Source: a virus (Duplodnaviria; Caudoviricetes). Taken from it: a DNA stretch of 64,000 bases. Shown here piece after piece: positions 1 through 64,000 of this stretch. The stretch's first letter is position 1; each line of letters starts with the position of its first letter. Location of the stretch: IMG/VR virus record IMGVR_UViG_3300017766_003232, positions 24,922-88,921 of that record; one strand, written 5' to 3'. Below the pieces are notes generated by a model that worked only from the letters and a program-made list of their open reading frames with translations, made no database searches and was not told the DNA's origin. The translations under genes and the position numbers were made by a program.

Positions 1-480
1 TGTAGTTTCTATTTCAACAACTTCCTCAATTATTGTATTTTCTACTTCTACAGGAGCTGGAATAGTAGCTAATTCATCACTAATGATATTTGCAACTTTT
101 AAATACGGAAATCCTTCAATGTTTTCTAAAACTAAATGATTTTCAACTGTTGTATCTAAATTTTTAATTTTTGCAATGTAATCAAATACCTTTTTATCAG
201 AAAAAGTAAAACCTGCTGTGATTTTAAATGTTCCAGGTACTAATTCTTCACCTTCAGCTAAAACACCTGTAGACATTACAAAAACATCATTATCAGCAAA
301 TCCAAATCTTACAATTGATTCACCAGAAATTAATCCCAATGCTTCTTGAGATGCTTTGTTAAATGTAAATTTACGACCAACTTTATCTTTTTGGATTGCT
401 GCTAATGTTACAACTGATACGTTAAATCTTTCTTCTTTTTTTACTCTTGTTACAGGAATTCCCCAAACTATATTTTCCAT
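1..480 (-). CDS. hypothetical protein, 3'-truncated by window edge (MENIVWGIPVTRVKKEERFNV...)
   Basis: ATG at 480-478 after an A-rich leader; frame open to base 1; absent from ORF track because no stop is in the window. Confidence 0.75.
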   Translation of the reverse strand, partial: MENIVWGIPVTRVKKEERFNVSVVTLAAIQKDKVGRKFTFNKASQEALGLISGESIVRFGFADNDVFVMSTGVLAEGEELVPGTFKITAGFTFSDKKVFDYIAKIKNLDTTVENHLVLENIEGFPYLKVANIISDELATIPAPVEVENTIIEEVVEIETT

Positions 481-520
481 TTTTTTAAAAATTAAATTGT
501 TTATAAATTATTTTGATTTT

Positions 521-817
521 TTATTCAGTAATTACTCTTACTGAATGAATTTGTGCTTGACCAGCGTTTCCTTCTGGAAAAGTTCGATAGAATTTTTTAC
601 CTTTTAAATAAGCTTTTAACTCTTTTTTAGCATTCATTCTATCTGTTTTTAACTTTGGATTATCAGTTAAACAAATTTTGTTTAAGATTAATTTAAAATC
701 TCCACCAAATTGTCTAAATGAACGTGGCTCATCGATTAAACCTTTCTCAATTGCATCTAATATTGCATTTGTTGAATCTAATTCTTCTTGTGTAAGAATT
801 TCATTTTTTGCTCCCAT
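521..817 (-). CDS. hypothetical protein
   Basis: 98 aa ORF, co-oriented and tightly packed with neighbours. Confidence 0.7.
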   Translation of the reverse strand: MGAKNEILTQEELDSTNAILDAIEKGLIDEPRSFRQFGGDFKLILNKICLTDNPKLKTDRMNAKKELKAYLKGKKFYRTFPEGNAGQAQIHSVRVITE

Positions 818-828
818 ATGATTATTTA

Positions 829-1503
829 TTAAATTTCGTAATACTCTCTAATTGCATTATCTACAATTACTAAATCATTGTCAATTACATCTTCTTCAAA
901 CATATCAATTGGTGTTTTACAAGTATCGTTACCATTTGATTTTGTTCTAAAAATATGACGATTTGGTTGACCATGAACTTTTTGAATTTCAGCATATAAT
1001 ACAATTGAACTAAATGATTCAGGTACAAACTTTTCTAATTGTTTACCTTGAACAGCAATTCTATGAGATGTTCCTCCAATTTCATCAATTGTAGTATCTG
1101 GATGACACATTATATAAACAATAATATCATTTCTCATTTTATCATTGATAATGTTTATCAAATCATATTGAGAAGCAGAAAATTTACCCCACTTATCAAA
1201 ACCTTTCTCTGCTCTGAATCTTGGATCCATTACAGCATTAGTCATAATTCTTGACCATGTATCAAGTAGAATTGATTTAATTTCAGGTTGCTTATTTAAT
1301 GTTCTAAAAGCATTTATTACTTCTTCAGTGCTTGAAGTATTGAAATAATTACCTTTCTCTACATTATAATTTGCAGAAAATTTTCTAAATGGTAATGCTT
1401 TTTGATCACTATTTATAATTCCTGTTGTTTCAGGATTTAAATTTCTACCAGAGGTAGATTTACCCATACCAGATGGACCTACGACAAATACTAATTGTGC
1501 CAT
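829..1503 (-). CDS. AAA_24-type P-loop ATPase (Sak4-like recombination/annealing protein)
   Basis: Walker A GPSGMGKST near N-terminus, Walker B ILLDTWS, 224 aa, located in replication module. Confidence 0.8.
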   Translation of the reverse strand: MAQLVFVVGPSGMGKSTSGRNLNPETTGIINSDQKALPFRKFSANYNVEKGNYFNTSSTEEVINAFRTLNKQPEIKSILLDTWSRIMTNAVMDPRFRAEKGFDKWGKFSASQYDLINIINDKMRNDIIVYIMCHPDTTIDEIGGTSHRIAVQGKQLEKFVPESFSSIVLYAEIQKVHGQPNRHIFRTKSNGNDTCKTPIDMFEEDVIDNDLVIVDNAIREYYEI

Positions 1504-1564
1504 TTGTTTGATTTTTACGTTGTTTATAATTTTTAATTGGGACTACTAATATACGAAATTTATT

Positions 1565-1873
1565 TCAATTATTTTTTGATAATTGTATAATTTCTTCTTT
1601 AATTTCTGTAGATTTTTTCTTTCTCTGATTCCAAGTTGAACCTCTTAATTCAGGAAATTCTTCTTGTATTTTTCTACTTGCTCTACCAATAGAATCTATG
1701 TATGGAATCTTTCTTTCTGCTACATCTTTTAAAAATGCTTTTACATCTTTTGTAACATCATAACCACATTCTAATAGAAAATTATAGTATAGCCTTTCAA
1801 CAGAGTCTCTAAGTTCAGGATTTTGTTGTAATTTCAACTTAACCCATTTAAGGTAATCTTTGATTAAACTCAT
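1565..1873 (-). CDS. hypothetical protein
   Basis: 102 aa ORF overlapping the helicase stop. Confidence 0.65.
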   Translation of the reverse strand: MSLIKDYLKWVKLKLQQNPELRDSVERLYYNFLLECGYDVTKDVKAFLKDVAERKIPYIDSIGRASRKIQEEFPELRGSTWNQRKKKSTEIKEEIIQLSKNN

Positions 1874-2945
1874 TTTTCATTTTGTAATATTGATTAATAT
1901 TTTTTAATTCATCTGGAGGAGTTACCTCATAATCACTTGGATGACCTAATTGAACATATCTACCAATTTCACCAATAAATAAAAAACTTGCATTTAGATT
2001 TGATTCACCATCTCTGTTTTTACAGATTTTAATTAATCTATAACGATTTTTCCATTTTGTAATATCAAATCCTAAACATTTATCTACTTGTAAATAGAAT
2101 GGACTAGCAATACCTAAAACTGTATTTGCATCTTCTGACACATTACCAGTATTTTTTATGTCAGATAACATAGGCATCCAGTTATCACCATTATCTCTTC
2201 TATCCATTTGTTCAGAACCTCTATTTATCTGAGAAATTACAACAGGTGAAAAATTAAATATATTTCTAAAAAATACTAAGTTTTTTGATAATTGATCAAT
2301 AGCTTCTTTTAGATTTGTATATTTACCTTTTCCAATTAAACCAATGTGATCTATTACAATTTCGGTAATTAAATTTGGGTTATTAGGAATATAATCTTTA
2401 ATATTTCCAAAATTATCATACACAATTGTACCTCTTGTTTTAGCATAACTAAGCAATGTTTCATACAAACTATCTGGATCTACATATGATCTAAAAAATA
2501 AATATTTTTCTTGTAGTTCTTCCAAATCTTTTTCGTATGAATCTATTAGTTGTAAAACTTCATTTGAAATCTCAAATTCACCTCTTGATAAAATTTCATT
2601 TACATTAGTTAATATACCATGCTCTGTCCAAATTCTATATGCAATATGTTTTGCTATTTGCAATTCTGGAGTAATTTCTAAAGAAAAATAAATAATTTCT
2701 AGAGAATTAATGTGACCAGGATGTTTTTGTAGATATTCTATTGGTCCAAAAACATACGCATCATTTACGAATGCTGTTTTACCAATAGAAGTACCTGCAA
2801 ATATTAAATCATATCTGCCTTGTTGAATATTGCAAATATATTTACTTAATGTTGTGAAATTACCAAATGGAATACCCTTATTTAATCCTTGTTTACCTCT
2901 TTCAATCTGTTGTTTTAATCTGGTCCACGTTTTGTTTTTTGCCAT
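1848..2945 (-). CDS. dnaB: replicative DnaB-like (SF4) helicase
   Basis: AGTSIGKT Walker A, IVIDHIGL Walker B, VVISQINR, SDIKNTGNVSEDA and KNRDG motifs. Confidence 0.9.
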   Translation of the reverse strand: MAKNKTWTRLKQQIERGKQGLNKGIPFGNFTTLSKYICNIQQGRYDLIFAGTSIGKTAFVNDAYVFGPIEYLQKHPGHINSLEIIYFSLEITPELQIAKHIAYRIWTEHGILTNVNEILSRGEFEISNEVLQLIDSYEKDLEELQEKYLFFRSYVDPDSLYETLLSYAKTRGTIVYDNFGNIKDYIPNNPNLITEIVIDHIGLIGKGKYTNLKEAIDQLSKNLVFFRNIFNFSPVVISQINRGSEQMDRRDNGDNWMPMLSDIKNTGNVSEDANTVLGIASPFYLQVDKCLGFDITKWKNRYRLIKICKNRDGESNLNASFLFIGEIGRYVQLGHPSDYEVTPPDELKNINQYYKMKNEFNQRLP

Positions 2946-3049
2946 CTTTATTCATTTTAGCGAATTTAATAAGAATTTCTACATAATATTTTTTATCACT
3001 TGTTAACTCATCAATAAAACCAAAATTTTCAAAATAATCAATTGCATCT

Positions 3050-3685
3050 TCAAGTTCTTCCATACGTTATATTAGTTATTGTTAATAATTCATGTAATTC
3101 TTCAGGAATGTAATCACTCATACCATTTTCAAACCAATTGTCTCCATAAAATCCTCCACAAGAATCTATTTCAACATCTTGATTAAAATGTTCTACATTA
3201 TCACAATTACCTGCTTCCCAGTCTTTTTTAGTCATAGAAACCATTTCTACAGATTCTAATATTGTATACCTATAAACCTCACCAGTTAGGTATTGGTCAT
3301 AAGTTTTTACATCTGCTTTACAGATTTCAACAGCTTGTTCTTTTAATTTTTCAGTTAGATTCTTTCCACCAAAATTCTCAATCATTGTTTCTTTTGTGAT
3401 GAATATAAATCCAACTTGACCACTATCCCATTGACAATCAAATGAACCTGTTGACATAGTGATACCACTATGGTCATATAGATATAATGGAAGAATTGCA
3501 GCAATATTATAATCTTTATGCAATTGTTCAGATAATTCTTCCCATGAATCAAATGCTGAAGAGTTATACTCACTGAATTTATCACCTAAATCATATCTTT
3601 TATGGAAACAAACCATTTTTGTTAAATTATCCCAACATCTAGGAGAGTCAGGATAATTTTCTTGTTTAATTACTATTCTTTTCAT
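3050..3685 (-). CDS. hypothetical phage protein
   Basis: 211 aa ORF with LYLYDHSGITMST...WDSGQVGFI motif typical of phage/MGE hypothetical proteins. Confidence 0.75.
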   Translation of the reverse strand: MKRIVIKQENYPDSPRCWDNLTKMVCFHKRYDLGDKFSEYNSSAFDSWEELSEQLHKDYNIAAILPLYLYDHSGITMSTGSFDCQWDSGQVGFIFITKETMIENFGGKNLTEKLKEQAVEICKADVKTYDQYLTGEVYRYTILESVEMVSMTKKDWEAGNCDNVEHFNQDVEIDSCGGFYGDNWFENGMSDYIPEELHELLTITNITYGRT

Positions 3686-3986
3686 ATTGTTCCATTGTAA
3701 TTTGTTCAGTAATAAAATGTAAATCTTCTATACAAAAATCTTTTAAATCAATTGTAACATCATCTTCAATAAATACATCACCTTCTTCATTTATTGTGCA
3801 ATTAATTGCATCTTCTTCACCTACACATTTCCAAGGAGCTATGCTTACTTTAAAAGGTTTTTTGTTTCTTTCAATTAATAATTTAATTAATGTAATTATT
3901 AATTCTTTAGTTCTATAAACTGCTTCTGATTGATCATTAACAATTGCTAATACAGTTTTCATTTTCATATTGTTGTTTCGTTCCAT
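3666..3986 (-). CDS. hypothetical protein
   Basis: 106 aa ORF overlapping both neighbours. Confidence 0.6.
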   Translation of the reverse strand: MERNNNMKMKTVLAIVNDQSEAVYRTKELIITLIKLLIERNKKPFKVSIAPWKCVGEEDAINCTINEEGDVFIEDDVTIDLKDFCIEDLHFITEQITMEQYEKNSN

Positions 3987-4528
3987 TGTAATCCTTCTTT
4001 ATTTTTTGTTGGTATTAATGCTTCCCAATTTTCCCATAAAGCATTGTTTAAAACTGTTTCAATATTTGGTAAAAAATTTAATTTACCTGCTTGTTTTTGA
4101 ATTGCAATAAAATTTTCAGTTGATGCAATTGCTTTTTGGTGTTGTTCTTCTGTTTTAACTTTTTTCAAGTATTTAATCTTATGTTTTTCAGCAATTACAG
4201 CTGTGTTAGTAGAAGCTCTAAGCACACGAGTTCCAACTTTTACAGGATATACTTGATACCATTCCCAAAAATTAATATTATCACCTTTTACACCTAATAA
4301 TTTACCAATATTATGCTTACTAATTGCAGTATGGGATAAACTTGTTGAATCATCACTTAGTATATAATCTGTTCCAACTAATGTATTTCTAATTTTAAGA
4401 GCAGATTCTTTTGTAAATAATGATTTTATCCAAATTAAATTATTATAGTATAAACCATGTAAAATAATAAATTGAGAAGCAGTAAGATTATGTTTTAAAA
4501 GAACTTGTTCATCAATTTCTAATTTCAT
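3965..4528 (-). CDS. putative replisome organiser / helicase-loader-like protein
   Basis: FWEWYQVYPVKV resembles the FW..YP.K motif of phage replication-initiation proteins; located between two helicases. Confidence 0.45.
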   Translation of the reverse strand: MKLEIDEQVLLKHNLTASQFIILHGLYYNNLIWIKSLFTKESALKIRNTLVGTDYILSDDSTSLSHTAISKHNIGKLLGVKGDNINFWEWYQVYPVKVGTRVLRASTNTAVIAEKHKIKYLKKVKTEEQHQKAIASTENFIAIQKQAGKLNFLPNIETVLNNALWENWEALIPTKNKEGLQWNETTI

Positions 4529-5607
4529 ATAAACTTAATTTTTAAAGGATTAAAACCTGCAATTGCAGAATGTAACCAAATTTCATCTTGTGTATTTTTT
4601 AAATAAACAACATAAATTGTTGCTTTTTTAGTATCTTCAAGATTCATTGTTCTTAATGCTTGTTGTATAAATAATGCTTCTACACTTTTTACTTGATTAA
4701 ATACTGCTAATTTTAAATTAGGAATAGTTATTCCCATTGAAATCATTGATATTACAGAAAGTTTATTTATTTCTTCATTTGCAAATTTTGACAATGATTT
4801 TTTATCAGATGCACTATGATAAGATGCTTCTCCAACTTGATCAGCAATAGAAGATCTACCTGTAAACACGAGCACTCTATCCATATTTTCTATTAGCTCT
4901 TTTGTTTTATTTAACTTAGCTAATGATTCATAAATTAATTGAGTTCGTTTTGATACAATGTTTTTTATTTTATAAAATTCATCGTTTTCAATTGCTTCGC
5001 TAAATTTAGAATCCCAGTATTTATATGCTTGTAATTCAGTTTGAAAAAATGGTTTTTTAGGGTTTCCTGCCTGGATATGGTTACTTACGTTATCCAATTG
5101 GCAACCTACGCAAATAATTTCATAATCTGCAATTATACCATCATTTACAGCTTCTTCAAAAGAATAATCATATAACTTATTGATTTTCAATATTGATTTT
5201 ATTGTAGACTCACATTCTTCATTTAATGTTCCTGATAATCCTAAAACTCTACAACCATATAACTGGTGTTTTTTTAGTTCTAATAAAACGTATTTATTAT
5301 AACTGTGAATTTCATCAGCAATTATTAAATCAAATTTTTGTTTAATCTTTTTTAATCCATTTGACCAACAATAAGTAACTTTTATATTGTCATTTAATTT
5401 CCATTTTAGTTGTTCTTTTTTCCAAGAATCAAAAATTGGAATTAAAGGAGCGACAATAAGAACTTGAATTTCTTTCGATACTGTATTTAAAGCATCAATT
5501 GTTAATTTTGTTTTGCCCACTCTGGGACTAATATGAATTAAACCAACAAAACGATTTGCTGTAATTGCTTCTGTTGCTTCTTTTTGTATAATAAATCTTT
5601 TATCCAT
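4525..5607 (-). CDS. superfamily 2 (DExH) helicase
   Basis: SPRVGKT motif I, IIADEIH motif II, LGLSGT motif III, MGITIP and QQALRTM C-terminal motifs. Confidence 0.88.
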   Translation of the reverse strand: MDKRFIIQKEATEAITANRFVGLIHISPRVGKTKLTIDALNTVSKEIQVLIVAPLIPIFDSWKKEQLKWKLNDNIKVTYCWSNGLKKIKQKFDLIIADEIHSYNKYVLLELKKHQLYGCRVLGLSGTLNEECESTIKSILKINKLYDYSFEEAVNDGIIADYEIICVGCQLDNVSNHIQAGNPKKPFFQTELQAYKYWDSKFSEAIENDEFYKIKNIVSKRTQLIYESLAKLNKTKELIENMDRVLVFTGRSSIADQVGEASYHSASDKKSLSKFANEEINKLSVISMISMGITIPNLKLAVFNQVKSVEALFIQQALRTMNLEDTKKATIYVVYLKNTQDEIWLHSAIAGFNPLKIKFI

Positions 5608-5612
5608 TGTTT

Positions 5613-5996
5613 CTATTTATACCATAAAAAATAAAATAATTGATTATCCTTATCAAAAAGTAAATCAACGTATAAATTATAACCATTATTTACTTGAACC
5701 CATTTATCTGAATTTAATTTATTATATTCTTCATTATATTTATTTATAAAATATTGAAGATCTGTTTTTTCATTCGGAAATATAATGGTTGAAAAACAAA
5801 CATTGTTTTCATCAAATATGTACATTGCTGTACAAATTGGTAAACTTACACTAATCCAATTATTGTCAGGATAACCTGTTTCTAATTTATTGTTTTTAAA
5901 TTCATCAACAATTTCATTTGTTGTGTAGCCAATTCTAGCCTGTGTAAGACTATTAAATGAAAAAAGCAATATAAGTATTGTAAATATTTTTTTCAT
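5613..5996 (-). CDS. hypothetical exported protein
   Basis: N-terminal signal peptide MKKIFTILILLFSFNSLTQA. Confidence 0.65.
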   Translation of the reverse strand: MKKIFTILILLFSFNSLTQARIGYTTNEIVDEFKNNKLETGYPDNNWISVSLPICTAMYIFDENNVCFSTIIFPNEKTDLQYFINKYNEEYNKLNSDKWVQVNNGYNLYVDLLFDKDNQLFYFLWYK

Positions 5997-6190
5997 CTTT
6001 TAAATTGCATTTTAAAAATTTCAAATTCTATTCCATATTCACCATTTGGATTTTGCATTGGTGTAATAATAGGTCGAATTTCTAATATTTTGTGTTTTAT
6101 TTGACTTAATATAATTCTTTGTTTCATATTGTAATTTTTTAACTCCGAATCAATTAAATCTAACACTTGTTGTTTAGATATTATATCCAT
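5993..6190 (-). CDS. hypothetical protein
   Basis: 65 aa ORF with 4-nt overlap. Confidence 0.55.
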   Translation of the reverse strand: MDIISKQQVLDLIDSELKNYNMKQRIILSQIKHKILEIRPIITPMQNPNGEYGIEFEIFKMQFKR

Positions 6191-6192
6191 AA

Positions 6193-6801
6193 TTAATAAC
6201 TTGCGTACCCAAAAAACACATAATGACCAGGTGCTTCTTTTGTACTTGATTTATAAGTAATTTTTGCTACAGTTGTGCTTCCTGAATCTTTAGATAATCT
6301 TCTTTCTATTTTTACAACAGTAGCATCTCCAGTTTTTTCAGTATAAGCTCTTGCTTCTTTTACAGCATCTGCTTTGTTTAAGAAAGGTTTACTATTCCAA
6401 TAGTTAAAATAAGATTCAGCAATATAAACTAATTCCCATTTACGTGTTCCTTTAAATACAGAATGATCAACAACAGATTTAATTTTATTTGAGTTTTTAA
6501 CAGGTTCAGTTAAACAAACACCCCAAGCACCATGATGCTTTCCCATATCATTAGAAACCTTATCAATAAATTTTTGAATCTGTAATTTACTTTCTTTCCA
6601 TTTAGAAGTTACATCTGTAAATCCTGCTGAACAATTAATTTGTCCAGAATAACCTTCTTGATGACCATATTCTTCATCTGCACATTTTACTAAGTGACTA
6701 TATGCATCTTGCATTGACTTTGCTTTTGTGCTATTTTGAAACCAACTTGCTCCCATACTTTTTAAAATTAAAAAGTGCGAGAATATCGAAATATCTCGCA
6801 C
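6193..6801 (-). CDS. hypothetical phage protein (likely start at MGASWF)
   Basis: long ORF in operon context. Confidence 0.7.
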   Translation of the reverse strand: MRDISIFSHFLILKSMGASWFQNSTKAKSMQDAYSHLVKCADEEYGHQEGYSGQINCSAGFTDVTSKWKESKLQIQKFIDKVSNDMGKHHGAWGVCLTEPVKNSNKIKSVVDHSVFKGTRKWELVYIAESYFNYWNSKPFLNKADAVKEARAYTEKTGDATVVKIERRLSKDSGSTTVAKITYKSSTKEAPGHYVFFGYASY

Positions 6802-6819
6802 TTTTGATTAAACATTTAA

Positions 6820-7257
6820 TTAATTTTCTTCTTCTTGTTTGTAAGGAAAAACTTCAACAATTGGAGAAACTGCTACACCTGTAATATTAAAATCAACCAT
6901 TAATCCTGATAATGATTCTTTTAATTTAACAGTTGCATCTGCTACTGATGTTGCTGTCAATAAGAAACTTTGACGAGTTTTCTTGTTGCTTTCTCCATCT
7001 ATAGATCCATCAAATTCAATTTTACCAATATACCATACATCGGATTCTTGATAATAGAAAATATCATGAATATCAAATATTGCAATTGCAGTAATTGAAA
7101 ATTCTCCACGAATTGTATCTCCTAATTCTTCGTAAATTCTTGTCTCAGCATCACTAAAAGTCATTGCTGCAAGTAAATAAGGTTCAGTAACCTTTTTAAA
7201 AGTTCCATTGTCTAATTGCTTAGTGTAGCGAACTTTTACTAAAAACCATTTGTTCAT
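6820..7257 (-). CDS. DUF4494-family protein
   Basis: WFLVKVRYTKQLDNG...KKVTEPYLLAAMTFSDAETRI matches the Bacteroidota DUF4494 pattern, including the repeated LL.A motif. Confidence 0.8.
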   Translation of the reverse strand: MNKWFLVKVRYTKQLDNGTFKKVTEPYLLAAMTFSDAETRIYEELGDTIRGEFSITAIAIFDIHDIFYYQESDVWYIGKIEFDGSIDGESNKKTRQSFLLTATSVADATVKLKESLSGLMVDFNITGVAVSPIVEVFPYKQEEEN

Positions 7258-7271
7258 ATTTATTGATTTAT

Positions 7272-8381
7272 TTAATTGTATTTTTGAAATAATAATTTGT
7301 GTAAATGATTATAAATTTTTTTTATTTCTTTTTTGCTAAAATTTATATTATTTTCATTATACATAATTAACAATTCATTATTTTCATTCCAATCTCCACA
7401 TATTATCATAGAATTGGATACATAAAAATCATCTTTTAAAATCAAATCTTTTATTTCAGATGAATCATTTTCTGTTGGTAAATCTGCTAATTGATACATT
7501 GCAATAGATTCTTCTTGGTTTTTTGATTTTCTTAATACTTTAACCATTGGTACAAGATCAAAATCTTCAATACATTCTACAATATCTCCAATTTCATATC
7601 TTTTTTCTATAATATCATTTTCACTAACATTTATAATAACATATTTTTTATTAATAATAGAAAAATTATCTTTTGTAGGTGTTAATGATAAAATATTTCC
7701 TTTGTATTTCCATTCTGAATTATTTTCATTATATTTTACAATTTCTGCCCATTTTCCATTAAAATAAACAGCTCCTCCATCGCAATCATCGTCTTTGTCT
7801 CCTTCTATATGTTCGGCAAATAGATTTACATATAAACCACCGTTTTCAATAAAAGTATCTTCATCTATATCATGAGATGTAACTTCAAGAATAATTGTTG
7901 GTTTATGCACAACTCTAAATTGTGTTCCAATTGGATAATGTATTTTAATTTCATTAAATAAATCAAATTTATCTATTACAAAAGCAATGTATAATGATTG
8001 TGCATTCCATAAACATATATCACTACTAAATATACCTTCTACAATACCAAATAAATCAATTTTATATGCAGGTCTACTATCTAATTTAACAATTTTATTA
8101 TTGTTAAAAACATCCATTACATATTTTCCTTCTTGATAAGTTTGCAATTTATAATTTAAAAATTCTATTGAATTTCCTAAATTATTATCAATATAAGTAG
8201 TATGAAACATATAATTTTCTCCTTTAATTATAAAAGTTCCATCACTAAATACATCATCAACAATTACACATTGTCCTTTGTATTTATCCATACCATTATC
8301 ACACCAAGATGAATCTGAATATGGACTTGTTGAAATTGGGTGTTGTTTAATTTTTATTAAGTCTCCTTTTAAAACATTCAT
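7272..8381 (-). CDS. hypothetical mosaic protein
   Basis: 369 aa ORF that appears to be built from several short domains. Confidence 0.65.
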   Translation of the reverse strand: MNVLKGDLIKIKQHPISTSPYSDSSWCDNGMDKYKGQCVIVDDVFSDGTFIIKGENYMFHTTYIDNNLGNSIEFLNYKLQTYQEGKYVMDVFNNNKIVKLDSRPAYKIDLFGIVEGIFSSDICLWNAQSLYIAFVIDKFDLFNEIKIHYPIGTQFRVVHKPTIILEVTSHDIDEDTFIENGGLYVNLFAEHIEGDKDDDCDGGAVYFNGKWAEIVKYNENNSEWKYKGNILSLTPTKDNFSIINKKYVIINVSENDIIEKRYEIGDIVECIEDFDLVPMVKVLRKSKNQEESIAMYQLADLPTENDSSEIKDLILKDDFYVSNSMIICGDWNENNELLIMYNENNINFSKKEIKKIYNHLHKLLFQKYN

Positions 8382-10351
8382 TATTTAATAATTTTAGTTA
8401 ATATTTTATTGCATCTGTCAATATAATATTGATAATTAATATCATATTGACTAAATAATTTTTCAATGTAAGTATTGAAAATTGTTTGTAAACTATCTGC
8501 TTCAACTCTTGATTCTCTTGTACCATCATCAATATCTCCAAATATATTCATTTGCATACTTGGTGTTTTTGATTCTAATTTTGGTAATCTTTTTAATAAA
8601 TGTATACCATTATTTGAAATATAATATCTATTAATTTTTTGTAAATCAATTTCTTCTTGAGTTTGTTTATTAAAAGAAACAAGTTTGTTTTTACCAATTG
8701 ATTTAGCACCTAAACAGAAATCGTAAATATTTTGATGATTCATTATTGTATTTTCTATTGGCACATTATTTACAAAATAATTTTGAAGTGCTAATGGAAC
8801 TATTCTTGCTGATTTGTTTTTATGTAATTCAAAATCGGATACAAAATCACCTTTTGTTTTTACTTCTCCATCAGTTTTAATAGCAATATAATCATTTACA
8901 GATGTTTGTGCAAATAATTTATAATCAACATATTCTAATTGACCTAAATCAGAATTACCAACTATTACTTCCCATTTTTTACATGTTTCATAGTATATAT
9001 CATTCAATGATTTATCAAATAGACAAACGATACCATCTGTGTTAGCAGAAATAATATGAATACCTCTTAATTCAAGCATTTCAACTAACATTAATATTTC
9101 AATTTGATTTCCAATTGTTACAGTCATCATTGCATATGGACCATATTGCCAATTGTTTTCTTCACCTAACTTACCATATCCACCACCATTAAGAGAAAGC
9201 TTATATGCTTCTTGTATAGCGTTGTATTTACGATCTTTTGTTTCTTTGTATTTCTTTTTTGCATCAAGTCTTTTTTGAATAATTCCAACATATCCATTTA
9301 ACCATTGCTCTCCTAAATGAGGAGGAAATAATTTTCTTTTTCTAATTGCATTTGGATATTGTGATCCAATATCAGCATCTCTAAGTTCTTGATTTTCATT
9401 AGGAATAATAATCCTTGGTTTATCTTCAGAATGAATTCCACCTTTAGCAATTGTATAAATTGTTCCATTATGCTCAAACTTAAAACTTTGTTTTTTTGCT
9501 AAATCAATTTCAATTTTTCCAATTTGCTCTGCAAATAATTTAAATTTTTCTGTTTCAAAATATGTATATTCAGGAAAGCAATCTTTAAAAAACATTTTTT
9601 TAGATTCATAACTTGGTTTTGGTAATTCTTTTTTATCAATTCCAGTTAATGTACAATAAGATATTTTATTGATTTCATCACCTATTTTTACATCGTTGTA
9701 ATTTAAACATTTAATTCCAAATTCTTTCTGAATATTTAATCTTAATTGAATTTTATCTGTTCCTTTATACAAAGGATTATCAGTTTCACCTTTTGTTATT
9801 TTATAAAATTCATGAGTTGCAAAAACATCATGATGATTATAAGGTAAAATTAATTCTTCAATTTGTTTTAAATTAACTTGTTCAGAATGATGAATTGGCA
9901 TTTCTTGAATATCTGGTAAATCTAACATATATTCAATCCATTTCAATGATGTCATTCTTGCTTGGTTATCAAAATGCCAAATTTTAAATAAATCAAGTTG
10001 AGGTATTAATAATTTCCATTCTGGATATGTTGCCCATCCACCTGCATTTATTGTTTGAATAGTTTTTTGAGCAAATTGATAAATCTCATTTGCAATCATT
10101 TCACCATTTCCTAACCAGGTTAATTCAAGAAATTTATTTTGATTTAATAGAATATAATGAATTACTTGACCATCAAATCCTAAATTGTTAAAACCTATTT
10201 GACCAGTTAATTTTTTTAAATGACTTAAATATTCAGGAAAATCATTTCTATCTTCATGAATAACAAATTCAGATTTTTTAAGAGTTGTAGGATCAATATC
10301 GCAATATGTATGACAATTTACAAGTGTTTCAATATCATATATTACTTTCAT
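8381..10351 (-). CDS. DNA polymerase, family B (crAss-like type)
   Basis: Exo I YDIET, Exo II GFNNLGFD, Exo III YNHHDV; polymerase motifs DADIGSQYPN, KLSLNGGGYGKL, SANTDG. Confidence 0.92.
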   Translation of the reverse strand: MKVIYDIETLVNCHTYCDIDPTTLKKSEFVIHEDRNDFPEYLSHLKKLTGQIGFNNLGFDGQVIHYILLNQNKFLELTWLGNGEMIANEIYQFAQKTIQTINAGGWATYPEWKLLIPQLDLFKIWHFDNQARMTSLKWIEYMLDLPDIQEMPIHHSEQVNLKQIEELILPYNHHDVFATHEFYKITKGETDNPLYKGTDKIQLRLNIQKEFGIKCLNYNDVKIGDEINKISYCTLTGIDKKELPKPSYESKKMFFKDCFPEYTYFETEKFKLFAEQIGKIEIDLAKKQSFKFEHNGTIYTIAKGGIHSEDKPRIIIPNENQELRDADIGSQYPNAIRKRKLFPPHLGEQWLNGYVGIIQKRLDAKKKYKETKDRKYNAIQEAYKLSLNGGGYGKLGEENNWQYGPYAMMTVTIGNQIEILMLVEMLELRGIHIISANTDGIVCLFDKSLNDIYYETCKKWEVIVGNSDLGQLEYVDYKLFAQTSVNDYIAIKTDGEVKTKGDFVSDFELHKNKSARIVPLALQNYFVNNVPIENTIMNHQNIYDFCLGAKSIGKNKLVSFNKQTQEEIDLQKINRYYISNNGIHLLKRLPKLESKTPSMQMNIFGDIDDGTRESRVEADSLQTIFNTYIEKLFSQYDINYQYYIDRCNKILTKIIK

Positions 10352-10366
10352 ATTTTCTATTGATTT

Positions 10367-10702
10367 TTAATTTAAAAATTGTTCAATTTCTACTAATTCA
10401 GTTTCTTCTATTTCAGCAGAAATAGATTGCTTTGCTTGTTTTACAAAACGATTTATTCTAAATGCAGGTTCTTGTTCTCTACATAATAATGGTTGATAAA
10501 TTGGAAAATTAATTATTTCTTCAAGCCATATTCCTGTAACAATTCCATCGTTATCAGCAAATCCTCGTATTGTATATTCTTTTCCTTCTTTAACCCAGTT
10601 TAAGAAAGCTTCATTTACAAAGCTTTCCATACCTGGTTTAATGCTAGAATCAATGCACAACACAATATCTCCAATTTCTAAACTAGCATCCATCTTCTTC
10701 AT
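10367..10702 (-). CDS. hypothetical phage protein
   Basis: 111 aa ORF, IGDIVLCID SH3-like start. Confidence 0.65.
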   Translation of the reverse strand: MKKMDASLEIGDIVLCIDSSIKPGMESFVNEAFLNWVKEGKEYTIRGFADNDGIVTGIWLEEIINFPIYQPLLCREQEPAFRINRFVKQAKQSISAEIEETELVEIEQFLN

Positions 10703-10958
10703 ATTTATAATAATTATTACTACTTAAAGCTTTGATATGATCTTTTTGTATTTTTCTGAAAAATCTTTGTTTACGAATCATTGTTTTTCCAAATGTTCTA
10801 CATAGAATAATGTTTCTATGTTTACTATTCCAAGGTGTTTGATTGCTTTTCCAATTTTCTTCTTTTTCTTCATAATTTTTGTTTGAATAACTTAAAATGT
10901 TTGCACAATAGGCAATAAATGCTATAAATAGCATAATAAATGTAATTTTTAAAAACAT
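10683..10958 (-). CDS. hypothetical membrane-anchored protein
   Basis: N-terminal hydrophobic segment. Confidence 0.55.
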   Translation of the reverse strand: MFLKITFIMLFIAFIAYCANILSYSNKNYEEKEENWKSNQTPWNSKHRNIILCRTFGKTMIRKQRFFRKIQKDHIKALSSNNYYKYEEDGC

Positions 10959-10985
10959 AATGAAATTTTAATTGTTTAAAGTTAG

Positions 10986-11124
10986 CAGTCAGGACAGGAT
11001 TCGAACCTGTATGTTTGGATTCATTTACGTTGCCTCTACCACTTAGTACATTTCAACTAATTTGACAGGTCGTACCAAACTCTTGTTACCATGCAATAGC
11101 GTCTACCAATTCCACCACCTGACT
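10986..11124 (-). tRNA. tRNA-like element (class II Leu/Ser-type D arm; anticodon unassignable; 88-nt central region)
   Basis: 7-bp acceptor AGTCAGG/CCTGACT, D arm GTGG-AATTGGTAGA-CGC, T arm ACAGG-TTCGAAT-CCTGT; no canonical anticodon arm; no encoded CCA. Confidence 0.7.
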
Positions 11125-11153
11125 AAAAAACCAAAGTATACTACATTGTACTA

Positions 11154-11507
11154 CTATCTCTTACGAGCCTGTGATAGTTTAGCTGCCCATTCTCTTTGGT
11201 TTTTAATTTTTTCTTCGACATCTTTCTTTGTAAGTCTGTGGGCATATTGGTAATCCCACGCATCGCCTAAAGGTATATGAACCAACTCTAAAGGTGTCGT
11301 ACTAGCAACCATATATTGAGCATAGCCATCTGCAACTGGAAAGCGAATAATCTCGCCCACAAGTTTTTGTGTTGGTTTATGTTTAGTCAATATATCTTTT
11401 AGTTGATCCAAATATGCTTTTTGCTCTGCCATATTTTCCCCATGTGTATTTCCAAATTTCCATTGAGGAACTGCAATTGAACTTGGTGCTGCGAATATCT
11501 TTGCCAT
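11154..11507 (-). CDS. hypothetical phage protein
   Basis: 117 aa ORF. Confidence 0.7.
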   Translation of the reverse strand: MAKIFAAPSSIAVPQWKFGNTHGENMAEQKAYLDQLKDILTKHKPTQKLVGEIIRFPVADGYAQYMVASTTPLELVHIPLGDAWDYQYAHRLTKKDVEEKIKNQREWAAKLSQARKR

Positions 11508-11518
11508 GTCTTTTCTAA

Positions 11519-11662
11519 TTATTGTTCAACTTTCTCAATAACTACATCATCGTAGTCATCATCTTTATAACTAAATGCTAAATCTTCAGCATCACTTTTT
11601 GTTAGGTAGTAATTATTAACTTCAAAACCACCAACCCAAACTGTAAAATATTCCTCTTCCAT
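11519..11662 (-). CDS. small acidic hypothetical protein (MEEEYFTVWVGGFEVNNYYLTK...)
   Basis: 47 aa ORF read manually, below ORF-track cutoff. Confidence 0.55.
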   Translation of the reverse strand: MEEEYFTVWVGGFEVNNYYLTKSDAEDLAFSYKDDDYDDVVIEKVEQ

Positions 11663-11689
11663 ATCTTGTTCGTTTTATATTGTTATAGA

Positions 11690-11881
11690 AATATTTTGTG
11701 CTTGTTTATAAGTTCTTCTTAACCTGATTCTGGTAAAGCCCAGCAGAATAAGTAAACAACCTGGAATTAACTAATGTAAGGCTTCCAGAACTTTTTCCTT
11801 ACTGCACAAAATATTAATATTGGTACTGAGTAGACTAACCTATATTCATAAATATAGTGTTGCTACGTTCTCAATATTAAT
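11690..11881 (-). ncRNA. candidate structured non-coding RNA
   Basis: 12-bp closing stem, two 6-bp pseudoknot stems, a long interrupted stem, and a 10-bp-based hairpin with an AGUA/GAA internal loop (see findings). Confidence 0.65.
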
Positions 11882-11883
11882 GT

Positions 11884-12288
11884 TTAATCTTCATAATAAA
11901 AATTATCAAAATCTTCATCAAAATCTTCAATTTGTTGATTTTTTGTTTCGACAATATTTTGAGCTAATTTTTTTATTTGATCTTTTAAGTTTTTTGAAAT
12001 GTCAATCTGTTCAAGACGAATGTTTAGATATTCTATTGACAAAAGGGTAAATTCTTTATTATCAGAAACAATAAGTAAATCAAAAACTAATTCATTACCA
12101 TAATCATCTACAAGAATAATTGTATCGTCTCTTTCAATTATTTCTAATTCTTCTGTAGCATTATAATCTACTTGAATTATTTCTTCTTTAGTTTCAGATT
12201 TAAGTCTGTCTAATCGACTTAAATCTTTGTTTTTAAAAACTTTAGGAACAGTTGTATTTGGTTTTTTTGATAGGTAAACTTTTTCCAT
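11884..12288 (-). CDS. hypothetical protein
   Basis: 134 aa ORF. Confidence 0.65.
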   Translation of the reverse strand: MEKVYLSKKPNTTVPKVFKNKDLSRLDRLKSETKEEIIQVDYNATEELEIIERDDTIILVDDYGNELVFDLLIVSDNKEFTLLSIEYLNIRLEQIDISKNLKDQIKKLAQNIVETKNQQIEDFDEDFDNFYYED

Positions 12289-12290
12289 TT

Positions 12291-12734
12291 TTAAACTATT
12301 TGCAGATGTATGTAAGTAGAATCTTCGTCAATATGACCACCAAAAGTAGTATAATTTTTATTAAATTCATATTCATTTAATTCTTCTTGTAAAAAATTAT
12401 AATGTTTTACTTCATCATCTAAATTTTTTTTATTAAATTCTTTTATTGCTATTTCATTTGAGTAAGAGCAATCCATTGAAATTAAATAATTTTTGAAATA
12501 ATCTACTTTAATAATTTTTACAACATAATCGTTTTCATCATTTGAATATTCATATACCCAGGTTTTTAATTCAAAATATTTTTCTTCTTTTAAATTATTA
12601 GAATCAAATGGAATCCAATGTTTACAAATTGTTTCAGCTATAATTATTGCTGAATTTTTAGAATTAAATATTTCTATTGCTGGATCAGAATATCCTTCTC
12701 CATTTCCATGTACAATTAATATGTATTTTTCCAT
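12291..12734 (-). CDS. hypothetical protein
   Basis: 147 aa ORF. Confidence 0.65.
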   Translation of the reverse strand: MEKYILIVHGNGEGYSDPAIEIFNSKNSAIIIAETICKHWIPFDSNNLKEEKYFELKTWVYEYSNDENDYVVKIIKVDYFKNYLISMDCSYSNEIAIKEFNKKNLDDEVKHYNFLQEELNEYEFNKNYTTFGGHIDEDSTYIHLQIV

Positions 12735-12758
12735 ATGTATTTATTTCTATGGTTTTAT

Positions 12759-13010
12759 TTACCAATTTGAAACATTTGTAATACAATAATTATCACCAGG
12801 ATGTGCATTCATCCAATCTCCTTGTTGAAGATAAAATGTTTGTTCATTACCTGAACAAGAATTTCTTATTACTACAGAGTAATCCATTACATTATCACTT
12901 AGTATTAATCCACAATTACAAACTTCATTTTTTTTGTTTGGTGTAATTTCATCTTTTTTGCAACTTAATGCAATTATTGCAAATAATGCAATTGCTAATA
13001 ATTTTTTCAT
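12759..13010 (-). CDS. small lipoprotein
   Basis: signal peptide II with lipobox ALSC; further Cys residues. Confidence 0.7.
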   Translation of the reverse strand: MKKLLAIALFAIIALSCKKDEITPNKKNEVCNCGLILSDNVMDYSVVIRNSCSGNEQTFYLQQGDWMNAHPGDNYCITNVSNW

Positions 13011-13031
13011 AGTTTTAATTTATTTTATTAT

Positions 13032-13910
13032 TTAAAATATATAACGTATTGTATTCCAAGGTATTATTTTATTATGTAACTTAGTAAAAGAATTTATAAA
13101 ATCATTTTTTAAATGATGTTTATATCTAATGTTTTTACCACCATGTTGTGATATTTTATTTTCTTGTATTGTAGGAACCCATAAATATTCACTTTCTCCT
13201 GGAAGATTATTAAGTACATTGTAAATATGTTTATTTTCATTGTGAGTAAGAAATATAACTTCAGCTTTAACAATGTCTTTATAACTTACATAATCATTTA
13301 TCATATGAAATAGATTTTCATATTCTTCTAACCAATTACTTGTAACTATTACAGGACTAAAGTTAATATGAACATCATATCCAGCATCTATAAATGCATC
13401 AATAGCTTTAATTCTATCAATTATTTTAGATGTATTAGGTTCTAATAAATCAGCAAATGTTTGTGGCATTAAGCTAAATCTAATTCTAATTTTTTCTTCT
13501 GGATTATATTCAAGAAGTTTTGGATTTACATATTTAGTAGCAAATGTACCCATGGCTATAGGATGTTGCTTAAAAAAGTTAAATGTTTCTTCCCAATCCC
13601 AATGTTTAAGATGTAATGCCATGTCGGAATTACAACCTATATCATATGTAATATATTCAGAATGTGTTTGATTAGGTTTTTTTACATTTGTAAAATAAGC
13701 ATGATTATTTATAGTTGTAAGAATATCTCCTGTATTTTTAGCAATTGTTATATCTTCATTAACATGACGTTTGCAATAACAATATGTACATTCAAAGCCA
13801 CAACCAAAAATAAAACTTGGTGTCATAAAATCACTGGACCTACCAGATTCAGTGATTTTTAATGTTTTTCTTGTAACTTTTTTTATCATACATTTTAGAT
13901 ATTTTTTCAT
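13032..13910 (-). CDS. spore photoproduct lyase-like radical SAM protein
   Basis: CxxxCxxC motif (CGFECTYC); KSSDF-like and FATKYVN, IRFSLMP, GYDVHINFSP segments typical of SPL-family proteins. Confidence 0.85.
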   Translation of the reverse strand: MKKYLKCMIKKVTRKTLKITESGRSSDFMTPSFIFGCGFECTYCYCKRHVNEDITIAKNTGDILTTINNHAYFTNVKKPNQTHSEYITYDIGCNSDMALHLKHWDWEETFNFFKQHPIAMGTFATKYVNPKLLEYNPEEKIRIRFSLMPQTFADLLEPNTSKIIDRIKAIDAFIDAGYDVHINFSPVIVTSNWLEEYENLFHMINDYVSYKDIVKAEVIFLTHNENKHIYNVLNNLPGESEYLWVPTIQENKISQHGGKNIRYKHHLKNDFINSFTKLHNKIIPWNTIRYIF

Positions 13911-14271
13911 TTATACCATAATCAATTAAAACATAATCTAAGCTGTCATTTACACCCCAGTTCTTATAATTATATAAATCACAATTAGGTATATCAAACT
14001 CAGGTATTATATTCTTGATTTTGTGTACAACATATTCAGGAATTCTATTGATAGATGTATATTTTTTCATTATTATAATACCAAATCTTTCATATATTAA
14101 AGTTCCTAAAAAGTTTGTGTGTTTATACTTATCCCACATTTTCTTTTCATTCTTACATTGAAGATAACCTCTATAAGATATTGGAAGCTTTATAACTTTT
14201 TCTCTAAATATTAATACTAATCTTGTAGATATTTTTATTTTCATAATTCTTTTATAGTAGGTATTAAACAT
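13849..14271 (-). CDS. minimal protein-kinase-like protein
   Basis: VIKLP (catalytic Lys), QCKNE (helix C Glu), DLYNYKNWG catalytic loop, LIDYG (DFG equivalent). Confidence 0.65.
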   Translation of the reverse strand: MFNTYYKRIMKIKISTRLVLIFREKVIKLPISYRGYLQCKNEKKMWDKYKHTNFLGTLIYERFGIIIMKKYTSINRIPEYVVHKIKNIIPEFDIPNCDLYNYKNWGVNDSLDYVLIDYGINEKISKMYDKKSYKKNIKNH

Positions 14272-14891
14272 GTTTGACCTAAATCATCTACTTTAATTTC
14301 CCAGTTATAACTACACGTATCTAACCAAAATGATATATTTTTATATTCACCACCTACTCTTGTAGAAATAAGATCACATCCATTAATTTTTATATGATCA
14401 TTAATCATAGATAAATCAATATTATAACTTTGTTTAAGATATTTAGATACAATTGGTAGTTGTTCTGATGTACAAGATTTAAACATATTATCAACTTTTG
14501 ATTCAGTTAATTCAATATAATCTTCTAATGGATTGTTTTTACCCCATTCTTCTAAGGTATTTTTCCATTCTGAACAAGCTATTGAATGTATTTCTTTTAA
14601 ACCTGCTCTACTTAATTTTTGAATTTTCATTTTTTCTTCTTTTTTTAATTCTGAATGAGGTATTATTATATTTTTTTTTAATATTTTCCAATCTTCTGAA
14701 TCATTAATAGTAGTAAATGATAAATTAGGAAAATCTGTAAGTTTTTTATCAAATCTATCAAATGTTTGATCAAATACTATTGTATTTAATGGTATTCCAA
14801 AAAATCTAATAGTATATTTAAGTTCATATTCTACTTCTGGTTTAACATTATTTTTTATCCAGTTGTAATTTTTTTCATTTGTGTTTTCCAT
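14241..14891 (-). CDS. hypothetical protein
   Basis: 216 aa ORF. Confidence 0.65.
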   Translation of the reverse strand: MENTNEKNYNWIKNNVKPEVEYELKYTIRFFGIPLNTIVFDQTFDRFDKKLTDFPNLSFTTINDSEDWKILKKNIIIPHSELKKEEKMKIQKLSRAGLKEIHSIACSEWKNTLEEWGKNNPLEDYIELTESKVDNMFKSCTSEQLPIVSKYLKQSYNIDLSMINDHIKINGCDLISTRVGGEYKNISFWLDTCSYNWEIKVDDLGQTCLIPTIKEL

Positions 14892-14933
14892 TTTTTTAAT
14901 TTTAAGGTTATTTTTAAATATAATAATTAAATG

Positions 14934-14969
14934 AAAAAGGTTGATAAACTATTGTTTACCAACCTTTTT
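14934..14969. terminator. intrinsic terminator, potentially bidirectional
   Basis: AAAAAGGTTGATAAAC / GTTTACCAACCTTTTT inverted repeat immediately after the 14976 ORF stop. Confidence 0.7.
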
Positions 14970-14975
14970 AAATAA

Positions 14976-15539
14976 TTATTTACCTAAAACATCAGCAATT
15001 TCAGATGTTAAAGATGGTGTATTTCTTAATGTTTCTTTGAAGATAACATGAGAAGGTTCACCTGTTACAACTGTTGCATTACGGAAAATAAATTCTCCAT
15101 CTTTAGTTGTAATATAATCTCCATCTTTACCTGCTCTTTTAGCTGATTTTTCGATGTTCTCAATTTGGTATTTGCTACCTTTTGTTGTTTCAGTAATCTG
15201 AATGTTTAATGGAATGTTTTCCATACCAACAATACGAGGATTCAATAAGTTGAATTCAATCATATCTCCTTCGTTTTCTAATGAAGATAGATCTAAACCA
15301 AAGTTTCTTTCAATATCAACTGCTTCACCTGAAATCCAAGCACGACTTGCACTTGATGAAGTATTAAATCTATCATCAGATGCATTTAATAATGATAAAA
15401 TTGATTGAGGTCTTGATTCACCTGTTTCAACTATTTGAGCAAATTCTAATTGCACTTTATTTCCTCCTACTTTTTTAGCGTTAACTAATAATAATTCTCC
15501 TTTTACTAATTCTGCTACTGTTTTTGTAATTGCGTTCAT
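14976..15539 (-). CDS. hypothetical protein (possibly ssDNA-binding-like)
   Basis: 187 aa ORF with biased codon usage and its own terminator; function is a guess. Confidence 0.7.
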   Translation of the reverse strand: MNAITKTVAELVKGELLLVNAKKVGGNKVQLEFAQIVETGESRPQSILSLLNASDDRFNTSSSASRAWISGEAVDIERNFGLDLSSLENEGDMIEFNLLNPRIVGMENIPLNIQITETTKGSKYQIENIEKSAKRAGKDGDYITTKDGEFIFRNATVVTGEPSHVIFKETLRNTPSLTSEIADVLGK

Positions 15540-15790
15540 AATTTTTGTTTTTAAAATGTTAAATAATTAATTTTTGTTTTTATGCTCTGAGACAGATTTA
15601 TTATAGAATATTCTATTGACACTATTATTATTTTTGGTCATTGATATTGTATTGTAAAATCTAATACATCATTTCGAGCTTGATGATGTATTTTATAATT
15701 ATGCTTTACAGCAAATAATTCTTGATAATCACAACTTAGGATACAGTATTTTAACTGTATCCCTTATTGTTTCCCCTTAAAATAATGGGT

Positions 15791-15967
15791 TTAATGTTTT
15801 GTTCTAATTGGTTCAATTGTTTTGTTTATACAACAGAATACATCAGCATCTATATGTTGTAAATAAAACAATGTTAACGCTTCTTGCATTGAAGAAGCAT
15901 CAATGTTAATACCTTTTGAATAAAGTATTTCATTTTTATCGAAATATACTATGTGAAATGTTTTCAT
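15791..15967 (-). CDS. small hypothetical protein (MKTFHIVYFDKNEILYSKG...)
   Basis: 58 aa ORF read manually. Confidence 0.5.
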   Translation of the reverse strand: MKTFHIVYFDKNEILYSKGINIDASSMQEALTLFYLQHIDADVFCCINKTIEPIRTKH

Positions 15968-16218
15968 ATTAATGTTTAAATAAGATTATAAATGTAAAAG
16001 CTAAAGCTATTAAGATTAGTGATGTCCAGAATAATACTCTGGTAAATTCTTTTATTGGATCATTTTGCATATATTTTAATTTTAAGGATTTTGTGTTAAT
16101 AGAATATATAGTAACCATCTGATTAACAAATGGTTACATATATTCATGAACAAGGTAAAAGTCAATAAACCTTATTCGATGTAGGTATGATTCCGATCAA
16201 AGAAACATACCTTAAATT

Positions 16219-16464
16219 TTAGATTTGAGAGCGTATCTCTGCTCTCAATGATAGAATAGATGTCTCAGCATCTAATTGTGCATTAGTGAGCTCCAAAAGA
16301 GCATCAAATTCATTTTCGTTAATATCACGATCATGTAATTTGTTAAATGCATTGTTATAATCACGAATAGCATCAAATTTAAATGATTGAGCAATACGTG
16401 AAATAGAACTCTTAGTATCTGATACAATTAAAGTTCTTTCTTTGATTAAGTTTTCTATTGACAT
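16219..16464 (-). CDS. hypothetical protein
   Basis: 81 aa ORF. Confidence 0.65.
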   Translation of the reverse strand: MSIENLIKERTLIVSDTKSSISRIAQSFKFDAIRDYNNAFNKLHDRDINENEFDALLELTNAQLDAETSILSLRAEIRSQI

Positions 16465-16802
16465 AATACAGGTTTTAAGGGATTGTATTTACTAAAATCA
16501 ATTTGTTTGTTTACATATCTATTGTAAACTTTTAATAATGCATGAGCATTATTGTGAGCAACTGTGCGTACTCTTGCAATTCGATACCCTAGATCCACTA
16601 GAATAACGAATGATTTTGTTGTTTTCACTTACTTGTTATTTGATTTATAAAGTTTCTTCATATGTTTTAACATATCTTTTTCTACTTCTGTTTTAACAAA
16701 AACAGAATAATCAATGTTTACTTTTGTATGTAATGCATTGATTTCAGCTTGAATAACAGCTGGATTTACTTTTGATTTTTCTTTAATTGCCATTGTATTT
16801 AT

Positions 16803-17006
16803 TTAAAAGTTAATATTTGTTCTTATTAATGTATCATAATAGTCATAGTCTACTGCTGTGTCATTAATTGCAGATGTGTTATAGTCTATTGGTGGATACA
16901 TTTCATATGTTTGTTTAACCACTTTTAAAGTGGATAAATATTCTATTCCTATCAATAAGATTATTATCAATAAGAATAGAATTCCAAAAAATGTTTGTCT
17001 TTGCAT
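16803..17006 (-). CDS. small membrane protein
   Basis: N-terminal TM segment. Confidence 0.55.
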   Translation of the reverse strand: MQRQTFFGILFLLIIILLIGIEYLSTLKVVKQTYEMYPPIDYNTSAINDTAVDYDYYDTLIRTNINF

Positions 17007-17010
17007 ATCT

Positions 17011-17208
17011 TTATTTATTTATTAATTCTTTGTTGCATATCATACTTGATAAACTAACCGTAAATGTTATAAGTATTGCTTGTATTATACAAGACATTAC
17101 TCCATAATTACTTATTAAGAATGCATTACCAAGAGTAAAACATCCTTCTACAAACATTAATATTATTAGTCCTAGACTAATAGACATTGTATAATTAATT
17201 GTTTTCAT
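17011..17208 (-). CDS. small membrane protein
   Basis: two hydrophobic segments. Confidence 0.55.
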   Translation of the reverse strand: MKTINYTMSISLGLIILMFVEGCFTLGNAFLISNYGVMSCIIQAILITFTVSLSSMICNKELINK

Positions 17209-17243
17209 TTTATTATTATTTTAAGGTTTAAATTTTAAGTTTC

Positions 17244-17654
17244 TTACACCACTCTGATGCAAGAAACTTTTTGAGCCAACTCTAATCTATCACCTGATAG
17301 ACCATTCTTTAACTCATCAATAGTAATTGTAATCCAAGTACTATTGATATATTCAGCACCATCATACTCGTGTATGTCATATTGACAACCATCAGGTACT
17401 TCAACTATTGCTAATTGAGCATGTGGACCTGATGCTCTTTCAGAACCAATCTCTTCTACCACTTGAACAAGAACTTCATCAGTTCTTGATAACTCTAGGT
17501 AAGTTTCCTCATCCTCACCATCTATTTCATATAGTCCTCTACCATATGATTCTTCAAGCAACTCATAAGAAATTTTCTTTTTTTTAAGGTATAATTCTTC
17601 AGCTTCTAAGCTGATACCATAACCACCGTAGCATTCATTTACTAATACTTTCAT
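17244..17654 (-). CDS. conserved phage hypothetical protein
   Basis: KVLVNECYGGYGIS...RTDEVLVQVVEEIG...IHEYDGAE pattern common in phage proteins. Confidence 0.75.
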   Translation of the reverse strand: MKVLVNECYGGYGISLEAEELYLKKKKISYELLEESYGRGLYEIDGEDEETYLELSRTDEVLVQVVEEIGSERASGPHAQLAIVEVPDGCQYDIHEYDGAEYINSTWITITIDELKNGLSGDRLELAQKVSCIRVV

Positions 17655-17690
17655 AATTTTTTGTTTTAATTTTCAGTTAATAATATATAA

Positions 17691-17711
17691 AAGCAGGAAT
17701 TTCACCTGCTT
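17691..17711 (-). terminator. hairpin/terminator
   Basis: AAGCAGG/CCTGCTT stem just 3' of ORF 17719-17910, followed by a T-run on the minus strand. Confidence 0.55.
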
Positions 17712-17718
17712 ATTAATG

Positions 17719-17910
17719 TTAATATGCACTCTCTAAAGAGCTATAAGATTCAATTACACCTAATTCTTTGATGTAATCAATTAACTCAGGATTAGTAGCT
17801 TGTAGAATTTTAACTTCTTCTTTAAGTTTATTTCTTTTAGCTACTACAAGCATTGTCTCTAACTGTTCTATAGTAGCATTTTTTAATTTACCAAATCTAA
17901 TTGCTTTCAT
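17719..17910 (-). CDS. hypothetical protein
   Basis: 63 aa ORF. Confidence 0.6.
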   Translation of the reverse strand: MKAIRFGKLKNATIEQLETMLVVAKRNKLKEEVKILQATNPELIDYIKELGVIESYSSLESAY

Positions 17911-18122
17911 TTTTTTAGTTTTAAGTTTATATAAATGCCTTAATTTTTAAGTACATTCTTTTATTTTAATACATCAAATGTATCAAATAAGGTGATAGTG
18001 ACCTATCAACCACTTGAACATCAACACATTACAATAATTTAGTATAACATTTGTATACTATTTTATACATATGTTTTGTATTGTAATTATGTGAGTTCTA
18101 TCTAATACTTGGAGTTACTAAA

Positions 18123-18142
18123 AGACACCCAAATGGGTGTCT
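18123..18142 (-). terminator. hairpin/terminator
   Basis: AGACACCC-AAAT-GGGTGTCT perfect 8-bp stem right after the ORF 18148-18465 stop. Confidence 0.6.
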
Positions 18143-18147
18143 AAGAC

Positions 18148-18465
18148 TTAGTAGACGAACACTTTTTGTTCACCTTTGGTGACAGACCAGTCTTTACCTT
18201 GAAAAATACCAGACTCATCTCGAGTCGCAGTGAACATCGCAACTGTTAACTTCGCATCGTTGTCCATACCTTCCTCTAACTTGCTTCTTCGCACTGGCAA
18301 GTAGATCATCTCTCCGTTTTCCTCCAACTCGATTTGGTTATACACCTCATTGAATTGATATTCACCTGGAAGAAGTGTTCCGATGATTGAAGATTCTGCG
18401 TACAATGGCGCACCAAAGGATTTTACTCCAAGATCTTTTAGTGCAGAAAATAAACTCGTTTTCAT
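18148..18465 (-). CDS. hypothetical protein, first gene of the leftward early block
   Basis: 105 aa ORF, visibly more GC-rich than the rest of the window. Confidence 0.75.
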   Translation of the reverse strand: MKTSLFSALKDLGVKSFGAPLYAESSIIGTLLPGEYQFNEVYNQIELEENGEMIYLPVRRSKLEEGMDNDAKLTVAMFTATRDESGIFQGKDWSVTKGEQKVFVY

Positions 18466-18730
18466 TTGACTTTGTTTTTAGTTTGACGGGGGAATATCCC
18501 AACCGCCAAAATTTAGTAGGGGTTGTTTGTTTAGGTGGTAACCACTTGTGCATTCTCAACGATATAAAAAAATATAAAAAAATATAAAAATATAATTTTC
18601 TGTACATAGTGTTTCGCTTTTATGTATGCGTAGCATAGCGGTGTAAACTTATCTATTGATGATATACATAACGTAAATACTATATGTATACCTATAAATA
18701 GGTTTACCTATATAGGAAAATTAGTGTAAT

Positions 18731-18876
18731 AAAAGTGATACTAACTTTGGATAAGATGCAGTTTATCAATTGGTTAAGTGTTTTCGTTAGTATAACATTC
18801 AGTGAAACAAGTGTATCACAAAAGGTATATTACATGTATCACTTTTGTGATACTAAAGGTATCACTTTTATGATAC
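18731..18876. repeat. clustered GTATCAC/GTGATAC palindromic repeats (operator/iteron-like)
   Basis: GTATCACTTTTGTGATAC at 18836-18853, GTATCACTTTTATGATAC at 18859-18876, GTATCACAAAAG at 18813-18824, AAAAGTGATAC at 18731-18741. Confidence 0.8.
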
Positions 18877-19110
18877 TAGACCTGTAAAAGAAATGACAAT
18901 TCCAAATGTTTTAACAATTTTATTTAAATTAATTTGTAGATATTCTAATGGTACAATAGTTAGGTAATATGTAAATAGAAAATATGATAATTAATTGCAA
19001 AAGAAAACCCACTGAACGAATCCAATGGGTTAACTTAAATCATAAAATAAAGCCTGGCAAGACCTTTCACTGAAAGAAGTGATATAAACAACGTATGCAA
19101 ATATAAACAA

Positions 19111-19401
19111 TTATTCTTCTCTACCAAGAATACCTAATACATTTTGTTCTATTTGCTTAATATATTTCTCTCCTTCTATTTCTACATCAAATCCACTATA
19201 TTGTCCAAACATTACAATATCACCAACATTTGTTTCCATTGGATGATTTTTTGTACCTGGACCAACAGCAACGATTGTACCTGTCAAAGGTGCATCTTTA
19301 ATACTATCAGGAATAATGATTCCACTTTCTGTCATATTTTCTACTGGCTTCAGTTTAATGATTACCTGCGTACCAATTGGTTTAAAGTTTATTGCTTCCA
19401 T
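19111..19401 (-). CDS. groES: co-chaperonin GroES (Cpn10)
   Basis: FKPIGTQVII...TESGIIIP...GTIVAVGPG...VGDIVMFGQYSGFDVEIEGEKY. Confidence 0.93.
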   Translation of the reverse strand: MEAINFKPIGTQVIIKLKPVENMTESGIIIPDSIKDAPLTGTIVAVGPGTKNHPMETNVGDIVMFGQYSGFDVEIEGEKYIKQIEQNVLGILGREE

Positions 19402-19412
19402 TTATAAATTAT

Positions 19413-19589
19413 TTAATCGTTGACAATACTGAAGTCAACAAATTCGCTATCAGAAATAGCATTGTTTTTAAATTTGTTTTCTGATTCTTCAATTGCTGAG
19501 TTCCATAAATCAGCTTGTTGTGGAGTTAGTGGGAATACCACTAATCCATCAAACTCGTTTTCTTTATTTTCTATTGGTAGATTTTCCAT
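19413..19589 (-). CDS. small acidic hypothetical protein (MENLPIENKENEF...)
   Basis: 58 aa ORF read manually; fills the gap between ORFs. Confidence 0.55.
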   Translation of the reverse strand: MENLPIENKENEFDGLVVFPLTPQQADLWNSAIEESENKFKNNAISDSEFVDFSIVND

Positions 19590-19758
19590 CTTTTAAAAAT
19601 TGTAAATAAAAAACTAATGCTATACCAATTCCAAAAGTGATCATTAACAAAGTAAAACCAATTCCAGATGATGCAGCAATCTTATCAAAATGTGTAGTAA
19701 AGTAGATAGCAGCACTTAAACCAAATGCCACTCCTAAGATTGTTAGTAATTTTTTCAT
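19564..19758 (-). CDS. small two-TM membrane protein
   Basis: two hydrophobic helices. Confidence 0.6.
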   Translation of the reverse strand: MKKLLTILGVAFGLSAAIYFTTHFDKIAASSGIGFTLLMITFGIGIALVFYLQFLKDGKSTNRK

Positions 19759-20396
19759 AGTTCAAACGCTTTAATTGTATGTTCAAAAGGATTTCCATCA
19801 ATTGACTTAACCAAGTTTAACATTACTTCAGCAATCTCTCTGATTTCAAGTTGAGCATGTTCAGAGTTTCTTAACTTTTGGAAATGATAAAAGCTTCGCC
19901 AATTAAACATTACATCCATAGTTATTTGAGAGTTAAATGTTTTAAAAAACCTTGCAGATTCTTTTGCACGTTTTCTACCAAGTACAGGAGTTAAATCTTC
20001 TAAGCATTTATGATACAATGAATTTGCAGCTTCAGTTGCAGCTTCTAATCTATGAAACCATTCAACTACTTTTTCATCTGATGATTTTAACCAATCGTGA
20101 GGTAGATACATTTTATCTTCTTTCAATTCTTTGTACCTTGCAGATTCTCCATTGATTGCTACACCTATTCTATGTTTTAACAAATGAATATGACTTGCTT
20201 GTTCCACAGTTACCAGGAAATGCAATGTACTTTTTTCAAAAGGAGTATGATGTCCTTCTGTAGCTAACATTTTTAATAGATCAGGGATTCTTTCAATTTT
20301 GCTATCTGTTAAATCTCTGCTTGTAGAAGTCCACGCTGATAATGCGTGAACTTCATCTGAACCATAATGTCCAATTAATTCTATTTTATTTCCCAT
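19755..20396 (-). CDS. thyX: FAD-dependent thymidylate synthase ThyX
   Basis: GHHTPFE, HLLKHR...NGESARY (RHR-x7-S motif variant), NWRSFYHFQKLR...AQLEIR. Confidence 0.92.
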   Translation of the reverse strand: MGNKIELIGHYGSDEVHALSAWTSTSRDLTDSKIERIPDLLKMLATEGHHTPFEKSTLHFLVTVEQASHIHLLKHRIGVAINGESARYKELKEDKMYLPHDWLKSSDEKVVEWFHRLEAATEAANSLYHKCLEDLTPVLGRKRAKESARFFKTFNSQITMDVMFNWRSFYHFQKLRNSEHAQLEIREIAEVMLNLVKSIDGNPFEHTIKAFEL

Positions 20397-20904
20397 TTCT
20401 TTCTGATTTCCAAAGTTTAATTACATTAATTGATTTATCTAAGTCTGTATCGAACTCACCTTTTTTCTCTGCACGTTCCAATCTTTTTACAATATCAAAT
20501 AGATATGGATTCCAACCTCTTTCCTGTGCAATTTTGTAAAGTGTACCTTTGCTATTGTCGTAATGTTTTGGTGTATCCAATTCTTCAGTTTTGTTTTGTA
20601 CAATAACTTTTGGTTTACTATTAACAATTTGAGTAGGATCAAATAAAGCTTTCACTTCTTCCTTTGTTAAATACTCATAGTTAACTACTGGTTTAGATCC
20701 TACTACATTTCCTTCATTAGAAATTACATCTGTACGTTCTACTTCAGCTTTATAATAATCATTTTCAAATAGATTCTTTGGATAAAACCATTTTGCTTTT
20801 CTATCATTTAAAACCTGGTACTCTTTATCTGTTTGATCTAATATTCTATAAAATTTGTTTTGTGTTAATACACCACCAATGCCTAATAAACATTTTTTTT
20901 CCAT
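20386..20904 (-). CDS. protein with C-terminal DUF3310-like (PxHY) domain
   Basis: PKHYDNSKG...FDIVKRLERAEKKG...DLDKSI; probable start at MEKK (20904). Confidence 0.55.
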   Translation of the reverse strand: MEKKCLLGIGGVLTQNKFYRILDQTDKEYQVLNDRKAKWFYPKNLFENDYYKAEVERTDVISNEGNVVGSKPVVNYEYLTKEEVKALFDPTQIVNSKPKVIVQNKTEELDTPKHYDNSKGTLYKIAQERGWNPYLFDIVKRLERAEKKGEFDTDLDKSINVIKLWKSERNGK

Positions 20905-20905
20905 A

Positions 20906-21379
20906 CTATTTATTTTTAATGAATGTTCCATTTATTGTTTTACCTTTTCTATCTTTAATTTCATTCCAAGCTAACTCTAAGCAATCCTCTAATGTTGATC
21001 CATAAAAGTTAGCAATATTTTTTAAATATCCAAGTGCTACATTAACTGAGGATACTGAAACCTTTTCTTGATTATAGATATACTTATAAGAAAAGATTAC
21101 ATTTGAGATTGCTCTATTAAATTCAAATAAATTAGATTCAATATCTTTTTGTTTAAATTGAAATGGTAAAATTTCATCTGTCATTTCTAATTGAGCAAAT
21201 AGAATATATAGAACAACTTGAGTATCTCCAATACCATCTTTAATTTCATCTACATTATTACTAAGATATGCTTTAAATATTTCACTTGATTCTTCAATCA
21301 ATTTAAAAACTTGAACTGTTGAATTTTCTTTTTTAATAAGATTTTTTTTACTTGCCCAGTCAATTACATTATTTTTCAT
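20906..21379 (-). CDS. MazG-like nucleotide pyrophosphohydrolase
   Basis: KLIEESSEI...EIKDGIGD (EExxE...D) and CLELAWNEIKDRKGKTINGTFIK. Confidence 0.85.
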   Translation of the reverse strand: MKNNVIDWASKKNLIKKENSTVQVFKLIEESSEIFKAYLSNNVDEIKDGIGDTQVVLYILFAQLEMTDEILPFQFKQKDIESNLFEFNRAISNVIFSYKYIYNQEKVSVSSVNVALGYLKNIANFYGSTLEDCLELAWNEIKDRKGKTINGTFIKNK

Positions 21380-21394
21380 ATAAAAATTATTTGT

Positions 21395-21448
21395 TTTTCT
21401 TTACACGTTGTTTTTTCATGTAAAGATTTTTCTATTTTCTTTACACGT
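21395..21448. repeat. 14-bp direct repeat TTTTCTTTACACGT x2 with an inverted partial copy between
   Basis: copies at 21395-21408 and 21435-21448; CATGTAAAGA at 21417-21426. Confidence 0.65.
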
Positions 21449-21619
21449 ATATAGTACCAATAGAATATTTAAAACTTATTTATTGATATTCTATTAACTC
21501 AATAACTAATGATTAATTATCTTGTTAACTATACTCGCACGAAGGTAGTATAAAATTTTTACACTTGCAATATTTTTATATAAAAAAAGTATATTTATTT
21601 TTTATTTAAATTGTTTTTG

Positions 21620-21649
21620 TATATTTGTAATATAATTTATATATATTTG
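21620..21649 (+). promoter_or_regulatory. Bacteroidota sigma-A-type -7 boxes (TAnnTTTG) for the rightward block
   Basis: TATATTTG at 21620-21627 and 21642-21649 in the strand-switch region. Confidence 0.65.
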
Positions 21650-21654
21650 CTCCA

Positions 21655-21960
21655 ATGATGAACAGATATTTCAGAAAAAAAAGACAAATGATAACAGTTT
21701 ACGTAGATATTAAAGACAGTTTACTTTTGAAAGCAAAGGATACATCATTTCATGTATTGTTTCATATTATACAACAATCAGATACTGAAAAGAATATTTG
21801 GCATTCTGATTCTGTAAACAAAGATGAAATAATGAGGAAATTACAAATATCCACTCCTAGTTTGGCAAAGCATATTGCATCTTTAAAAGAACGAAAACTT
21901 ATCATACCTGAAGGACAACGAGGAAGATATAAATTAAATATGGAAATATTTACAATTTAA
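21655..21960 (+). CDS. winged-helix DNA-binding protein (RepL-like)
   Basis: DEIMRKLQISTPSLAKHIASLKERKLI...GRYKLN wHTH pattern. Confidence 0.7.
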   Translation: MMNRYFRKKRQMITVYVDIKDSLLLKAKDTSFHVLFHIIQQSDTEKNIWHSDSVNKDEIMRKLQISTPSLAKHIASLKERKLIIPEGQRGRYKLNMEIFTI

Positions 21961-22017
21961 TTCGCATTAACTACTGATTATTGGGAGATTTTCAGTATAA
22001 CTTTTTATACAACAAAA

Positions 22018-22389
22018 ATGGGAACAGCAGAAAAACTAAAAGTTGCTAAAGAAATCTTAGCACAAGTATTTATTGATGCAACAACATCATCGGCAGAATC
22101 TGGTTTAATGTTTAAATACAAATCACAACCAGTAGAAACAGAAGAATTCAAAGGATGGACTTTTGATATTATAGTAAAAGAACCTGCGTATCCTGAAAGA
22201 ACTATTCAGCAGTTTAGATACCAAAGACCAAATAACATTGATGCTAAAAACATGGAGTATCATGTTGTAATTGCTGTGTTAGCACAAATGACACAAAGTG
22301 CAATTCTTACCTGGGATCACTTAGGTAAGTTATTAAACACTGATGAGAAGTTACAAAAAGAAGCACTTGAAACAACAAAAGAAAAATAA
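22018..22389 (+). CDS. hypothetical protein
   Basis: 123 aa ORF. Confidence 0.7.
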   Translation: MGTAEKLKVAKEILAQVFIDATTSSAESGLMFKYKSQPVETEEFKGWTFDIIVKEPAYPERTIQQFRYQRPNNIDAKNMEYHVVIAVLAQMTQSAILTWDHLGKLLNTDEKLQKEALETTKEK

Positions 22390-22390
22390 C

Positions 22391-22918
22391 ATGGTTACTA
22401 AACTCATACCAATACCTTCTAACGATAATAAAATTTATCGTCAGATATTGGCTGTGTTAAATTTTATTACAGGATTGACAGGGCAGGAATTAGATGTCTT
22501 GGCAGAAATAATAAAATTAAATCATGAATATATAGCATTACCTTCAGATAAAAGAGCTAAATTTATTCTTAGTACAGAAATACGTAAAGAGATGCGTGAA
22601 GTATTACAGATTGAAGAAAAAACTTTTAATGGATTAATTGCTAGATTGAAAAAAAAGAAATTCATGGGCACAGCTATTCTTGATGAGATAGGTATACTAC
22701 ATCAAGATTTATTATTCAGACCTGATGAAGAAGGATTTAAAATTGAAGTACGTTTAAATAAAACACTTGCACCAATAGAAAATCCTCAAACTAAAGTTTT
22801 GGAAGTTAAAGAAAATATAGTAGAACCTGTAAAATCAACTGAGATTCCTGCTGGTAGACCAGAAAACTACAAGGAAGAAGAACAATTTGATTTTACAATA
22901 GCACCTCCTCAACAATGA
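22391..22918 (+). CDS. hypothetical protein, possible wHTH
   Basis: start at MVTKL; IRKEMREVLQIEEKTFNGLIARLKKK helix-turn-helix-like segment. Confidence 0.65.
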   Translation: MVTKLIPIPSNDNKIYRQILAVLNFITGLTGQELDVLAEIIKLNHEYIALPSDKRAKFILSTEIRKEMREVLQIEEKTFNGLIARLKKKKFMGTAILDEIGILHQDLLFRPDEEGFKIEVRLNKTLAPIENPQTKVLEVKENIVEPVKSTEIPAGRPENYKEEEQFDFTIAPPQQ

Positions 22919-23175
22919 CAAGACAGCAAGAAATTATAGAGGAGGTTGCTAAAAAACATGGTATAACAAAATCTCATGCAAATGAGATTTTTGTTTTATA
23001 TTGTAGAACTATTCGAAATGAAATTGTAGATTCGTTTAATGATAAAGAAACAAATGAATTTAAAGTTGAAGATGGTAAAGTAATATCAATAGCAGGTTTT
23101 GGTAAAATTGTTCCAAATGAATATGCTATAAAAAGAAAAAACGAATATAAAAATGGCAGCAAACTTAGAAAATAA
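22915..23175 (+). CDS. HU/IHF-like DNA-binding protein
   Basis: EIIEEVAKKHGITKSHANEI...VISIAGFGKI HU-fold signature. Confidence 0.7.
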   Translation: MTRQQEIIEEVAKKHGITKSHANEIFVLYCRTIRNEIVDSFNDKETNEFKVEDGKVISIAGFGKIVPNEYAIKRKNEYKNGSKLRK

Positions 23176-23674
23176 TTTTTGGAAAGAATTTCCTGGGATA
23201 ATCATCCATGAATTATTTAATGATTTATATACATGTGATAAATCAAAAGATAAAGAAAAAAGTTCAAAAATAATGTGGGCAATTTATCTTGTGATGAATC
23301 CTGAATCTAATTTGTATAACGATCCAAATAAAGAGTTATCTGTAAAAAACAACTGGCTAAAAGATAAAACATTTAAATGGGAAGATTACGAAACGCATAA
23401 AAATGCATATCGTGATTTAGTATTATCAACTGCTGAAAAAGCTCTTCAAAATTGGAATGAGTTAATGATTATGCGAGATAAAACATTAAAAGAATTATAC
23501 ACAAAAAATTTAGTTGATGGAGATGTAAGTAATCTTGAAAAGTTAGATAAAATTCTTGCAAATACTGCAAAGTTATTTAATGATTATTCTAAAATTAAAA
23601 AAGAATACGAAGAAGAAAAAACAACTAAAAAAGGAAAATCAATTTCATCATTATCTGATTCAGACGAAATATAA
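23153..23674 (+). CDS. conserved pre-terminase protein (small terminase candidate)
   Basis: position directly upstream of TerL; helical composition. Confidence 0.5.
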   Translation: MAANLENNFWKEFPGIIIHELFNDLYTCDKSKDKEKSSKIMWAIYLVMNPESNLYNDPNKELSVKNNWLKDKTFKWEDYETHKNAYRDLVLSTAEKALQNWNELMIMRDKTLKELYTKNLVDGDVSNLEKLDKILANTAKLFNDYSKIKKEYEEEKTTKKGKSISSLSDSDEI

Positions 23675-23676
23675 TT

Positions 23677-25854
23677 ATGTTAATAGAAAATTCAAATTTT
23701 AGATTAAAGGAAGTTCCAAATTACCACCCTGAATTGGAATACTATGATCGTATTACATTTTGGGCAGGTGAGAAAAGAAAATGTATTGAAGGATATTGGG
23801 TTTCTGGAAAATGGATGCCTGGTCCTCTATATTACTACGTGAATTTTCATCATATTCTATTTGAAGACGACTCTTCGGTATCCCAATCAGTTGGTTTACC
23901 TTTTTTGCGTGATATAGATTGGGAATTATTTTTATATTATGAAGAATGTAGAGGATTTTCAGGGTTTGAGCTAGATCCAATTTATACTTGTGATAGAAAG
24001 TATGGACCAGAATTAGAAACATCATTAAAACTAAAAAGAATCACTCAAGTTGAAGCTGATTCTAAAAAATATGTAAATGCTCGTGATTATTTACGAATGA
24101 ATCATGGAAAAAGTCTTGGAAAACCATTATATAAAAACTCAGCAAAACATTTCTTTTCAATTCAAGCAAGGGGATCTGGAAAAAGTTATTCATCTTCAGG
24201 GTTATGTGGACATAATTTTTTATTTGATGGAGCAACTGATTATGATGTTTACTTAGAACAAAAAAAGAAAAAGAAATACCTAGCATCTGATACAATTATT
24301 GGAGCAATTGATACAAAGTATTCTGCACCATTAATGAAAAAAACAATTACTGCATTTGATTACTATCCTGGTTCTTATAGAATAGGTGATAATTTTTATC
24401 CATCTCCATTGATGGTAACATATTCAGGATCACCTGCACCAAATAAAGATATGACTTCTAAAACAGGTTCATTTCTTAGACATAGAACATTTAAAGATAA
24501 TCCTTTAGCTGCCAATGGTACTCGTCCTAACCTTTGTGTATTAGATGAGGTTGGTTTCCATTACAACATTAAAGAAACTTGGGGAGCAATTGAAGCAATT
24601 CAGCAATCTAAAGAAAAAAAGAATCTTGTTATTTGGGCATTGGGTACAGGAGGTTTAGTTTCTGGTCACGCAGCATTATATGCTGAAAGTATTTTTAGAA
24701 ATCCTGATGAATACAACTGCATTGCATTTGATGATGAGTTTGAAAATAGAGGACAAATAGGATATTTTGTTCCATATTGGTTAACGATGAATGAGTTTAA
24801 AAAACAACACGTTAATTTAGTTACCGATGAAAAACTTGCTAGAATGGCTGTAGAGTTAAGACGAGAACAGGCAAAAAAAGCAAATGATCCATCTGTATAT
24901 CAAACAGAAATTATCAATGGTCCAATGGTTCCATCTGAAGCATTCCTTGTTGTAGAAGGTTCTTACTTTCCTACACTTCAATTAAAAGAACAATTAGCAG
25001 AAGTAGAAAGTGGACAATACCAAAAATATATGGAAGGTTCATTTAAAGGAAAATTGTTATTTGACAATGATGATAAAGTATATTTTGAAACTGATCAAAA
25101 TGCAAGACCAATTAGAAATTATCCATTAACTCGTGGAGAAGATAAAGTTGGATGTGTAGAAGTATGGGTTAAACCACAATCAAATGATGAGGGTGTAATA
25201 CCATACGGAACATATATTGGAGGAATGGACGTTGTTGATAAAGCAAGAGCAACTACAGATTCACTTCCTTCTATTTTTATAATGAATAGATATACTCGCC
25301 AAATTGTTGCAGAGTATACAGGTCGTACAGATGATCCTAACGATTTCTATGAAATATGTAGAAGATTATTGTTGTACTATAGGGCAACTGGAATGTATGA
25401 GCAAAACTTACCTGGTTTGTATACTTATTTCTCTCAGAAAAAATGTACATACCTTTTAGCAGATACTCCATATCAATTGCGAAACTCAGATACTTATAAA
25501 GAAGGAACAAATACTTCTAAAGGTGTCAATGCATCAAATACTGTAAATAGTACAGCAAGAGATTTTATTAAATCATGGTTAAATGAACCTGTTTCTACTA
25601 ACTCAGAAAAATTAGTATTAAACACAATTTACTCTCCTGCGGCATTAAAAGAATTAATTTCTTGGAATCCACATGGTAACTTTGATAGGGTTTCATCATT
25701 AGGTATGTTGATGTGGCACGATGCAACAATGTTAAAACAACAAGAAAAAACTAAACAACAAGTACAAGGTTTCTTAGAAAATTCTTACTTTAGCAACTTG
25801 GGAGTATTAAAGAAAAAACCAATGGATACATTATCCACTGATTTTTATAGTTAA
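23677..25854 (+). CDS. terL: terminase large subunit
   Basis: ARGSGKSY Walker A, VLDEVG Walker B, YIGGMDVV nuclease Asp, GNFDRVSS C-terminal motif; crAss-type N-terminus. Confidence 0.93.
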   Translation: MLIENSNFRLKEVPNYHPELEYYDRITFWAGEKRKCIEGYWVSGKWMPGPLYYYVNFHHILFEDDSSVSQSVGLPFLRDIDWELFLYYEECRGFSGFELDPIYTCDRKYGPELETSLKLKRITQVEADSKKYVNARDYLRMNHGKSLGKPLYKNSAKHFFSIQARGSGKSYSSSGLCGHNFLFDGATDYDVYLEQKKKKKYLASDTIIGAIDTKYSAPLMKKTITAFDYYPGSYRIGDNFYPSPLMVTYSGSPAPNKDMTSKTGSFLRHRTFKDNPLAANGTRPNLCVLDEVGFHYNIKETWGAIEAIQQSKEKKNLVIWALGTGGLVSGHAALYAESIFRNPDEYNCIAFDDEFENRGQIGYFVPYWLTMNEFKKQHVNLVTDEKLARMAVELRREQAKKANDPSVYQTEIINGPMVPSEAFLVVEGSYFPTLQLKEQLAEVESGQYQKYMEGSFKGKLLFDNDDKVYFETDQNARPIRNYPLTRGEDKVGCVEVWVKPQSNDEGVIPYGTYIGGMDVVDKARATTDSLPSIFIMNRYTRQIVAEYTGRTDDPNDFYEICRRLLLYYRATGMYEQNLPGLYTYFSQKKCTYLLADTPYQLRNSDTYKEGTNTSKGVNASNTVNSTARDFIKSWLNEPVSTNSEKLVLNTIYSPAALKELISWNPHGNFDRVSSLGMLMWHDATMLKQQEKTKQQVQGFLENSYFSNLGVLKKKPMDTLSTDFYS

Positions 25855-25883
25855 CTTTGTATTATTTTTATAATTAACATATT

Positions 25884-28328
25884 ATGGGTTCAGGACCAAC
25901 AGCTTCCTTAAAGATGCAAGGATTTATTAGTTTTCCAAGACAGAAATTATCTGATTCTGAAAAAAACGATCATTGGTATAGAAAAAATTTAGACTTTGCA
26001 GAAAACATTTTAGCATCTAATGTAGGGTTAAGAAATTCTTTTGCTAACAAAAGAACTAATTATAATCTACGTGCAAATTTAATTAATCCATTAGATTTCC
26101 AAAGATTTATAAATCCAGATCAATTAGATTTAGATACATTACCTGCTTCTTTTCAACATATAGGAATAGAAAATACAAAGATCAATTTGTTGGTTGGGGA
26201 ATATGCAAAAAGAAAAAATGATTTTCGTGCATACCTATCTGCAAATGATAAAGATGGAATTTCTAGAAAAGAACAAAAATTAAAAGACGAATTAGATGAA
26301 GAATTAATTGAAATAATTAAAAACACATCTATAACAGAAGAAGAAGTTGCAAAAAGATTAGAATCTTGGAAGCAATATCAATCATACGACTTTCAAGATA
26401 TTGCTGAGATTACAGCAAACAAAATTTTAAAGAAAGAATTTAAACAACAAAATTTAGATTTTGAATTCCTTAGAACATTTGAAGATCTATTAGTTGGAGG
26501 TGAAGAAATTGTTTATTGTGGTGTATTAGGTGGAGAACCTGTAATGCGTAGGGTAAATCCAGAAAACCTATTTACATTAGGTGGACAAACAATGAAAATT
26601 GAAGACAGTGATATTATAGTAGAATATGGATATAAATCTGTAGGACAAGTTATTGATGATTACTGGGATGAATTAGAAGAAGCAGATATTGAATTCTTAG
26701 AAACAGGAACAAATGCCAATACAACAAATGCAATTGGTTTAAATCAAAATATTTCTGTTCTTGATAGATTTGGAACTATTGATGGTTTAAATATTTTCAA
26801 ACCAAATGAGATGGGTGCTCGTACATTTGCAGGAGCATTTGATTCAAGAGGAAATGTTCGTGTAATGAAAGTATGTTGGAGATCTCGTAGAAAGATTGGT
26901 AAACTTAAATACTTTGATGAAGATGGGCAAGAACAATACGATTATGTTCCAGAAGATTATAAAGTTAAAAAAGATTTAGGTGAAGAAGTAAAATGGACTT
27001 GGGTAAATGAATGGTTACAAGGGACAAAAATTGCTGACAGTATTGTTGTTGCTACAGGTCCTGTTCCATTTGCATCTAAATCATTAGTAAACAAATCTAA
27101 AGGTACACCTCCTTATATTGGTTCTGTAAATTCTACTAACGATTATAAAGTACAATCGTTAATGGACATTATGAAACCATTAGCATATTCATATGATATT
27201 GCTTATTATAAACGTGAATTAGAAATTGCTACATACAAAGGTTCATTTGCAGCAATTAATGCTTCATTAGTTCCTTCTGGATGGGATCCAAAAGAATGGA
27301 TTCGTTATATGACTATTAATAAAATAGGTTTCTTAGATCCAACAAATGAGATTTTAAAAGGACCTTCTCAAGGTAAATCAGCAGGTGCATTTAATACACT
27401 TACTGCTACAAACATTAATATTGGTGATCCATCTGCAATTCAAATGTATACTAACTTATTGTTAGACATTGAAAATACAATGGGTAAAATTGCTGGTGTA
27501 ACACAAACAAGAGAAGGACAAATATCAAGTTCTCAAGCTGTAGGAAATACAGAAAGAGAAATGGCACAAACATCTCACATTACTGAAAAATGGTTTGCTA
27601 TAGATGCAAATTTCCGTAAACGTGCAATGACTAAGTTCTTAGAATGTTGTAAATATGCATATAAGAAAAATCCTAAAAAAGGATATTATATGTTAAATGA
27701 TATGGAGCAAGTATTGGTTGATAATTTTGATGAGTTTTGTATGTCAGAATTTGATGTTCATATTTCTAATTCTTCTGAAGATACTCAATTGTATCAAGAA
27801 ATTAAAGCATTATCTCAGGCAGCAATTCAAAATGGTCAAGCAAAAATTTCAGATCTTATTTCAATTGCTCAATCAGAATCTGTACAAGAAGTTCGTATTC
27901 GTCTTGAAAAATCTGCTAAAGAATTACAAGAGCAACAAGAGAAAATGAAACAAATGGATATTGAAGCTCAACAACAAAATGCTCAATTACAAGCTCAATC
28001 TGCTGAAGCACAACGTCAATGGGATGCTCAACAAAATCAATTAGATAGAGAAGTTGAATATGCAAAAATTGAATCTAATGAAAAGCTTTCTACTATAAAA
28101 GAATTAGGAGCACATACTCGCCATGAGGATATTCTAATGACACAAGATTTAAACAATAACAATAGAGCAGATTATTTAGATGATAAAAAGTTAACAATTG
28201 ATCAAGAACATAAGCAAAATAGTTTACAATTAGATCGTGAAAAACTAGATGAAAGTCGTAGAAAAGCAATGGCTGATGAACAAATAAAACGTGAACAATT
28301 GAAAAAACAAACATCTAAAGTTAACTAA
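25884..28328 (+). CDS. portal protein
   Basis: 814 aa directly after TerL; FPRQKL N-terminus, MRRVNP, Q-rich coiled-coil C-terminus as in crAss-like portals. Confidence 0.88.
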   Translation: MGSGPTASLKMQGFISFPRQKLSDSEKNDHWYRKNLDFAENILASNVGLRNSFANKRTNYNLRANLINPLDFQRFINPDQLDLDTLPASFQHIGIENTKINLLVGEYAKRKNDFRAYLSANDKDGISRKEQKLKDELDEELIEIIKNTSITEEEVAKRLESWKQYQSYDFQDIAEITANKILKKEFKQQNLDFEFLRTFEDLLVGGEEIVYCGVLGGEPVMRRVNPENLFTLGGQTMKIEDSDIIVEYGYKSVGQVIDDYWDELEEADIEFLETGTNANTTNAIGLNQNISVLDRFGTIDGLNIFKPNEMGARTFAGAFDSRGNVRVMKVCWRSRRKIGKLKYFDEDGQEQYDYVPEDYKVKKDLGEEVKWTWVNEWLQGTKIADSIVVATGPVPFASKSLVNKSKGTPPYIGSVNSTNDYKVQSLMDIMKPLAYSYDIAYYKRELEIATYKGSFAAINASLVPSGWDPKEWIRYMTINKIGFLDPTNEILKGPSQGKSAGAFNTLTATNINIGDPSAIQMYTNLLLDIENTMGKIAGVTQTREGQISSSQAVGNTEREMAQTSHITEKWFAIDANFRKRAMTKFLECCKYAYKKNPKKGYYMLNDMEQVLVDNFDEFCMSEFDVHISNSSEDTQLYQEIKALSQAAIQNGQAKISDLISIAQSESVQEVRIRLEKSAKELQEQQEKMKQMDIEAQQQNAQLQAQSAEAQRQWDAQQNQLDREVEYAKIESNEKLSTIKELGAHTRHEDILMTQDLNNNNRADYLDDKKLTIDQEHKQNSLQLDREKLDESRRKAMADEQIKREQLKKQTSKVN

Positions 28329-28427
28329 TTGCCTTAGAAGAATTAAAAATATAAAGTAATCTACCTAAAACATTTACGTAGATTGACAAAATAAATGTAA
28401 TATTGTAACTAATTAAAGACAGCAAAT

Positions 28428-29615
28428 ATGGATGGTTTATTCGAGGGACTTCAAATTATGACACCTCAAGAATTAGAATCTAACATTGGTAATGGGAGTT
28501 CCAACGCAGAAGATTCACCAGTAGAAACTACAGACTCAAACGATGGATTTGTTATTACTAATCCTTCATTAGAAAATCCTGTAGAAGATAATGATAAAGA
28601 AGAAGAAGAAATAGTTGATTCAAAAACAGTAAAACCTGTTTCAACAGAATCAAATACTTTATCTTCAGATGGGAAAGAAAAAGTTTATAAAGCATTGATG
28701 AAAGAAATGGTAGAGAATGGAATTCTTACTATTGAACAACAAGAAATGCTAGATGAATTACCAGGTACATTGGATTCTATTAAATCCGTTTTAGAAGAAA
28801 CAGTTTCTAAAAAAATGGAAAAGAAACAAGAAGCTTGGAAAAATAGTTTATCAAAAGAAAAAAGAAGGTTCTTAGAAATTGAGGATGCTTTTGATTCAGA
28901 AGATTTAGCTATTAATATGGCTCAACGATTAGAGTTCTTTGATACAATTGATGAAGATTTATTGAGTGACAATGTAGATTTGCAAAAACAAATTTATTTT
29001 GAATCATTAAAAGCAAAAGGTTTTTCAGACGAAGAAGCAAATGAAAAAGTACAAGATGCTGATGATTTAGGTAAGTTAGATAAGGAAGCAATCAAAGCAT
29101 TACCTCAATTAAAGAAACAAGCAACTGATGTTGTGAATTCTGCTAGAACAGAAAAGATTCGCAAAACAGAAGAACAAAAAGAGCAATATAATTTGCAGTT
29201 TGAAAATTTAATGAAAACTATTGATACAAAAGAATCATTTATTGATGGTATTAATTTAAATAAAATTGCAAAAGATAAACTTAAAGATAATATTGTAAAA
29301 CCTATTCATACAGATGAAAGTGGAAAGACATATACATCTTTAATGTATAAACAAAAACAAAATGCTGCTGAATTTGAAATGTTAATTAACTACTATGATT
29401 CTATAGGATTATTTAATATGGATAAATCAGGAAATTTTAAACCAGATATTTCAAAACTTAAAGCTGTTGCAAAAACAAAAGCTGTAAATGAAATAGATAA
29501 AATAATTGCTGCTGATAATGAGAGAGGTGTTGGTAGAAACACATCATTAGATGCATCTGATAAGCAAAAAGGAATTTTTGATTTATTAGAAAGAGCAATG
29601 GGTAGTAAAAAATAA
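28428..29615 (+). CDS. putative scaffolding/capsid assembly protein
   Basis: acidic, helical 395 aa protein between portal and MCP. Confidence 0.65.
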   Translation: MDGLFEGLQIMTPQELESNIGNGSSNAEDSPVETTDSNDGFVITNPSLENPVEDNDKEEEEIVDSKTVKPVSTESNTLSSDGKEKVYKALMKEMVENGILTIEQQEMLDELPGTLDSIKSVLEETVSKKMEKKQEAWKNSLSKEKRRFLEIEDAFDSEDLAINMAQRLEFFDTIDEDLLSDNVDLQKQIYFESLKAKGFSDEEANEKVQDADDLGKLDKEAIKALPQLKKQATDVVNSARTEKIRKTEEQKEQYNLQFENLMKTIDTKESFIDGINLNKIAKDKLKDNIVKPIHTDESGKTYTSLMYKQKQNAAEFEMLINYYDSIGLFNMDKSGNFKPDISKLKAVAKTKAVNEIDKIIAADNERGVGRNTSLDASDKQKGIFDLLERAMGSKK

Positions 29616-29649
29616 ATTATTCGTTTAACAATAAAAAACAAAAAACAAA

Positions 29650-31158
29650 ATGGCACAATTACTTCCATTACAAAAGTATGAAGCTACAAGTTACAATGGA
29701 TTGGTTACAGATAACCATTTCCATGCATTGTATCAGCAAAAGCCAGAGTTAATTAGTCAAGTAATCCGAGAGATATACAAAACTAATTTACAAGGTAAAT
29801 TACGTGAATTCGTAGATCGTTTTCCAGTAAAAGAAGTAGAACAAGAAAATGGTTTCTACAACTGGATGTTACAAGGTCAACATGACAAAAACTTACCATT
29901 AGCTGATGCTGAAACTGCATCTGGAGCTTCTATCTCTGCTGGGACATTCCCATCAAACATTGGAGCAAATGGTGAGAGATTCTATTTGATCTTTGATGAG
30001 CCTTTATTTGAGGAGTCTAACGTATTAAAAGGTGAAAATGATGCTTACCATTACTTAGTGAAAAAAGCAATGGATGCAGGTTCTCGTTACAAATACGAAG
30101 TTGAATTAGTTACATCTAATGCAATTACATCTGTTCCTTCTGAAGAATTGGCTATCGGTATCCGTTTTGCGAAATTCTATTCTTTAAGTCCTTCTACTTT
30201 ATCTTACCAAGGTTCTAAACCTTATTTCACTTCTCCTTGGAGAATGGAAAACAGACCATCTACTTTACGTATGCAATACGAAGTTGCTGGTAACACAATT
30301 AACAAAGGTGGAAATGAGCCATTAGAATTCGGTTTCTCTTACAAAGGGCAACAAGAAAAAATGTGGATCAACTACCAAGATTTAGTTGCTCACCACCAAT
30401 GTGAAGAAATGTTCGCAAGAATGTTGGTTTATGGTAAGAAAAACTGGACTGCTGATCACCAATACTTGAACAAAGACGATAAGACGAAATATGCTATCGA
30501 ATCAGGTGCTGGATTCTTTGATCAAGTTGCTCCATCTAACGTTCACTACTACAACTCTTATGACCTTGATTGGCATTTAGGATTGTTATTAGACATGGGT
30601 GTTGGTAAAATTGAAAGAGGTAAACGTGTTATCCACTTGTTAACAGGTGAGTTTGGTGCGATTGAAATCTCTAAACAAATTCAAGCTAAATCAGGTAAAA
30701 ACGTAACAATCGTTTCTGATAAATTCTTGACTTACAACTCTCAAGCAGGTAACATCGGTGGTGGAAACACTAAAGGTGCAATGGAACCTCAGTTTAACAT
30801 CTACGAATGGTACAATGGTGTTGTAATCAAAGTTGAAATCTTAGATTTCTTTGATGACAATGTTTACTTCCCTCAACAACATCCTGATGGATTAGGTTTA
30901 GTTGAATCTCACAGAATCTTAGCATTAGATTATGGCGAGGAAGCAGGTATCTACAAAGTTAAACCTAAAGGAGTTCCTGATTACAACTGGGGTTATATCC
31001 CAGGTATGAGAGATCCATTTACTCCTGGTGGTAAAGGACAACCAAAAATGATTGCATCTCCAATTGATGGGTACGAAGTACACTTACAAAAATGGGGTGG
31101 TATGATGGTTGAAGATCCAACTAAAATTGTTGACTTACGTTTGTCAGTTAGCAAATAA
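29650..31158 (+). CDS. major capsid protein
   Basis: 502 aa, strongly biased codon usage, crAss-like gene order, followed by a terminator. Confidence 0.88.
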   Translation: MAQLLPLQKYEATSYNGLVTDNHFHALYQQKPELISQVIREIYKTNLQGKLREFVDRFPVKEVEQENGFYNWMLQGQHDKNLPLADAETASGASISAGTFPSNIGANGERFYLIFDEPLFEESNVLKGENDAYHYLVKKAMDAGSRYKYEVELVTSNAITSVPSEELAIGIRFAKFYSLSPSTLSYQGSKPYFTSPWRMENRPSTLRMQYEVAGNTINKGGNEPLEFGFSYKGQQEKMWINYQDLVAHHQCEEMFARMLVYGKKNWTADHQYLNKDDKTKYAIESGAGFFDQVAPSNVHYYNSYDLDWHLGLLLDMGVGKIERGKRVIHLLTGEFGAIEISKQIQAKSGKNVTIVSDKFLTYNSQAGNIGGGNTKGAMEPQFNIYEWYNGVVIKVEILDFFDDNVYFPQQHPDGLGLVESHRILALDYGEEAGIYKVKPKGVPDYNWGYIPGMRDPFTPGGKGQPKMIASPIDGYEVHLQKWGGMMVEDPTKIVDLRLSVSK

Positions 31159-31166
31159 AAATAAAA

Positions 31167-31199
31167 AGTCCCTCGGAGCAAAATCTGAGGGACTATTTT
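31167..31199 (+). terminator. intrinsic terminator after MCP
   Basis: AGTCCCTCGG / CTGAGGGACT stem followed by ATTTT. Confidence 0.75.
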
Positions 31200-31242
31200 A
31201 AAAACTTTGTTTACTTTTGTGTAAATAGAAAATTAGTATAAA

Positions 31243-32202
31243 TTGGGAGAAAAAATACAAAAAATGAAAGAGACAGCAATAGAAGAAAAAATAGTTTATG
31301 GTTCTTTTTTAAGAGATGAAATTGTATCAGTAAAAGCAGTTCCATCTTCAGGAAAATGGTCAAATCTATTAGTAGCAGGACAGGACAATAAAAAAGATCC
31401 GTTTATCTACAATAAAGTGAAAAGAAGTTACCAAGTACCATTACGTAATTACAGAAATGGTGGAGGTGTTGAAATCATTTTGGATGATCAACGTAGAGTT
31501 TACATTCAAAAATATATGCATACATTCCCTGATGGAATGACAGAAAAAGAGTTCTTTGAAAAAGAAATAGGTGTTAATTTAAATCCAAATCTACCAAAAG
31601 ATGAAAACTTCTGGAGAATAGATGGTAGAGGTCGTGTAACATTAGATAAAGAAGGTGTTAAGTTAAACTTAAACAATGCTTTAGATATGTTGAAATATAA
31701 AATCTTATTATCAAATACATCTTTGATTGCTCCTTCTTATGAAGAAAAAGATTTAAAAGCAACATATGAATTTATGTTAGTTGACGAAGGTAAATTAACA
31801 AGTAAAAGAGTTGAAGAAGCAGGAATCAAAGCCAAAGCGTTTACTCAATATTCTATTATCACAGCTACTAAAGAAAAGATGATAGGGTTTATTAAAGCGT
31901 TAGGTAGAGTAATTCCTTCTACAGCAACTGAAGATTGGTTAAAGTCTGAAATCTTTACTGAAGTAGAAAAAAGTCCAGCAAATTTTTTATCAATTATTGA
32001 GCATCCTCAATACCAAGCTAAAATTTTTGTGCAGAATGCAATTGATGCTGGAGCAATTTTGAAAAAAGGAGATAGAAGATATACATTAGATAATGGTGTA
32101 GAATTAGGAGATTTAGCTGATGTAATTAATTACTTAGGAAATCCTGAAAACCAAGAAACAAAATTGAGAATAAAAGCAAGAATTGAACTTGCAAAAAAAT
32201 AA
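31243..32202 (+). CDS. conserved crAss-like morphogenesis-region protein
   Basis: 319 aa ORF after MCP (likely ATG start at 31264). Confidence 0.7.
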   Translation: MGEKIQKMKETAIEEKIVYGSFLRDEIVSVKAVPSSGKWSNLLVAGQDNKKDPFIYNKVKRSYQVPLRNYRNGGGVEIILDDQRRVYIQKYMHTFPDGMTEKEFFEKEIGVNLNPNLPKDENFWRIDGRGRVTLDKEGVKLNLNNALDMLKYKILLSNTSLIAPSYEEKDLKATYEFMLVDEGKLTSKRVEEAGIKAKAFTQYSIITATKEKMIGFIKALGRVIPSTATEDWLKSEIFTEVEKSPANFLSIIEHPQYQAKIFVQNAIDAGAILKKGDRRYTLDNGVELGDLADVINYLGNPENQETKLRIKARIELAKK

Positions 32203-32219
32203 TATTTAAGTAAACTGCA

Positions 32220-32975
32220 ATGAGTTGGAATGCAAATAAAATGGCTGATGAATTAGAATTAAGACTTGACAGAAGTGATAGTTTTGGTTCTCCTGGATAC
32301 GAAGATTTTGAAATATCTTCTATTCTAACAGAAGCTCAAGATGTTTACGTTAAACAATTTATTAGTGAATTAAATAATAGAAAAGGAGAAGGTTTTGAAG
32401 AAACTGAAATACGAAATCAGGGATTAAGTGCCCTTTTAAAAAGGGGTGCTAATCTTTCGGTTTCAGCAAATCAAACAGATGCATTAACGAATGCAAAATT
32501 ATTTGACCTACCTTTAGACTTTATGTATTGTACTTATGAGGAAGTATTGACTGACAAAAATATGTGTGGAACAACTACTCCAATAAATGCAAATGTAAAA
32601 GTAAAAGGGGAAAATGAATTAAACAGATTATTTAGAAATAAGTATCAAAGACCTTATTGTAAATATGATGAAGCTTTAGTTTGGAGGTTGACTTATTCAA
32701 GAGAAGTAGATGGCTCATTACCTTCTGCTCCTGCTACGAATAAAAGACATCAAATAATTACAGATGGTACATTTAATGTAATTAACTATTCAATTAATTA
32801 TCTTAAAAATCCTTCTGAAATTGTTGTTGACAGAAATACTCCTGCAAATCAATTAAACTGCATCTTAGATGCTTCAACACATACTGTAATAGTTGATATG
32901 GCAGTTGGGTTAATGATGAGTAGAGTAAAAGAACAAAGAGTAATTAATGGTCAAAGTGCCAAAGATTTAGAATAA
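32220..32975 (+). CDS. tail ring / head-tail connector protein
   Basis: EISSILTEAQ...YLKNP...ILD...HTVIVDMAV pattern of crAss-like ring proteins. Confidence 0.65.
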   Translation: MSWNANKMADELELRLDRSDSFGSPGYEDFEISSILTEAQDVYVKQFISELNNRKGEGFEETEIRNQGLSALLKRGANLSVSANQTDALTNAKLFDLPLDFMYCTYEEVLTDKNMCGTTTPINANVKVKGENELNRLFRNKYQRPYCKYDEALVWRLTYSREVDGSLPSAPATNKRHQIITDGTFNVINYSINYLKNPSEIVVDRNTPANQLNCILDASTHTVIVDMAVGLMMSRVKEQRVINGQSAKDLE

Positions 32976-33002
32976 ATAGTAATAATTAAAAATTAAACCA
33001 AA

Positions 33003-34310
33003 ATGAGTTTAAGAAAAAACAATAACATCACTATGGCTTTGGTAGGTAAAGCAAGTGTGTTAACTTCAAGTTTACCTGCTGTTGGTGCACAAGTAACACC
33101 AGCTAATTTACCAATCGGTGCATTGGTATTGACAGACTTATCTAATAGAAGAATTTCTTCTTTAACGACAGGTCAAGATTTTATAATTGTTCAAGGAAAT
33201 GGTTCTGACAAACCTTTGTTGAAAACACCTATCTTGAATGAAGCTAGAATCAAAAAAACTGTTGGTGCTCACAGAGCTGCAAAACAACAAATTACAACAA
33301 TCGGTTTTGATCCTACATTAAACACAGGTTCTTTACCAGTAGCAAATTCGACTTCTTACTCAATCAAAATCCGTAAAAACGATAATGATTCTGCTAACCA
33401 GTCTCAACCAATGCCATTATCTGTTCAGTTTAAAACTGATTCTACAGGTACGCAAAAAGAATTAGCATTTGGTTTAGCTTACTATGGTAACTTAAACTTT
33501 GCTGATGAATTAGGAAATGGTTACTTAAAATTTGATGTAGTTTGTAACGCTGCAGGTTCTGCATTAGGAGCTGCTCCAGATACAGTTGTTGGTCTTGCAG
33601 GAAGCAAAACATTAACTTTAACTGACACAGGTGCTAACAACTCTATGTTTGCTGTTGCAGTTGGAGATTTAGTTAGAATTGGTACTGCTACTTCTGCTGA
33701 GATTTTCTTAGTAAAAGCATCTACTGCTACTTCTACTGCTGGTGGTGTTTTAACTTTAGATCGTCCATTAAAAGCTGATGTATCTTTATTAGGAACAACT
33801 GCTTACTTCATTACTGCTGCTGCTGCTGCAACTGCTAACTTTGGTTTAAGAATTACAGGTATTGAAAACAAATTTGATGTTACAAAATTCCGTAACTACT
33901 ATGCAAATAGATTTTCTGTTACTTTCTCTGATTCTTCTACGCAAGTTACAAAAGTACAAGGTGCATTTGATGGTGTGGGTGTATGGCAAAAAGTTGCTCT
34001 TGATGAGTACATGACTTACGGATTTGAAGGTCAAAACACAGTTATGGATACTCCAGCAACTCCTCGTTACCAATTTGTTCAATCATCTGCAACTTCTGGT
34101 TCAATTGATACAAACAAATATTCTGCTTACCAAATCGAATGGGTAGAAGATGTAAGAGGTTTAGTTTCTGTAGTTCCTGCAAAAGGTTCTGTAATTCTTT
34201 ACTTGAACTTGGATCAAACTACTTTAGGTGTAGTTCCATCTACTGCTGCTGAAGCTGCATTAGTTACTGCACTTGGAGGAACAGTTTCAGACTTTACTCA
34301 GTTGAGCTAA
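33003..34310 (+). CDS. abundant virion protein (auxiliary capsid protein-like)
   Basis: Ala/Gly/Thr-rich, MCP-like codon bias, own terminator. Confidence 0.65.
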   Translation: MSLRKNNNITMALVGKASVLTSSLPAVGAQVTPANLPIGALVLTDLSNRRISSLTTGQDFIIVQGNGSDKPLLKTPILNEARIKKTVGAHRAAKQQITTIGFDPTLNTGSLPVANSTSYSIKIRKNDNDSANQSQPMPLSVQFKTDSTGTQKELAFGLAYYGNLNFADELGNGYLKFDVVCNAAGSALGAAPDTVVGLAGSKTLTLTDTGANNSMFAVAVGDLVRIGTATSAEIFLVKASTATSTAGGVLTLDRPLKADVSLLGTTAYFITAAAAATANFGLRITGIENKFDVTKFRNYYANRFSVTFSDSSTQVTKVQGAFDGVGVWQKVALDEYMTYGFEGQNTVMDTPATPRYQFVQSSATSGSIDTNKYSAYQIEWVEDVRGLVSVVPAKGSVILYLNLDQTTLGVVPSTAAEAALVTALGGTVSDFTQLS

Positions 34311-34325
34311 GATCTCCCAATATAT

Positions 34326-34373
34326 CAGTAGTTCGTCACTAATTTTGCTGTCAGTGGCGAACTATTGTTTTTT
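34326..34373 (+). terminator. intrinsic terminator
   Basis: CAGTAGTTCGTCACT / AGTGGCGAACTATTG stem (with G-U pairs) followed by a T-run. Confidence 0.85.
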
Positions 34374-34396
34374 ATTTATAAAGTTAAATTTTACAT

Positions 34397-35419
34397 ATGA
34401 AAATTTTAAAATTAAAAGATGGAGAAAACATTAAAGAAGATGCATATCAAATACAACTTTATAAAAGCATAAACGATGGAAATGTTTATTATGGAGATTT
34501 CAATGGTCAAAGAATACAGATAAATAATTCTGACACACCTGAAATAAGAAATGTATATTCTGATTTAATTGCAAATAATACTACATCATCAACAACATCA
34601 ATACTAGAATATGGTATTAATGTATTTTCTACTGCCACTTCTACAAACAATTCTTGTAAATTACCTCAACCTAAAACAGGAAGAAGTACTGTTATTGTAA
34701 ATAATACATCTAATTCTATACTTTTATTTCCATCTAATATTGGAGGTAAAATAAACAATTATGCTATTAATACTCCAGCTGTAATACCAGCAGATGGTAA
34801 ACCTTATACATTTGTATGTACTAAAAATCCATTGCCTGGTGAATGGACATGGGATGCTCCTTCAACAGGACAAATCCTTATAAGTGAAATTAGTATTAAT
34901 CATACTAATGGAACTCCATCAGGAGGTTATGGATATTCTACTGCAACTTTAGGTAGTGCTAGTGCTGTATTAGATGGATCATTGGCAAATATTGTATTAA
35001 CAGGAAATTGGTTAAGTGAAAACACACCAACTACTTTAATGAAAATGAAAACATATACAAATATTTTACCTACTGATTTATTAAACACCTCTATACCAAA
35101 CTCTATTCAGGTAGGTTTATATCAGGTTTTTAAACCTACAGCAACTACAATATCTTTTACTCCTCAAATTAATTCTGTATTTGGACCTGCTCCTAGCTTT
35201 TTTGCTCCTGTAGGAACATTAAATACTCCTGCTCAAGTAGGAGATACAGGTACTCATTACTCTATATTACCAGTTACTGTAGGAAACAATGGAACAACTG
35301 ATCAATTAGGTATAGGAGGTTTATATTCTAGAGCTTTTTATAATTTTGGTATTGGTATACCAGCAAGTGCAGCTACTAAACTATACAAGTTTAAAATTAT
35401 ACTAGAAGTTATACAATAA
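34397..35419 (+). CDS. fibre/decoration protein
   Basis: N-terminal LYKS..DG..YY.D.NG motif shared with fibres at 37268 and 39294; beta-rich. Confidence 0.6.
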   Translation: MKILKLKDGENIKEDAYQIQLYKSINDGNVYYGDFNGQRIQINNSDTPEIRNVYSDLIANNTTSSTTSILEYGINVFSTATSTNNSCKLPQPKTGRSTVIVNNTSNSILLFPSNIGGKINNYAINTPAVIPADGKPYTFVCTKNPLPGEWTWDAPSTGQILISEISINHTNGTPSGGYGYSTATLGSASAVLDGSLANIVLTGNWLSENTPTTLMKMKTYTNILPTDLLNTSIPNSIQVGLYQVFKPTATTISFTPQINSVFGPAPSFFAPVGTLNTPAQVGDTGTHYSILPVTVGNNGTTDQLGIGGLYSRAFYNFGIGIPASAATKLYKFKIILEVIQ

Positions 35420-35518
35420 GCATTATTAATTAAAAGATAAATCAATTTAATAAAACAATAATGAATATTATTGTTTTATTATTTTGTTTATATTTGTAAA
35501 AAAATAAAATTTATACAA

Positions 35519-36124
35519 ATGGCACTTATTCCAAAAATATCAATAAATATTAAAAATACTTGTAACAAAATTGATGTTTGGGAAAAAACAGATCCTTATA
35601 ACGCATCTACTAATCTAGGTGGTTGGGGAGTTCCTAATATCGATACATCATATTTCGATGATGCTGATATTAAGATATATGATTTATCGAACAATTTGGT
35701 TCAAACAATCATGATGCGTGATAACGGAACAAATGTATATAGTGGTCTTATAGGTGCACCAACTCCTTCTACATTTAAAGCATACTCTGATATAAATTGG
35801 TCACAATTAGATGGTGTATATAAGATTGTATACACAATTATTGATGAAGATAATGTTACGTATACAAATGATAGTCAATATGTATTATTCACATGTAATT
35901 TATGTAATTGTTTAGACAATTTAATAATTAAGATGTCAGCAATGTGTTCTGGTGAAAAACTTACAAAATATAAAGAAGTTGTAGATCAATTAGAAATTTT
36001 CAAATATGGTATTGAAACTGCATTTGCAAATTGTGATTTTACAAAGGCAACTGCGTTATTAGAAAATGCATCAACATTATGTACTACATTTTCTGATTGT
36101 GGATGTGGTTGCGATGATTGTTAA
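35519..36124 (+). CDS. tail hub-like structural protein with Cys-rich C-terminus
   Basis: ATG at 35519 downstream of a TATATTTG box; ends LCTTFSDCGCGCDDC. Confidence 0.6.
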   Translation: MALIPKISINIKNTCNKIDVWEKTDPYNASTNLGGWGVPNIDTSYFDDADIKIYDLSNNLVQTIMMRDNGTNVYSGLIGAPTPSTFKAYSDINWSQLDGVYKIVYTIIDEDNVTYTNDSQYVLFTCNLCNCLDNLIIKMSAMCSGEKLTKYKEVVDQLEIFKYGIETAFANCDFTKATALLENASTLCTTFSDCGCGCDDC

Positions 36125-36150
36125 TTAATTGATTTTTAAAATATTATAAT

Positions 36151-36969
36151 ATGTGTAATTGTGATGATTGCGGTGGAATAACGCTGTTTAAAGGACAAAA
36201 AGGAGATACTGGAGCAACAGGTGCAACTGGAGCAACAGGATTGAATGGTGCTAATGGTGCTAATGGTACTGATGGAACTAATGGAATACATGGTGGCTTT
36301 TCATCAAATTGGTTATTTTCAACATCTATTACATCAACTTATCCTACTTCAACTTTTTTAAAATTTGATAGTACTACATATAGTGCTGTAACAAATATTA
36401 AAGTAAATGTTTCAAACATAGATAACACTAATATGACTAATTTCTTAAATTCATTTAAGAATACAATCAATAGTGTTAATAACTATGGTTTAATTAGAAT
36501 ATATGAAAGTATAGATTCTAATACTTTTTGGATGGGTAAAATAACATCTGTAAATGCTTTAGATGCTACTACTTTTAATATTGGAGTAGAGCACATACAA
36601 TCTAATGGAACATTTTTAAATACAGATAGTATAATTGTTGATTTTACCCCATTTGGTACAATATCTAGTACAAAAACAACTGTGTTAGCAATAGGTTCTT
36701 GGGATATGTTAACATCTGCAACTAAAGTATTAACACATGGATTAGTTGGTTCTGATATTATATCTGTAACAGGAATTTTAAGAAATGATGCTGTAGATGC
36801 TTATTACCCTATTCCTTATAGTTCACTTTCAAATAGTATAGATTTATATATATCATCAATTGATAACACATCAATAACATTGATAACAAAAACAGGTAGT
36901 ATTTTTCAATCTTCTAACTTCAATGAATCAGCAATGAATAGAGGTTATATAACAATTATAACTCGTTAA
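36151..36969 (+). CDS. collagen-repeat fibre protein
   Basis: G-X-Y run GQKGDTGATGATGATGLNGANGANGTDGTNG. Confidence 0.75.
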   Translation: MCNCDDCGGITLFKGQKGDTGATGATGATGLNGANGANGTDGTNGIHGGFSSNWLFSTSITSTYPTSTFLKFDSTTYSAVTNIKVNVSNIDNTNMTNFLNSFKNTINSVNNYGLIRIYESIDSNTFWMGKITSVNALDATTFNIGVEHIQSNGTFLNTDSIIVDFTPFGTISSTKTTVLAIGSWDMLTSATKVLTHGLVGSDIISVTGILRNDAVDAYYPIPYSSLSNSIDLYISSIDNTSITLITKTGSIFQSSNFNESAMNRGYITIITR

Positions 36970-36971
36970 TT

Positions 36972-37268
36972 ATGTGTGAACCATTTGAAATAACAGATTA
37001 TGATAATATACCTCCAGATGTATGTTATAAACTTGTTATATGGAGTTTACAACAAAAATATTCTAATTTGACATACTCTTATTTACAAAATATTCAATTT
37101 GGTAATTTTTGTAATGGTGAATTTGAAAGAGTAAAAATGTTTAAAAGAGCATTAATGGTTTTAAATAGATATGACATTCGTGATATTGTTTCTAATACTA
37201 CAGAATATAATTTAATTACTTATACAGAAATTAAAAAAATTATAAATATTCTTAAAAATAATTACTAA
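36972..37268 (+). CDS. hypothetical tail-region protein
   Basis: 98 aa ORF in operon. Confidence 0.65.
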   Translation: MCEPFEITDYDNIPPDVCYKLVIWSLQQKYSNLTYSYLQNIQFGNFCNGEFERVKMFKRALMVLNRYDIRDIVSNTTEYNLITYTEIKKIINILKNNY

Positions 37269-38920
37269 TGAACAAGATTCCAAAAAGGTTACATAGGGAT
37301 ATAGCAAATGAAGATTCTCAATCTGTAAATTTGTATAAATCATTAGACGATGGTAAACTTTATTACAAAGATATAAATGGTAAAACAATTACTATTTCTA
37401 ATCCTGAGCCAATTAATACTCCTGAATTTAATGTTTATTTTAATCAATTAACTCCAACAACTTTAGGTGTAGTATTTACAAATGTTGATGGTACTCCAGG
37501 ATTAGGTGCACAAGAAAATACATTATATGTATCTTCTATTAACTCAAGTACATGGATTTATTCAAATGGTTCTTATGTAACACCTACAATAACTGATAGC
37601 ACACCTTTTTATATTCAAAATACCACATTAGATGCTGGAGATAATAAAACATTATCTATTTATAGAACTGGTTCTATAGGTATAGGTGGAAGTGCTTTAA
37701 ATACAGATAAATTTGCTGTAATAAACTCAGGTGTTAGAAGTTTAGTTGTTGATGTTAATGGATATGTTTATAACAGAGGTGGAGGTAGTATATCTACCAA
37801 TACAGCATATGGACAAAATGTATTAAAATTAAATACAGCAGGAACATCAAATACTGCAATTGGCTATAATGCATTGAGAGATAATACAGCATCAGCTAAT
37901 ACAGCGGTAGGAACAAACGCTTTATATCAAAATACTACTGGTAGTAATAATGCTAGTATTGGTAGTACATCATTAAGTAGTAATCAAACTGGTGGAAATA
38001 ACACAGCTGTCGGAAGTGGTTCTTTGTCTACTAATATATCTGGTAGTGATAATACATCTGTTGGAACTGGTACTTTATCTGTAAATACTGCAAGTTCAAA
38101 TACTACTGTTGGGTATAGATCTTTATATTTAAATACTACAGGTTCATTAAATGCAGCATTAGGTCACTCGGCATTAAGAAGCAATTCTACAGGCTCAAAT
38201 AATACAAGTTTTGGAGCAAATGCTTTACTAAATCTGACTACAGGTGGAAGCAATACAGCCATAGGGTATGGTGCAGGTTCAGGTATAACTACAGGTTCTA
38301 ATAATACTATTATAGGTGTAGTTTCTGGATTATCTGCAACTTTAGCTAATAATGTTATCGTAGCTGATGGATCAGGAAATGTTAGATTTAAATCTGATTC
38401 TACTGGTGCAATAGCAATAGGAGTAAATAATACATCTGATGGAGTTGCTTCACTTGCTATGGGACAAGGTAGTAATACATTTACTCAATATGGTAGAATA
38501 GCTATTTCTTCTGGAAACATTACTGCTATTGGAGATGTTCAAAAATCTTTTTATATATTAAAAGGTAGATCATCTAGTGCTTCTGCAAAAACATTAACAT
38601 TAGATAATTCATCTTCAGGAATAGTTTTACAAAACAACAATGTGTTTAGATTTAAAGGATCTATTGTAGGTAAACAAACTGGTACAACAAATATTGGAGT
38701 TTGGGATATTGATGGAATTGTAGTTAGAGGTACAAGTGCTGCTACTACAACAATTGTTGGTACACCTACAATAACTTCTATATCAAATTTAAGTACATGG
38801 GGTACACCAACAATAACTGCTGATACTACAAATGGTGGTTTAACTATCAATGTAGTAGGATTAGCTGCAACAAATATTCAATGGATAGCAGATATTCAAA
38901 CATCAGAAATAATTTATTAA
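37268..38920 (+). CDS. tail fibre / receptor-binding protein 1
   Basis: N(T/S)AxGxxAL beta-helix repeats; shared N- and C-terminal domains with 39294. Confidence 0.8.
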   Translation: MNKIPKRLHRDIANEDSQSVNLYKSLDDGKLYYKDINGKTITISNPEPINTPEFNVYFNQLTPTTLGVVFTNVDGTPGLGAQENTLYVSSINSSTWIYSNGSYVTPTITDSTPFYIQNTTLDAGDNKTLSIYRTGSIGIGGSALNTDKFAVINSGVRSLVVDVNGYVYNRGGGSISTNTAYGQNVLKLNTAGTSNTAIGYNALRDNTASANTAVGTNALYQNTTGSNNASIGSTSLSSNQTGGNNTAVGSGSLSTNISGSDNTSVGTGTLSVNTASSNTTVGYRSLYLNTTGSLNAALGHSALRSNSTGSNNTSFGANALLNLTTGGSNTAIGYGAGSGITTGSNNTIIGVVSGLSATLANNVIVADGSGNVRFKSDSTGAIAIGVNNTSDGVASLAMGQGSNTFTQYGRIAISSGNITAIGDVQKSFYILKGRSSSASAKTLTLDNSSSGIVLQNNNVFRFKGSIVGKQTGTTNIGVWDIDGIVVRGTSAATTTIVGTPTITSISNLSTWGTPTITADTTNGGLTINVVGLAATNIQWIADIQTSEIIY

Positions 38921-38932
38921 TAAATAGAAAAT

Positions 38933-39283
38933 ATGAAAATAAAAACATTAGTTGCTGTAAGTTATAATTCTGGAATTGCAAGTCAAGAAACTTCTATTAT
39001 TGAAGGAAAAATAAATTTTGTCTCACATGACTATTTACGAAAAGCATATACTTTTACTTTTCAATATGTAAATGAAAATGGTGAAGTAATTAATACAAAT
39101 AGTTCAAACTTCTCTTTGACTAAAGAAGAAATAGATGCTTTTTATGATGTAGTAAAATCATCAATTCCTAAAAATATAAACTATTTTGAAAATACTGAGT
39201 ATATTTACTACCTTGGTTTTAAAATAGAAATGGCAAAAACTTTTGGAATTAATGTAAGCAACATTGAAATTATAACAAATTAA
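38933..39283 (+). CDS. fibre-associated small protein (chaperone candidate), paralog of 41103
   Basis: clear sequence similarity to 41103-41450 throughout. Confidence 0.7.
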   Translation: MKIKTLVAVSYNSGIASQETSIIEGKINFVSHDYLRKAYTFTFQYVNENGEVINTNSSNFSLTKEEIDAFYDVVKSSIPKNINYFENTEYIYYLGFKIEMAKTFGINVSNIEIITN

Positions 39284-39293
39284 AATTATTGTA

Positions 39294-41090
39294 ATGACTA
39301 AGATTCCAAAACGATTGCACAAAGAAATTCCAAATGAAGATTCTCAATTTATATCAATGTATAAATCTTTGGAAGATGGAAAAATATATTACAAAGATGC
39401 AAATGGACAAATTATAAGTATATTAGATTCAAAAAATAGTGGTTCTGGTTCTGGTGGATCATTAACTTATTTTTTAGAATCACAAAATACAACTGCTCCA
39501 AATACATCTATTAATGCAAATGCTTTAAATTCTGTTGCAACAACTACAAATGCTGATTTTACAATTGTTCCAAAAGGAACAGGTGCTTTTCAATTAGCTA
39601 TTCCAAATAACTTAACAAGTGGTGGAAATAAAAGAGGATTGTATGCTGTAGATTTACAATTATTTAGAACAGTTAATTCACAAATAGCAAGTGGTAATTA
39701 TTCATTTATAGGTGGTGGAAAAGGCAATAGATCTTCTAATGATTCATCTTTTACTTTAGGAGCTTGGAATGTTGCTAATGGATTAGCTTCAGGATCAATA
39801 GGTCTTGGTAACTACTCAGAACAAAAAGGAGATATTGCAATCGGTACATTTAATTTAGCTGGTGCAAAGAAAGTAGATTTTTATAATGTTGGTGGTGTAT
39901 ATTACAATGCATCATTAAAAACAATGTATGTGACAGGAGATGTTACAGCATATTCTACTTTAGGTTCGACAATAGTTTGGATGCATTCAAATAACTATGC
40001 ATTATATACATCAGTTGTTGTATCTTCTACTTACAACGGAAGTACATATACATCTATTGTGATAACAGAAGATCCTTCAGGAGGTGTTAATGATACATTT
40101 TTGTATGATTATGGATTCTTAATAACAGAAAAAAGTACAGATGCATATCCATCAGGAAGACTAGCACAAGGATCAATTAATATTGCCTGGGGAAGACGTT
40201 CTCACGCAGAAGGATATTATACTCAAGCAATAGGAAGAACAGCTCACTCAGAAGGTCATCAAACAATAGCAACTGGTGTAGGTTCACATACAGAAGGTTT
40301 TAACACTGCAACCAATGGACAAGGCTCACACGCTGAAGGATATTTGTCAACATCAAATGGTAATTACTCTCATGCAGAAGGTCAAAGTACAATTTCATCA
40401 GGTGTAGGATCACACGCAGAAGGACTTTCAACTACTTCTTCAGGAAACTATTCTCACGCTGAAGGATACAATAATACATCATCTGGATTATACTCAAAAG
40501 CTAGTGGACAAAGTTCTACAGCATCAGGTACAAATGCAATGGTGCATGGAAATGCATCTGGAGCATATGCGAATTCTGCAATAGTATTAGGAGATAGATC
40601 AACTGCAAATGCTATAAATACATTCGTTACAGGAGATGGAGCTAATACATTTTCAGTTATTAATAGAAGAGTTCATGGTAATGGATATTATACAACATCA
40701 GGTGATTCTCAATGTTCAAAGTTTTTATTAAAAGCAAGAACAACAGATGCAGCATCAACAGCGTTGACAACAAATGCAGCGGTAGTTTCAACAAATAATC
40801 AAATTGTTGCTCAAATAAATCAAGCTGTTTCTTTTAAAGGAAGAATAATAGGAAAACAATCAGGAGTTACAAATGTTGGAATATGGGATATTGAAGGAAC
40901 AATTGTAAGAAGTTCTGTTGGATCAGATTCATTTATTGGAACACCAACTGTTACAACTATATCTAATTTAAACGGATGGGGGAATCCTACAATATCACTT
41001 AATATTGGAGTTCAAATATCAGTACAAGGATTAGCAGGTACAAATATACAATGGTTAGCAAACATAGATACAACAGAAGTACTATATTAA
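39294..41090 (+). CDS. tail fibre / receptor-binding protein 2
   Basis: eight or so SHAEG-type 14-aa repeats (YadA-head-like); shared termini with 37268. Confidence 0.82.
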   Translation: MTKIPKRLHKEIPNEDSQFISMYKSLEDGKIYYKDANGQIISILDSKNSGSGSGGSLTYFLESQNTTAPNTSINANALNSVATTTNADFTIVPKGTGAFQLAIPNNLTSGGNKRGLYAVDLQLFRTVNSQIASGNYSFIGGGKGNRSSNDSSFTLGAWNVANGLASGSIGLGNYSEQKGDIAIGTFNLAGAKKVDFYNVGGVYYNASLKTMYVTGDVTAYSTLGSTIVWMHSNNYALYTSVVVSSTYNGSTYTSIVITEDPSGGVNDTFLYDYGFLITEKSTDAYPSGRLAQGSINIAWGRRSHAEGYYTQAIGRTAHSEGHQTIATGVGSHTEGFNTATNGQGSHAEGYLSTSNGNYSHAEGQSTISSGVGSHAEGLSTTSSGNYSHAEGYNNTSSGLYSKASGQSSTASGTNAMVHGNASGAYANSAIVLGDRSTANAINTFVTGDGANTFSVINRRVHGNGYYTTSGDSQCSKFLLKARTTDAASTALTTNAAVVSTNNQIVAQINQAVSFKGRIIGKQSGVTNVGIWDIEGTIVRSSVGSDSFIGTPTVTTISNLNGWGNPTISLNIGVQISVQGLAGTNIQWLANIDTTEVLY

Positions 41091-41102
41091 AAAATAATAA
41101 TT

Positions 41103-41450
41103 ATGAAGATTAAAACTAAAATACCAGTAACTTATAACAATGGGTTTTCTAATCAAGAAACAGGAATTGTAACAGGAGAAATTATGATTTGTATGCAAGA
41201 TTACTTATCTAAAAATTATAATTTCAATTTTCAATATTTAAATGAAAATGGAATGGTTATAAATACTATGTCATCAAATTTTATATTGACAAAAGATGAA
41301 GTTAATGAACTTTATAATTCAATAAAATCTTCTATTCCTAAAAATTTAGAACATTTTGAAACAATTGAATTAATTTATAACATTGGTTTCAAAGTAAAAA
41401 TGGCAGAAACTTTTGGTATCACTATAAATGATATTGAAACAATTAACTAA
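41103..41450 (+). CDS. fibre-associated small protein (chaperone candidate), paralog of 38933
   Basis: MKIKT..V.YN.G...QET.I..G...DYL.K.Y.F.FQY.NENG motif shared. Confidence 0.7.
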   Translation: MKIKTKIPVTYNNGFSNQETGIVTGEIMICMQDYLSKNYNFNFQYLNENGMVINTMSSNFILTKDEVNELYNSIKSSIPKNLEHFETIELIYNIGFKVKMAETFGITINDIETIN

Positions 41451-41453
41451 AAA

Positions 41454-42116
41454 ATGTTTGATTTTCTTACTCATATAAATTTACCTCCATATTTACTTTT
41501 TATAGTAATAATTTTTGGTATTTTAATTTATTATTTTCATAAAGATATATCCAAGTTACTTTGGAAAAATAAAATTAAAGAAGACATAAAAGATTTAAAA
41601 TGTCATAATATATTTTCTACTTTAGAAAGGGTAAAAAAAGAAGTATTTTTTATGAAGTTTTACACTCATGGTGAATATGATGCAGTTAAAACAAGAATGT
41701 GTATAGATTTCACTAATTTTAAATGTGATATATGTACTACTTATTTTACTGAATTTTTAGATAATGATCTTGAAAATATATCTTTTGATGAATTAAAATT
41801 ATTAGTATTAAAAGAAATGAATGCCATGCATTCAGCTTATATAAAGGCAACTAAGAATCATTGGTTAAATTGTAATATAAATTCTGAAGATGCATCTTAT
41901 ATAATAGAATTATTTGAAAAATTTAGATATGATGTTGTTGTAAGTTTTCAACATAGAATAGATTCAATTTTTGCTTGTACTCATCATAAGTCTAATTTTG
42001 AAAAGATTTTGGCTTGTTATGAGATGTTTGCAATGGGTATAGATTTATTACCAAAAGATATGCAAACAACATTTGAAGCATTAAATGGTAAATTCAAAAA
42101 AATAAATTATAATTGA
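41454..42116 (+). CDS. hypothetical protein with N-terminal TM helix
   Basis: PYLLFIVIIFGILIYYF segment. Confidence 0.65.
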   Translation: MFDFLTHINLPPYLLFIVIIFGILIYYFHKDISKLLWKNKIKEDIKDLKCHNIFSTLERVKKEVFFMKFYTHGEYDAVKTRMCIDFTNFKCDICTTYFTEFLDNDLENISFDELKLLVLKEMNAMHSAYIKATKNHWLNCNINSEDASYIIELFEKFRYDVVVSFQHRIDSIFACTHHKSNFEKILACYEMFAMGIDLLPKDMQTTFEALNGKFKKINYN

Positions 42117-42145
42117 TAATTAAATTAATTAATTAATTTTGTAAA

Positions 42146-42535
42146 ATGGATACTACAATAATAGGAATTAAAGGAATTAAAGCTGATGTTACAGGTCAAA
42201 ATGAATTGCTTGTAAAAGTTGGTGATTCTGGAAACATTGCTTCTGAAACTACTACGCAATCTATACTTGATGAAGTCACTATTATAGCAAATAATAGTGA
42301 CTCATTAAGAGTTCCAAATATGATTAGGGTTTCTACATCAGGAACTATTCCTGGTAATCCTCATTCTGTATCTTTTGCAAATGTTGGAAATTTAAATGTT
42401 ACGGTTTTAGGAGCAACATTAAAACCTGCAGAAACAGTTAGTTTTGATGCTGGTGGAATGAATAATAGATTTTCTACTAGCACACTTACTTACGATAGTA
42501 CAGGTTCTGAATTATTAATTATATACATTAGTTAA
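42146..42535 (+). CDS. hypothetical structural protein
   Basis: 129 aa beta-rich ORF. Confidence 0.6.
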   Translation: MDTTIIGIKGIKADVTGQNELLVKVGDSGNIASETTTQSILDEVTIIANNSDSLRVPNMIRVSTSGTIPGNPHSVSFANVGNLNVTVLGATLKPAETVSFDAGGMNNRFSTSTLTYDSTGSELLIIYIS

Positions 42536-42537
42536 AA

Positions 42538-44988
42538 ATGAGTACAGAAATATCATTAGGTGGTGGAGGTGGTGGATCTTCAAGTGCTCCTATTGTAGTT
42601 GCAAATTATAGTGCATTACCAGCAGCAACATCTGCTGGAGGTACATTTTATTGGTGTTCTGCTTCTCAAGGTACAGCATGGCTTCCAGGTTCATTAGGAG
42701 GAACTTATTATCCTAGTGGTATGTATTACTCAAATGGAACTACTTGGGAATTTATGAATGTTCCTTATCAAGCTACTCAGTCTGAGGTAAATACAGGAAC
42801 AAATACAGATAAGTTTGTAACTCCTGAAACTTTTACAAATGCGAGTAAATGGTCTACTTATTTAGATAAAGCTACATATGATTCAGATAATGATGGAGTA
42901 GTAGATTCTTCTGAAAGAGAGCAAGTGCAAGTAATTAATAAAACAGGAGCTACTCTTACAAAAGGTACTATTGTTTATATTAAAACATCATCTTCAAGTG
43001 CTAGTTACCCAGAGGTATTAAAAGCTAATGCAAGTACTGAAGCAACATCAAGCAAAACTATAGGTGCAATCTATGAAAATATTTTAGATGGTGCAGTAGG
43101 TTATATAATTACAAGTGGTCAGGTTCATAACCTAAATACATCTGCTTATAATATAGGAGATAGATTATGGTTATCTACAACAGATGGTTTAGTTACAACA
43201 ACACCACCATCAGAGCCTAATCATACAGTATTCATTGGACACGTAACAAGAAGTCAAACAACTAATGGTAGAATACTTTATGCTATTCAAAATGGATATG
43301 AATTAGATGAATTACATGGAGTAAGTGTACCTTCTCCATCAAACAACAATGTTTTATACTTTGATAATGCTACAGGTCTATGGAAAGATAAAGCATTAAG
43401 CACATCAGATATTAGTGATATACAAATAACATCTCCTATTGTAAATCAATTATTACAATGGAACGGAAGTAAGTGGATAAATGCTTCATCATCTGTAGTA
43501 AATGCAGGACCAGGCGTTATTTACTTTTTAACTAATGTTTCAGCAGGTTTTGGAACATACGAATATATGTCTAAAACTCCTGATGCTCTTGCAGAAATAG
43601 AAGAAACAGTAGTTGTTAATGCAAACACAATATTAATACATGAGTATATTTCTGATGTTACGATAAACAAAACAATTATTGATGCTGGTATTTGGGAATT
43701 TAATTTCTTTGGATACGTAAATACATTAAATGCTAATTTTGTAATAGATACTTACAAAAGAACATCAGGTGGTGCAGAGACATTATTGTTTTCAGTAGAA
43801 ACAGATATAATAAATTGGTTAACTCCAGATTTATCAAATTCTACTACTGTACAACAAGCTTTTGCTTGTAATGCTACTGATTCGTTAGTTATTAAAATTT
43901 ATGGTAAAACTACACAAACAAGTAATGTAACTCTTAAACTTGTACATTCAGGTACTACTCACTATTCTCACTTACATACTCCTTTAACATTAGCTCACAA
44001 TGATATTGCTGGTTTACAAGGTGGTGCATCAGGAGAATATTTCCATTTAAACTCTAGTGATAATACTAAAATAACAGGGTGGACAGCAAGTGGTATACCA
44101 GATGCTGATATACAATCTGCTACAACTTGGAACGATAAAGCTAATACAGCTTCACCTGCATTTACAGGAATACCTACTGCTCCAACAGCATCACCTCTTA
44201 CAAATACAACACAAATAGCTACTACAGAATATGTTGATACAGCATTATCTGCTTTAGGTGGTGAGTTTATACCTGCTCTACCAGTCACATCTTACCCACA
44301 AGGATATTATGCAAATAATGGTTCGGCAACATTATCAGTTATGGGTAACGTTTCTGCAGCTTCAATTTCAGGAACTGCAGCCTTAAACTCAATAGCTGGT
44401 ACAAATACACTAACAAGAACGGTAAGAGTTACTATACCAACATCTTCAACAGCAGGAGCTAAAGCAGGTATTCGTACAGCTACATTACGACATTCAGTAG
44501 GGCAAGGATTTTTATTTTCTGTTTGTTGGGCTATCCAAGATGCAGCTTATGTAGCAGGTGCAAAACAATTTCATGGCTTATTGCCTATCACTACATTAGG
44601 TACTTTATCAAATACAGTTGATAATTCATCATTAATTAACTTCATTGGTGTTGGTTCAGATGCAGCAGATTTAAACTTACAAGTATTTTATAATGATGCT
44701 ACTGGCACTGCTTCTAAAATTGATTTAGGTCCTAACTTTCCTGCAAATAGAACAGCAGGGGCGGCTATAAATAATGTTTACGTATTTGAGATGTACAATG
44801 CACCAGCAACAACAACAGTTAAATATAGAATAACGGAGCGTTCAACTGGAAATACAGCACAAGGTGAAATAACAACTGATCTACCTGATGCTACTATTTT
44901 ATTAGGTTCACAAGCAATTAGAACAAACGGAGCAAGTACAGTAGCTACAAGTACTCAATGGTCACATTTAGTAGGTTATATTATATAA
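42538..44988 (+). CDS. tail fibre / mosaic adhesin 3
   Basis: ASPAFTGIPTAPTA...TTQIATTEYVD phage fibre repeat; LNTSAYNIGDRLWLS...GYELDELHGV module. Confidence 0.78.
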   Translation: MSTEISLGGGGGGSSSAPIVVANYSALPAATSAGGTFYWCSASQGTAWLPGSLGGTYYPSGMYYSNGTTWEFMNVPYQATQSEVNTGTNTDKFVTPETFTNASKWSTYLDKATYDSDNDGVVDSSEREQVQVINKTGATLTKGTIVYIKTSSSSASYPEVLKANASTEATSSKTIGAIYENILDGAVGYIITSGQVHNLNTSAYNIGDRLWLSTTDGLVTTTPPSEPNHTVFIGHVTRSQTTNGRILYAIQNGYELDELHGVSVPSPSNNNVLYFDNATGLWKDKALSTSDISDIQITSPIVNQLLQWNGSKWINASSSVVNAGPGVIYFLTNVSAGFGTYEYMSKTPDALAEIEETVVVNANTILIHEYISDVTINKTIIDAGIWEFNFFGYVNTLNANFVIDTYKRTSGGAETLLFSVETDIINWLTPDLSNSTTVQQAFACNATDSLVIKIYGKTTQTSNVTLKLVHSGTTHYSHLHTPLTLAHNDIAGLQGGASGEYFHLNSSDNTKITGWTASGIPDADIQSATTWNDKANTASPAFTGIPTAPTASPLTNTTQIATTEYVDTALSALGGEFIPALPVTSYPQGYYANNGSATLSVMGNVSAASISGTAALNSIAGTNTLTRTVRVTIPTSSTAGAKAGIRTATLRHSVGQGFLFSVCWAIQDAAYVAGAKQFHGLLPITTLGTLSNTVDNSSLINFIGVGSDAADLNLQVFYNDATGTASKIDLGPNFPANRTAGAAINNVYVFEMYNAPATTTVKYRITERSTGNTAQGEITTDLPDATILLGSQAIRTNGASTVATSTQWSHLVGYII

Positions 44989-45006
44989 TAAATTATTATT
45001 TATAAA

Positions 45007-45552
45007 ATGAAAATTTCAATTTTATTTTCAATACTATTTCTAATATTATCATGTTCTGTAACACAAAGAGCAAATAGACATTTAAAACGTGCTATTAAAT
45101 TAGATCCTACAATTGTTCATATTACACATGATACTATCATAAAAACTATTTCTGATACTGGAAATTTATATTTTTATGGAGATACAATAGTTGAAAATAA
45201 TCTTGTATTTATTAGTGTAAAACATGAAGGATTAAAAACTAATTTATATTGGTTTCTTAAATCTATAAATATTGAAGTACCAGTAGAAAATACAACAATT
45301 ATTCCACCTCTTTCTAACAAAGAAATTAGATGGAAATATAAAACTAAAATTCAATATATTAAACAAAAAGGTAAAACGGAAAGAGTTGAAATTCGACAAA
45401 CAAATAAGTCTGAAAGAAAAAAACTAGTAGTTGCTAAAAAGAAATATTTTAATTGGTTTTTTATAGGTATTATTATTGGAATATTAATAGGATTAGTTTT
45501 ATATAAAACATTAAGTTTTTATATGAAAAAATTGCTTAATACAACTAATTAA
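45007..45552 (+). CDS. unimolecular spanin candidate
   Basis: lipobox ILSC at N-terminus plus C-terminal TM (WFFIGIIIGILIGLVLY); next to holin. Confidence 0.7.
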   Translation: MKISILFSILFLILSCSVTQRANRHLKRAIKLDPTIVHITHDTIIKTISDTGNLYFYGDTIVENNLVFISVKHEGLKTNLYWFLKSINIEVPVENTTIIPPLSNKEIRWKYKTKIQYIKQKGKTERVEIRQTNKSERKKLVVAKKKYFNWFFIGIIIGILIGLVLYKTLSFYMKKLLNTTN

Positions 45553-45584
45553 TTAATTTTGTTAAAAGTTTAATATAAAAAGTC

Positions 45585-46112
45585 ATGAAGATTTATAACA
45601 TAGCAAAATTAAGTGGGTATGATAGTACTGAACATTTTTTGAACAGTACATTTCATCCAGAAAATTTTCAAGTAGTTATGTGGTTAACAGGAATCTTTGG
45701 AACATTAGGTTATATTTTTAAAATAATCTTTGGTGTAGACTTACCTGTTGGTATTTCAATCTTTTTACTTTTTACGTTAGAAATGTATACAGGCATAAAA
45801 GCTTCTAAAAAAGATGGTCAAAAATTTTCATCTGATAAGTTTCAAAAAGGATGGTTAAAACTTGGAATTTATATGATTATGATTGGTTGTTCAAATGCTT
45901 TTGCTAAACATATTCCTCAACCAAGTATTATAGGAATTTCATTTGATATTTACGAATGGTTGCATTATGCTTTTTATAATTATGTAATTTTACAATTAAT
46001 CATTTCAAATTTAGAAAATTTTGGTAGATTAGGATGGGATGAATATCTTCCTATTTTAAAAAAACTTACAAAAGTTTTAAATATAAAATCTAAAAAAAAT
46101 GAAAACAGCTAA
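45585..46112 (+). CDS. holin
   Basis: 3-4 TM segments; LEMYTGIKASKK...FSSDKFQKGWLKL...SNLENF pattern of phage holin family 4-like proteins. Confidence 0.78.
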   Translation: MKIYNIAKLSGYDSTEHFLNSTFHPENFQVVMWLTGIFGTLGYIFKIIFGVDLPVGISIFLLFTLEMYTGIKASKKDGQKFSSDKFQKGWLKLGIYMIMIGCSNAFAKHIPQPSIIGISFDIYEWLHYAFYNYVILQLIISNLENFGRLGWDEYLPILKKLTKVLNIKSKKNENS

Positions 46113-47016
46113 TATTCTATCAATCAATGGAGGTGGTATCCGAGGATTAATTGCATTACAACAATTAGTTGAATTTGAAAAAATAATAAAAGGACCAATA
46201 TCTTCACGATTTGATTATATTGCTGGTACATCAACTGGAGGAATAATAGCAGTACTTCTTTCTATAGGATATTCTGCTGAAGAATTACTTAACATTTACA
46301 CAAAATTTGGAGATAAAATTTTTGAAAAAAAGTTTTTAAGATTTGGTTTATTCCGACCTAAATATGATGATTGTGCATTTAATGAAATCATCAAGTCGTA
46401 CACTAAAGACAATAAGTTATCCAATTGTAAAACATCTGTTTTAATTCCTGCTTACAACGTATCAAATGATACATTAAAGTTGTTTAAATTTAACAAGGCA
46501 AAACAAATTGAAAAAGATTATTTTTTATCTGATGTTATTAGAGCAACAGCTTCTGCTCCATCTTTTTTTAAACCATGGGAAATAGATGGTCAAAAATATG
46601 TAGATGGTGGGTTAGTAGTTAACAATCCTGCTCAAATGACAATGTTAGAAGCAATGAAAGATGGATATGAAAAATTCAATATCCTATCATTTTCTACTGG
46701 TGCAAATGAAAAACCTTTACCAAGAAAAGTAATTAAAGGAGGAATGTTAAATTGGGCAAAGCCAACTGTAGATATTCTATTAACAGAAATGGATCAAACT
46801 ACAGATTATGAATTAGAAAAATTATTTGAAAATTCTATTACATTTGCAGGAAAAAGAATAGGAATGTATATCAGATGTGAATCATTAATAAGTAAATCAT
46901 CTGGAGAAATTGATGATGTGTCAATAGAAAATATACAAAATATGATTGATGATGGTATACAATCTGCTAAAATCAATAAAGAAAAAATGAGAGCATTTCA
47001 CATAAACACGTTATAA
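46099..47016 (+). CDS. patatin-like phospholipase
   Basis: GGGIRG oxyanion loop, GTSTG (GxSxG) nucleophile, DGG catalytic Asp. Confidence 0.92.
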   Translation: MKTANILSINGGGIRGLIALQQLVEFEKIIKGPISSRFDYIAGTSTGGIIAVLLSIGYSAEELLNIYTKFGDKIFEKKFLRFGLFRPKYDDCAFNEIIKSYTKDNKLSNCKTSVLIPAYNVSNDTLKLFKFNKAKQIEKDYFLSDVIRATASAPSFFKPWEIDGQKYVDGGLVVNNPAQMTMLEAMKDGYEKFNILSFSTGANEKPLPRKVIKGGMLNWAKPTVDILLTEMDQTTDYELEKLFENSITFAGKRIGMYIRCESLISKSSGEIDDVSIENIQNMIDDGIQSAKINKEKMRAFHINTL

Positions 47017-47510
47017 TGAAAACAGGAGAAAAAGGAATTGACTTAATAAAAATGTTTGAATCTTTACACGATGGAGATTTAAAACAAATTGGTTTACAAC
47101 CTAAAATGTGTCCAGCTCAAATATGGACAGAAGGATATGGTAGAGCAATGAGAAATTTAAAAGGTGGATTTATTAAAGGTGCTGAAAACAAAGCATTAGC
47201 ATATTCAAGAATTTCTATTCACACAGAAGCAGAAGCAGTAAAAGCATTATCTCAAGATTTAATAACATATGAAAGAATTGTTTTATCTAAAGTAAAAGTT
47301 GAATTAACTCAAAATCAATTTGATGCATTAGTATCTTATACTTACAACACAGGTGGTTCTCAAACATTATTTAATTTAATAAATAAAAATGCACCAGCAG
47401 ATCAAATAAAATGGTGGTTTGAAAATAAATTTATTACTGGTGGTGGTAAACTATTAGCAGGTTTGGTTAGAAGAAGAAAAACAGAATGTGCTTTGTTTTT
47501 TACTAAATAA
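47016..47510 (+). CDS. endolysin, GH24 lysozyme
   Basis: FESL...CPAQIWTEGYG...QNQFDALVSYTYNTG...GLVRRRKTECALF. Confidence 0.9.
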   Translation: MKTGEKGIDLIKMFESLHDGDLKQIGLQPKMCPAQIWTEGYGRAMRNLKGGFIKGAENKALAYSRISIHTEAEAVKALSQDLITYERIVLSKVKVELTQNQFDALVSYTYNTGGSQTLFNLINKNAPADQIKWWFENKFITGGGKLLAGLVRRRKTECALFFTK

Positions 47511-47540
47511 TTTGTTCTAAATATCCTTAGAACCTTTTAA

Positions 47541-47570
47541 GCTCCTACTTTGATCACGTAGGAGTTTTTT
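47541..47570 (+). terminator. intrinsic terminator ending the lysis cassette
   Basis: GCTCCTAC / GTAGGAGT stem followed by a T-run. Confidence 0.85.
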
Positions 47571-47601
47571 ATTTACACATATAATTAATTTTTAATTATA
47601 T

Positions 47602-48324
47602 TTGCATAATTACTTTTTTGATATGTTACCATTAAAAGATTTACATAGTCAGTTAGACGAAGCGTTGAATATAAATTCATCTGAAACTGTATTCAGTCCT
47701 TTATACTATACTGATTTAATTAATGAACAAAGATCACTTTGGATTAGAAATGAATACAATAAAAATCGTTCTATTGATCCAAATATCCAACAAGTTATTC
47801 CTTGTGCTGAATTAGAATTGGTAGATCCAACTACTTGTTGTATTTCTTTACCAAATTCTTGTAAAGTTTTACGCACAAAAAAAGTATTACCAAATACAAT
47901 TGAATTTAATTTTACAAAAGGAATTACTTCAATTGGTCCTGTTGACATAATGCAACCAAGATTTTCATTAATTGATTATGCTAGAACTCCTTACATTGGA
48001 GAGGGTAGAACAACAGCAAATTCAATTTATGGATTTTTATATGAAAATAAATTATATATCATAAGTAGAAATCCAAAAATTTCTAATATGAAATATGTAA
48101 ATATTCGTGGATTATTTGAAGATCCTACTTCTCTTGCAGACTTTTCAGATTGTTCAGATAAACCTTGTTACAATGCAAATCAAATATATCCTGTTAATCA
48201 ATGGATGTGGGCATACATGAAAGATTTAATTGTTCAACAATTATATCAAAGAAAAGCACATATTTTAGATGATAGTAATAATGCAAAAGATGACAATAGT
48301 AATTTAAGCAATGGTACAGTATAA
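47602..48324 (+). CDS. tail ring protein
   Basis: CAELELVD...LRTKKVLP...IRGLFEDP...YPVNQW motif pattern of crAss-like ring proteins; likely ATG at 47623. Confidence 0.7.
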   Translation: MHNYFFDMLPLKDLHSQLDEALNINSSETVFSPLYYTDLINEQRSLWIRNEYNKNRSIDPNIQQVIPCAELELVDPTTCCISLPNSCKVLRTKKVLPNTIEFNFTKGITSIGPVDIMQPRFSLIDYARTPYIGEGRTTANSIYGFLYENKLYIISRNPKISNMKYVNIRGLFEDPTSLADFSDCSDKPCYNANQIYPVNQWMWAYMKDLIVQQLYQRKAHILDDSNNAKDDNSNLSNGTV

Positions 48325-48850
48325 AATAAAACGAGGAAAGGCAAAATTTAAAACAACAACAAATAGGTATATGTTTTATTCTACTTATAGAAAAGCAACA
48401 ACAAGTTCTAACAAATTAACAAGAATACAGTTTGATGCTTTTACAAAAGAGTTGATGAATACATTAACAACAGCAATGGTTGTTGAGAATATGGAATTAA
48501 AGATGACAGGAGTAGGTAATTTTAGAATTGTTGCTCGTGATATAAAATTAGAAAATTCCAAACATGGTTATTTAAAGTTTGCAATTAATTGGATAGAAAC
48601 TCACAATTTATGGAAAACTAAATATCCAGGAAAAACAATGGAAGAATTAAAACTTATTAGTGGTAAACCTTTAATACGTTTTGAAAATGAAAATTGTAAA
48701 AATGAATTTTACAATATTGCATGGGATAGAAATTATTTATTAACAAATAAAACATTCTATAAAGTAATTTTAAGTAGGGTGTATAAAAGATTAATTACAA
48801 AAGTTGTAACTGATCCAAACAGAAAAGTTTTTTATTATGGAAAACATTAA
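48311..48850 (+). CDS. IHF/HU-like protein
   Basis: FDAFTKELMNTLTTAMV...LKMTGVGNFRI HU-like segment; crAss-like position. Confidence 0.55.
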   Translation: MVQYKIKRGKAKFKTTTNRYMFYSTYRKATTSSNKLTRIQFDAFTKELMNTLTTAMVVENMELKMTGVGNFRIVARDIKLENSKHGYLKFAINWIETHNLWKTKYPGKTMEELKLISGKPLIRFENENCKNEFYNIAWDRNYLLTNKTFYKVILSRVYKRLITKVVTDPNRKVFYYGKH

Positions 48851-49136
48851 CATTATGAAGGCATCAGAAATGTCTGAATTTTCTACTGACTCAAAAGCAA
48901 AAGTTAGTTGGAGCAAAAAAATTGAAAAACCTGATGGTAGTATAATTAGAATAGATGTTGAAAAAATTGAAAATGGATTTTTGAAAACAACTTGTAAAGA
49001 AGGTAAAAACGAAGAAGGAGAATGGAAATACGAAACTGAAAAAGAATTTTCAGAAATAAATCCATTAGAACAAGATGATGATGAAGGTGAAGAGATGTCT
49101 TTACTTGACAAGTTAGCAAAAGTGTTAAAAAAATAA
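48837..49136 (+). CDS. hypothetical protein
   Basis: 99 aa acidic ORF. Confidence 0.6.
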   Translation: MENINIMKASEMSEFSTDSKAKVSWSKKIEKPDGSIIRIDVEKIENGFLKTTCKEGKNEEGEWKYETEKEFSEINPLEQDDDEGEEMSLLDKLAKVLKK

Positions 49137-49139
49137 ATT

Positions 49140-50285
49140 ATGTATTCAGGAAAAACTGTATCATACAAAGCAATTATTGATAAACTTCTTAGAGATTTTC
49201 CTTTTGATGAAAAGGTTAACAATGAAGAATGTTTAGAGGGATTAGCTGAGTTTATGGCTCATACCAATGCTGGTGTAACTATGGAGTCAAAAGTAGCTTA
49301 TATTTCTATTTGTGATGGTAGAGGTGATTTACCATTTGATTTACATAAAATTAAACAAGCTGCTGAATTATCAGGAGCAAAAACAATGCAAGATGCAGAA
49401 TGTGGAATAGGTACGTTAATTCCAATGAGATGGTCAACAGATAATTTTCATAAAAGGTATCATGCAGATGCTAGAGATTATACAACTCAATCACATTCTA
49501 CATATACTGTTGGTCAAGGATTTATATTTCCATCATTTCCAACTGGTATATTAGCACTTTCATACGAAGCTATACCTACAGATTGTGATGGTTTTCCAAC
49601 TATCCCTGCTGAACAACAATGGTTAGAAGCTGCAACATTTTATTTAGCATATAAAATTGCTCGTAAGATGTGGATTAGAAATGAAATTAGTTCAGATAAA
49701 TTTGAGTTAATTGAAAGAGATCGTGATTGGTATTTTGCACAAGCAGTAAATCATGCTAAACAATTCAATGGTGTTGATGATATGGAAAGTTTCAAAAACC
49801 AAATGGTTCGTACTATTCCTTCTATTCAAGATCATTCAAGTTTCTTTGCTAATATGCAATTACCTGAATTAAGATTCTTTAGAAATAAAATTGGTACATC
49901 TACTGGAAATGGATTGGGTTCAGTTCCAATAGCAACTACTCCAAGTGGTATACCTGGTTATAATCCTACTGCTCCAGCAGAATATCTACCAGTTTTAATT
50001 ACAGGTACAGCAACTGCTATTACAAATACAACAGCAAGTTCTATTTGTCAAATTACTTCTTTTGGAAATACTCCAATTACAGATCATGGTATCTGTTATA
50101 CAATAGGTGTAAATCCTATCGTAAGTGATCCAAAAATATCTTTTGGTACAATTGCTGGTCCAGGTTCATTTACTTGTTCTATGACAGGTTTATTACCAAA
50201 TACGACATATCACGCAAGAGCATATGCTACTCATGCAAGTGGAACTAATTACGGAAATGAAATAACATTTACAACTTTACCATAA
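49140..50285 (+). CDS. tail tubular/ring protein with C-terminal fibronectin-III-like domain
   Basis: ILALSYEAIPTD.DGFP.IP ring-protein motif; C-terminal GICY...GLLPNTTYHARAYAT...TNYGNEITFTT FN3 signature. Confidence 0.72.
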   Translation: MYSGKTVSYKAIIDKLLRDFPFDEKVNNEECLEGLAEFMAHTNAGVTMESKVAYISICDGRGDLPFDLHKIKQAAELSGAKTMQDAECGIGTLIPMRWSTDNFHKRYHADARDYTTQSHSTYTVGQGFIFPSFPTGILALSYEAIPTDCDGFPTIPAEQQWLEAATFYLAYKIARKMWIRNEISSDKFELIERDRDWYFAQAVNHAKQFNGVDDMESFKNQMVRTIPSIQDHSSFFANMQLPELRFFRNKIGTSTGNGLGSVPIATTPSGIPGYNPTAPAEYLPVLITGTATAITNTTASSICQITSFGNTPITDHGICYTIGVNPIVSDPKISFGTIAGPGSFTCSMTGLLPNTTYHARAYATHASGTNYGNEITFTTLP

Positions 50286-53200
50286 TGGAAACAGCAGTAA
50301 ATACATACGGAGGATTAAATAGAGATTATGCTTATGATAGTATTCCTTCAACTTATTATATAGATGCATTAGATGTACGAATTACAGCAAGTGAAGGTGC
50401 TTCTAATGCTGCTATTACAAATATTAAAGGAAATACATTATCATTTTCTATTCCTCAATTAGGAGTAGGACTTTCAGAAATAATTGGAGCAACTGCTATT
50501 CGTAATACTATTGTATTATTTATTACTGATAATTCAAATAAAAATGGTTGGATTTATACAATTGTATATAATGAAGCAACTCAATCAATTTCAGTTCCTT
50601 TAACTCTTGTGTATTACAATCCTGATTTAAACTTTAGTAAACAAAATCCAATTGAAGCAGTTGGACGTTTTGAATCTGCAAAAACTCAAAGAATCTATTG
50701 GTCAGATTACAATGAACCATTGCGTTCTTTAAACATTGTTGATCCTGGTGTATTGACAACATCTTTAGATTTATTAAGTACAATTCCAGGAATAAAATAT
50801 ACTCAACCTTTATTAAAAAGTATATCAACTGTTGGTTCATTATTAGTTGGAAAATATCAATTTGCTTATAGATTAATTACATTTGATGGAAAACAAACAT
50901 TGATTTCTCCACCAAGTAATATGATTCACGTAACAAAATCTTCTGAATCAACATATTCATCTGATCAATATATTGGATTATTTAAAGGTGAAAATTCTGG
51001 AAAATCTTTATTAATTGAAATTGATATTTCAAATTATCATTCTTTTGAGAAAATAGAATTAATTTCTATTTTTCACGAAGATTACAAAGGTACTCCATCA
51101 ATTAAATCAATTGATACTAAAACAATTACAACTGGTTCAACATTACAATTTACATATACAGGTAATGAAACAACTACGTATCCTATTACAACAATTGAAT
51201 TTGCTTTAAAATCATATCCATTTTCTACTTGTAAAACATTAACACAAGTTGATAATTCATTATTGATTGCAAATTTAAAATCTAAAACATTTTCAATTAA
51301 AGATAGAGCAATTGAATTAGGTGAAACATTTGATGCTTCTACTTACAGATATAAAAATGTTGCAGGTACAATTACTCAAAGTACAGATGTATTTAATACT
51401 GAATATAATAAAGATGCTCATTGGGATAAAGATTGGCATTATCTTTCTCAGTATAAATATAAATCTGATGGTTTACGTTTAGGTGGTCAAGGTCCAAATA
51501 TTTCATATACATTTCATTTAGAAACAACAAGTGTAAGTGGACTTACTGCTGGTTATGCAAATATTGGAATCACTCCTGATCCTACTCATAATTTAAATGA
51601 TGGATATACATATTCTAATAACACATATCCTTCTCCTTCGTCTCCATTTTTAAGTGGTCTATTAACAGGTTATAAACGTGGAGAAACATATAGATTTGGA
51701 ATTATTTTCTATACAACAAAAGGTGAAACATCATTTGTTGAATATATTGGTGATATTAAATTTCCAGATATTTCAGATCAAGATTCTGTTGTAAATAATT
51801 CAGGAACAAACTATTTTATTACATCTACTGCATCAGGTGGTGTATTACAAGCACACAATTTAGGAATTAAATTTTCAATTGATTTTTCAAGTTGTCCTAC
51901 TTTATTGTCTGAAATAGATTCATATCAAATAGTAAGAGTAGATAGACAATCTGCTGATAAAAGAAGAATTTGTTCTGGTACATTTAATATTTTTACTAAG
52001 TCTCCAATTAACACAAATGCTGGTGCTGGATATGATTTAAGAATAAGTGGTAGTGATCAAGTATTGCATTTAACAATAGAAACAGCTGGTTATTATAATT
52101 ATTTAAAAAGTCAGTTAGCATCATCAGGAACACCTGATGTAATTGGTGATTATATAAATTATCAATCTCCAGAATTATCTTATGACTTTGACGATTGTAG
52201 AAATAGAATATCAACAAATGATTGTTATTTGTTGATGACTGGTGGTTATAAAACTAAAACTTTTAATATTACCGTTATTGATACAGGTTCAGCAGAAAAA
52301 TTAGGACATGTAATAGATAATAGATCAACATGGTATGATGTTGTTCCTGTAGATAAAGTTACTACAACTGCAACATATCCTACAATAGGTCAATATAGAG
52401 GAATTGAATATGTTAAGAAATTAAATTCTAAAACATATGTATCAATGGGGTATAACACTACTCCAACAGATATAGTAACTCCTTCAATTGGAAGTTATTA
52501 TGTTAGAAATTTTTATGCAAAAGCAAAACCTTCTGATGCAACAACACATTTAAATAGACCAAATGGAGAAGGTTATTTATCTAAAGGTCCATCTGGTTTA
52601 CTTTCTAAAATGACAAAAGTAACAAGTGATCCGTTAAGTGGAAATGCTTTGACTACTTATTCATCTTATGATTACTTTGATACTACATTATCAAATGTTG
52701 AATTAATTGGTTCAACAGATGGAAAAATAATATTAGATATTCTACTTCCAAAAGTAGATGCATATGGAGGAAATAGTCAAAATGCATTAGAAAATAATAC
52801 ATTTATTCCTGCTTCTCCTGTAATCAAAAAAACAAATACATCTCCAATAGTTTTTGGTGGAGATATTTATATGAATGCATATACTCATCAGTTAGCTTGT
52901 ACTCTTAATGATTCATATTATTTTGAAGGTGCATCTACTGCTGATAGAATTTATTATTCAAATAATTCACATACTCATGTTTATGTAACTGAATCATGTA
53001 TAAATATTGATTTAGATTATGGTTGTACTTTAAAAAGAGGAGTTACATTTACTGCAAATGGAGTAAATAGTGAACGTTATAGACAAGAAACAGGAAACAC
53101 ATCTACTAACTATGGTAGAAGTGATTCTATGTATGCTTATAATAGTGTTTATTCTGAGATACCTACAGACTTATCATTTTTTGTAAAACCATTAAGTATA

Positions 53201-54307
53201 GATTTTTCTAATGTAAATGATATTAGATCAATGCTTTCTAATGTAAAAATCAATGATGAAAAATTAGATTCTTGGACAGTATTTGCTACAAACAATTATT
53301 GGGATGTAGATGACTATGGACCAATTAATAAAATATTAAAGTGGAAAGCACAAACTTATTTCTTTCAAGATAAAGCAGTTGGTGTATATGCAATTAATGT
53401 TAGAACAATGTTGTCTACAGCAGATGGTGTACCTACTCAATTAGGTTCTGGACAAGGATTTGAAAGACATCAGTATTTAACAACTGAAGATGGTTCTATA
53501 CATCAATGGGGAGTAAAAGCTACAGATACATCAATTTATTATTTTTCTGCTATCACAAAGAAATTAATGAGTGTTGCTGAAGGAAACTTACCAATCTCTG
53601 AAGTAAAAGGATTCCATAGTTTATTATCAAGTTTTGATGGACCATTATTACTAAGAAAAGAAAATCTTGGTGACAATCCTATTTTAGGAAAAGGAATAAC
53701 AATTGCAAAAGATAATTTAAATGATGAGATTTTATTTACATTTAAAGGATGCTATGCAAATAATTCAACAAAAGCAATTACACTTGTTTATGATGAGGTA
53801 GCTCAAGAATTTTCAAGTATATATTCTGCTACTCCAGGTTTATATATTGAAAATAGAAATATGCTATTGAGTGCAAATCCATTTTCTCCAAAAGATGTTT
53901 ATGCTCACAATAAAGGAAATTATGGTACATTTTATGGAAACATACAAGAAGCATATGTTAAAGTAGTTGTAAATGAAAATGCTGACTTAAATAAAGTAAT
54001 TAGATTCATAGAATTCAATTCGATTGTTAAAGATTCTACTAGTACAATTGATAGAAATTCTACAATTACTGCTTTTGAAATAAGTACTGAAAATCAATCA
54101 ACTGGAAAAATATTATTTAGTGCTGATAGATTTAAACATAAATTTAATAAGTGGAGATTAAAAATTCCAAGAGATCAAAATTCAGTTTCTCAACATGGTA
54201 GATTGCGAAATACATATTTTATTGTAACTTTATACTTTGATAATAGTGCAAATAAACAACTTATTTTAAATAGATTATTAACGCATTATGATGCTCAAAT
54301 GTTTTAA
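50285..54307 (+). CDS. tail muzzle / stabilisation protein
   Basis: 1340 aa; TYGGLNRD N-terminus, GYKRGETYRFGIIFY motif, FKHKFNKWRLKIPRD C-terminus; crAss-like order. Confidence 0.8.
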   Translation: METAVNTYGGLNRDYAYDSIPSTYYIDALDVRITASEGASNAAITNIKGNTLSFSIPQLGVGLSEIIGATAIRNTIVLFITDNSNKNGWIYTIVYNEATQSISVPLTLVYYNPDLNFSKQNPIEAVGRFESAKTQRIYWSDYNEPLRSLNIVDPGVLTTSLDLLSTIPGIKYTQPLLKSISTVGSLLVGKYQFAYRLITFDGKQTLISPPSNMIHVTKSSESTYSSDQYIGLFKGENSGKSLLIEIDISNYHSFEKIELISIFHEDYKGTPSIKSIDTKTITTGSTLQFTYTGNETTTYPITTIEFALKSYPFSTCKTLTQVDNSLLIANLKSKTFSIKDRAIELGETFDASTYRYKNVAGTITQSTDVFNTEYNKDAHWDKDWHYLSQYKYKSDGLRLGGQGPNISYTFHLETTSVSGLTAGYANIGITPDPTHNLNDGYTYSNNTYPSPSSPFLSGLLTGYKRGETYRFGIIFYTTKGETSFVEYIGDIKFPDISDQDSVVNNSGTNYFITSTASGGVLQAHNLGIKFSIDFSSCPTLLSEIDSYQIVRVDRQSADKRRICSGTFNIFTKSPINTNAGAGYDLRISGSDQVLHLTIETAGYYNYLKSQLASSGTPDVIGDYINYQSPELSYDFDDCRNRISTNDCYLLMTGGYKTKTFNITVIDTGSAEKLGHVIDNRSTWYDVVPVDKVTTTATYPTIGQYRGIEYVKKLNSKTYVSMGYNTTPTDIVTPSIGSYYVRNFYAKAKPSDATTHLNRPNGEGYLSKGPSGLLSKMTKVTSDPLSGNALTTYSSYDYFDTTLSNVELIGSTDGKIILDILLPKVDAYGGNSQNALENNTFIPASPVIKKTNTSPIVFGGDIYMNAYTHQLACTLNDSYYFEGASTADRIYYSNNSHTHVYVTESCINIDLDYGCTLKRGVTFTANGVNSERYRQETGNTSTNYGRSDSMYAYNSVYSEIPTDLSFFVKPLSIDFSNVNDIRSMLSNVKINDEKLDSWTVFATNNYWDVDDYGPINKILKWKAQTYFFQDKAVGVYAINVRTMLSTADGVPTQLGSGQGFERHQYLTTEDGSIHQWGVKATDTSIYYFSAITKKLMSVAEGNLPISEVKGFHSLLSSFDGPLLLRKENLGDNPILGKGITIAKDNLNDEILFTFKGCYANNSTKAITLVYDEVAQEFSSIYSATPGLYIENRNMLLSANPFSPKDVYAHNKGNYGTFYGNIQEAYVKVVVNENADLNKVIRFIEFNSIVKDSTSTIDRNSTITAFEISTENQSTGKILFSADRFKHKFNKWRLKIPRDQNSVSQHGRLRNTYFIVTLYFDNSANKQLILNRLLTHYDAQMF

Positions 54308-54309
54308 TT

Positions 54310-56616
54310 ATGGCAAAGCAAAATAATTCATCAAAGAAACCACAAAAGTATCAAAAAATGCTTGTAAATGGTGGTAATTTATATGGTTCTGAAAATGGTT
54401 TAGATTTATATAAAGATGGTGGTCCAATACAACCTTATACATATTCTTATAACCAAGGACCAGATATTCCAGTGTTGGGTTTAGGTGCTAATGTAAATAG
54501 TAAATCTGGACTATATGGTGGAGCATCTGTTGATATACCATTTAATAGACAAGGTGAATTGAGTAGTTCTCAAAATATTGGTTTTAACAAACAATTTAAA
54601 AATTTAAACACAGATGTTAACTTAAATAATTATAGTTATTCTGGTAGTTTATTAAATCCTTCGTTAACAACCAATTTAAATTATGGATTACCTATAAATG
54701 ATAATGCAAATATAAATCTTGGTTTACAGAATGTATCCCAAAAAAATAGTCTAATAAATCCTTACTTAACAGCAGGGTTAAAATTATATTTTAAAACAGG
54801 TGGTACAATGGCGACACAAAAATACGGAAGTAATATATATGCATTAGGAGGAGGAGCACCTTCAATTGGTGGACCTTTACAAAATGCACCTTTAGATTTT
54901 ACACAGCAACCACATCAAGGTGATCAGTTAACTGAATTTAATCAAGGTGGATCACATGAAGAAAATCCAAATGGTGGTATTCCTCAAGGAATGAATCCAA
55001 ATGGACAACAAAATCTTGTTGAAGAAGGTGAAACAAAATTAAATTCAAAAAATTATATATTTTCTGATAGCTTAAAAGTTGATAAAAAAATTGCAGAAGA
55101 TTTTTATCTACCATCAAAGTTTATTGGTAAAACATTTGCTGAAGTATCTAAAGCAATGAATCGTCCAAATTCTCGTAGAGAATATGATTCAATTGAAGAA
55201 ACAGCAAAGAAAAAAGATTTAGATTATTTAATGGCTGCTCAAGAAGAATTTAAACAAAAGCAATTAGAAAAAGACATGGAGAAAATGATGGTTAAACATC
55301 CTGAATTCATGCAACAAATGTTAACTTCTCAGCAACCTCCACAAGCTCCACAAGCTCCTGTTGACCAATTTTCTAATAGTGAACAACCTCAAGCAATGCC
55401 AGGTGAAGCTCCAATAGAAAATCCGATGAGTGGTATTCCTCCTCAGTCTCCAATGGCTAAATTAGGTGGTTATCAAAATCAATTAGGTTTTGGAGGGTTT
55501 ATAAAAAATTATGGATTAGGACTTGCTGATTCTGCATTATCTATGTTTGGTGCAAGTAATGTAATTAAAGATAATGCTTATTCTGGAACAGGTTCAAACT
55601 TTGCAAAAAAAGCAGCGAATATTGCAGGTACAGTAGGTAAAATTGGTTTACAAGTTGGAGCAAATGTACTTGCTCCTGGTGTTGGTGGAGCAATAGTCGG
55701 TGCTGGTCAAACAGCAATTGCAAATGCTGATACTGATTCTACAGGTAAAAAATATGATTCAAATGGACAACCTTTAAAATTAGGTGGTTATTTATATGGA
55801 AATGAAAATGCTGGGTTAATGAGTTCTTATAAAACAGGAGGATATATGAATTCAAATGGATATGATGAAACAGCAGGTATTCAATTTAAACCAGGAGGAT
55901 ACATGGTAACTGATCCATTAAATGCAGTAACTAATACTTCAGGAATAAAAAGAAAAAAAGCAGAAGAAGATATTAAAGAAAGAGATCATAAATTAAATGA
56001 TGTTGTAATGCCAGACATTAAACAATCTGGTATAAATGCTTTAGGTACTTATGCACCTGTTGCGTATAACTTAGGTATGGGATTATTTAGTAAAGCAGAA
56101 CATTTAGATGCAAATGATTATATTCACAATGCAAATATTTCTAATTGGAAAAACAATATTAATCCTCAATTAAAAGCAAGTGATGAAGCATATGCAAGTG
56201 CTAATTATGGATTAAGAAATTCAGGTGCTGGAAGTGCTGCTTATTTATCAAATCTACAAGCATTACATAATAGTCAAGAAATGGCAAAAGCAGGTATTTA
56301 TGCAAATGCAGAAACTGACTATAATAATAGACAATTTCAAATTGATCAGTATAATGCTGCTAGAGGAGATGCTGCTGCACAAAAAAGATTGGAAATTGCA
56401 CAATTCAATATGCAATCAGATGCTGCTAAAGAAAATTATACTCAAACAGGACTTAAACAACTTGGAGATATTTCTGCTGCTGATACACAAAATCAATTAG
56501 GATTAGCATATGCTAAAATGATGTCACCAGATGTAAGTAAAGGATTTAACTACACAAGTTACTTACAAAGGATGGCAGAAAAAATGATTGGAAAAAATAA
56601 AACTGATAAAGAATAA
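54310..56616 (+). CDS. virion cargo/ejection protein with repeated xKxGG motifs
   Basis: FNQGGSHEENPNGGIPQG...VEEGET...YIFSD motif; Gly/Ala-rich hydrophobic segment; located after the muzzle gene. Confidence 0.7.
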   Translation: MAKQNNSSKKPQKYQKMLVNGGNLYGSENGLDLYKDGGPIQPYTYSYNQGPDIPVLGLGANVNSKSGLYGGASVDIPFNRQGELSSSQNIGFNKQFKNLNTDVNLNNYSYSGSLLNPSLTTNLNYGLPINDNANINLGLQNVSQKNSLINPYLTAGLKLYFKTGGTMATQKYGSNIYALGGGAPSIGGPLQNAPLDFTQQPHQGDQLTEFNQGGSHEENPNGGIPQGMNPNGQQNLVEEGETKLNSKNYIFSDSLKVDKKIAEDFYLPSKFIGKTFAEVSKAMNRPNSRREYDSIEETAKKKDLDYLMAAQEEFKQKQLEKDMEKMMVKHPEFMQQMLTSQQPPQAPQAPVDQFSNSEQPQAMPGEAPIENPMSGIPPQSPMAKLGGYQNQLGFGGFIKNYGLGLADSALSMFGASNVIKDNAYSGTGSNFAKKAANIAGTVGKIGLQVGANVLAPGVGGAIVGAGQTAIANADTDSTGKKYDSNGQPLKLGGYLYGNENAGLMSSYKTGGYMNSNGYDETAGIQFKPGGYMVTDPLNAVTNTSGIKRKKAEEDIKERDHKLNDVVMPDIKQSGINALGTYAPVAYNLGMGLFSKAEHLDANDYIHNANISNWKNNINPQLKASDEAYASANYGLRNSGAGSAAYLSNLQALHNSQEMAKAGIYANAETDYNNRQFQIDQYNAARGDAAAQKRLEIAQFNMQSDAAKENYTQTGLKQLGDISAADTQNQLGLAYAKMMSPDVSKGFNYTSYLQRMAEKMIGKNKTDKE

Positions 56617-56640
56617 TTATATTTACAAAAATTTTAAATT

Positions 56641-59280
56641 ATGCCAGTTACTCCTTTTAACGCTCCAATTGCATTTGATTATAAACCATTAGGTTTAGAA
56701 GCTTTTGAAAAGCCATTATCAAGAATGCAAGAACAATATGATATTGTAAGCAATAAAATAGATGAGTCTAAATATGATATTAACGCACTTTCTCCAGATG
56801 TTGAAAACAGAGATAAAATTATATCAGAATTAAATGCTAAACGTGATGAATTAGCATCTGAATTAATGCGTTCTGGAAACTACAGACAAGCAGCTAAAAA
56901 ATTAATTGGTTTAAATAAAATGTACCAAGAACATCCTGAAATAAAAGCATTAAATTCTGAATACAAACTAACAATGGATTGGATTAAAGAAGGAGATGAA
57001 AGAGCATTGAAGGGTGATATTAATATGGATTATTGGAAAGCACAAAAAGCAAACGCACTTGCTAAATATTCTACTGACAAAGGATTAGCTTATGATCCAG
57101 CAAATAATACATACAACAGTGTACCTAGACAACATTTATCTCAAGATTTAGAAAAAGAAATCCAAGATAAAATGTTAGAATTAGGTAAAGCAACTCCTGA
57201 ACAATTAATGGATATTGCTACTACACATAAAATGGATCTTTCTACTTTTCAATGGCATACAAGAGATGGATCAGTTAATTACAAAGCACTTGATGAACTT
57301 AAAAAGAATATTGCACAAAATATTCTTAACCAACCTCGTTATGTAAACTATTTAAATGAAGTTGCTAATATACAATCTGATACACAACAATACAGAGGAG
57401 ATAACTTTAATGAATGGGCAAAAAGTCAATATGAAACAGAAATTTCAGATTTAACTACTGGAATATCTTCAATTGCTACTGCTGCTGCTAAAGGTGATAA
57501 GACCGCAAAAGCACAATTAGAATCTCCACAATATAAAGCATTAGTTAAGAAAAGAGATGAATTAGCTAACTCATTATATGAAGGTAACATTGATCCAAAT
57601 CAAGCAAGAAGTATTTATGCAAGAAATTATACTAATGATTATGTAAATAAAAATGCTTATCAAATAGCAGATGTTTTAGATTATAGAAATGTTAAATACG
57701 ATGATTCATGGTCTAATATGTCTAAGCAACAATTAGGTATGTATGGTATTGGAGACGATGGTACAAAAGTAGTTGATCCAGTTGCGGCTTGGGTACAAGG
57801 AACATATGGTACTAATCTTACAGGTCAAAACTTATTTGATAACATTGGTGAAAATAGAAAAAATATTGATGTAGCTGTTAAAAACTTAAATAATGTTGTA
57901 AAAGTTGGTGGAAAAGGTTGGGTATCTACATTATTCCCAGAAGCAAAATATAATAGAATTGAACAAGCACATCAAGTAAATGGTGTATATTCTGCTCTTT
58001 CAAAAAATCCAAAAAATGCTACAGAGTTTATTAAGTATTTAAAAGAAGCTGGTGTAACAGGAGTAAATGCTAACTCAGATGCTTATACAAAAATATTTAA
58101 CAGTGGTAAATTAAATTCTGACAATGGATTAAAGAATTTAAAAATTTCTGCAAACACAATGATGAAAGAAGCATCTGCTTTAAATGATAATAAAGCAAGA
58201 TATGAATCAATGCAAGAAAGTGTTAAAGATTCTCCTGAAGTAAATACTGTTTTATATAATAATAAAATTAATATTATTTCTGCTATTGATGTACATGGTA
58301 GAAAAGAATCAATAAAACAATATGATTTTATTAAAACACCAGAACAATTAGATAAATATATTTCTAAACAAACAAACGGTAAATTTAAAACATATGGTCA
58401 ATTAATGAAATCTAATTATGATTTATCTAAAATTCCATTATTTTCAACTTTAAATCATACAGGTGTAGTAAAAATATCTACATTGAAAGATCAATATGAA
58501 CATTCTGTTGCAGAAGGAATAAAAGGAAAAGAATATGCTGCTAATATTTCTAATTTTGAAGTAGTTGGTGATGATGCAAAAACTAAACGATTTAGAAATG
58601 AAGTAGTTGGTTTATTAGGTGCAACAATTGAAGGTAACAATTTAGAAAGAATGTCACCTGCATTTGGTAAAACTTGGGGAAATCAACCAGGATTTAAAGA
58701 TGGTAAACTAATTGGTACTCCAGATATTAAAACATTAAATCTTTCAAAAGATAGTGATGGTAGAGTATTTGCATCTGTAAGTGTAAAAGTTAAAAATGAA
58801 GATGATGATGGTACACACAATGTAACAACATACTTTAAAATCAGTGATCCTATATTAAGAAAACAAGCAATACAAAAAATAAAAGAATTACCTAATGGTG
58901 ATAATTTATTAGAAAAACGAAATGCTCAAGAAACTAATATTGCTGAATTTAATAATTCACATCCTGAGTTTGTAGGTGTATCATACATTGATAATAAATT
59001 AACACCTACTGCAAATGAATATGTTCCTGTAGCACCTGCATTTAATGCACAAATACCAGATTTAGCAACAGGTCAAAAAACAGGTGTACAATTAAAAATT
59101 GTTAAAACTGGTTTAGCTAAACCTGGTGAAAATGGTCAAAAACATTATAGATATGCTGTACAAGCATACAATGAACAAACTGGTAAATGGATAAATTTAA
59201 AAGATGGAGAATCAGAATTCAAAGCTGATTTAAATTCTGCAAAAGATTTTGTTACTAGAATAGAAAATGGAGAATATTAA
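56641..59280 (+). CDS. virion cargo/ejection protein
   Basis: 879 aa, helical, located between cargo gene and giant gene. Confidence 0.65.
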   Translation: MPVTPFNAPIAFDYKPLGLEAFEKPLSRMQEQYDIVSNKIDESKYDINALSPDVENRDKIISELNAKRDELASELMRSGNYRQAAKKLIGLNKMYQEHPEIKALNSEYKLTMDWIKEGDERALKGDINMDYWKAQKANALAKYSTDKGLAYDPANNTYNSVPRQHLSQDLEKEIQDKMLELGKATPEQLMDIATTHKMDLSTFQWHTRDGSVNYKALDELKKNIAQNILNQPRYVNYLNEVANIQSDTQQYRGDNFNEWAKSQYETEISDLTTGISSIATAAAKGDKTAKAQLESPQYKALVKKRDELANSLYEGNIDPNQARSIYARNYTNDYVNKNAYQIADVLDYRNVKYDDSWSNMSKQQLGMYGIGDDGTKVVDPVAAWVQGTYGTNLTGQNLFDNIGENRKNIDVAVKNLNNVVKVGGKGWVSTLFPEAKYNRIEQAHQVNGVYSALSKNPKNATEFIKYLKEAGVTGVNANSDAYTKIFNSGKLNSDNGLKNLKISANTMMKEASALNDNKARYESMQESVKDSPEVNTVLYNNKINIISAIDVHGRKESIKQYDFIKTPEQLDKYISKQTNGKFKTYGQLMKSNYDLSKIPLFSTLNHTGVVKISTLKDQYEHSVAEGIKGKEYAANISNFEVVGDDAKTKRFRNEVVGLLGATIEGNNLERMSPAFGKTWGNQPGFKDGKLIGTPDIKTLNLSKDSDGRVFASVSVKVKNEDDDGTHNVTTYFKISDPILRKQAIQKIKELPNGDNLLEKRNAQETNIAEFNNSHPEFVGVSYIDNKLTPTANEYVPVAPAFNAQIPDLATGQKTGVQLKIVKTGLAKPGENGQKHYRYAVQAYNEQTGKWINLKDGESEFKADLNSAKDFVTRIENGEY

Positions 59281-59291
59281 TTAAATTAAAT

Positions 59292-59331
59292 AAAAATAGT
59301 ATATTTGTATCAATTCAAATATACTATTTTT
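59292..59331. promoter_or_regulatory. perfect 16-bp inverted repeat containing TATATTTG boxes
   Basis: AAAAATAGTATATTTG-(8 nt)-CAAATATACTATTTTT, ending 1 nt before the ATG at 59333. Confidence 0.75.
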
Positions 59332-59332
59332 T

Positions 59333-62300
59333 ATGCCTGATAATATTAAACCAAGTGCACTTAGTAAACAGCTATCGCAAATTACAAATGCTAAAACACA
59401 AGCAATTAAAGAAGGGAAAATTCCAGACGAACAAGCAGTATCTAAAAAACTTAAAGAAGATGAAAATGCTTATATTGGACACGATATAGAACATCCTTTT
59501 AAACTTGCATCGGAATTTGAAAACTTTGAAGATTACATGCCTAGCAATACTGTTAGAGGTGGAAACTTTACGTTAGATCAATTAGTTGCTCAACGTGCTG
59601 AAAACGCAGGGTTTTTAACAGAAACAGGAAAAGCATTTGGTCAATTAGCAGTAAATATTGTTCCTCAAATAATTGGAGGTGTAGCATCTATGTTAGATGT
59701 ACCTGGTTATTTTTCTGCTGAAGAAGCTGCTAATAATGATATTGTTAGATGGGCAGATAGCGTAAAAAAATGGTCTAAAGAAGAAATGCCACTTTATTTA
59801 GAAAACCCAAATAAACCAATGGACTTTGGTGATTATTCTTGGTGGTTAGATAGAGGAGAAGGTTTAGTTGAATCAGTTGGTTCATTTGTTGCTCAAGGTG
59901 CAATGTTAGGTGGAGCATTAAAATATGTATCAGGTGCAGCTAAATTAGCAAAAACAGCTTCTGGAGCTGCTAAAATAGCAAGAGCAGGAGAAATTGCAAA
60001 AACAGGTTTAACATCAGTAATGTTAAATCAATCTGAAGCTGTTATTGAAGCAACAGGTGTTTACGATCAAACAAAAGCATATTGGTTAGATAAAGGATAT
60101 TCTATTGATGAAGCTAAGAAAAAAGCTGCAATTGCTGCTTCAACAACAATGAATATAAATCGTGCAAATATTTTATTGAATTTAACTTCTGCACATGGAT
60201 TTTTAACACCATCAAAATTAACTCGTCAATTATTAACTGCTCCAACAAAACTTGGAACAATAGGTAAATTAATAGGTGAGGGTGCACAAGAAGCATTGGA
60301 AGAAGGAATTAACCATATTGGTTCTCAAGCAGGTTTAGCAGCAGGAAAAGGTGAATCTTATTCCTACAACAAAGCAATGAAAGATTTAGGTTCTGCTGAA
60401 GGACTTGAAGCTATGTTGCTTGGTGCTGTTGGTGGTATTGCTCAAACAGGAGGAGGACATGTTTTAGATAGTATTAAAATTGGTCCAAAATCAGTTGTTG
60501 ATGAAAATGGAAATAGAATATCAGCAAATGAAGATCTTAAAAATCGTTACCAAAAACAACAAGAACAAATTGAAGAAATGAAAAAAACTGGAGTAAAATT
60601 CAGTTCATTATTTGATAACATTCAAAAAGTTCAAGACATTACAGAGAAAAATAAAGATGCTGCAGAAAGAGGTAACAATGAAGAGATTGATAAAAACAAT
60701 CACGATTTATTTTTAAATGGTGCATACAAATCTTTTCAAACAGGTACTGCTGAAATTTACGAACAAACAATTAAAGATTCTGCTGAACAATTAGGATTAG
60801 ATGCAGAAACTACTCAAAATGCAATTGCTCATTTCAAAGAATTAGAACATATCTATAATAATGTTGAAGGATATGCAAATAAAGAAAATATATTTACAGC
60901 AACTGCTGAAAATTTATTTTACAAAAAGCAATATGAAAAACAAAATATAATTCATACAAATAATCAAACTAAATTATCTAACGAAATAAATAGAATTTCT
61001 AATAGATTTAAGTTTAAAAAAGAATCAGATATTTTATTTAAAAAAGAAGGACAAGTAGTTGGAAGTGAAAAAGTTACAAAAGAAGTTCCTATTACATATG
61101 ATTCTAGCAACCTTGAAGAAAATACAGGTGATACAGAAGAAAATAAAAATATATATAATGATTTTTTAAATGAAGTTAAGAAAACTGAAGCATGGGAAAA
61201 ATATCAAAATTCAAAAGAAGAATTAGAAAAAGCAGATAATTTTCTTACTGTAAACAATGATGGATTAAGTCATTTAAAGTCAAAAGAAGGACAAGAAGAA
61301 GCATTAAAAAAATCTGCTGAACAAAAAAGAAATAAAGAAATATTAGATAGAGTAAATGCAAAAGATGCAACTATTTCTGAGTTAGAAAAGATTAAAAATG
61401 AAGTAACTAATCCAATTGTAAAAGCAACATTAGAAGCAAAATTAAAAACTTTAAAAGAACAAAAAGCTACTGAAGAACTAACAAAAAAACATGATATTAT
61501 TTCTAAAGATTTACAAGATAAAATTGTAAAATCTGATTTAAAAAATATTGATAGTATTGAAAAAAATATTGAACAATCAAATCTTCCTCAACAAAGAAAG
61601 AATGAATTGTTTGATATGTTAAATATTAAAAAAGAAGAATTAAAAAATAATATAGGTAGTAATAACTCTGCTCTATCAGGTAGTTCAATTACATCAGGTC
61701 AAAAAAAATCTGTAAAACTATCAGATGCAGAAGTAAATGCTAAGATACCAACTAATTATGTTCCTGTAAACAAAAATAATATTATTGAAGAAGTTGAAAA
61801 TGTACTTAGTGATTTGTTAAAAAGAAGAAGTCCAGGATCAAGAGATGCAAAAGGTAATGTTATTTGGGATTATAATAAAACAGATGTTGGACACAATAAA
61901 GCTGCTCATCTTTCAAGAAATTTTGTACAAGTAGATAGCACAGGTCATGTAACTCGTGAAGAAATAGAAAATTCAATAAATGAGAAAGGTAAACATTTGC
62001 TTAGAAGCAATGTAGCAACTCCTGGAACAAAGATTGTATTTAAAGTAGAACATAACTATGATGGTGATGTATATTCTACTGAATCAACTACCAAAGAAAA
62101 AAAGAAATGGAGTGATAGAAAGAATGAAATAAAAAATGATTCAACAAAATATAATGCTGAAGTTCCAATTGCTGCTTATACAGAAGATGGTCAATTTTTA
62201 TTTTATATTCATGAATTAAATTGGATCAATAATGAAAACGTAGATAATTCTTCAGAAGAATTAGAATTTGACAGATTAAAAATGATGAGTATTAGAAATA

Positions 62301-64000
62301 AAATTGTCAATTCTGAAAAAGAAGGAAAACAAATTACTACTACGATTCAAAATAAATCAACAGGTATATTGTTTAAAACAAAAGATAACAAAACTATTTC
62401 TTTAGATGAAGCAATGCCTGATGAAAACTTAATTATTCATGTAGGTGATAAAGATGGTACAATTAAAGGATATGAAGGAAATAAGAAAATAATTAACCCA
62501 GATAATAAAGTTTCTGGAGCAACTTATGCACTTGTTCCAATTGGAGAAAATTTAGCAGCAATTAGGTTAGAACAAACTAAAGTAACACAAGAAATTACAA
62601 ATACAATTTTTCGTGCTGTAGAATGCTATTTAGATCCTAATTCTGATGAGAATGCTAAGTTAATTGAAGAAATAGCAAATACAGGTTATGATATTTCTGA
62701 CATCAAAGGTTTATCTGCTTTTATAAATAATTTTATTTATTTAATTCCAACAGAAACAAACTTAAAAGATTTAGTATCTGATGCTACAACTGAATGGAAT
62801 TCTAAAAATCATTTAGTTTCGGTTACTGGAAATTCTATTGAATTTGGTAGACCAGGTATTACACCTGATGGAAAAAATTCTGTAATTTCTATTTTCAAAG
62901 GTTCTAAAACAAATAGACAAAATTTAGAAAAATTTAAAAAACATTTAGAAGGATGTCTTGTACATTTTAAAAATGAAGCATATTCATCAGGTGCAGATGT
63001 TGCAATTGTTAATGCAGATGGTTCAGTTACTACAAGTCCTTATAAATCGTTTGTAAAAGGTCATTTTAAAACAAATGTATTATCTGCTAATGTAGGTACA
63101 GAAAGTAAGCCAGAATGGACATATACAATCCAACCTTCAATTACTTATGATACAACTTTTGTTCCAGTAGAAAATAATGAAAGTAGTAATGTTTCTAATA
63201 TAGAAAAAGCTAAAAAAGCTGAAATAGAGAGAATAAATAAAGAATATCAGGATGCTATCGAAGAGTATCGCAGAACTAAAGATTCTATCTTACTATCACA
63301 AGGCTTTAATCCTAAGAATAAAAAACAGGCTCAAGCTCATAAGGAAGCTTTTCAACGATCTCGTGAAAAATGGGAGAAAATAGACGCTGAATATTATGCA
63401 AAACTAGACGCTTTAGAAGCTTCTTTTTCTGACATAGAAGCTAAGAAAGCTGATTTAGAAAGACTACTTCTTACACCTTCAAGTTTACAATCTAGTACTA
63501 CTGATAAAGATGTTTTAAGTAATAGAGCTACTGGTAAAAAATATGTGGATGGTGCAATTAAAGCTGGTAAGTCAGATTTAATTATAAAATTAATCAATAT
63601 AGCAGCAAGCGGTAGAAGTGCTGCAACAATTGCTAAAGAAACAGGTTTTAGTGAAGCTGCTGTAAGATTAATAAGGGAATATTTAGGGATACCATCAGCA
63701 GGTAGTTTTGGTATAGCTGGTACTCAGACTGAAGTTGAGCAAGAAGACTTGGATAGATTTAATACTTGGAAAAAAAGTATTAATGATATTAATGCAAAAC
63801 TAGCTGCTTTAGAAGGTATTGTTTCTAATAAGAAAGCTGATATAGAAAAAAGAAGACAAGAAGACTTACAAAATGGTGAGTTATTTTTAATGAATGATGG
63901 TACTTATGGAGGTAGTAGAAATGTCTCATTAAACTTTTATTCTGATGTACAAATAAAGGAAGGAAATCCTGAAGGAGATATTAGAACATGGGATTATAAA
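59333..64000 (+). CDS. giant virion cargo/ejection protein (>1550 aa, truncated by window; locus where crAss-like phages encode the virion RNA polymerase complex)
   Basis: ATG at 59333; frame open at every point I translated through to 64000; Gly/Ala-rich N-terminal segment with EGAQEALEEG motif; RNAP catalytic motif not seen within the window. Confidence 0.8.
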   Translation, partial: MPDNIKPSALSKQLSQITNAKTQAIKEGKIPDEQAVSKKLKEDENAYIGHDIEHPFKLASEFENFEDYMPSNTVRGGNFTLDQLVAQRAENAGFLTETGKAFGQLAVNIVPQIIGGVASMLDVPGYFSAEEAANNDIVRWADSVKKWSKEEMPLYLENPNKPMDFGDYSWWLDRGEGLVESVGSFVAQGAMLGGALKYVSGAAKLAKTASGAAKIARAGEIAKTGLTSVMLNQSEAVIEATGVYDQTKAYWLDKGYSIDEAKKKAAIAASTTMNINRANILLNLTSAHGFLTPSKLTRQLLTAPTKLGTIGKLIGEGAQEALEEGINHIGSQAGLAAGKGESYSYNKAMKDLGSAEGLEAMLLGAVGGIAQTGGGHVLDSIKIGPKSVVDENGNRISANEDLKNRYQKQQEQIEEMKKTGVKFSSLFDNIQKVQDITEKNKDAAERGNNEEIDKNNHDLFLNGAYKSFQTGTAEIYEQTIKDSAEQLGLDAETTQNAIAHFKELEHIYNNVEGYANKENIFTATAENLFYKKQYEKQNIIHTNNQTKLSNEINRISNRFKFKKESDILFKKEGQVVGSEKVTKEVPITYDSSNLEENTGDTEENKNIYNDFLNEVKKTEAWEKYQNSKEELEKADNFLTVNNDGLSHLKSKEGQEEALKKSAEQKRNKEILDRVNAKDATISELEKIKNEVTNPIVKATLEAKLKTLKEQKATEELTKKHDIISKDLQDKIVKSDLKNIDSIEKNIEQSNLPQQRKNELFDMLNIKKEELKNNIGSNNSALSGSSITSGQKKSVKLSDAEVNAKIPTNYVPVNKNNIIEEVENVLSDLLKRRSPGSRDAKGNVIWDYNKTDVGHNKAAHLSRNFVQVDSTGHVTREEIENSINEKGKHLLRSNVATPGTKIVFKVEHNYDGDVYSTESTTKEKKKWSDRKNEIKNDSTKYNAEVPIAAYTEDGQFLFYIHELNWINNENVDNSSEELEFDRLKMMSIRNKIVNSEKEGKQITTTIQNKSTGILFKTKDNKTISLDEAMPDENLIIHVGDKDGTIKGYEGNKKIINPDNKVSGATYALVPIGENLAAIRLEQTKVTQEITNTIFRAVECYLDPNSDENAKLIEEIANTGYDISDIKGLSAFINNFIYLIPTETNLKDLVSDATTEWNSKNHLVSVTGNSIEFGRPGITPDGKNSVISIFKGSKTNRQNLEKFKKHLEGCLVHFKNEAYSSGADVAIVNADGSVTTSPYKSFVKGHFKTNVLSANVGTESKPEWTYTIQPSITYDTTFVPVENNESSNVSNIEKAKKAEIERINKEYQDAIEEYRRTKDSILLSQGFNPKNKKQAQAHKEAFQRSREKWEKIDAEYYAKLDALEASFSDIEAKKADLERLLLTPSSLQSSTTDKDVLSNRATGKKYVDGAIKAGKSDLIIKLINIAASGRSAATIAKETGFSEAAVRLIREYLGIPSAGSFGIAGTQTEVEQEDLDRFNTWKKSINDINAKLAALEGIVSNKKADIEKRRQEDLQNGELFLMNDGTYGGSRNVSLNFYSDVQIKEGNPEGDIRTWDYK
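63191..63870 (+). repeat. in-frame cassette boundary repeats (AKLxALE ... KKAxIER)
   Basis: GCAAAACTAGACGCTTTAGAAG (63398-63419) vs GCAAAACTAGCTGCTTTAGAAG (63794-63815); KKA(E/D)(I/L)E at 63212, 63443 and 63830. Confidence 0.8.

Follow-up and report, generated by a model that had tools for sequence, protein, structure and literature searches.

A tRNA-Leu-shaped element with a conserved 88-nt centre in place of the anticodon arm in a crAss-like freshwater phage

A phage genome from fresh water carries an element in which the acceptor, D and T arms of a tRNA-Leu are intact and an 88-nt centre stands where the anticodon arm would be. The element was confirmed to be a real feature that is not an ordinary tRNA, and its RNA cannot read codons. 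The kind of phage RNA to which it belongs has hardly been characterised, and the element is a new form of it. What is new here is the centre itself, a discrete module that recurs in unrelated phages and in variant shells. The explanation that we prefer, with a probability of roughly 55%, is that the element is a genuine non-decoding RNA gene, in which the tRNA-Leu shell allows the RNA to be processed and stabilised as a tRNA is, and the centre carries the function.

Architecture and setting of the element

The window analysed here is the final 64 kb of an 88.9-kb IMG/VR virus record, which has a GC content of 28% and is estimated to be 68% complete. Its terminase, portal and major head protein match crAss-type PHROG families, and the nearest cultured phage is Cellulophaga phage phi14:2, with a TerL that is 32% identical. 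The source DNA is present in freshwater metagenomes and the hosts are likely Bacteroidota. The element sits in a leftward gene block that includes the DNA polymerase gene. It begins 29 nt past the stop codon of a 117-aa ORF (leader at 11125-11153, minus strand, with T at position -1), and 27 nt separate its end from the ATG of a 91-aa ORF. No second shell and no canonical tRNA were found in the full 88.9 kb of the record. Therefore, codon supply is ruled out as its role, since it is the sole tRNA-like gene in an otherwise tRNA-less genome. About 570 nt upstream on the same strand lies a structured intergenic stretch (11690-11881), flagged in an earlier note made from the sequence of the window, with a pseudoknot-like domain and a long hairpin; no shell motif was seen in it.

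The whole gene, 139 nt including the discriminator G, occupies 10986-11124 on the minus strand, as do all parts listed here. The 5' strand of the acceptor, AGTCAGG (11118-11124), forms seven Watson-Crick pairs with the 3' strand, CCTGACT (10987-10993), which lies within a 24-mer shared by the family described below. Two nucleotides, TG, separate the 5' strand from a Leu-type D arm, GTGG-AATTGGTAGA-CGC (11099-11115), which holds the motif GGTGGAATTGGTAGACGC. The centre runs for exactly 88 nt from the D arm to the T arm (11011-11098) and is followed by the T arm, ACAGG-TTCGAAT-CCTGT (10994-11010), which has a perfect 5-bp stem and a TTCGAAT loop, by the discriminator G (10986), and by the trailer CTA at tRNA positions 74-76 (10983-10985). 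The features listed in the earlier note (the 7-bp acceptor, the D arm of class II type, the T arm without mismatches and the 88 nt between the two arms) are all present as it reported. The Rfam tRNA model (RF00005, model positions 1-71 of 71) spans 10986-11124 end to end at 30.7 bits, where the gathering score is 29, with E = 1.6e-4 in a local search; the alignment jumps 66 nt at the anticodon arm. By default ARAGORN reports zero tRNAs anywhere in the 64-kb window and zero in the 11 homologues of the element. The element therefore shares with canonical tRNAs the 7-bp acceptor, the GG of the D arm and the T arm with a TTCRANT loop, and has neither the 5-bp stem with a 7-nt loop (U33, purine at 37) nor a fixed anticodon. 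The hairpin at that place has an 8-nt loop, in agreement with the earlier claim that no canonical anticodon arm exists. The two program checks proposed with that claim, ARAGORN -i and the Rfam covariance search, returned inconsistent intron calls and the 30.7-bit tRNA match, respectively.

Consensus folding of the homologues by RNAalifold divides the centre into two parts. Nucleotides 1-18 (11081-11098), straight after the D arm, would form a degenerate hairpin at the position of the anticodon arm, with 5 pairs, one mismatch and the 8-nt loop CAUGGUAA. Nucleotides 19-86 (11013-11080) would form a 68-nt domain at the position of the variable arm, closed by GUUUGG/CCAAAC and ending two bases short of the T arm. 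Pair 3-16 of the hairpin is C-G in 9 of the 12 sequences and U-A in the other 3, a compensatory change, and the local hairpin thus explains the variation at position 3. The pairing TTGC/GCAA noticed earlier across the centre is present in this copy; it is not conserved, with pair 3-69 U-A in 3 of 8 distinct homologues. Position 11, in the hairpin loop, is U or G among the homologues, so that no anticodon is fixed. An alternative fold of the 68-nt domain, UUGGUACG/UGUACUAA with an inner hairpin, fits all sequences equally well; neither fold is settled by covariation, and one compensatory pair alone supports any structure in the centre. In tRNA terms the folded model is a degenerate anticodon arm plus a giant variable arm. 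Across the family of shells, anticodon-like hairpins show no enrichment (17 were observed where 10 were expected), and this layout is therefore not general. Family centres fold modestly better than shuffled sequences (median z = -0.76). An 11-codon frame in the centre, from an AUG in the hairpin loop to a UAG (MVTRVWYDLSN), was considered and set aside as probably non-coding; the homologues carry the changes V2G, T3K, R4E and V5D.

The conserved centre and the family of shells

Words from the centre retrieved 4 IMG/VR and 13 metagenome contigs, and the centre was found in 16 other contigs at 95-100% identity. The 88 nt exist in twelve distinct versions, which are 95-100% identical to one another in alignment. 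These homologues were gathered with a 20-mer from the core of the centre, and those 20 positions are fixed by the search. Outside the 20-mer, the 26 remaining core positions show 2 singleton changes, whereas the edges of the centre vary at 10 of 41 positions, so that a core of about 46 nt is nearly invariant and the variable positions cluster at both ends. The carriers have at least nine different flanks and a GC content of 29-50%. Four of them (L199, L200, L202 and L206) represent a distant crAss-like phage, with amino acid identities of 39% in DNA polymerase, 22% in TerL and 25% in the portal protein, and another (L216) is a 50%-GC phage with no detectable shared protein in the 13 kb compared. 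Nucleotide similarity between this genome and the carriers starts and stops at the borders of the element. The ORFs beside the centre, compared in 11 contexts in search of a partner protein, are unrelated except for one pair of close relatives.

The same centre is also found in altered shells. In L212 the acceptor is GGCAAGG/CCTTGCC, which amounts to three compensatory pairs; the single D-stem change among the homologues retains a G-U pair; and L216 shares the discriminator G of this copy, where the other 10 homologues have A. Three shells with this centre (L208:850-1008, L211:545-703 and L214:1022-1181) carry an extra 8-bp hairpin in the D loop, GAGGGTGG/CCATCCTC, which in L214 is GAGCGTGG/CCACGCTC, a compensatory change. 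The shell therefore has a second place where inserts are tolerated. The expectation had been that the arms would covary around a hypervariable centre. Family-wide the centre is indeed hypervariable, but among the elements with this centre type it is the shell that varies more. The case that would have spoken against the element, with ordinary tRNAs as its homologues and this copy alone disrupted, was not found, the same disrupted form being present in the 16 other contigs.

Divergent relatives of the centre were sought in several ways. A covariance model of the centre, run over 1.29 Mb of shell-rich loci, found L095 only and no divergent relatives, and two further viral scans with relaxed patterns added no relatives of the centre. 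The centre 20-mer has 0 matches in 185,579 species genomes. No Rfam family matched the centre, and the stretch 10800-11300 gives only tRNA at E <= 10. When centres were compared with the non-shell DNA in 2 Mb of sequence, as a test for capture, none matched except in loci fetched by this centre's own words. Because identity among the copies never falls below 95% and the searches above gave no divergent relatives, recent horizontal spread could explain the conservation of the centre without strong selection on it. Extreme constraint and recent horizontal spread would both fit the near-identity of the copies.

The shell itself is much more widely distributed than this centre. The 24-mer of the T arm and acceptor is present in more than 120 IMG/VR contigs, and since the same shell recurs in hundreds of phage contigs, it is not a product of chance. 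The D-arm motif GGTGGAATTGGTAGACGC belongs to ordinary tRNA-Leu genes at 56 of the 76 viral loci that hold it, and several of the other loci have the same shell with odd centres. Among the matches listed, a contig holds up to 6 shells, often amid ordinary tRNAs; the 171 unique elements with this acceptor stem among these matches are 53-310 nt long, and ARAGORN calls no tRNA in 132 of them. Centres range from a few nucleotides to more than 250 nt, and a separate extraction from the matches listed gave 171 unique centres that fall into 137 clusters. Contigs from two freshwater metagenomes add up to a depth of 200-4000 over the shell arms, whereas this centre reaches 2-9 and the flanks 3-9. The arms are thus 100-fold deeper than the flanks, and many metagenome contigs put other letters between them. 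The element accordingly shares with many phage contigs a Leu-type D arm and constant acceptor and T arms, and its family shows both unrelated centres in one shell and one centre in different genomes.

Among the 185,579 species genomes, the 24-mer occurs in 14 contigs, all from metagenome bins, and in no isolate genome; judged by this distribution, the shell family appears to be restricted to phages. A blastn search of 50,697 phage records with the locus and the 3' arm found no copy and only 24/25-nt matches to an Enterococcus phage tRNA-Gln. We found no published description of the shell family as such. An Rfam search over 20 shell-rich loci returned tRNA, tmRNA, one group I intron and nothing else. 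On contig L001, which has two shells, the tmRNA match (7832-8193) overlaps the group I intron match (7609-7837) by a few bases, and a further phage tmRNA match lies at L143:5724-6218. The protein most widely shared near shells is DUF932, at 16 of 121 loci. Genes with a T5orf172 domain, which we take to be a GIY-YIG-related nuclease, lie within a few kb of shells at 9 of the 121 loci (e.g. L161:2957-3448). Neither of the two is a constant partner. Apparently genuine tRNAs in L046 (~6534, minus strand), L111 (13031-13101) and L140 (~4957), with identities given as Leu-AAG, Lys-UUU and Ile-UAU, have the AGTCAGG acceptor and a near-identical T arm. Therefore, real tRNAs of different identity share the frame of the shell.

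Maturation signatures and competing explanations

The ends of the shells follow the same rule as those of the tRNAs around them. In 157 shells, A73 is found in 92%, C74 in 97% and A76 in 70%, and C75 is rare; in 190 canonical tRNAs from the same loci, C74 is found in 92%, C75 in 1.6% and A76 in 72%. Canonical tRNA genes in loci L077-L203 almost never encode CCA and end in N73-C-(A/T)-A. Positions 73-76 of the element read G-C-T-A, and its trailer fits the rule of C74, any base other than C at 75, and A76. This near-CCA trailer, N73-C-(A/T)-A, may be a signal for 3' processing. At position -1, T is present in 81% of 205 shells, compared with 66% of 507 canonical tRNAs from the same loci and 31% of the background, and U(-1) is the preferred context of RNase P. 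Placement is also tight: among 105 shells that have an ORF of 100 aa or more on both sides, 90 point the same way as both neighbours, 14 lie at a strand switch and 1 is opposite to both, and shell and ORF are often separated by no more than a few bases (in L216, by 2-7 nt on each side). An RNase P/Z processing signal had been among the roles suggested earlier, and for the shell this part of the suggestion gains indirect support from the U at -1, the tRNA-like trailer and the tight co-oriented placement.

The same observations invite the reading that the shell is the function and the centre a passenger, with the element acting as tRNA-type punctuation whose cleavage by RNase P and RNase Z would uncouple the stability or translation of the adjoining genes. 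The gaps of 29 and 27 nt here, together with those in L216, the 90:1 ratio of orientations and the tRNA-like leader and trailer would all suit it, and so would the range of centre lengths down to a few nucleotides, which implies that the shell alone can suffice. A passenger would be expected to drift, yet in very different genomes this centre has changed less than the shell around it. Moreover, an ordinary tRNA or a bare shell would serve equally well, and punctuation does not explain the arrays in L085, L097 and L210, where up to six shells follow one another with no gene between them. We therefore regard this reading as unlikely.

The pattern of spread has led us to weigh a selfish or recently spreading recombination cassette, in which the shell arms would be portable homology and the centres would hitch-hike with little or no benefit to the carrier. 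Three observations would suit such a cassette: the centre copies keep 95-100% identity, without intermediates, in carriers whose proteins are unrelated or share 22-39% identity; similarity ends at the borders of the element; and T5orf172-type nuclease genes lie near shells at 9 of 121 loci. A cassette of this kind explains the rules of strand and placement poorly, however, since intergenic position and orientation are nearly invariant (90:1) and point to selection at the RNA level. The uneven variation of the centre (2 singletons in 26 core positions, 10 of 41 positions at the edges) and the retention of the same centre in variant shells speak against it as well, and it seems rather improbable.

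A decoy or sponge for proteins that bind the acceptor end or the elbow, such as a CCA-modifying toxin, LeuRS, EF-Tu or RNase P, would need the shell alone. It would account for the family-wide retention of the acceptor stem, the elbow and A73 (92% of shells), and bacterial LeuRS needs neither the anticodon nor the variable arm, so that a Leu shell could still be bound or charged. On the other hand, Leu identity is not strictly kept, with G73 here and in L216 and A73 in the other ten, and one copy per genome would make a weak sponge. Like punctuation, such a decoy explains the conserved centre poorly, and we consider it quite doubtful. A decoy for anticodon nucleases or for T-box sensors, which the earlier note had also listed, is unlikely as well, since the element lacks an anticodon loop and its likely hosts belong to the Bacteroidota, a phylum in which T-boxes are not known to be usual.

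The element could further be read as an intron-containing or suppressor tRNA, as has been proposed for the oversized tRNA genes of Lak megaphages, which are reported to hold conserved introns (PMC6784885). ARAGORN -i does give a tRNA-Stop(tta) with a 45-nt intron; that model, however, has A at position 33 and three G-U pairs in the stem, and the calls on the 11 homologues disagree (Stop, Ser, Ala, Pyl or none). When every contiguous stretch of 20-88 nt was excised from each of the 12 sequences, no ARAGORN tRNA was common to all, and the intron reading, also raised in the earlier note, fails since no excision restores a tRNA. The insert is also far too short for a group I intron and has no Intron_gpI match, although the same model detected one in L001. 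A suppressor was rejected because the tta call is not common to all homologues; 23 ORFs of 250-1556 aa in both gene blocks are open in the standard code (table 11), so that no suppressor is needed. Both forms of this reading are highly improbable. It is hardly credible that the element is a decaying tRNA-Leu pseudogene, and the earlier note had already argued against simple decay. The lack of a functional anticodon arm and an Rfam score barely above threshold would agree with decay, but every arm is perfect, the family-wide processing signatures are retained and 16 other contigs, which come from different phages, hold an element disrupted in the same way.

Known relatives and the proposed role

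Small RNAs of phages are poorly known, and the described relatives of the element, T5 RNA1 and RNA2 and T4 RNAC and RNAD, have been without an assigned function for decades. The T5 RNAs (NC_005859, 30501-30644 and 32959-33083) are annotated as 'tRNA-like stable RNA with unknown functions'. T5 RNA1, which is placed in the tRNA region of the phage, resembles the element: its acceptor has 6-7 bp, its D arm contains the same Leu-type motif (GGAATTGGTAGAC), a T arm is present and some 80 nt of centre stand where an anticodon arm would be. The likeness is confined to the D-arm motif and the architecture, and a search of the T5 locus (L204) with the centre model revealed no sequence relationship to this centre. 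T5 RNA1 and RNA2 are experimentally known stable RNAs, whereas the element is known here from sequence alone; conversely, the Rfam tRNA model misses the T5 RNAs at E <= 0.01, whereas the element passes the gathering score. T4 RNAC (species 1) and RNAD (species 2) are small stable RNAs at the end of the T4 tRNA cluster, and neither has yet been given a role (PMC3014915, PMC9697503). The T arm of RNAC is canonical; in neither RNA was a clear Leu-type D arm or a perfect acceptor seen, and they have no sequence similarity to the element and no match to the Rfam tRNA model. The model matches none of the T5 and T4 RNAs, so the shell described here copies a tRNA more faithfully than they do.

For the Lak megaphages of Prevotella, Devoto et al. 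(2019, PMC6784885) reported that some tRNA genes are oversized and contain 'enigmatic' introns; these are highly conserved, and the inserts are identical in sequence across cohorts. Compared by description only, these 'tRNA introns' are probably the same phenomenon as the element, with the difference that the Lak inserts were read as introns of assignable tRNAs, whereas here no tRNA is regained by excision. In tmRNA, as in the element, acceptor and T arms mimic those of a tRNA and a large insert, functional in tmRNA, replaces the anticodon side. However, the identity of tmRNA is that for alanine (G3-U70), its D arm is reduced and it contains pseudoknots and a reading frame for a tag, whereas the element has U3-A70, a full Leu-type D arm and a centre whose frame is not conserved as a peptide. 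The Rfam tmRNA model (RF00023) has no match in the window, although it found tmRNAs in L143 and L001. Recently proposed bacterial tRNA mimics differ from the element in connectivity.

An artificial analogue works by the mechanism that is proposed here. Ponchon and Dardel reportedly engineered a tRNA scaffold in which the anticodon arm is swapped for a cargo RNA and the chimera is processed and stabilised by tRNA enzymes. That scaffold is a laboratory design on other tRNAs, whereas the element would be a natural and widespread equivalent built on tRNA-Leu. A scaffold that displays an RNA is the best supported of the roles suggested earlier, with a constant shell around many unrelated centres and with this centre as a conserved module.

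One possible scheme for the preferred reading, in which the shell serves processing and stability and the centre is the working part, can be described as follows. The element would be transcribed in the leftward operon of replication genes, between the 117-aa and the 91-aa ORFs. The acceptor, the D/T elbow, U(-1) and the trailer would then be recognised by the tRNA maturation enzymes of the host, so that RNase P would cut at the 5' end, an RNase Z-type enzyme would cut at the 3' end and CCA would be added. A compact, nuclease-resistant, L-shaped RNA would be released in this way, and the operon mRNA would be cut at this place as a side effect. The 88-nt centre, as hairpin plus 68-nt domain, would be the working part; it is as conserved cargo that the alignments present it. 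It would most likely bind a conserved protein or RNA of the host or the phage. Judged by duplex energies and by shared words, pairing of the centre with the 16S, 23S and 5S rRNA of E. coli was no better than that of shuffled sequences, with 23S marginal (4/100). Leucylation is probably not required, given the discriminator G in this copy and in L216 and the A in the other ten homologues. Lastly, the near-identical shell arms, about 25 nt each, would give homology for recombination, which would explain the exchange of centres between phages.

A broader reading is put forward tentatively and is distinctly less probable than the preferred one. The constant tRNA-Leu frame might be a natural platform on which RNAs are displayed and exchanged, combining a handle for enzymes, a stabilising fold and arms for recombination, and the 88-nt centre might be one effector among others.

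For annotation, default tRNA finders miss such genes, which are otherwise mis-called as intron-bearing or suppressor tRNAs. The centre of this element is a module with clear limits and would lend itself to synthesis as bait, and the shells would be a natural precedent for the engineered tRNA scaffold. The shell family is very common in lake metagenomes and would be a new layer of phage-host interaction, in which a single tRNA frame would hold many different conserved RNA modules and unrelated phages would hand these on to one another. If the platform reading is true, the small effector RNAs number in the hundreds and form a common pool for unrelated phages, and the 88-nt centre is near-invariant because it engages a component common to many bacterial hosts.

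Follow-up and report, generated by a model that had tools for sequence, protein, structure and literature searches.

The 126-nt element at 11690-11815 lies between two leftward genes in the genome of an uncultured crAss-like phage from freshwater, and we regard it as most probably a folded intergenic spacer of an ordinary kind that separates two messages. Our best reading, to which we give a probability of roughly one in three, is an intercistronic mRNA fold that, together with a neighboring 68-nt hairpin, marks or stabilises the upstream message. What was observed directly comprises the pairings, the non-coding status of the gap, the missing promoter and terminator signals of its own, and a seam: the element sits on a cassette junction, with the phage's own ORF134 on one side and an acquired block of promoter-like motif, ORF47 and ORF117 on the other. 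This context is the firmer result, in that a gene and its leader were apparently imported from a phage that uses the leader 32 times, and the junction falls within the proposed closing stem of the element.

Genome context and pairings of the element

The window, i.e., the whole 64,000-nt stretch of DNA that was analyzed, is part of an 88.9-kb IMG/VR phage entry with an estimated completeness of 68% and a genome GC content of 28%. The terminase, portal and major head protein of the phage have PHROG matches, and giant virion proteins are encoded as well. The sequencing runs in which it occurs come from freshwater and river metagenomes. Late genes on the plus strand have TATATTTG boxes in front of them (upstream of 21655, 35519, and 47623), which are of the Bacteroidota TAnnTTTG (-7) type and consistent with a Bacteroidota host. 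Since every gene between window positions 1 and 21379 is on the minus strand, the gap would be transcribed leftward if read through. It separates ORF134 from ORF47 by 221 nt, holds two adjacent domains on the minus strand, and is a non-coding spacer in the leftward-transcribed replication-gene arm, with the DNA polymerase gene 1.3 kb downstream. The features referred to below are as follows.

11884-12288, minus strand: ORF134, located upstream; the 3′ untranslated part of its message would include the element
11953-11964, plus strand: third copy of the 12-mer AATATTTTGWGC, with one mismatch, inside ORF134
11813-11883, minus strand: 68-nt hairpin with a 10-bp AU-rich base, sharing AAU with the next domain
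11804-11815, minus strand: 5′ arm of the closing stem, AAUAUUUUGUGC, the perfect complement of 11690-11701
11776-11802, minus strand: stem S1, GUAAGG (11802-11797) with CCUUAC (11781-11776), a span that includes the 5′ strand of S2
11761-11788, minus strand: stem S2, CUGGAA (11788-11783) with UUCCAG (11766-11761), plus a flanking U-G pair
11702-11759, minus strand: interrupted hairpin B of the MFE fold, UUGUUUA/UAAACAA and CUUA/UAAG, with an ambiguous apex
11690-11701, minus strand: 3′ arm of the closing stem, GCACAAAAUAUU, overlapping the start of the apparently imported promoter-like motif
11671-11698, minus strand: promoter-like (leader) motif with core TTTCTATAACAATATAAA, the lone copy in the genome, its upstream half TTTTTAAGTTCTCCC missing
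11519-11662, minus strand: ORF47, encoding a small acidic protein, the first gene after the element
11154-11507, minus strand: ORF117, encoding a widespread phage protein of unknown function that has relatives at 76-86% identity

The original prediction, of an intergenic RNA domain enclosed by a 12-bp stem, was accurate in all the pairings and coordinates that it listed. The closing stem (11815-11804 with 11701-11690) is Watson-Crick at 12 of 12 positions and extends to 17 nt at 88%, and its 5′ arm was kept in both the MFE and centroid folds in contexts of 136, 221, and 316 nt. S1 and S2 are likewise exact, interleaved 6-bp stems whose loops measure 8, 1, and 9 nt; their nearest-neighbour stack sums are -9.84 and -10.73 kcal/mol, respectively, and the S2 helix was retained in the centroid fold. 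Two interleaved helices with loops able to cross the grooves are what an H-type pseudoknot looks like at the sequence level, and S1 and S2 could sterically form one, although they could equally be alternative hairpins. The closing stem, S1 and S2 together comprise 24 pairs, all Watson-Crick and none G-U. The long interrupted hairpin that had also been described is present at 11759-11702, but its apical pairing is ambiguous (UUCUG/CAGAA vs. CUGG/CCAG plus UCUG/CAGG), and in the absence of the closing stem hairpin B was no more stable than shuffles. The base of the closing stem reads AAUAUU/AAUAUU and is followed by UCUAUAAC, with no U run. The neighboring 68-nt hairpin, which begins 2 nt past the ORF134 stop codon, had a folding z of -3.75, with a single fold taking up 24% of the ensemble, and persisted in the 316-nt context; both gap domains folded robustly in the 136-, 221- and 316-nt contexts.

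The gap was correctly described as non-coding, with TAA, TAG, and TGA stops mixed in each of the three leftward frames. Hidden coding under a reassigned stop codon is thereby rejected, as every frame contains mixed stops and no single reassignment opens the gap. The accompanying claim of local GC enrichment holds in a weaker form: the element has 32.5% GC (peaking at 36%) vs. 19-26% in the upstream gene, a modest difference, and the GC-richer zone is not confined to the element, running on downstream through ORF47, ORF117 and a tRNA-like gene.

The TAnnTTTG box was absent from both strands between 11663 and 11990, sigma-70-like sites were not in excess in the gap, and a terminator scan of the minus strand from 10300 to 13100 gave no terminator-like site. 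Because of these three results, part of a longer transcript is a better fit than a separate gene. The terminators usual in this phage are short GC hairpins followed by T runs; compared with these, the AU-rich stem base and missing U run of the element exclude a canonical terminator, and a Rho-independent terminator was rejected as well, there being no GC-rich hairpin with a U tract on the minus strand of the same 10300-13100 interval.

Homologue searches and the cassette junction

The element fits no catalogued family and is a single, unconserved instance. The original prediction had recognized in it no hammerhead, twister, pistol, HDV, or riboswitch consensus and had named an Rfam search as a check, and the outcome agreed with it: at gathering thresholds, Rfam 15, whose families include hammerhead, twister, pistol, hatchet, HDV-like and riboswitch models, matched only a tRNA (10986-11124) in the whole window, and between 11500 and 12000, at E up to 10, nothing overlapped 11690-11815. 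Weak matches elsewhere in the gap scored 19-20 bits vs. thresholds of 60-84. The ribozyme suggested as one possible role lost ground, as no ribozyme model matched the element. The search for homologues that had also been proposed came back empty in ~180 retrieved loci, in IMG/VR, JGI metagenomes and GTDB genomes, and in the phage database, the last of these in both sensitive and near-identity similarity searches. At 34 IMG/VR loci anchored on the DNA polymerase, the polymerase alone was shared; gene order was not conserved and nothing matched the gap, and no second copy of the element was found at loci anchored on ORF117 (12 from IMG/VR, 80 from JGI metagenomes, and two from GTDB). Exact-pattern scans of IMG/VR gave 48 matches to the pseudoknot core, all in unrelated coding DNA and none with the fourth strand, and two matches to the stem-promoter junction, both unrelated. 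A single-sequence covariance model likewise gave no second copy in the genome, in eight related phage records or in 99 loci. Contigs of runs X2 and X3, from two other studies, cover the element with zero differences, whereas the parts that X6 and X7 leave uncovered are uninformative.

Among the 94 ORF117-anchored loci, the only close record was G004 (L036/L048), whose sole similarity to the gap is the promoter-like motif. This 33.5-kb record (L178/L179; 31.8% GC) carries 32 copies of a 45-nt promoter-like motif, all on the minus strand, consisting of TTTTTAAGTTCTCCC, a short spacer (often CAAAAA) and TTTCTATAACAATATAAA, located ~10 nt before start codons. In many of the copies a 5′ arm makes the first part of the motif a stem-loop, e.g., GGGAGAA-loop-TTCTCCC, and the array resembles a PeSL system, but in another group of phages. 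An nhmmer profile of the 32 copies matched 11671-11698 with E = 9e-5 and had no other significant match in the genome. The homology starts between 11699 and 11691, inside the 3′ arm of the closing stem, so that this part of the arm has a reason other than pairing for its sequence; as it now stands, the perfect closing stem probably arose no earlier than the junction.

ORF117 is 90% identical to its G004 counterpart in both DNA and protein, and its leader ~90%, vs. 36-43% for three other proteins common to the two phages. Given this difference and the lone motif copy, we read leader, ORF47 and ORF117 as a cassette, and the three look like a shuffled one. By sequence comparison, ORF117 seems to have been acquired from a G004-type phage in an apparent horizontal transfer spanning 11154-11698. 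In run X6, one low-depth contig, probably from a relative, skips 11516-11673 and joins the motif to the ORF117 leader, as in G004, which weakly suggests that ORF47 is an optional insert between the two. Neither ORF47, ORF117 nor ORF134 matched a Pfam or PHROG family. A protein search found no relatives of ORF47, and ORF134 had one distant relative only (52% identity) and none in IMG/VR; neither a PDB sequence search nor the ESM Atlas provided usable clues to the function of ORF117.

Although the element itself is a single instance, it represents a common kind of feature, namely structured spacers where cassettes meet in hyperplastic parts of phage genomes. Arbiol et al. (2010; PMC2839356) describe PeSL (promoter-early stem-loop) cassettes of T4-type phages in which stem-loops terminate transcription. 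As in those cassettes, a stem-closed structure directly precedes a promoter-like motif among the small genes of a hyperplastic region, and a swapped cassette has its boundary at the motif. The PeSL stem-loops are short and many per genome and come with a complete promoter, whereas here the motif occurs once in the genome (vs. 32 times in G004), its core is recognizable and its upstream half absent, and the "loop" of the stem is a 102-nt interior with inner helices and no U run, in a crAss-like rather than T4-type phage.

Chance, DNA-level and RNA-level explanations of the fold

The amount of nested and interleaved pairing in the element had been judged unlikely to arise by chance, and this stands only in part. 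Nested folding gave a z of -3.1 when the 136-nt domain was taken and of -3.2 when the whole gap was, and the former value comes from the closing stem: the 102-nt interior alone had z = -0.53, with 57 of 200 shuffles folding as well. In a scan along the first 21 kb of the genome, which provides a background rate only, ~5% of 136-nt windows reached z ≤ -3.1. Closing stems of this kind are common, as 13 perfect 12-bp inverted repeats with spacers of ≤150 nt were seen in 88.9 kb, vs. 5.15 in dinucleotide shuffles, and when distinct repeats with long spacers are counted there are six, vs. ~5 per shuffled genome. Seven of the 13 are intragenic, two of these having ~100-nt spacers and three GC pairs as in the element; the other six fall in the ~10% of the genome that is non-coding. 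Natural 102-nt windows contained interleaved perfect 6+6 stems of some kind in 11% of cases, and interior shuffles did so in 8%. The strong form is rare, however, with interleaved stems both at or below -9.5 kcal/mol found at three places in the 88.9-kb record and in 0.65% of the shuffled interiors, and a 12-bp repeat enclosing such a pair was found in none of 227 shuffled genomes. Because this joint pattern was defined only after being seen, we read its statistics as moderate evidence that something here is non-random, and they do not favor RNA over DNA: the plus strand folded equally well (z = -3.43), as did single-stranded DNA (z = -3.2).

Repeats in the DNA bear on the same question. The self-complementary word AATATT makes up the outer half of both closing arms and forms its densest cluster in the genome here (11647, 11690, 11810, 11816, and 11873). 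The arm 12-mer occurs at 11690, inverted at 11804, and again at 11953, and on RNA the last of these copies could offer the 5′ arm an alternative pairing partner. The AATATT cluster, the third 12-mer copy and the lack of G-U pairs are no less compatible with an origin at the DNA level than with selection on RNA.

For the preferred intercistronic reading, we propose that read-through would transcribe the element as a 3′ untranslated or intercistronic part of the ORF134 message, in which the element and the 68-nt hairpin would form two stem-closed domains and thereby punctuate the mRNA. Such domains may act as a pause or processing site and protect the 3′ end, insulating the upstream message from the downstream cassette, and the element would take the slot in which the donor-type phage has a short GC-rich stem-loop before each promoter core. 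The leftward genes, the stops in all frames and the two robust domains speak for this reading, as do the rarity of the joint pattern (0/227 shuffles, with three strong pairs in the genome), the 6 of 13 repeats in non-coding DNA and the stem-loop that G004 often has at the same position before the promoter core. Against it are the lack of any homologue in the searches above, the ordinary interior, the partial explanation of the 3′ arm by promoter-spacer homology, and a strand-symmetric fold free of G-U pairs, as expected of a DNA-level repeat or of chance. The early mRNA of phage T7 has intercistronic RNase III processing hairpins. Like these long imperfect hairpins between genes of a polycistronic message, the 68-nt hairpin has the appropriate shape, and T7-like processing here would leave a 3′ hairpin stabilising the upstream mRNA; the closing stem of the element, in contrast, is just 12 bp, and use of RNase III by the host is hypothetical. 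A real fold would extend the structured spacers at phage cassette boundaries, which are poorly understood, to a crAss-like phage from freshwater and would indicate that such spacers can far exceed short PeSL-type stem-loops in size. As a single unconserved instance with moderate statistics, the element changes little.

An element without function, i.e., a fold due to chance or left behind by recombination in AT-rich DNA, is doubtful but deserves serious weight. AATATT words together with an inverted duplication or template switch at the junction would have made the repeat, and the inner stems would be coincidental. Long-spacer 12-bp repeats at chance frequency, with equivalents inside genes, point in this direction, as do arms that are half AATATT at the densest cluster of that word, a seam within the 3′ arm, an unremarkable interior, pairs that are all Watson-Crick in a strand-symmetric fold, and the ~5% of windows that fold as stably. 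Recurring CUGG, CCAG, and CAGG words also give rival pairings. Coincidence explains less well the joint pattern missing from all 227 shuffled genomes and the 0.65% frequency of strong interleaved stems, or why a 221-nt gap is retained in a tightly packed genome, with the element unchanged in runs of several studies. A role at the level of DNA, in which the 12-mer AATATTTTGWGC (also written AATATTTTGTGC) and the AATATT cluster are protein binding sites, for example looping DNA to control the adjacent promoter-like motif or marking a recombination hot-spot, has a small chance of being correct. Three copies of the 12-mer lie within 275 nt, when 1.79 matches are expected in the 64-kb window (five were found), and the density of AATATT, the perfect and strand-symmetric pairing, the z of -3.2 for single-stranded DNA and the operator- or iteron-like repeated palindromes in another gap of the same phage (18715-18885) are all compatible with it. 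Such a role leaves S1 and S2 unexplained, however; the remaining 12-mer matches, at 6084 and 57313, show no pattern, and there is no candidate binding protein.

The stand-alone or processed novel RNA favored by the original prediction, a pseudoknotted molecule of ~125-200 nt acting in trans or as a catalyst, appears improbable. Lacking an Rfam match it would be new, its pseudoknot geometry is feasible with both stack sums near -10 kcal/mol, the neighboring hairpin is well defined, and the tRNA-like gene 570 nt downstream indicates that the arm does hold RNA genes. Long non-coding RNAs, their function unknown, are abundant early products of phi14:2, another crAss-like phage (bioRxiv 10.1101/2020.03.07.982082), and the element resembles these in being non-coding, intergenic, and located in the early arm of a crAss-like phage; the phi14:2 RNAs, however, are long transcripts whose abundance was established experimentally, whereas the element is known from sequence alone. 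Such an RNA is also hard to reconcile with the missing promoter box and terminator, the thermodynamically ordinary interior, the lack of a strand signal, a 3′ arm that is largely part of the imported promoter-like motif, and a structure model that matched no paralogue in the genome and nothing in eight related records or 99 loci. We consider it similarly improbable that the gap from 11690 to 11883 encodes a new two-domain non-coding RNA, with a loop-rich hairpin and a stem-closed three-way junction locked by an H-type pseudoknot, that would be one of the portable structured modules found between small early genes of phages and have a trans-acting or nuclease-blocking role.

Least probable of all, in our estimate, is a cis-regulatory leader of ORF47 and ORF117, such as a riboswitch, thermosensor, or protein-binding operator. 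ORF47 is the next gene after the element, and an AU-rich, unstructured leader of 27 nt follows the element. The T4 gene 32 operator has a layout that element and leader upstream of ORF47 resemble. The idea of a cis-regulator of the downstream ORFs is nonetheless poorly matched by a structure that stops 27 nt before the start codon and so leaves the initiation region outside; no terminator or anti-terminator follows, no riboswitch model matched, and ORF47 may be optional in a relative, as the low-depth contig weakly suggests. If the motif at 11698-11671 is active, moreover, the element lies upstream of the transcription start.

Known systems of similar layout and other features of the arm

Two further RNA systems share elements of layout with the gap and were rejected. 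As in retron msr-msd regions, 12-bp inverted repeats of a1/a2 type enclose a small hairpin region followed by a long hairpin, and a G stands near the end of the 5′ repeat; unlike in retrons, the products of the downstream genes are 47 and 117 aa long and without Pfam matches, and a reverse transcriptase (PF00078) is absent from the 88.9-kb record, while control genomes did match. The likeness to ToxI-type (type III) antitoxins is a pseudoknotted RNA upstream of a small gene. It goes no further, as 11690-11815 contains no tandem array of ~36-nt repeats and no direct repeats, no terminator stands between RNA and gene, and neither ORF47 nor ORF117 matched a toxin family.

The tRNA-shaped gene downstream of ORF117 (10986-11124, minus strand, 139 nt) scored 30.7 bits against the Rfam tRNA model (threshold 29) and has ~66 nt inserted in the anticodon region. 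ARAGORN called it only with introns allowed, assigning an anticodon UUA ("Stop") and a 45-nt intron. An odd 91-nt tRNA in G004 (c22716-22806), for which ARAGORN gave a 4-base anticodon or UUA with a 5-nt intron, has the acceptor AGUCAGG and a similar T arm in common with this gene.

On the other side of the gap, the 3′ end of ORF134 contains a perfect tandem duplication of the 12-mer ATCAAAATCTTC (11905-11928), which codes for a repeated acidic EDFD motif. Farther upstream, a 292-aa protein (13032-13910, minus strand) matches PF20903, the spore photoproduct lyase family, with E = 4.4e-23; DNA-repair enzymes of this family are unusual in the early region of a phage. The repeated palindromes at 18715-18885 lie in a 645-nt gap (18466-19110) and comprise several copies of GTATCACAAAAGTGATAC and its halves, sharing the word CACAAAA and nested in a 12-13-bp long-range inverted repeat (z = -3.8). 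This region, for which Rfam gave no match, resembles an operator or iteron array and is a candidate origin or regulatory region.

Follow-up and report, generated by a model that had tools for sequence, protein, structure and literature searches.

At the 3' end of the 64,000-nt stretch of phage DNA analyzed here (in the following, the window), one reading frame contains a series of unrelated segments that are enclosed by similar boundaries. This arrangement raises the question of how such a protein came about, and whether its segments have been exchanged between phages. A preliminary description, made from the sequence, had regarded the region 63191-64000 as an array of in-frame cassettes inside a giant virion protein, and its translation of the region was reproduced.

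Cassettes in a giant protein of a crAss-like phage

The source contig belongs to a crAss-like phage, has a GC content of 28%, and comprises 88.9 kb. The end of the window is also the end of the contig, and the open reading frame that contains the cassettes (P0001, Table 1) is open at this end. The reading resumes in a 5'-open ORF at the contig start (G000:C1:1-5433), with about 51 residues absent between the two; in the homologues P0003 and P0101, 51 residues span the contig gap. The two ORFs probably represent one gene, closed across the gap. The ORF at the contig start carries two further bracket copies (see below), and the array therefore continues past the window, as had been expected in the preliminary description.

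The genomic context is that of the Crassvirales giant virion protein block. Directly upstream of P0001, the genes match a ring protein (PF24228), crassvirus muzzle proteins (PF25731, E 4e-142, and PF25729), and cargo protein 1 (PF25725), and the gene following the contig-start ORF encodes the sequence DFDVD, a DFDxD-type RNA polymerase motif, and a helicase. The order from muzzle to cargo to giant RNA polymerase-bearing proteins is the same as in this block, and the flanking conserved regions are homologous to crAss-like giant proteins. For the giant protein, 95 homologues were found; P0021 and P0025 share 42-49% identity with its C-terminal region, and most orthologue alignments end at 63190, where the conserved N-terminal region closes. 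At least five modules extend over about 860 residues and precede one half of the virion RNA polymerase, which is encoded at the end of the ORF. The synteny after the muzzle and cargo genes and the fusion to a part of the virion RNA polymerase suggest that the giant protein is packaged in the virion and ejected into the host.

The region 63191-64000 comprises three in-frame units with unrelated interiors, each placed between an N-helix motif and a C-helix motif, here called N-bracket and C-bracket. The consensus sequences of the family are IEAKKADIERRRQEEL and INAKYDAELAALE, respectively. The brackets in the window are degenerate copies of the consensus, one with a one-residue insertion and another lacking four residues.

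Table 1. Features of the giant ORF and its cassettes (positions in the window)
Feature	Position	Strand	Remarks
Giant ORF P0001, 1555 aa	59333..64000	+	3'-open, runs off contig end
Conserved N-terminal region, residues 1-1286	59333..63190	+	30-40% identical to other crAss-like giant proteins
N-bracket, cassette 1 (VSNIEKAKKAEIER)	63191..63232	+	degenerate copy of family N-motif
Interior, cassette 1	63233..63388	+	predicted helical hairpin, atypical codons, GC3 0.23, no homologue found
C-bracket, cassette 1 (EYYAKLDALE)	63389..63418	+	carries rare Leu codon CTA
Linker ASFS, 4 residues	63419..63430	+	
N-bracket, cassette 2 (DIEAKKADLERL)	63431..63466	+	
Interior, cassette 2	63467..63784	+	four-helix domain, helix-turn-helix-like; 48-54% identical to bracketed P0060 copy
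C-bracket, cassette 2 (DINAKLAALE)	63785..63814	+	consensus INAKYDAELAALE minus four residues YDAE
Linker GIVSN, 5 residues	63815..63829	+	
N-bracket, cassette 3 (KKADIEKRRQEDL)	63830..63868	+	near-consensus at DNA level
Interior, cassette 3, first part	63869..64000	+	alpha/beta domain; remainder at contig start past ~51-residue gap

Conservation of the boundaries at the DNA level had been claimed, and the repeats were indeed far above chance (expected 0.01-0.02). The sequence GCAAAACTAGNNGCTTTAGAAG is found at 63398-63419 and 63794-63815 (two matches versus 0.02 expected; none of 100 shuffles reached two), AAGAAAGCTGATWTAGAAA at 63443-63461 and 63830-63848 (0.01 expected by chance), and GTTTCTAATA at 63191 and 63821. 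The three interiors lack mutual similarity, in agreement with the earlier view that they are unrelated. A foreign composition of the first cassette was also confirmed: the five codons that had been named (CGC, GGC, CAG, ATC, GAG) account for 8 of the 52 codons of its interior versus 11 of the 1286 codons of the conserved N-terminal region (binomial P 1.5e-8), for which the GC3 value is only 0.09. The composition of the other cassettes is ordinary.

Helices were predicted by AlphaFold for all brackets, and the predicted folds of the interiors differ from one another, with a two-helix hairpin for cassette 1, a helix-turn-helix-like bundle for cassette 2, and an alpha/beta fold for cassette 3. 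The inserts had previously been placed on coiled-coil stalks. The helical brackets and the hairpin of cassette 1 in the models agree with this part of the proposal; the stalk itself would require a pairing of the N- and C-bracket helices, which is putative.

The cassettes had been proposed to be anti-defence payloads. Searches of Pfam, PHROGs, PDB, and the ESM Atlas as well as fold searches assigned no function to the cassettes of the window. With the giant protein and with each cassette, Pfam and PHROGs yielded sub-threshold matches only (OmpH, dnstrm_HI1420, NADAR); the NADAR match (E 2.4e-4, 21.8 bits versus a cut-off of 35.1), the sole hint of such a function, lies in a contig-start module outside the window. 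Sequence searches of the PDB gave nothing meaningful, and the ESM Atlas gave no usable match for cassettes 2 and 4. The fold search with the window model retrieved generic long-helix matches only (best E 0.076), and the best match of the cassette-3 model had a Z score of 4.6, under the informative level. Pfam searches with 61 bracketed units from other phages revealed no family in common. When proteins of similar length were searched, neither cassette 2 nor the NADAR-like part had a free-standing homologue.

Brackets and homology boundaries in other phages

In about 40 of 115 related proteins, profile HMMs of the brackets detected alternating N- and C-motif units. Altogether, 106 bracketed units were found in 95 proteins, and the 93 interiors of at least 40 aa represent 68 families. 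The minimal units, with 44-56 residues, have little content beyond the two helices, each bracket being a helix of 13-17 residues encoded by about 40-50 nt. Most relatives carry none to two units versus at least five modules in this phage; because most have only one unit, the term array fits this phage and not the family. The span between conserved anchors varies from 377 to 1288 aa in 14 orthologues and is about 1119 aa in this phage. A degenerate KYDAELAALE pattern was present in 94 IMG/VR contigs versus only 7 prokaryote contigs, five of which are low-GC MAG contigs with giant ORFs. Searches of GenBank phages yielded no match, either by tblastn (queries: the region and P0084) or by megablast with the 39-nt consensus of the brackets, and a scan for related loci using the peptides of the window itself returned nothing. 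Neither the bracket strings nor a published description of the brackets was found in the searchable literature.

In homology blocks between otherwise unrelated genes, the N-motif marks the start and the C-motif the end. Of 151 block ends, 41% are located no more than 15 nt from a bracket versus 2.7% under the null model, and the block ends after which homology does not resume number 30 at brackets and 9 elsewhere. Whole units are common to different phages at 84-94% DNA identity without shared flanks; the loci L030 and L044, for example, have exactly one N-to-C unit in common (94.5% DNA identity) but none of the flanking sequence. P0003, a protein of 4463 residues that is unrelated in its other parts, contains a copy of cassette 3 with 89% identity, and further copies are present in P0022, P0084, P0085, P0101, P0103, P0112, and L106-L110. 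DNA homology with the cassette-3 copies of other phages starts at the N-bracket, at 63828-63829. Likewise, P0060 is otherwise unrelated to P0001 despite the common cassette 2. At the contig start, residues 201-550 are about 80% identical to P0021, the flanks only 25-45%, and the left edge of this block falls at a C-bracket (the comparisons with P0003, P0021, and P0060 were made at the protein level). Block ends at brackets and units shared without flanks sustain the earlier claim of exchangeable in-frame cassettes and of recombination-driven swapping between phages.

The codon usage within the brackets was quantified in 60 dereplicated contigs; because these contigs are not phylogenetically independent, the binomial P values overstate the certainty. 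The rare codon CTA was used at Leu6 of the C-motif in 34 of 60 cases versus 7.0 expected (P 7e-17), GCA at Ala4 of the C-motif in 51 cases versus 19.4 expected, and ATA at the Ile of the N-motif in 38 of 40 cases versus 16.7 expected. Codon identity at identical bracket residues was 0.78 and 0.875 versus about 0.51-0.56 expected, and as a control, other 6-mers shared by the same ORFs had a codon identity of 0.577 versus 0.512 expected. In this phage, CTA makes up 6% of the Leu codons, yet it is present in three of four C-brackets. Recent spread of the cassettes could have fixed the codons as a side effect, in which case the fixation would not be a cause of the exchange.

Mechanism and competing explanations

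The explanation that we favor, with a probability of about 0.7, is that the giant protein is a polyvalent virion protein and that homologous recombination in the DNA of the brackets exchanges its cassettes without loss of the reading frame. Along the giant virion protein, a conserved N-terminus of about 1290 residues would be followed by the cassette array and then by the virion RNA polymerase part, and each cassette would be a small, independently folding domain between an N-terminal and a C-terminal helix. Because the bracket DNA is conserved at synonymous positions across unrelated genes, it would provide short patches of near-identity in a fixed frame. Recombination within these patches, either between co-infecting phages or between copies within one gene, would swap, add, or delete whole cassettes and leave frame and fold intact. 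Such exchange may have given this phage at least five modules, and most relatives none to two. The recombination pathway is one that we infer from the sequence; a candidate Sak4-type AAA_24 recombinase is encoded at window positions 925-1494, and neither RecT nor ERF was found in the contig. The cassettes themselves may have payload functions. As a possibility that we rate below even, the codon-fixed brackets might constitute an in-frame 'assembly standard' of crAss-like phages, in which the bracket DNA would be the recombination joint, the helix pair would insulate the insert, and an order-wide pool of dozens of injected effector domains would be traded between otherwise unrelated phages.

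Alternatively, the brackets could mainly be processing or recognition sites of a polyprotein: a putative zincin-type peptidase of the same gene block would cut at or beside them and free the domains once the protein has been packaged or ejected. The exchange would in this case be a secondary effect, and this explanation is compatible with brackets that are recombination joints. Fused crAss giant proteins have been published as 'likely cleaved', and the zincin of gp65 or the MPTase domains of polyvalent proteins have been proposed as processors in publications. An HExxH motif is present at residue 1146 of an 1872-aa protein encoded two genes downstream, for which no Pfam peptidase family was reported, and flexible Pro/Thr-rich linkers directly follow the C-brackets in many relatives. 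However, different residues (E, G, K, Q, T, N) occur directly after ...AAL, the subsequent positions vary freely, the bracket helix is longer than usual cleavage sites, and AlphaFold builds both bracket helices into cassette 3 (pLDDT ~80). We therefore consider processing as the main role to be unlikely, also because fixed synonymous codons are not explicable by protease recognition. These codons could instead represent an RNA or translation signal at domain boundaries, e.g. a structured element or a rare-codon pause aiding folding, and the rare Leu codon at the end of each domain would fit such a signal. This is very unlikely, as the RNA of the three junctions folds no better than shuffles (z -0.71, -0.95, and +0.52), a pause does not explain the position-specific fixation of GCA versus GCT, which are both common, or of ATA versus ATT, and homology blocks terminate at the brackets.

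Integron-like site-specific recombination, by which cassettes would be inserted at the boundary sequences, had been suggested in the preliminary description, and the general look of unrelated cassettes arrayed with conserved junctions is all that speaks for it. No tyrosine recombinase (PF00589) was found in the 88.9-kb contig, which may be incomplete by about 150 nt or more, whereas all control genomes gave a match. The sole repeat at the junctions, of 20 nt with 75% complementarity, is not an attC-like inverted repeat, and the junction RNA folds are indistinct from shuffles. Moreover, the junctions encode helices in frame with the rest of the gene, and the cassettes are segments of one ORF, not separate promoterless genes. 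With an IntI-type recombinase, attC sites, and separate-gene cassettes all missing, this explanation was dropped as highly improbable. Equally little weight is given to an ordinary tandem duplication of one domain with later divergence of the interiors. Tandem brackets could have spread within the gene via unequal crossing-over, but the interiors have no similarity to one another and three different predicted folds, they recur in unrelated proteins at 48-89% identity, and cassette 1 is of foreign composition; this explanation was also dropped.

Significance and relation to known systems

The first phage proteins to act in an infection are those that enter the cell together with the DNA. To our knowledge, the ejected proteins of crAss-like phages are almost entirely uncharacterized, and most of these phages are uncultured. 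As the bracket pair marks the start and the end of a domain, it offers a simple sequence key for harvesting domains, with 68 interior families in a small sample. The codon-fixed joints would be a concrete, testable case of the 'conserved linker', an old idea in modular phage evolution, in frame and with whole domains. If the assembly standard exists, new phage-delivered effectors could be searched for with the brackets, which would also be a natural design rule for engineering cargo into crAss-like virions. Joints that work as proposed would likewise suggest a way of placing chosen domains into the ejected proteins of these phages.

Polyvalent proteins are giant polypeptides of phages and conjugative elements with 2-15 unrelated domains, which presumably enter the host together with the DNA, are accompanied by zincin-type peptidases, and vary in domain complement between relatives (Iyer, Burroughs, Anand, de Souza, and Aravind 2017, PMC5512222). 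The protein described here resembles them in that many unrelated domains are strung together, one reading frame containing at least five mutually unrelated modules in addition to the N-terminal region and the RNA polymerase part. In contrast, the paper reports neither a conserved bracket or linker motif ('linker' is used 0 times) nor conservation at the codon level, and recombinational variability is raised only as a possibility for one kinase system (PMC5512222). Among the families tested, none matched the cassette domains.

The gp65-gp67 block of phi14:2 is the same gene block in the same phage order, and the virion RNA polymerase proteins of crAss-like phages are large and virion-packaged, and in some phages they form a single fused polypeptide of huge size (Drobysheva et al., bioRxiv 10.1101/2020.03.07.982082). 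However, the literature consulted treats the fused polyproteins as fixed, possibly cleaved architectures, and contains no description of a bracketed hot spot of exchangeable cassettes that lies between the conserved N-terminal region and the polymerase.

In polymorphic toxins, a single C-terminal tip is replaced from silent downstream cassettes, which are paired with immunity genes. The present locus resembles these systems (Zhang et al. 2012, PMC3482391), in which diverse domains can be recombined onto a delivery scaffold at a conserved pre-toxin junction. Unlike in polymorphic toxins, the cassettes here form an internal array with a bracket on either side of each, and immunity genes are absent. 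A further likeness is to the tail-fibre adhesins of T-even phages, with short conserved in-frame motifs between hypervariable segments; in gp37/gp38, shuffling is mediated by glycine-rich motifs and His boxes (Trojet et al. 2011, PMC3157838, citing Tetart et al. 1996, 1998). Here, too, recombination end points are concentrated at short conserved in-frame motifs. However, in the adhesins the loops of a single receptor-binding domain are swapped among close relatives and the motifs form the domain core (PMC3157838), whereas in the crAss-like phages whole unrelated domains move between otherwise unrelated genes, and the protein concerned is internal and probably ejected, not an adhesin.

The giant virion protein gene and its array

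The IMG/VR virus record comprises 88,921 bp with 28% GC, and the window is its final 64 kb. Directly upstream of P0001, the giant virion protein ORF, genes for a crassvirus tail ring protein, a muzzle protein (PF25731, E 4e-142) and cargo protein 1 (PF25725) were found. Therefore, the phage is crAss-like and the ORF is part of its giant virion protein block. ARAGORN predicted no tRNA gene in the window (1-64000).

The translation and the DNA repeats that a preliminary description had reported for the end of this ORF were all recovered. The 22-mer and the 19-mer boundary repeats each occurred twice, with 0.02 and 0.01 occurrences expected, respectively. As had been claimed, no similarity was detected among the three interiors in the window. 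The foreign codon usage proposed for the first interior was also confirmed: the five codons in question (CGC, GGC, CAG, ATC and GAG) accounted for 8 of its 52 codons, whereas the upstream part of the ORF contained 11 among 1286 (P 1.5e-8). GC3 was 0.23 in the cassette 1 interior and 0.09 in that upstream part.

The array had been expected to extend past the window, and two more boundary copies were indeed found at the contig start. The contig begins within a 5'-open ORF of 1811 residues, which contains KYDAELAAIE, then EDIEKRRQ and later KYDAKLVALG. Cassette 3 copies in the cassette-sharing proteins P0003, P0101, P0084 and P0085 and at the loci L106 and L107 matched the final 61 residues of the window ORF and, 51 residues further on, residues 1-36 of the contig-start ORF. 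Because these copies span both ends, the two ORFs very probably belong to a single gene, in a genome that would be circular or circularly permuted and lack about 153 nt here. As the homologues imply that just this short stretch is absent, the record, labelled 'linear, 68% complete', may represent an almost complete genome, circular or permuted. The assembly break (window 64000 / G000:C1:1) interrupts cassette 3 and may stem from heterogeneous cassettes among the phages of the population.

Features of the giant gene region and of the contig (L003, contig start of the same record)
Feature	Position	Size	Order in array
AAA_24 ORF	window 925-1494 (-)		
P0001	window 59333-64000, still open	1555 residues	
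Cassette 1		80 aa	first
Cassette 2		129 aa	second
C-bracket of cassette 2	window 63785-63814		
Start of DNA homology with L106 and L107	window 63828-63829		
Cassette 3		about 148 aa	third
Cassette 4		157 aa	fourth
Module at contig start	includes L003 1111-1650 (NADAR-like region)	350 aa	fifth
Ferritin-like gene	L003 5436-5909		
Next giant protein	L003 5920-11535		

The array is followed by a conserved region, terminating in a virion RNA polymerase part encoded at the ORF end. The span between the flanking anchors was 377-1288 residues in the 14 orthologues with both anchors and about 1119 in this phage, so its array is among the longest. The contig-start ORF is followed by the ferritin-like gene (PF00210, E 1.4e-13) and then by the next giant protein, which contains a DFDVD polymerase motif, HExxH at residue 1146 and a C-terminal SF1 helicase (PIF1/RecD-type).

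Bracket motifs and their codons

A homologue search of 5.8 billion proteins retrieved giant proteins of 2.7-4.5 thousand residues, and 95 further matches were obtained from 1.84 billion cluster representatives. Most orthologue alignments ended at about residue 1287 of P0001, which is exactly the first boundary. The brackets have the consensus sequences (S/T)DIEAKKADIERRRQEEL (N-motif) and INAKYDAELAALE (C-motif), which alternate as N..C, N..C, with flexible linkers flanking each unit. Interior length varies between 12 and 270 residues, and a unit of the smallest size (44-56 residues) is hardly more than the two helices and a loop. All gathered sequences together contained 106 units in 95 proteins. 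Of their interiors, 93 reached 40 residues or more, and these were grouped in 68 sequence families. Pfam recognised neither brackets nor interiors.

The fully degenerate back-translation of KYDAELAALE matched 94 IMG/VR contigs. Prokaryote genomes (596 Gb) yielded just 7 matching contigs: 5 are low-GC contigs from MAGs and contain giant ORFs, and the other 2 are chance matches in high-GC bacteria. At the loci L099-L103 the bracket is located in giant ORFs on low-GC contigs of five MAGs, assigned among archaea or bacteria to Nitrososphaeraceae, Bacteroidia, Cloacimonadota, Pontiellaceae and Sphingobacteriaceae; these are probably mis-binned phage contigs.

After removal of contigs with aligning flanks, 60 contigs were left. 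An identical 30-mer was present in 21 of these 60, and 10 more differed only by CTA/TTA. Compared with expectations from each ORF's own codon usage, single codons were preferred in the C-motif at Leu6 (CTA, 34 observed, 7.0 expected), Ala4 (GCA, 51 versus 19.4), Ala7 (GCT, 54 versus 35.1) and Ala8 (GCT, 53 versus 35.1), and at the Ile of the N-motif (ATA, 38 of 40 versus 16.7). Codon identity at identical residues reached 0.78 in the C-motif and 0.875 in the N-motif, versus 0.51-0.56 expected, whereas other amino-acid 6-mers common to the same ORFs yielded 0.577 versus 0.512. P values are indicative only, because the contigs are non-independent samples, and the contrast with the 6-mer control is the stronger argument for codon fixation. 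In this phage CTA represents 6% of the Leu codons, yet it is used in three of four C-brackets. In cassette 2, the C-bracket (INAKLAALE) corresponds to the family consensus after a clean deletion of 12 nt (YDAE), and the consensus codons CTA GCT GCT TTA GAA are kept.

Predicted structures and payloads

Window 63170-63892 was modelled with AlphaFold from a single sequence (mean pLDDT 70), and the model contained helices only. Cassette 1 was predicted as two long helices with a short connecting loop. Cassette 2 was predicted to start with a short N-helix and end with a long C-helix, with four short helices in between; the long helix extends across the five-residue linker and into the N-bracket that follows. 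Cassette 3 in P0084, modelled from a seven-sequence alignment (pLDDT about 80), has six strands and short helices between an N-helix and a C-helix. Minimal units hold little else than the two bracket helices, the linkers outside are flexible and both helices are confidently modelled; on these indirect grounds, the two helices are inferred to pack against each other.

Fold searches with the models gave no informative match, and no window cassette has an assignable function. Cassette 2 resembles a helix-turn-helix bundle; an HTH family of the antitoxin type was matched weakly (E 0.08). A conflict-type enzyme is hinted at only in the 350-aa module, by a NADAR match below threshold (Pfam E 2.4e-4) along with PHROG 1017 (function unknown, E 5.7e-6). 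An anti-defence role of the cassettes, as suggested previously, is a hypothesis that is plausible by analogy with polyvalent proteins.

Cassette movement and its possible mechanism

Among 151 ends of homology blocks in the fetched loci, 41% were at most 15 nt from a bracket, versus 2.7% for random positions; ends without homology resuming within 600 nt numbered 30 at brackets and 9 elsewhere. Several locus pairs had exactly one unit in common, from N-motif to C-motif; the loci L030 and L044, for example, shared 489 nt at 94.5% identity between flanks without similarity. Cassette 3 was 89% identical to its copy in P0003 and 54-64% identical to those in P0022, P0084 and P0085, four proteins that are unrelated to the protein of this phage outside cassette 3. 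Its DNA homology with L106 and L107 starts at the first bases of the N-bracket, and in five further contigs its neighbours differ on both sides. Cassette 2 recurs in P0060 at 48-54% identity, there too between brackets. Contig-start residues 201-550 were about 80% identical to P0021, with 25-45% in both flanks, and the left edge of this block is at a C-bracket. As judged from these sequence comparisons, cassettes move between genes with breakpoints at the brackets.

The simplest account is homologous recombination inside the 40-50 nt of near-identical bracket DNA. A crossover anywhere in a bracket would keep the reading frame and the fold, and unequal crossovers would alter the cassette number. 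The AAA_24 match (PF13479, Sak4-type RecA-like ATPase, E 1.1e-8, above the family cut-off) makes this protein a candidate annealing recombinase of the phage; searches of the contig for RecT, ERF and tyrosine integrase gave no match. The integron-like system of the preliminary description was rejected, as its defining features were not found in this contig, and tandem duplication was ruled out by the unrelated, independently distributed interiors.

The brackets may also be peptidase sites of a polyprotein, as has been hypothesised in the literature and as the HExxH protein encoded nearby would suggest. However, peptidase cleavage leaves the synonymous conservation unexplained, and the sequence surrounding the presumed site is variable; the proposal is compatible with recombination at the brackets. 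An RNA-level signal is not supported by folding of the junctions.

In the literature, no account was found of the bracket pair, its codon fixation or domain exchange there. Polyvalent proteins (PMC5512222) and fused crAss polymerase polyproteins (bioRxiv 10.1101/2020.03.07.982082) are already known, and so is recombination at conserved in-frame motifs in T-even adhesins (PMC3157838), a feature that these adhesins would have in common with the present system.
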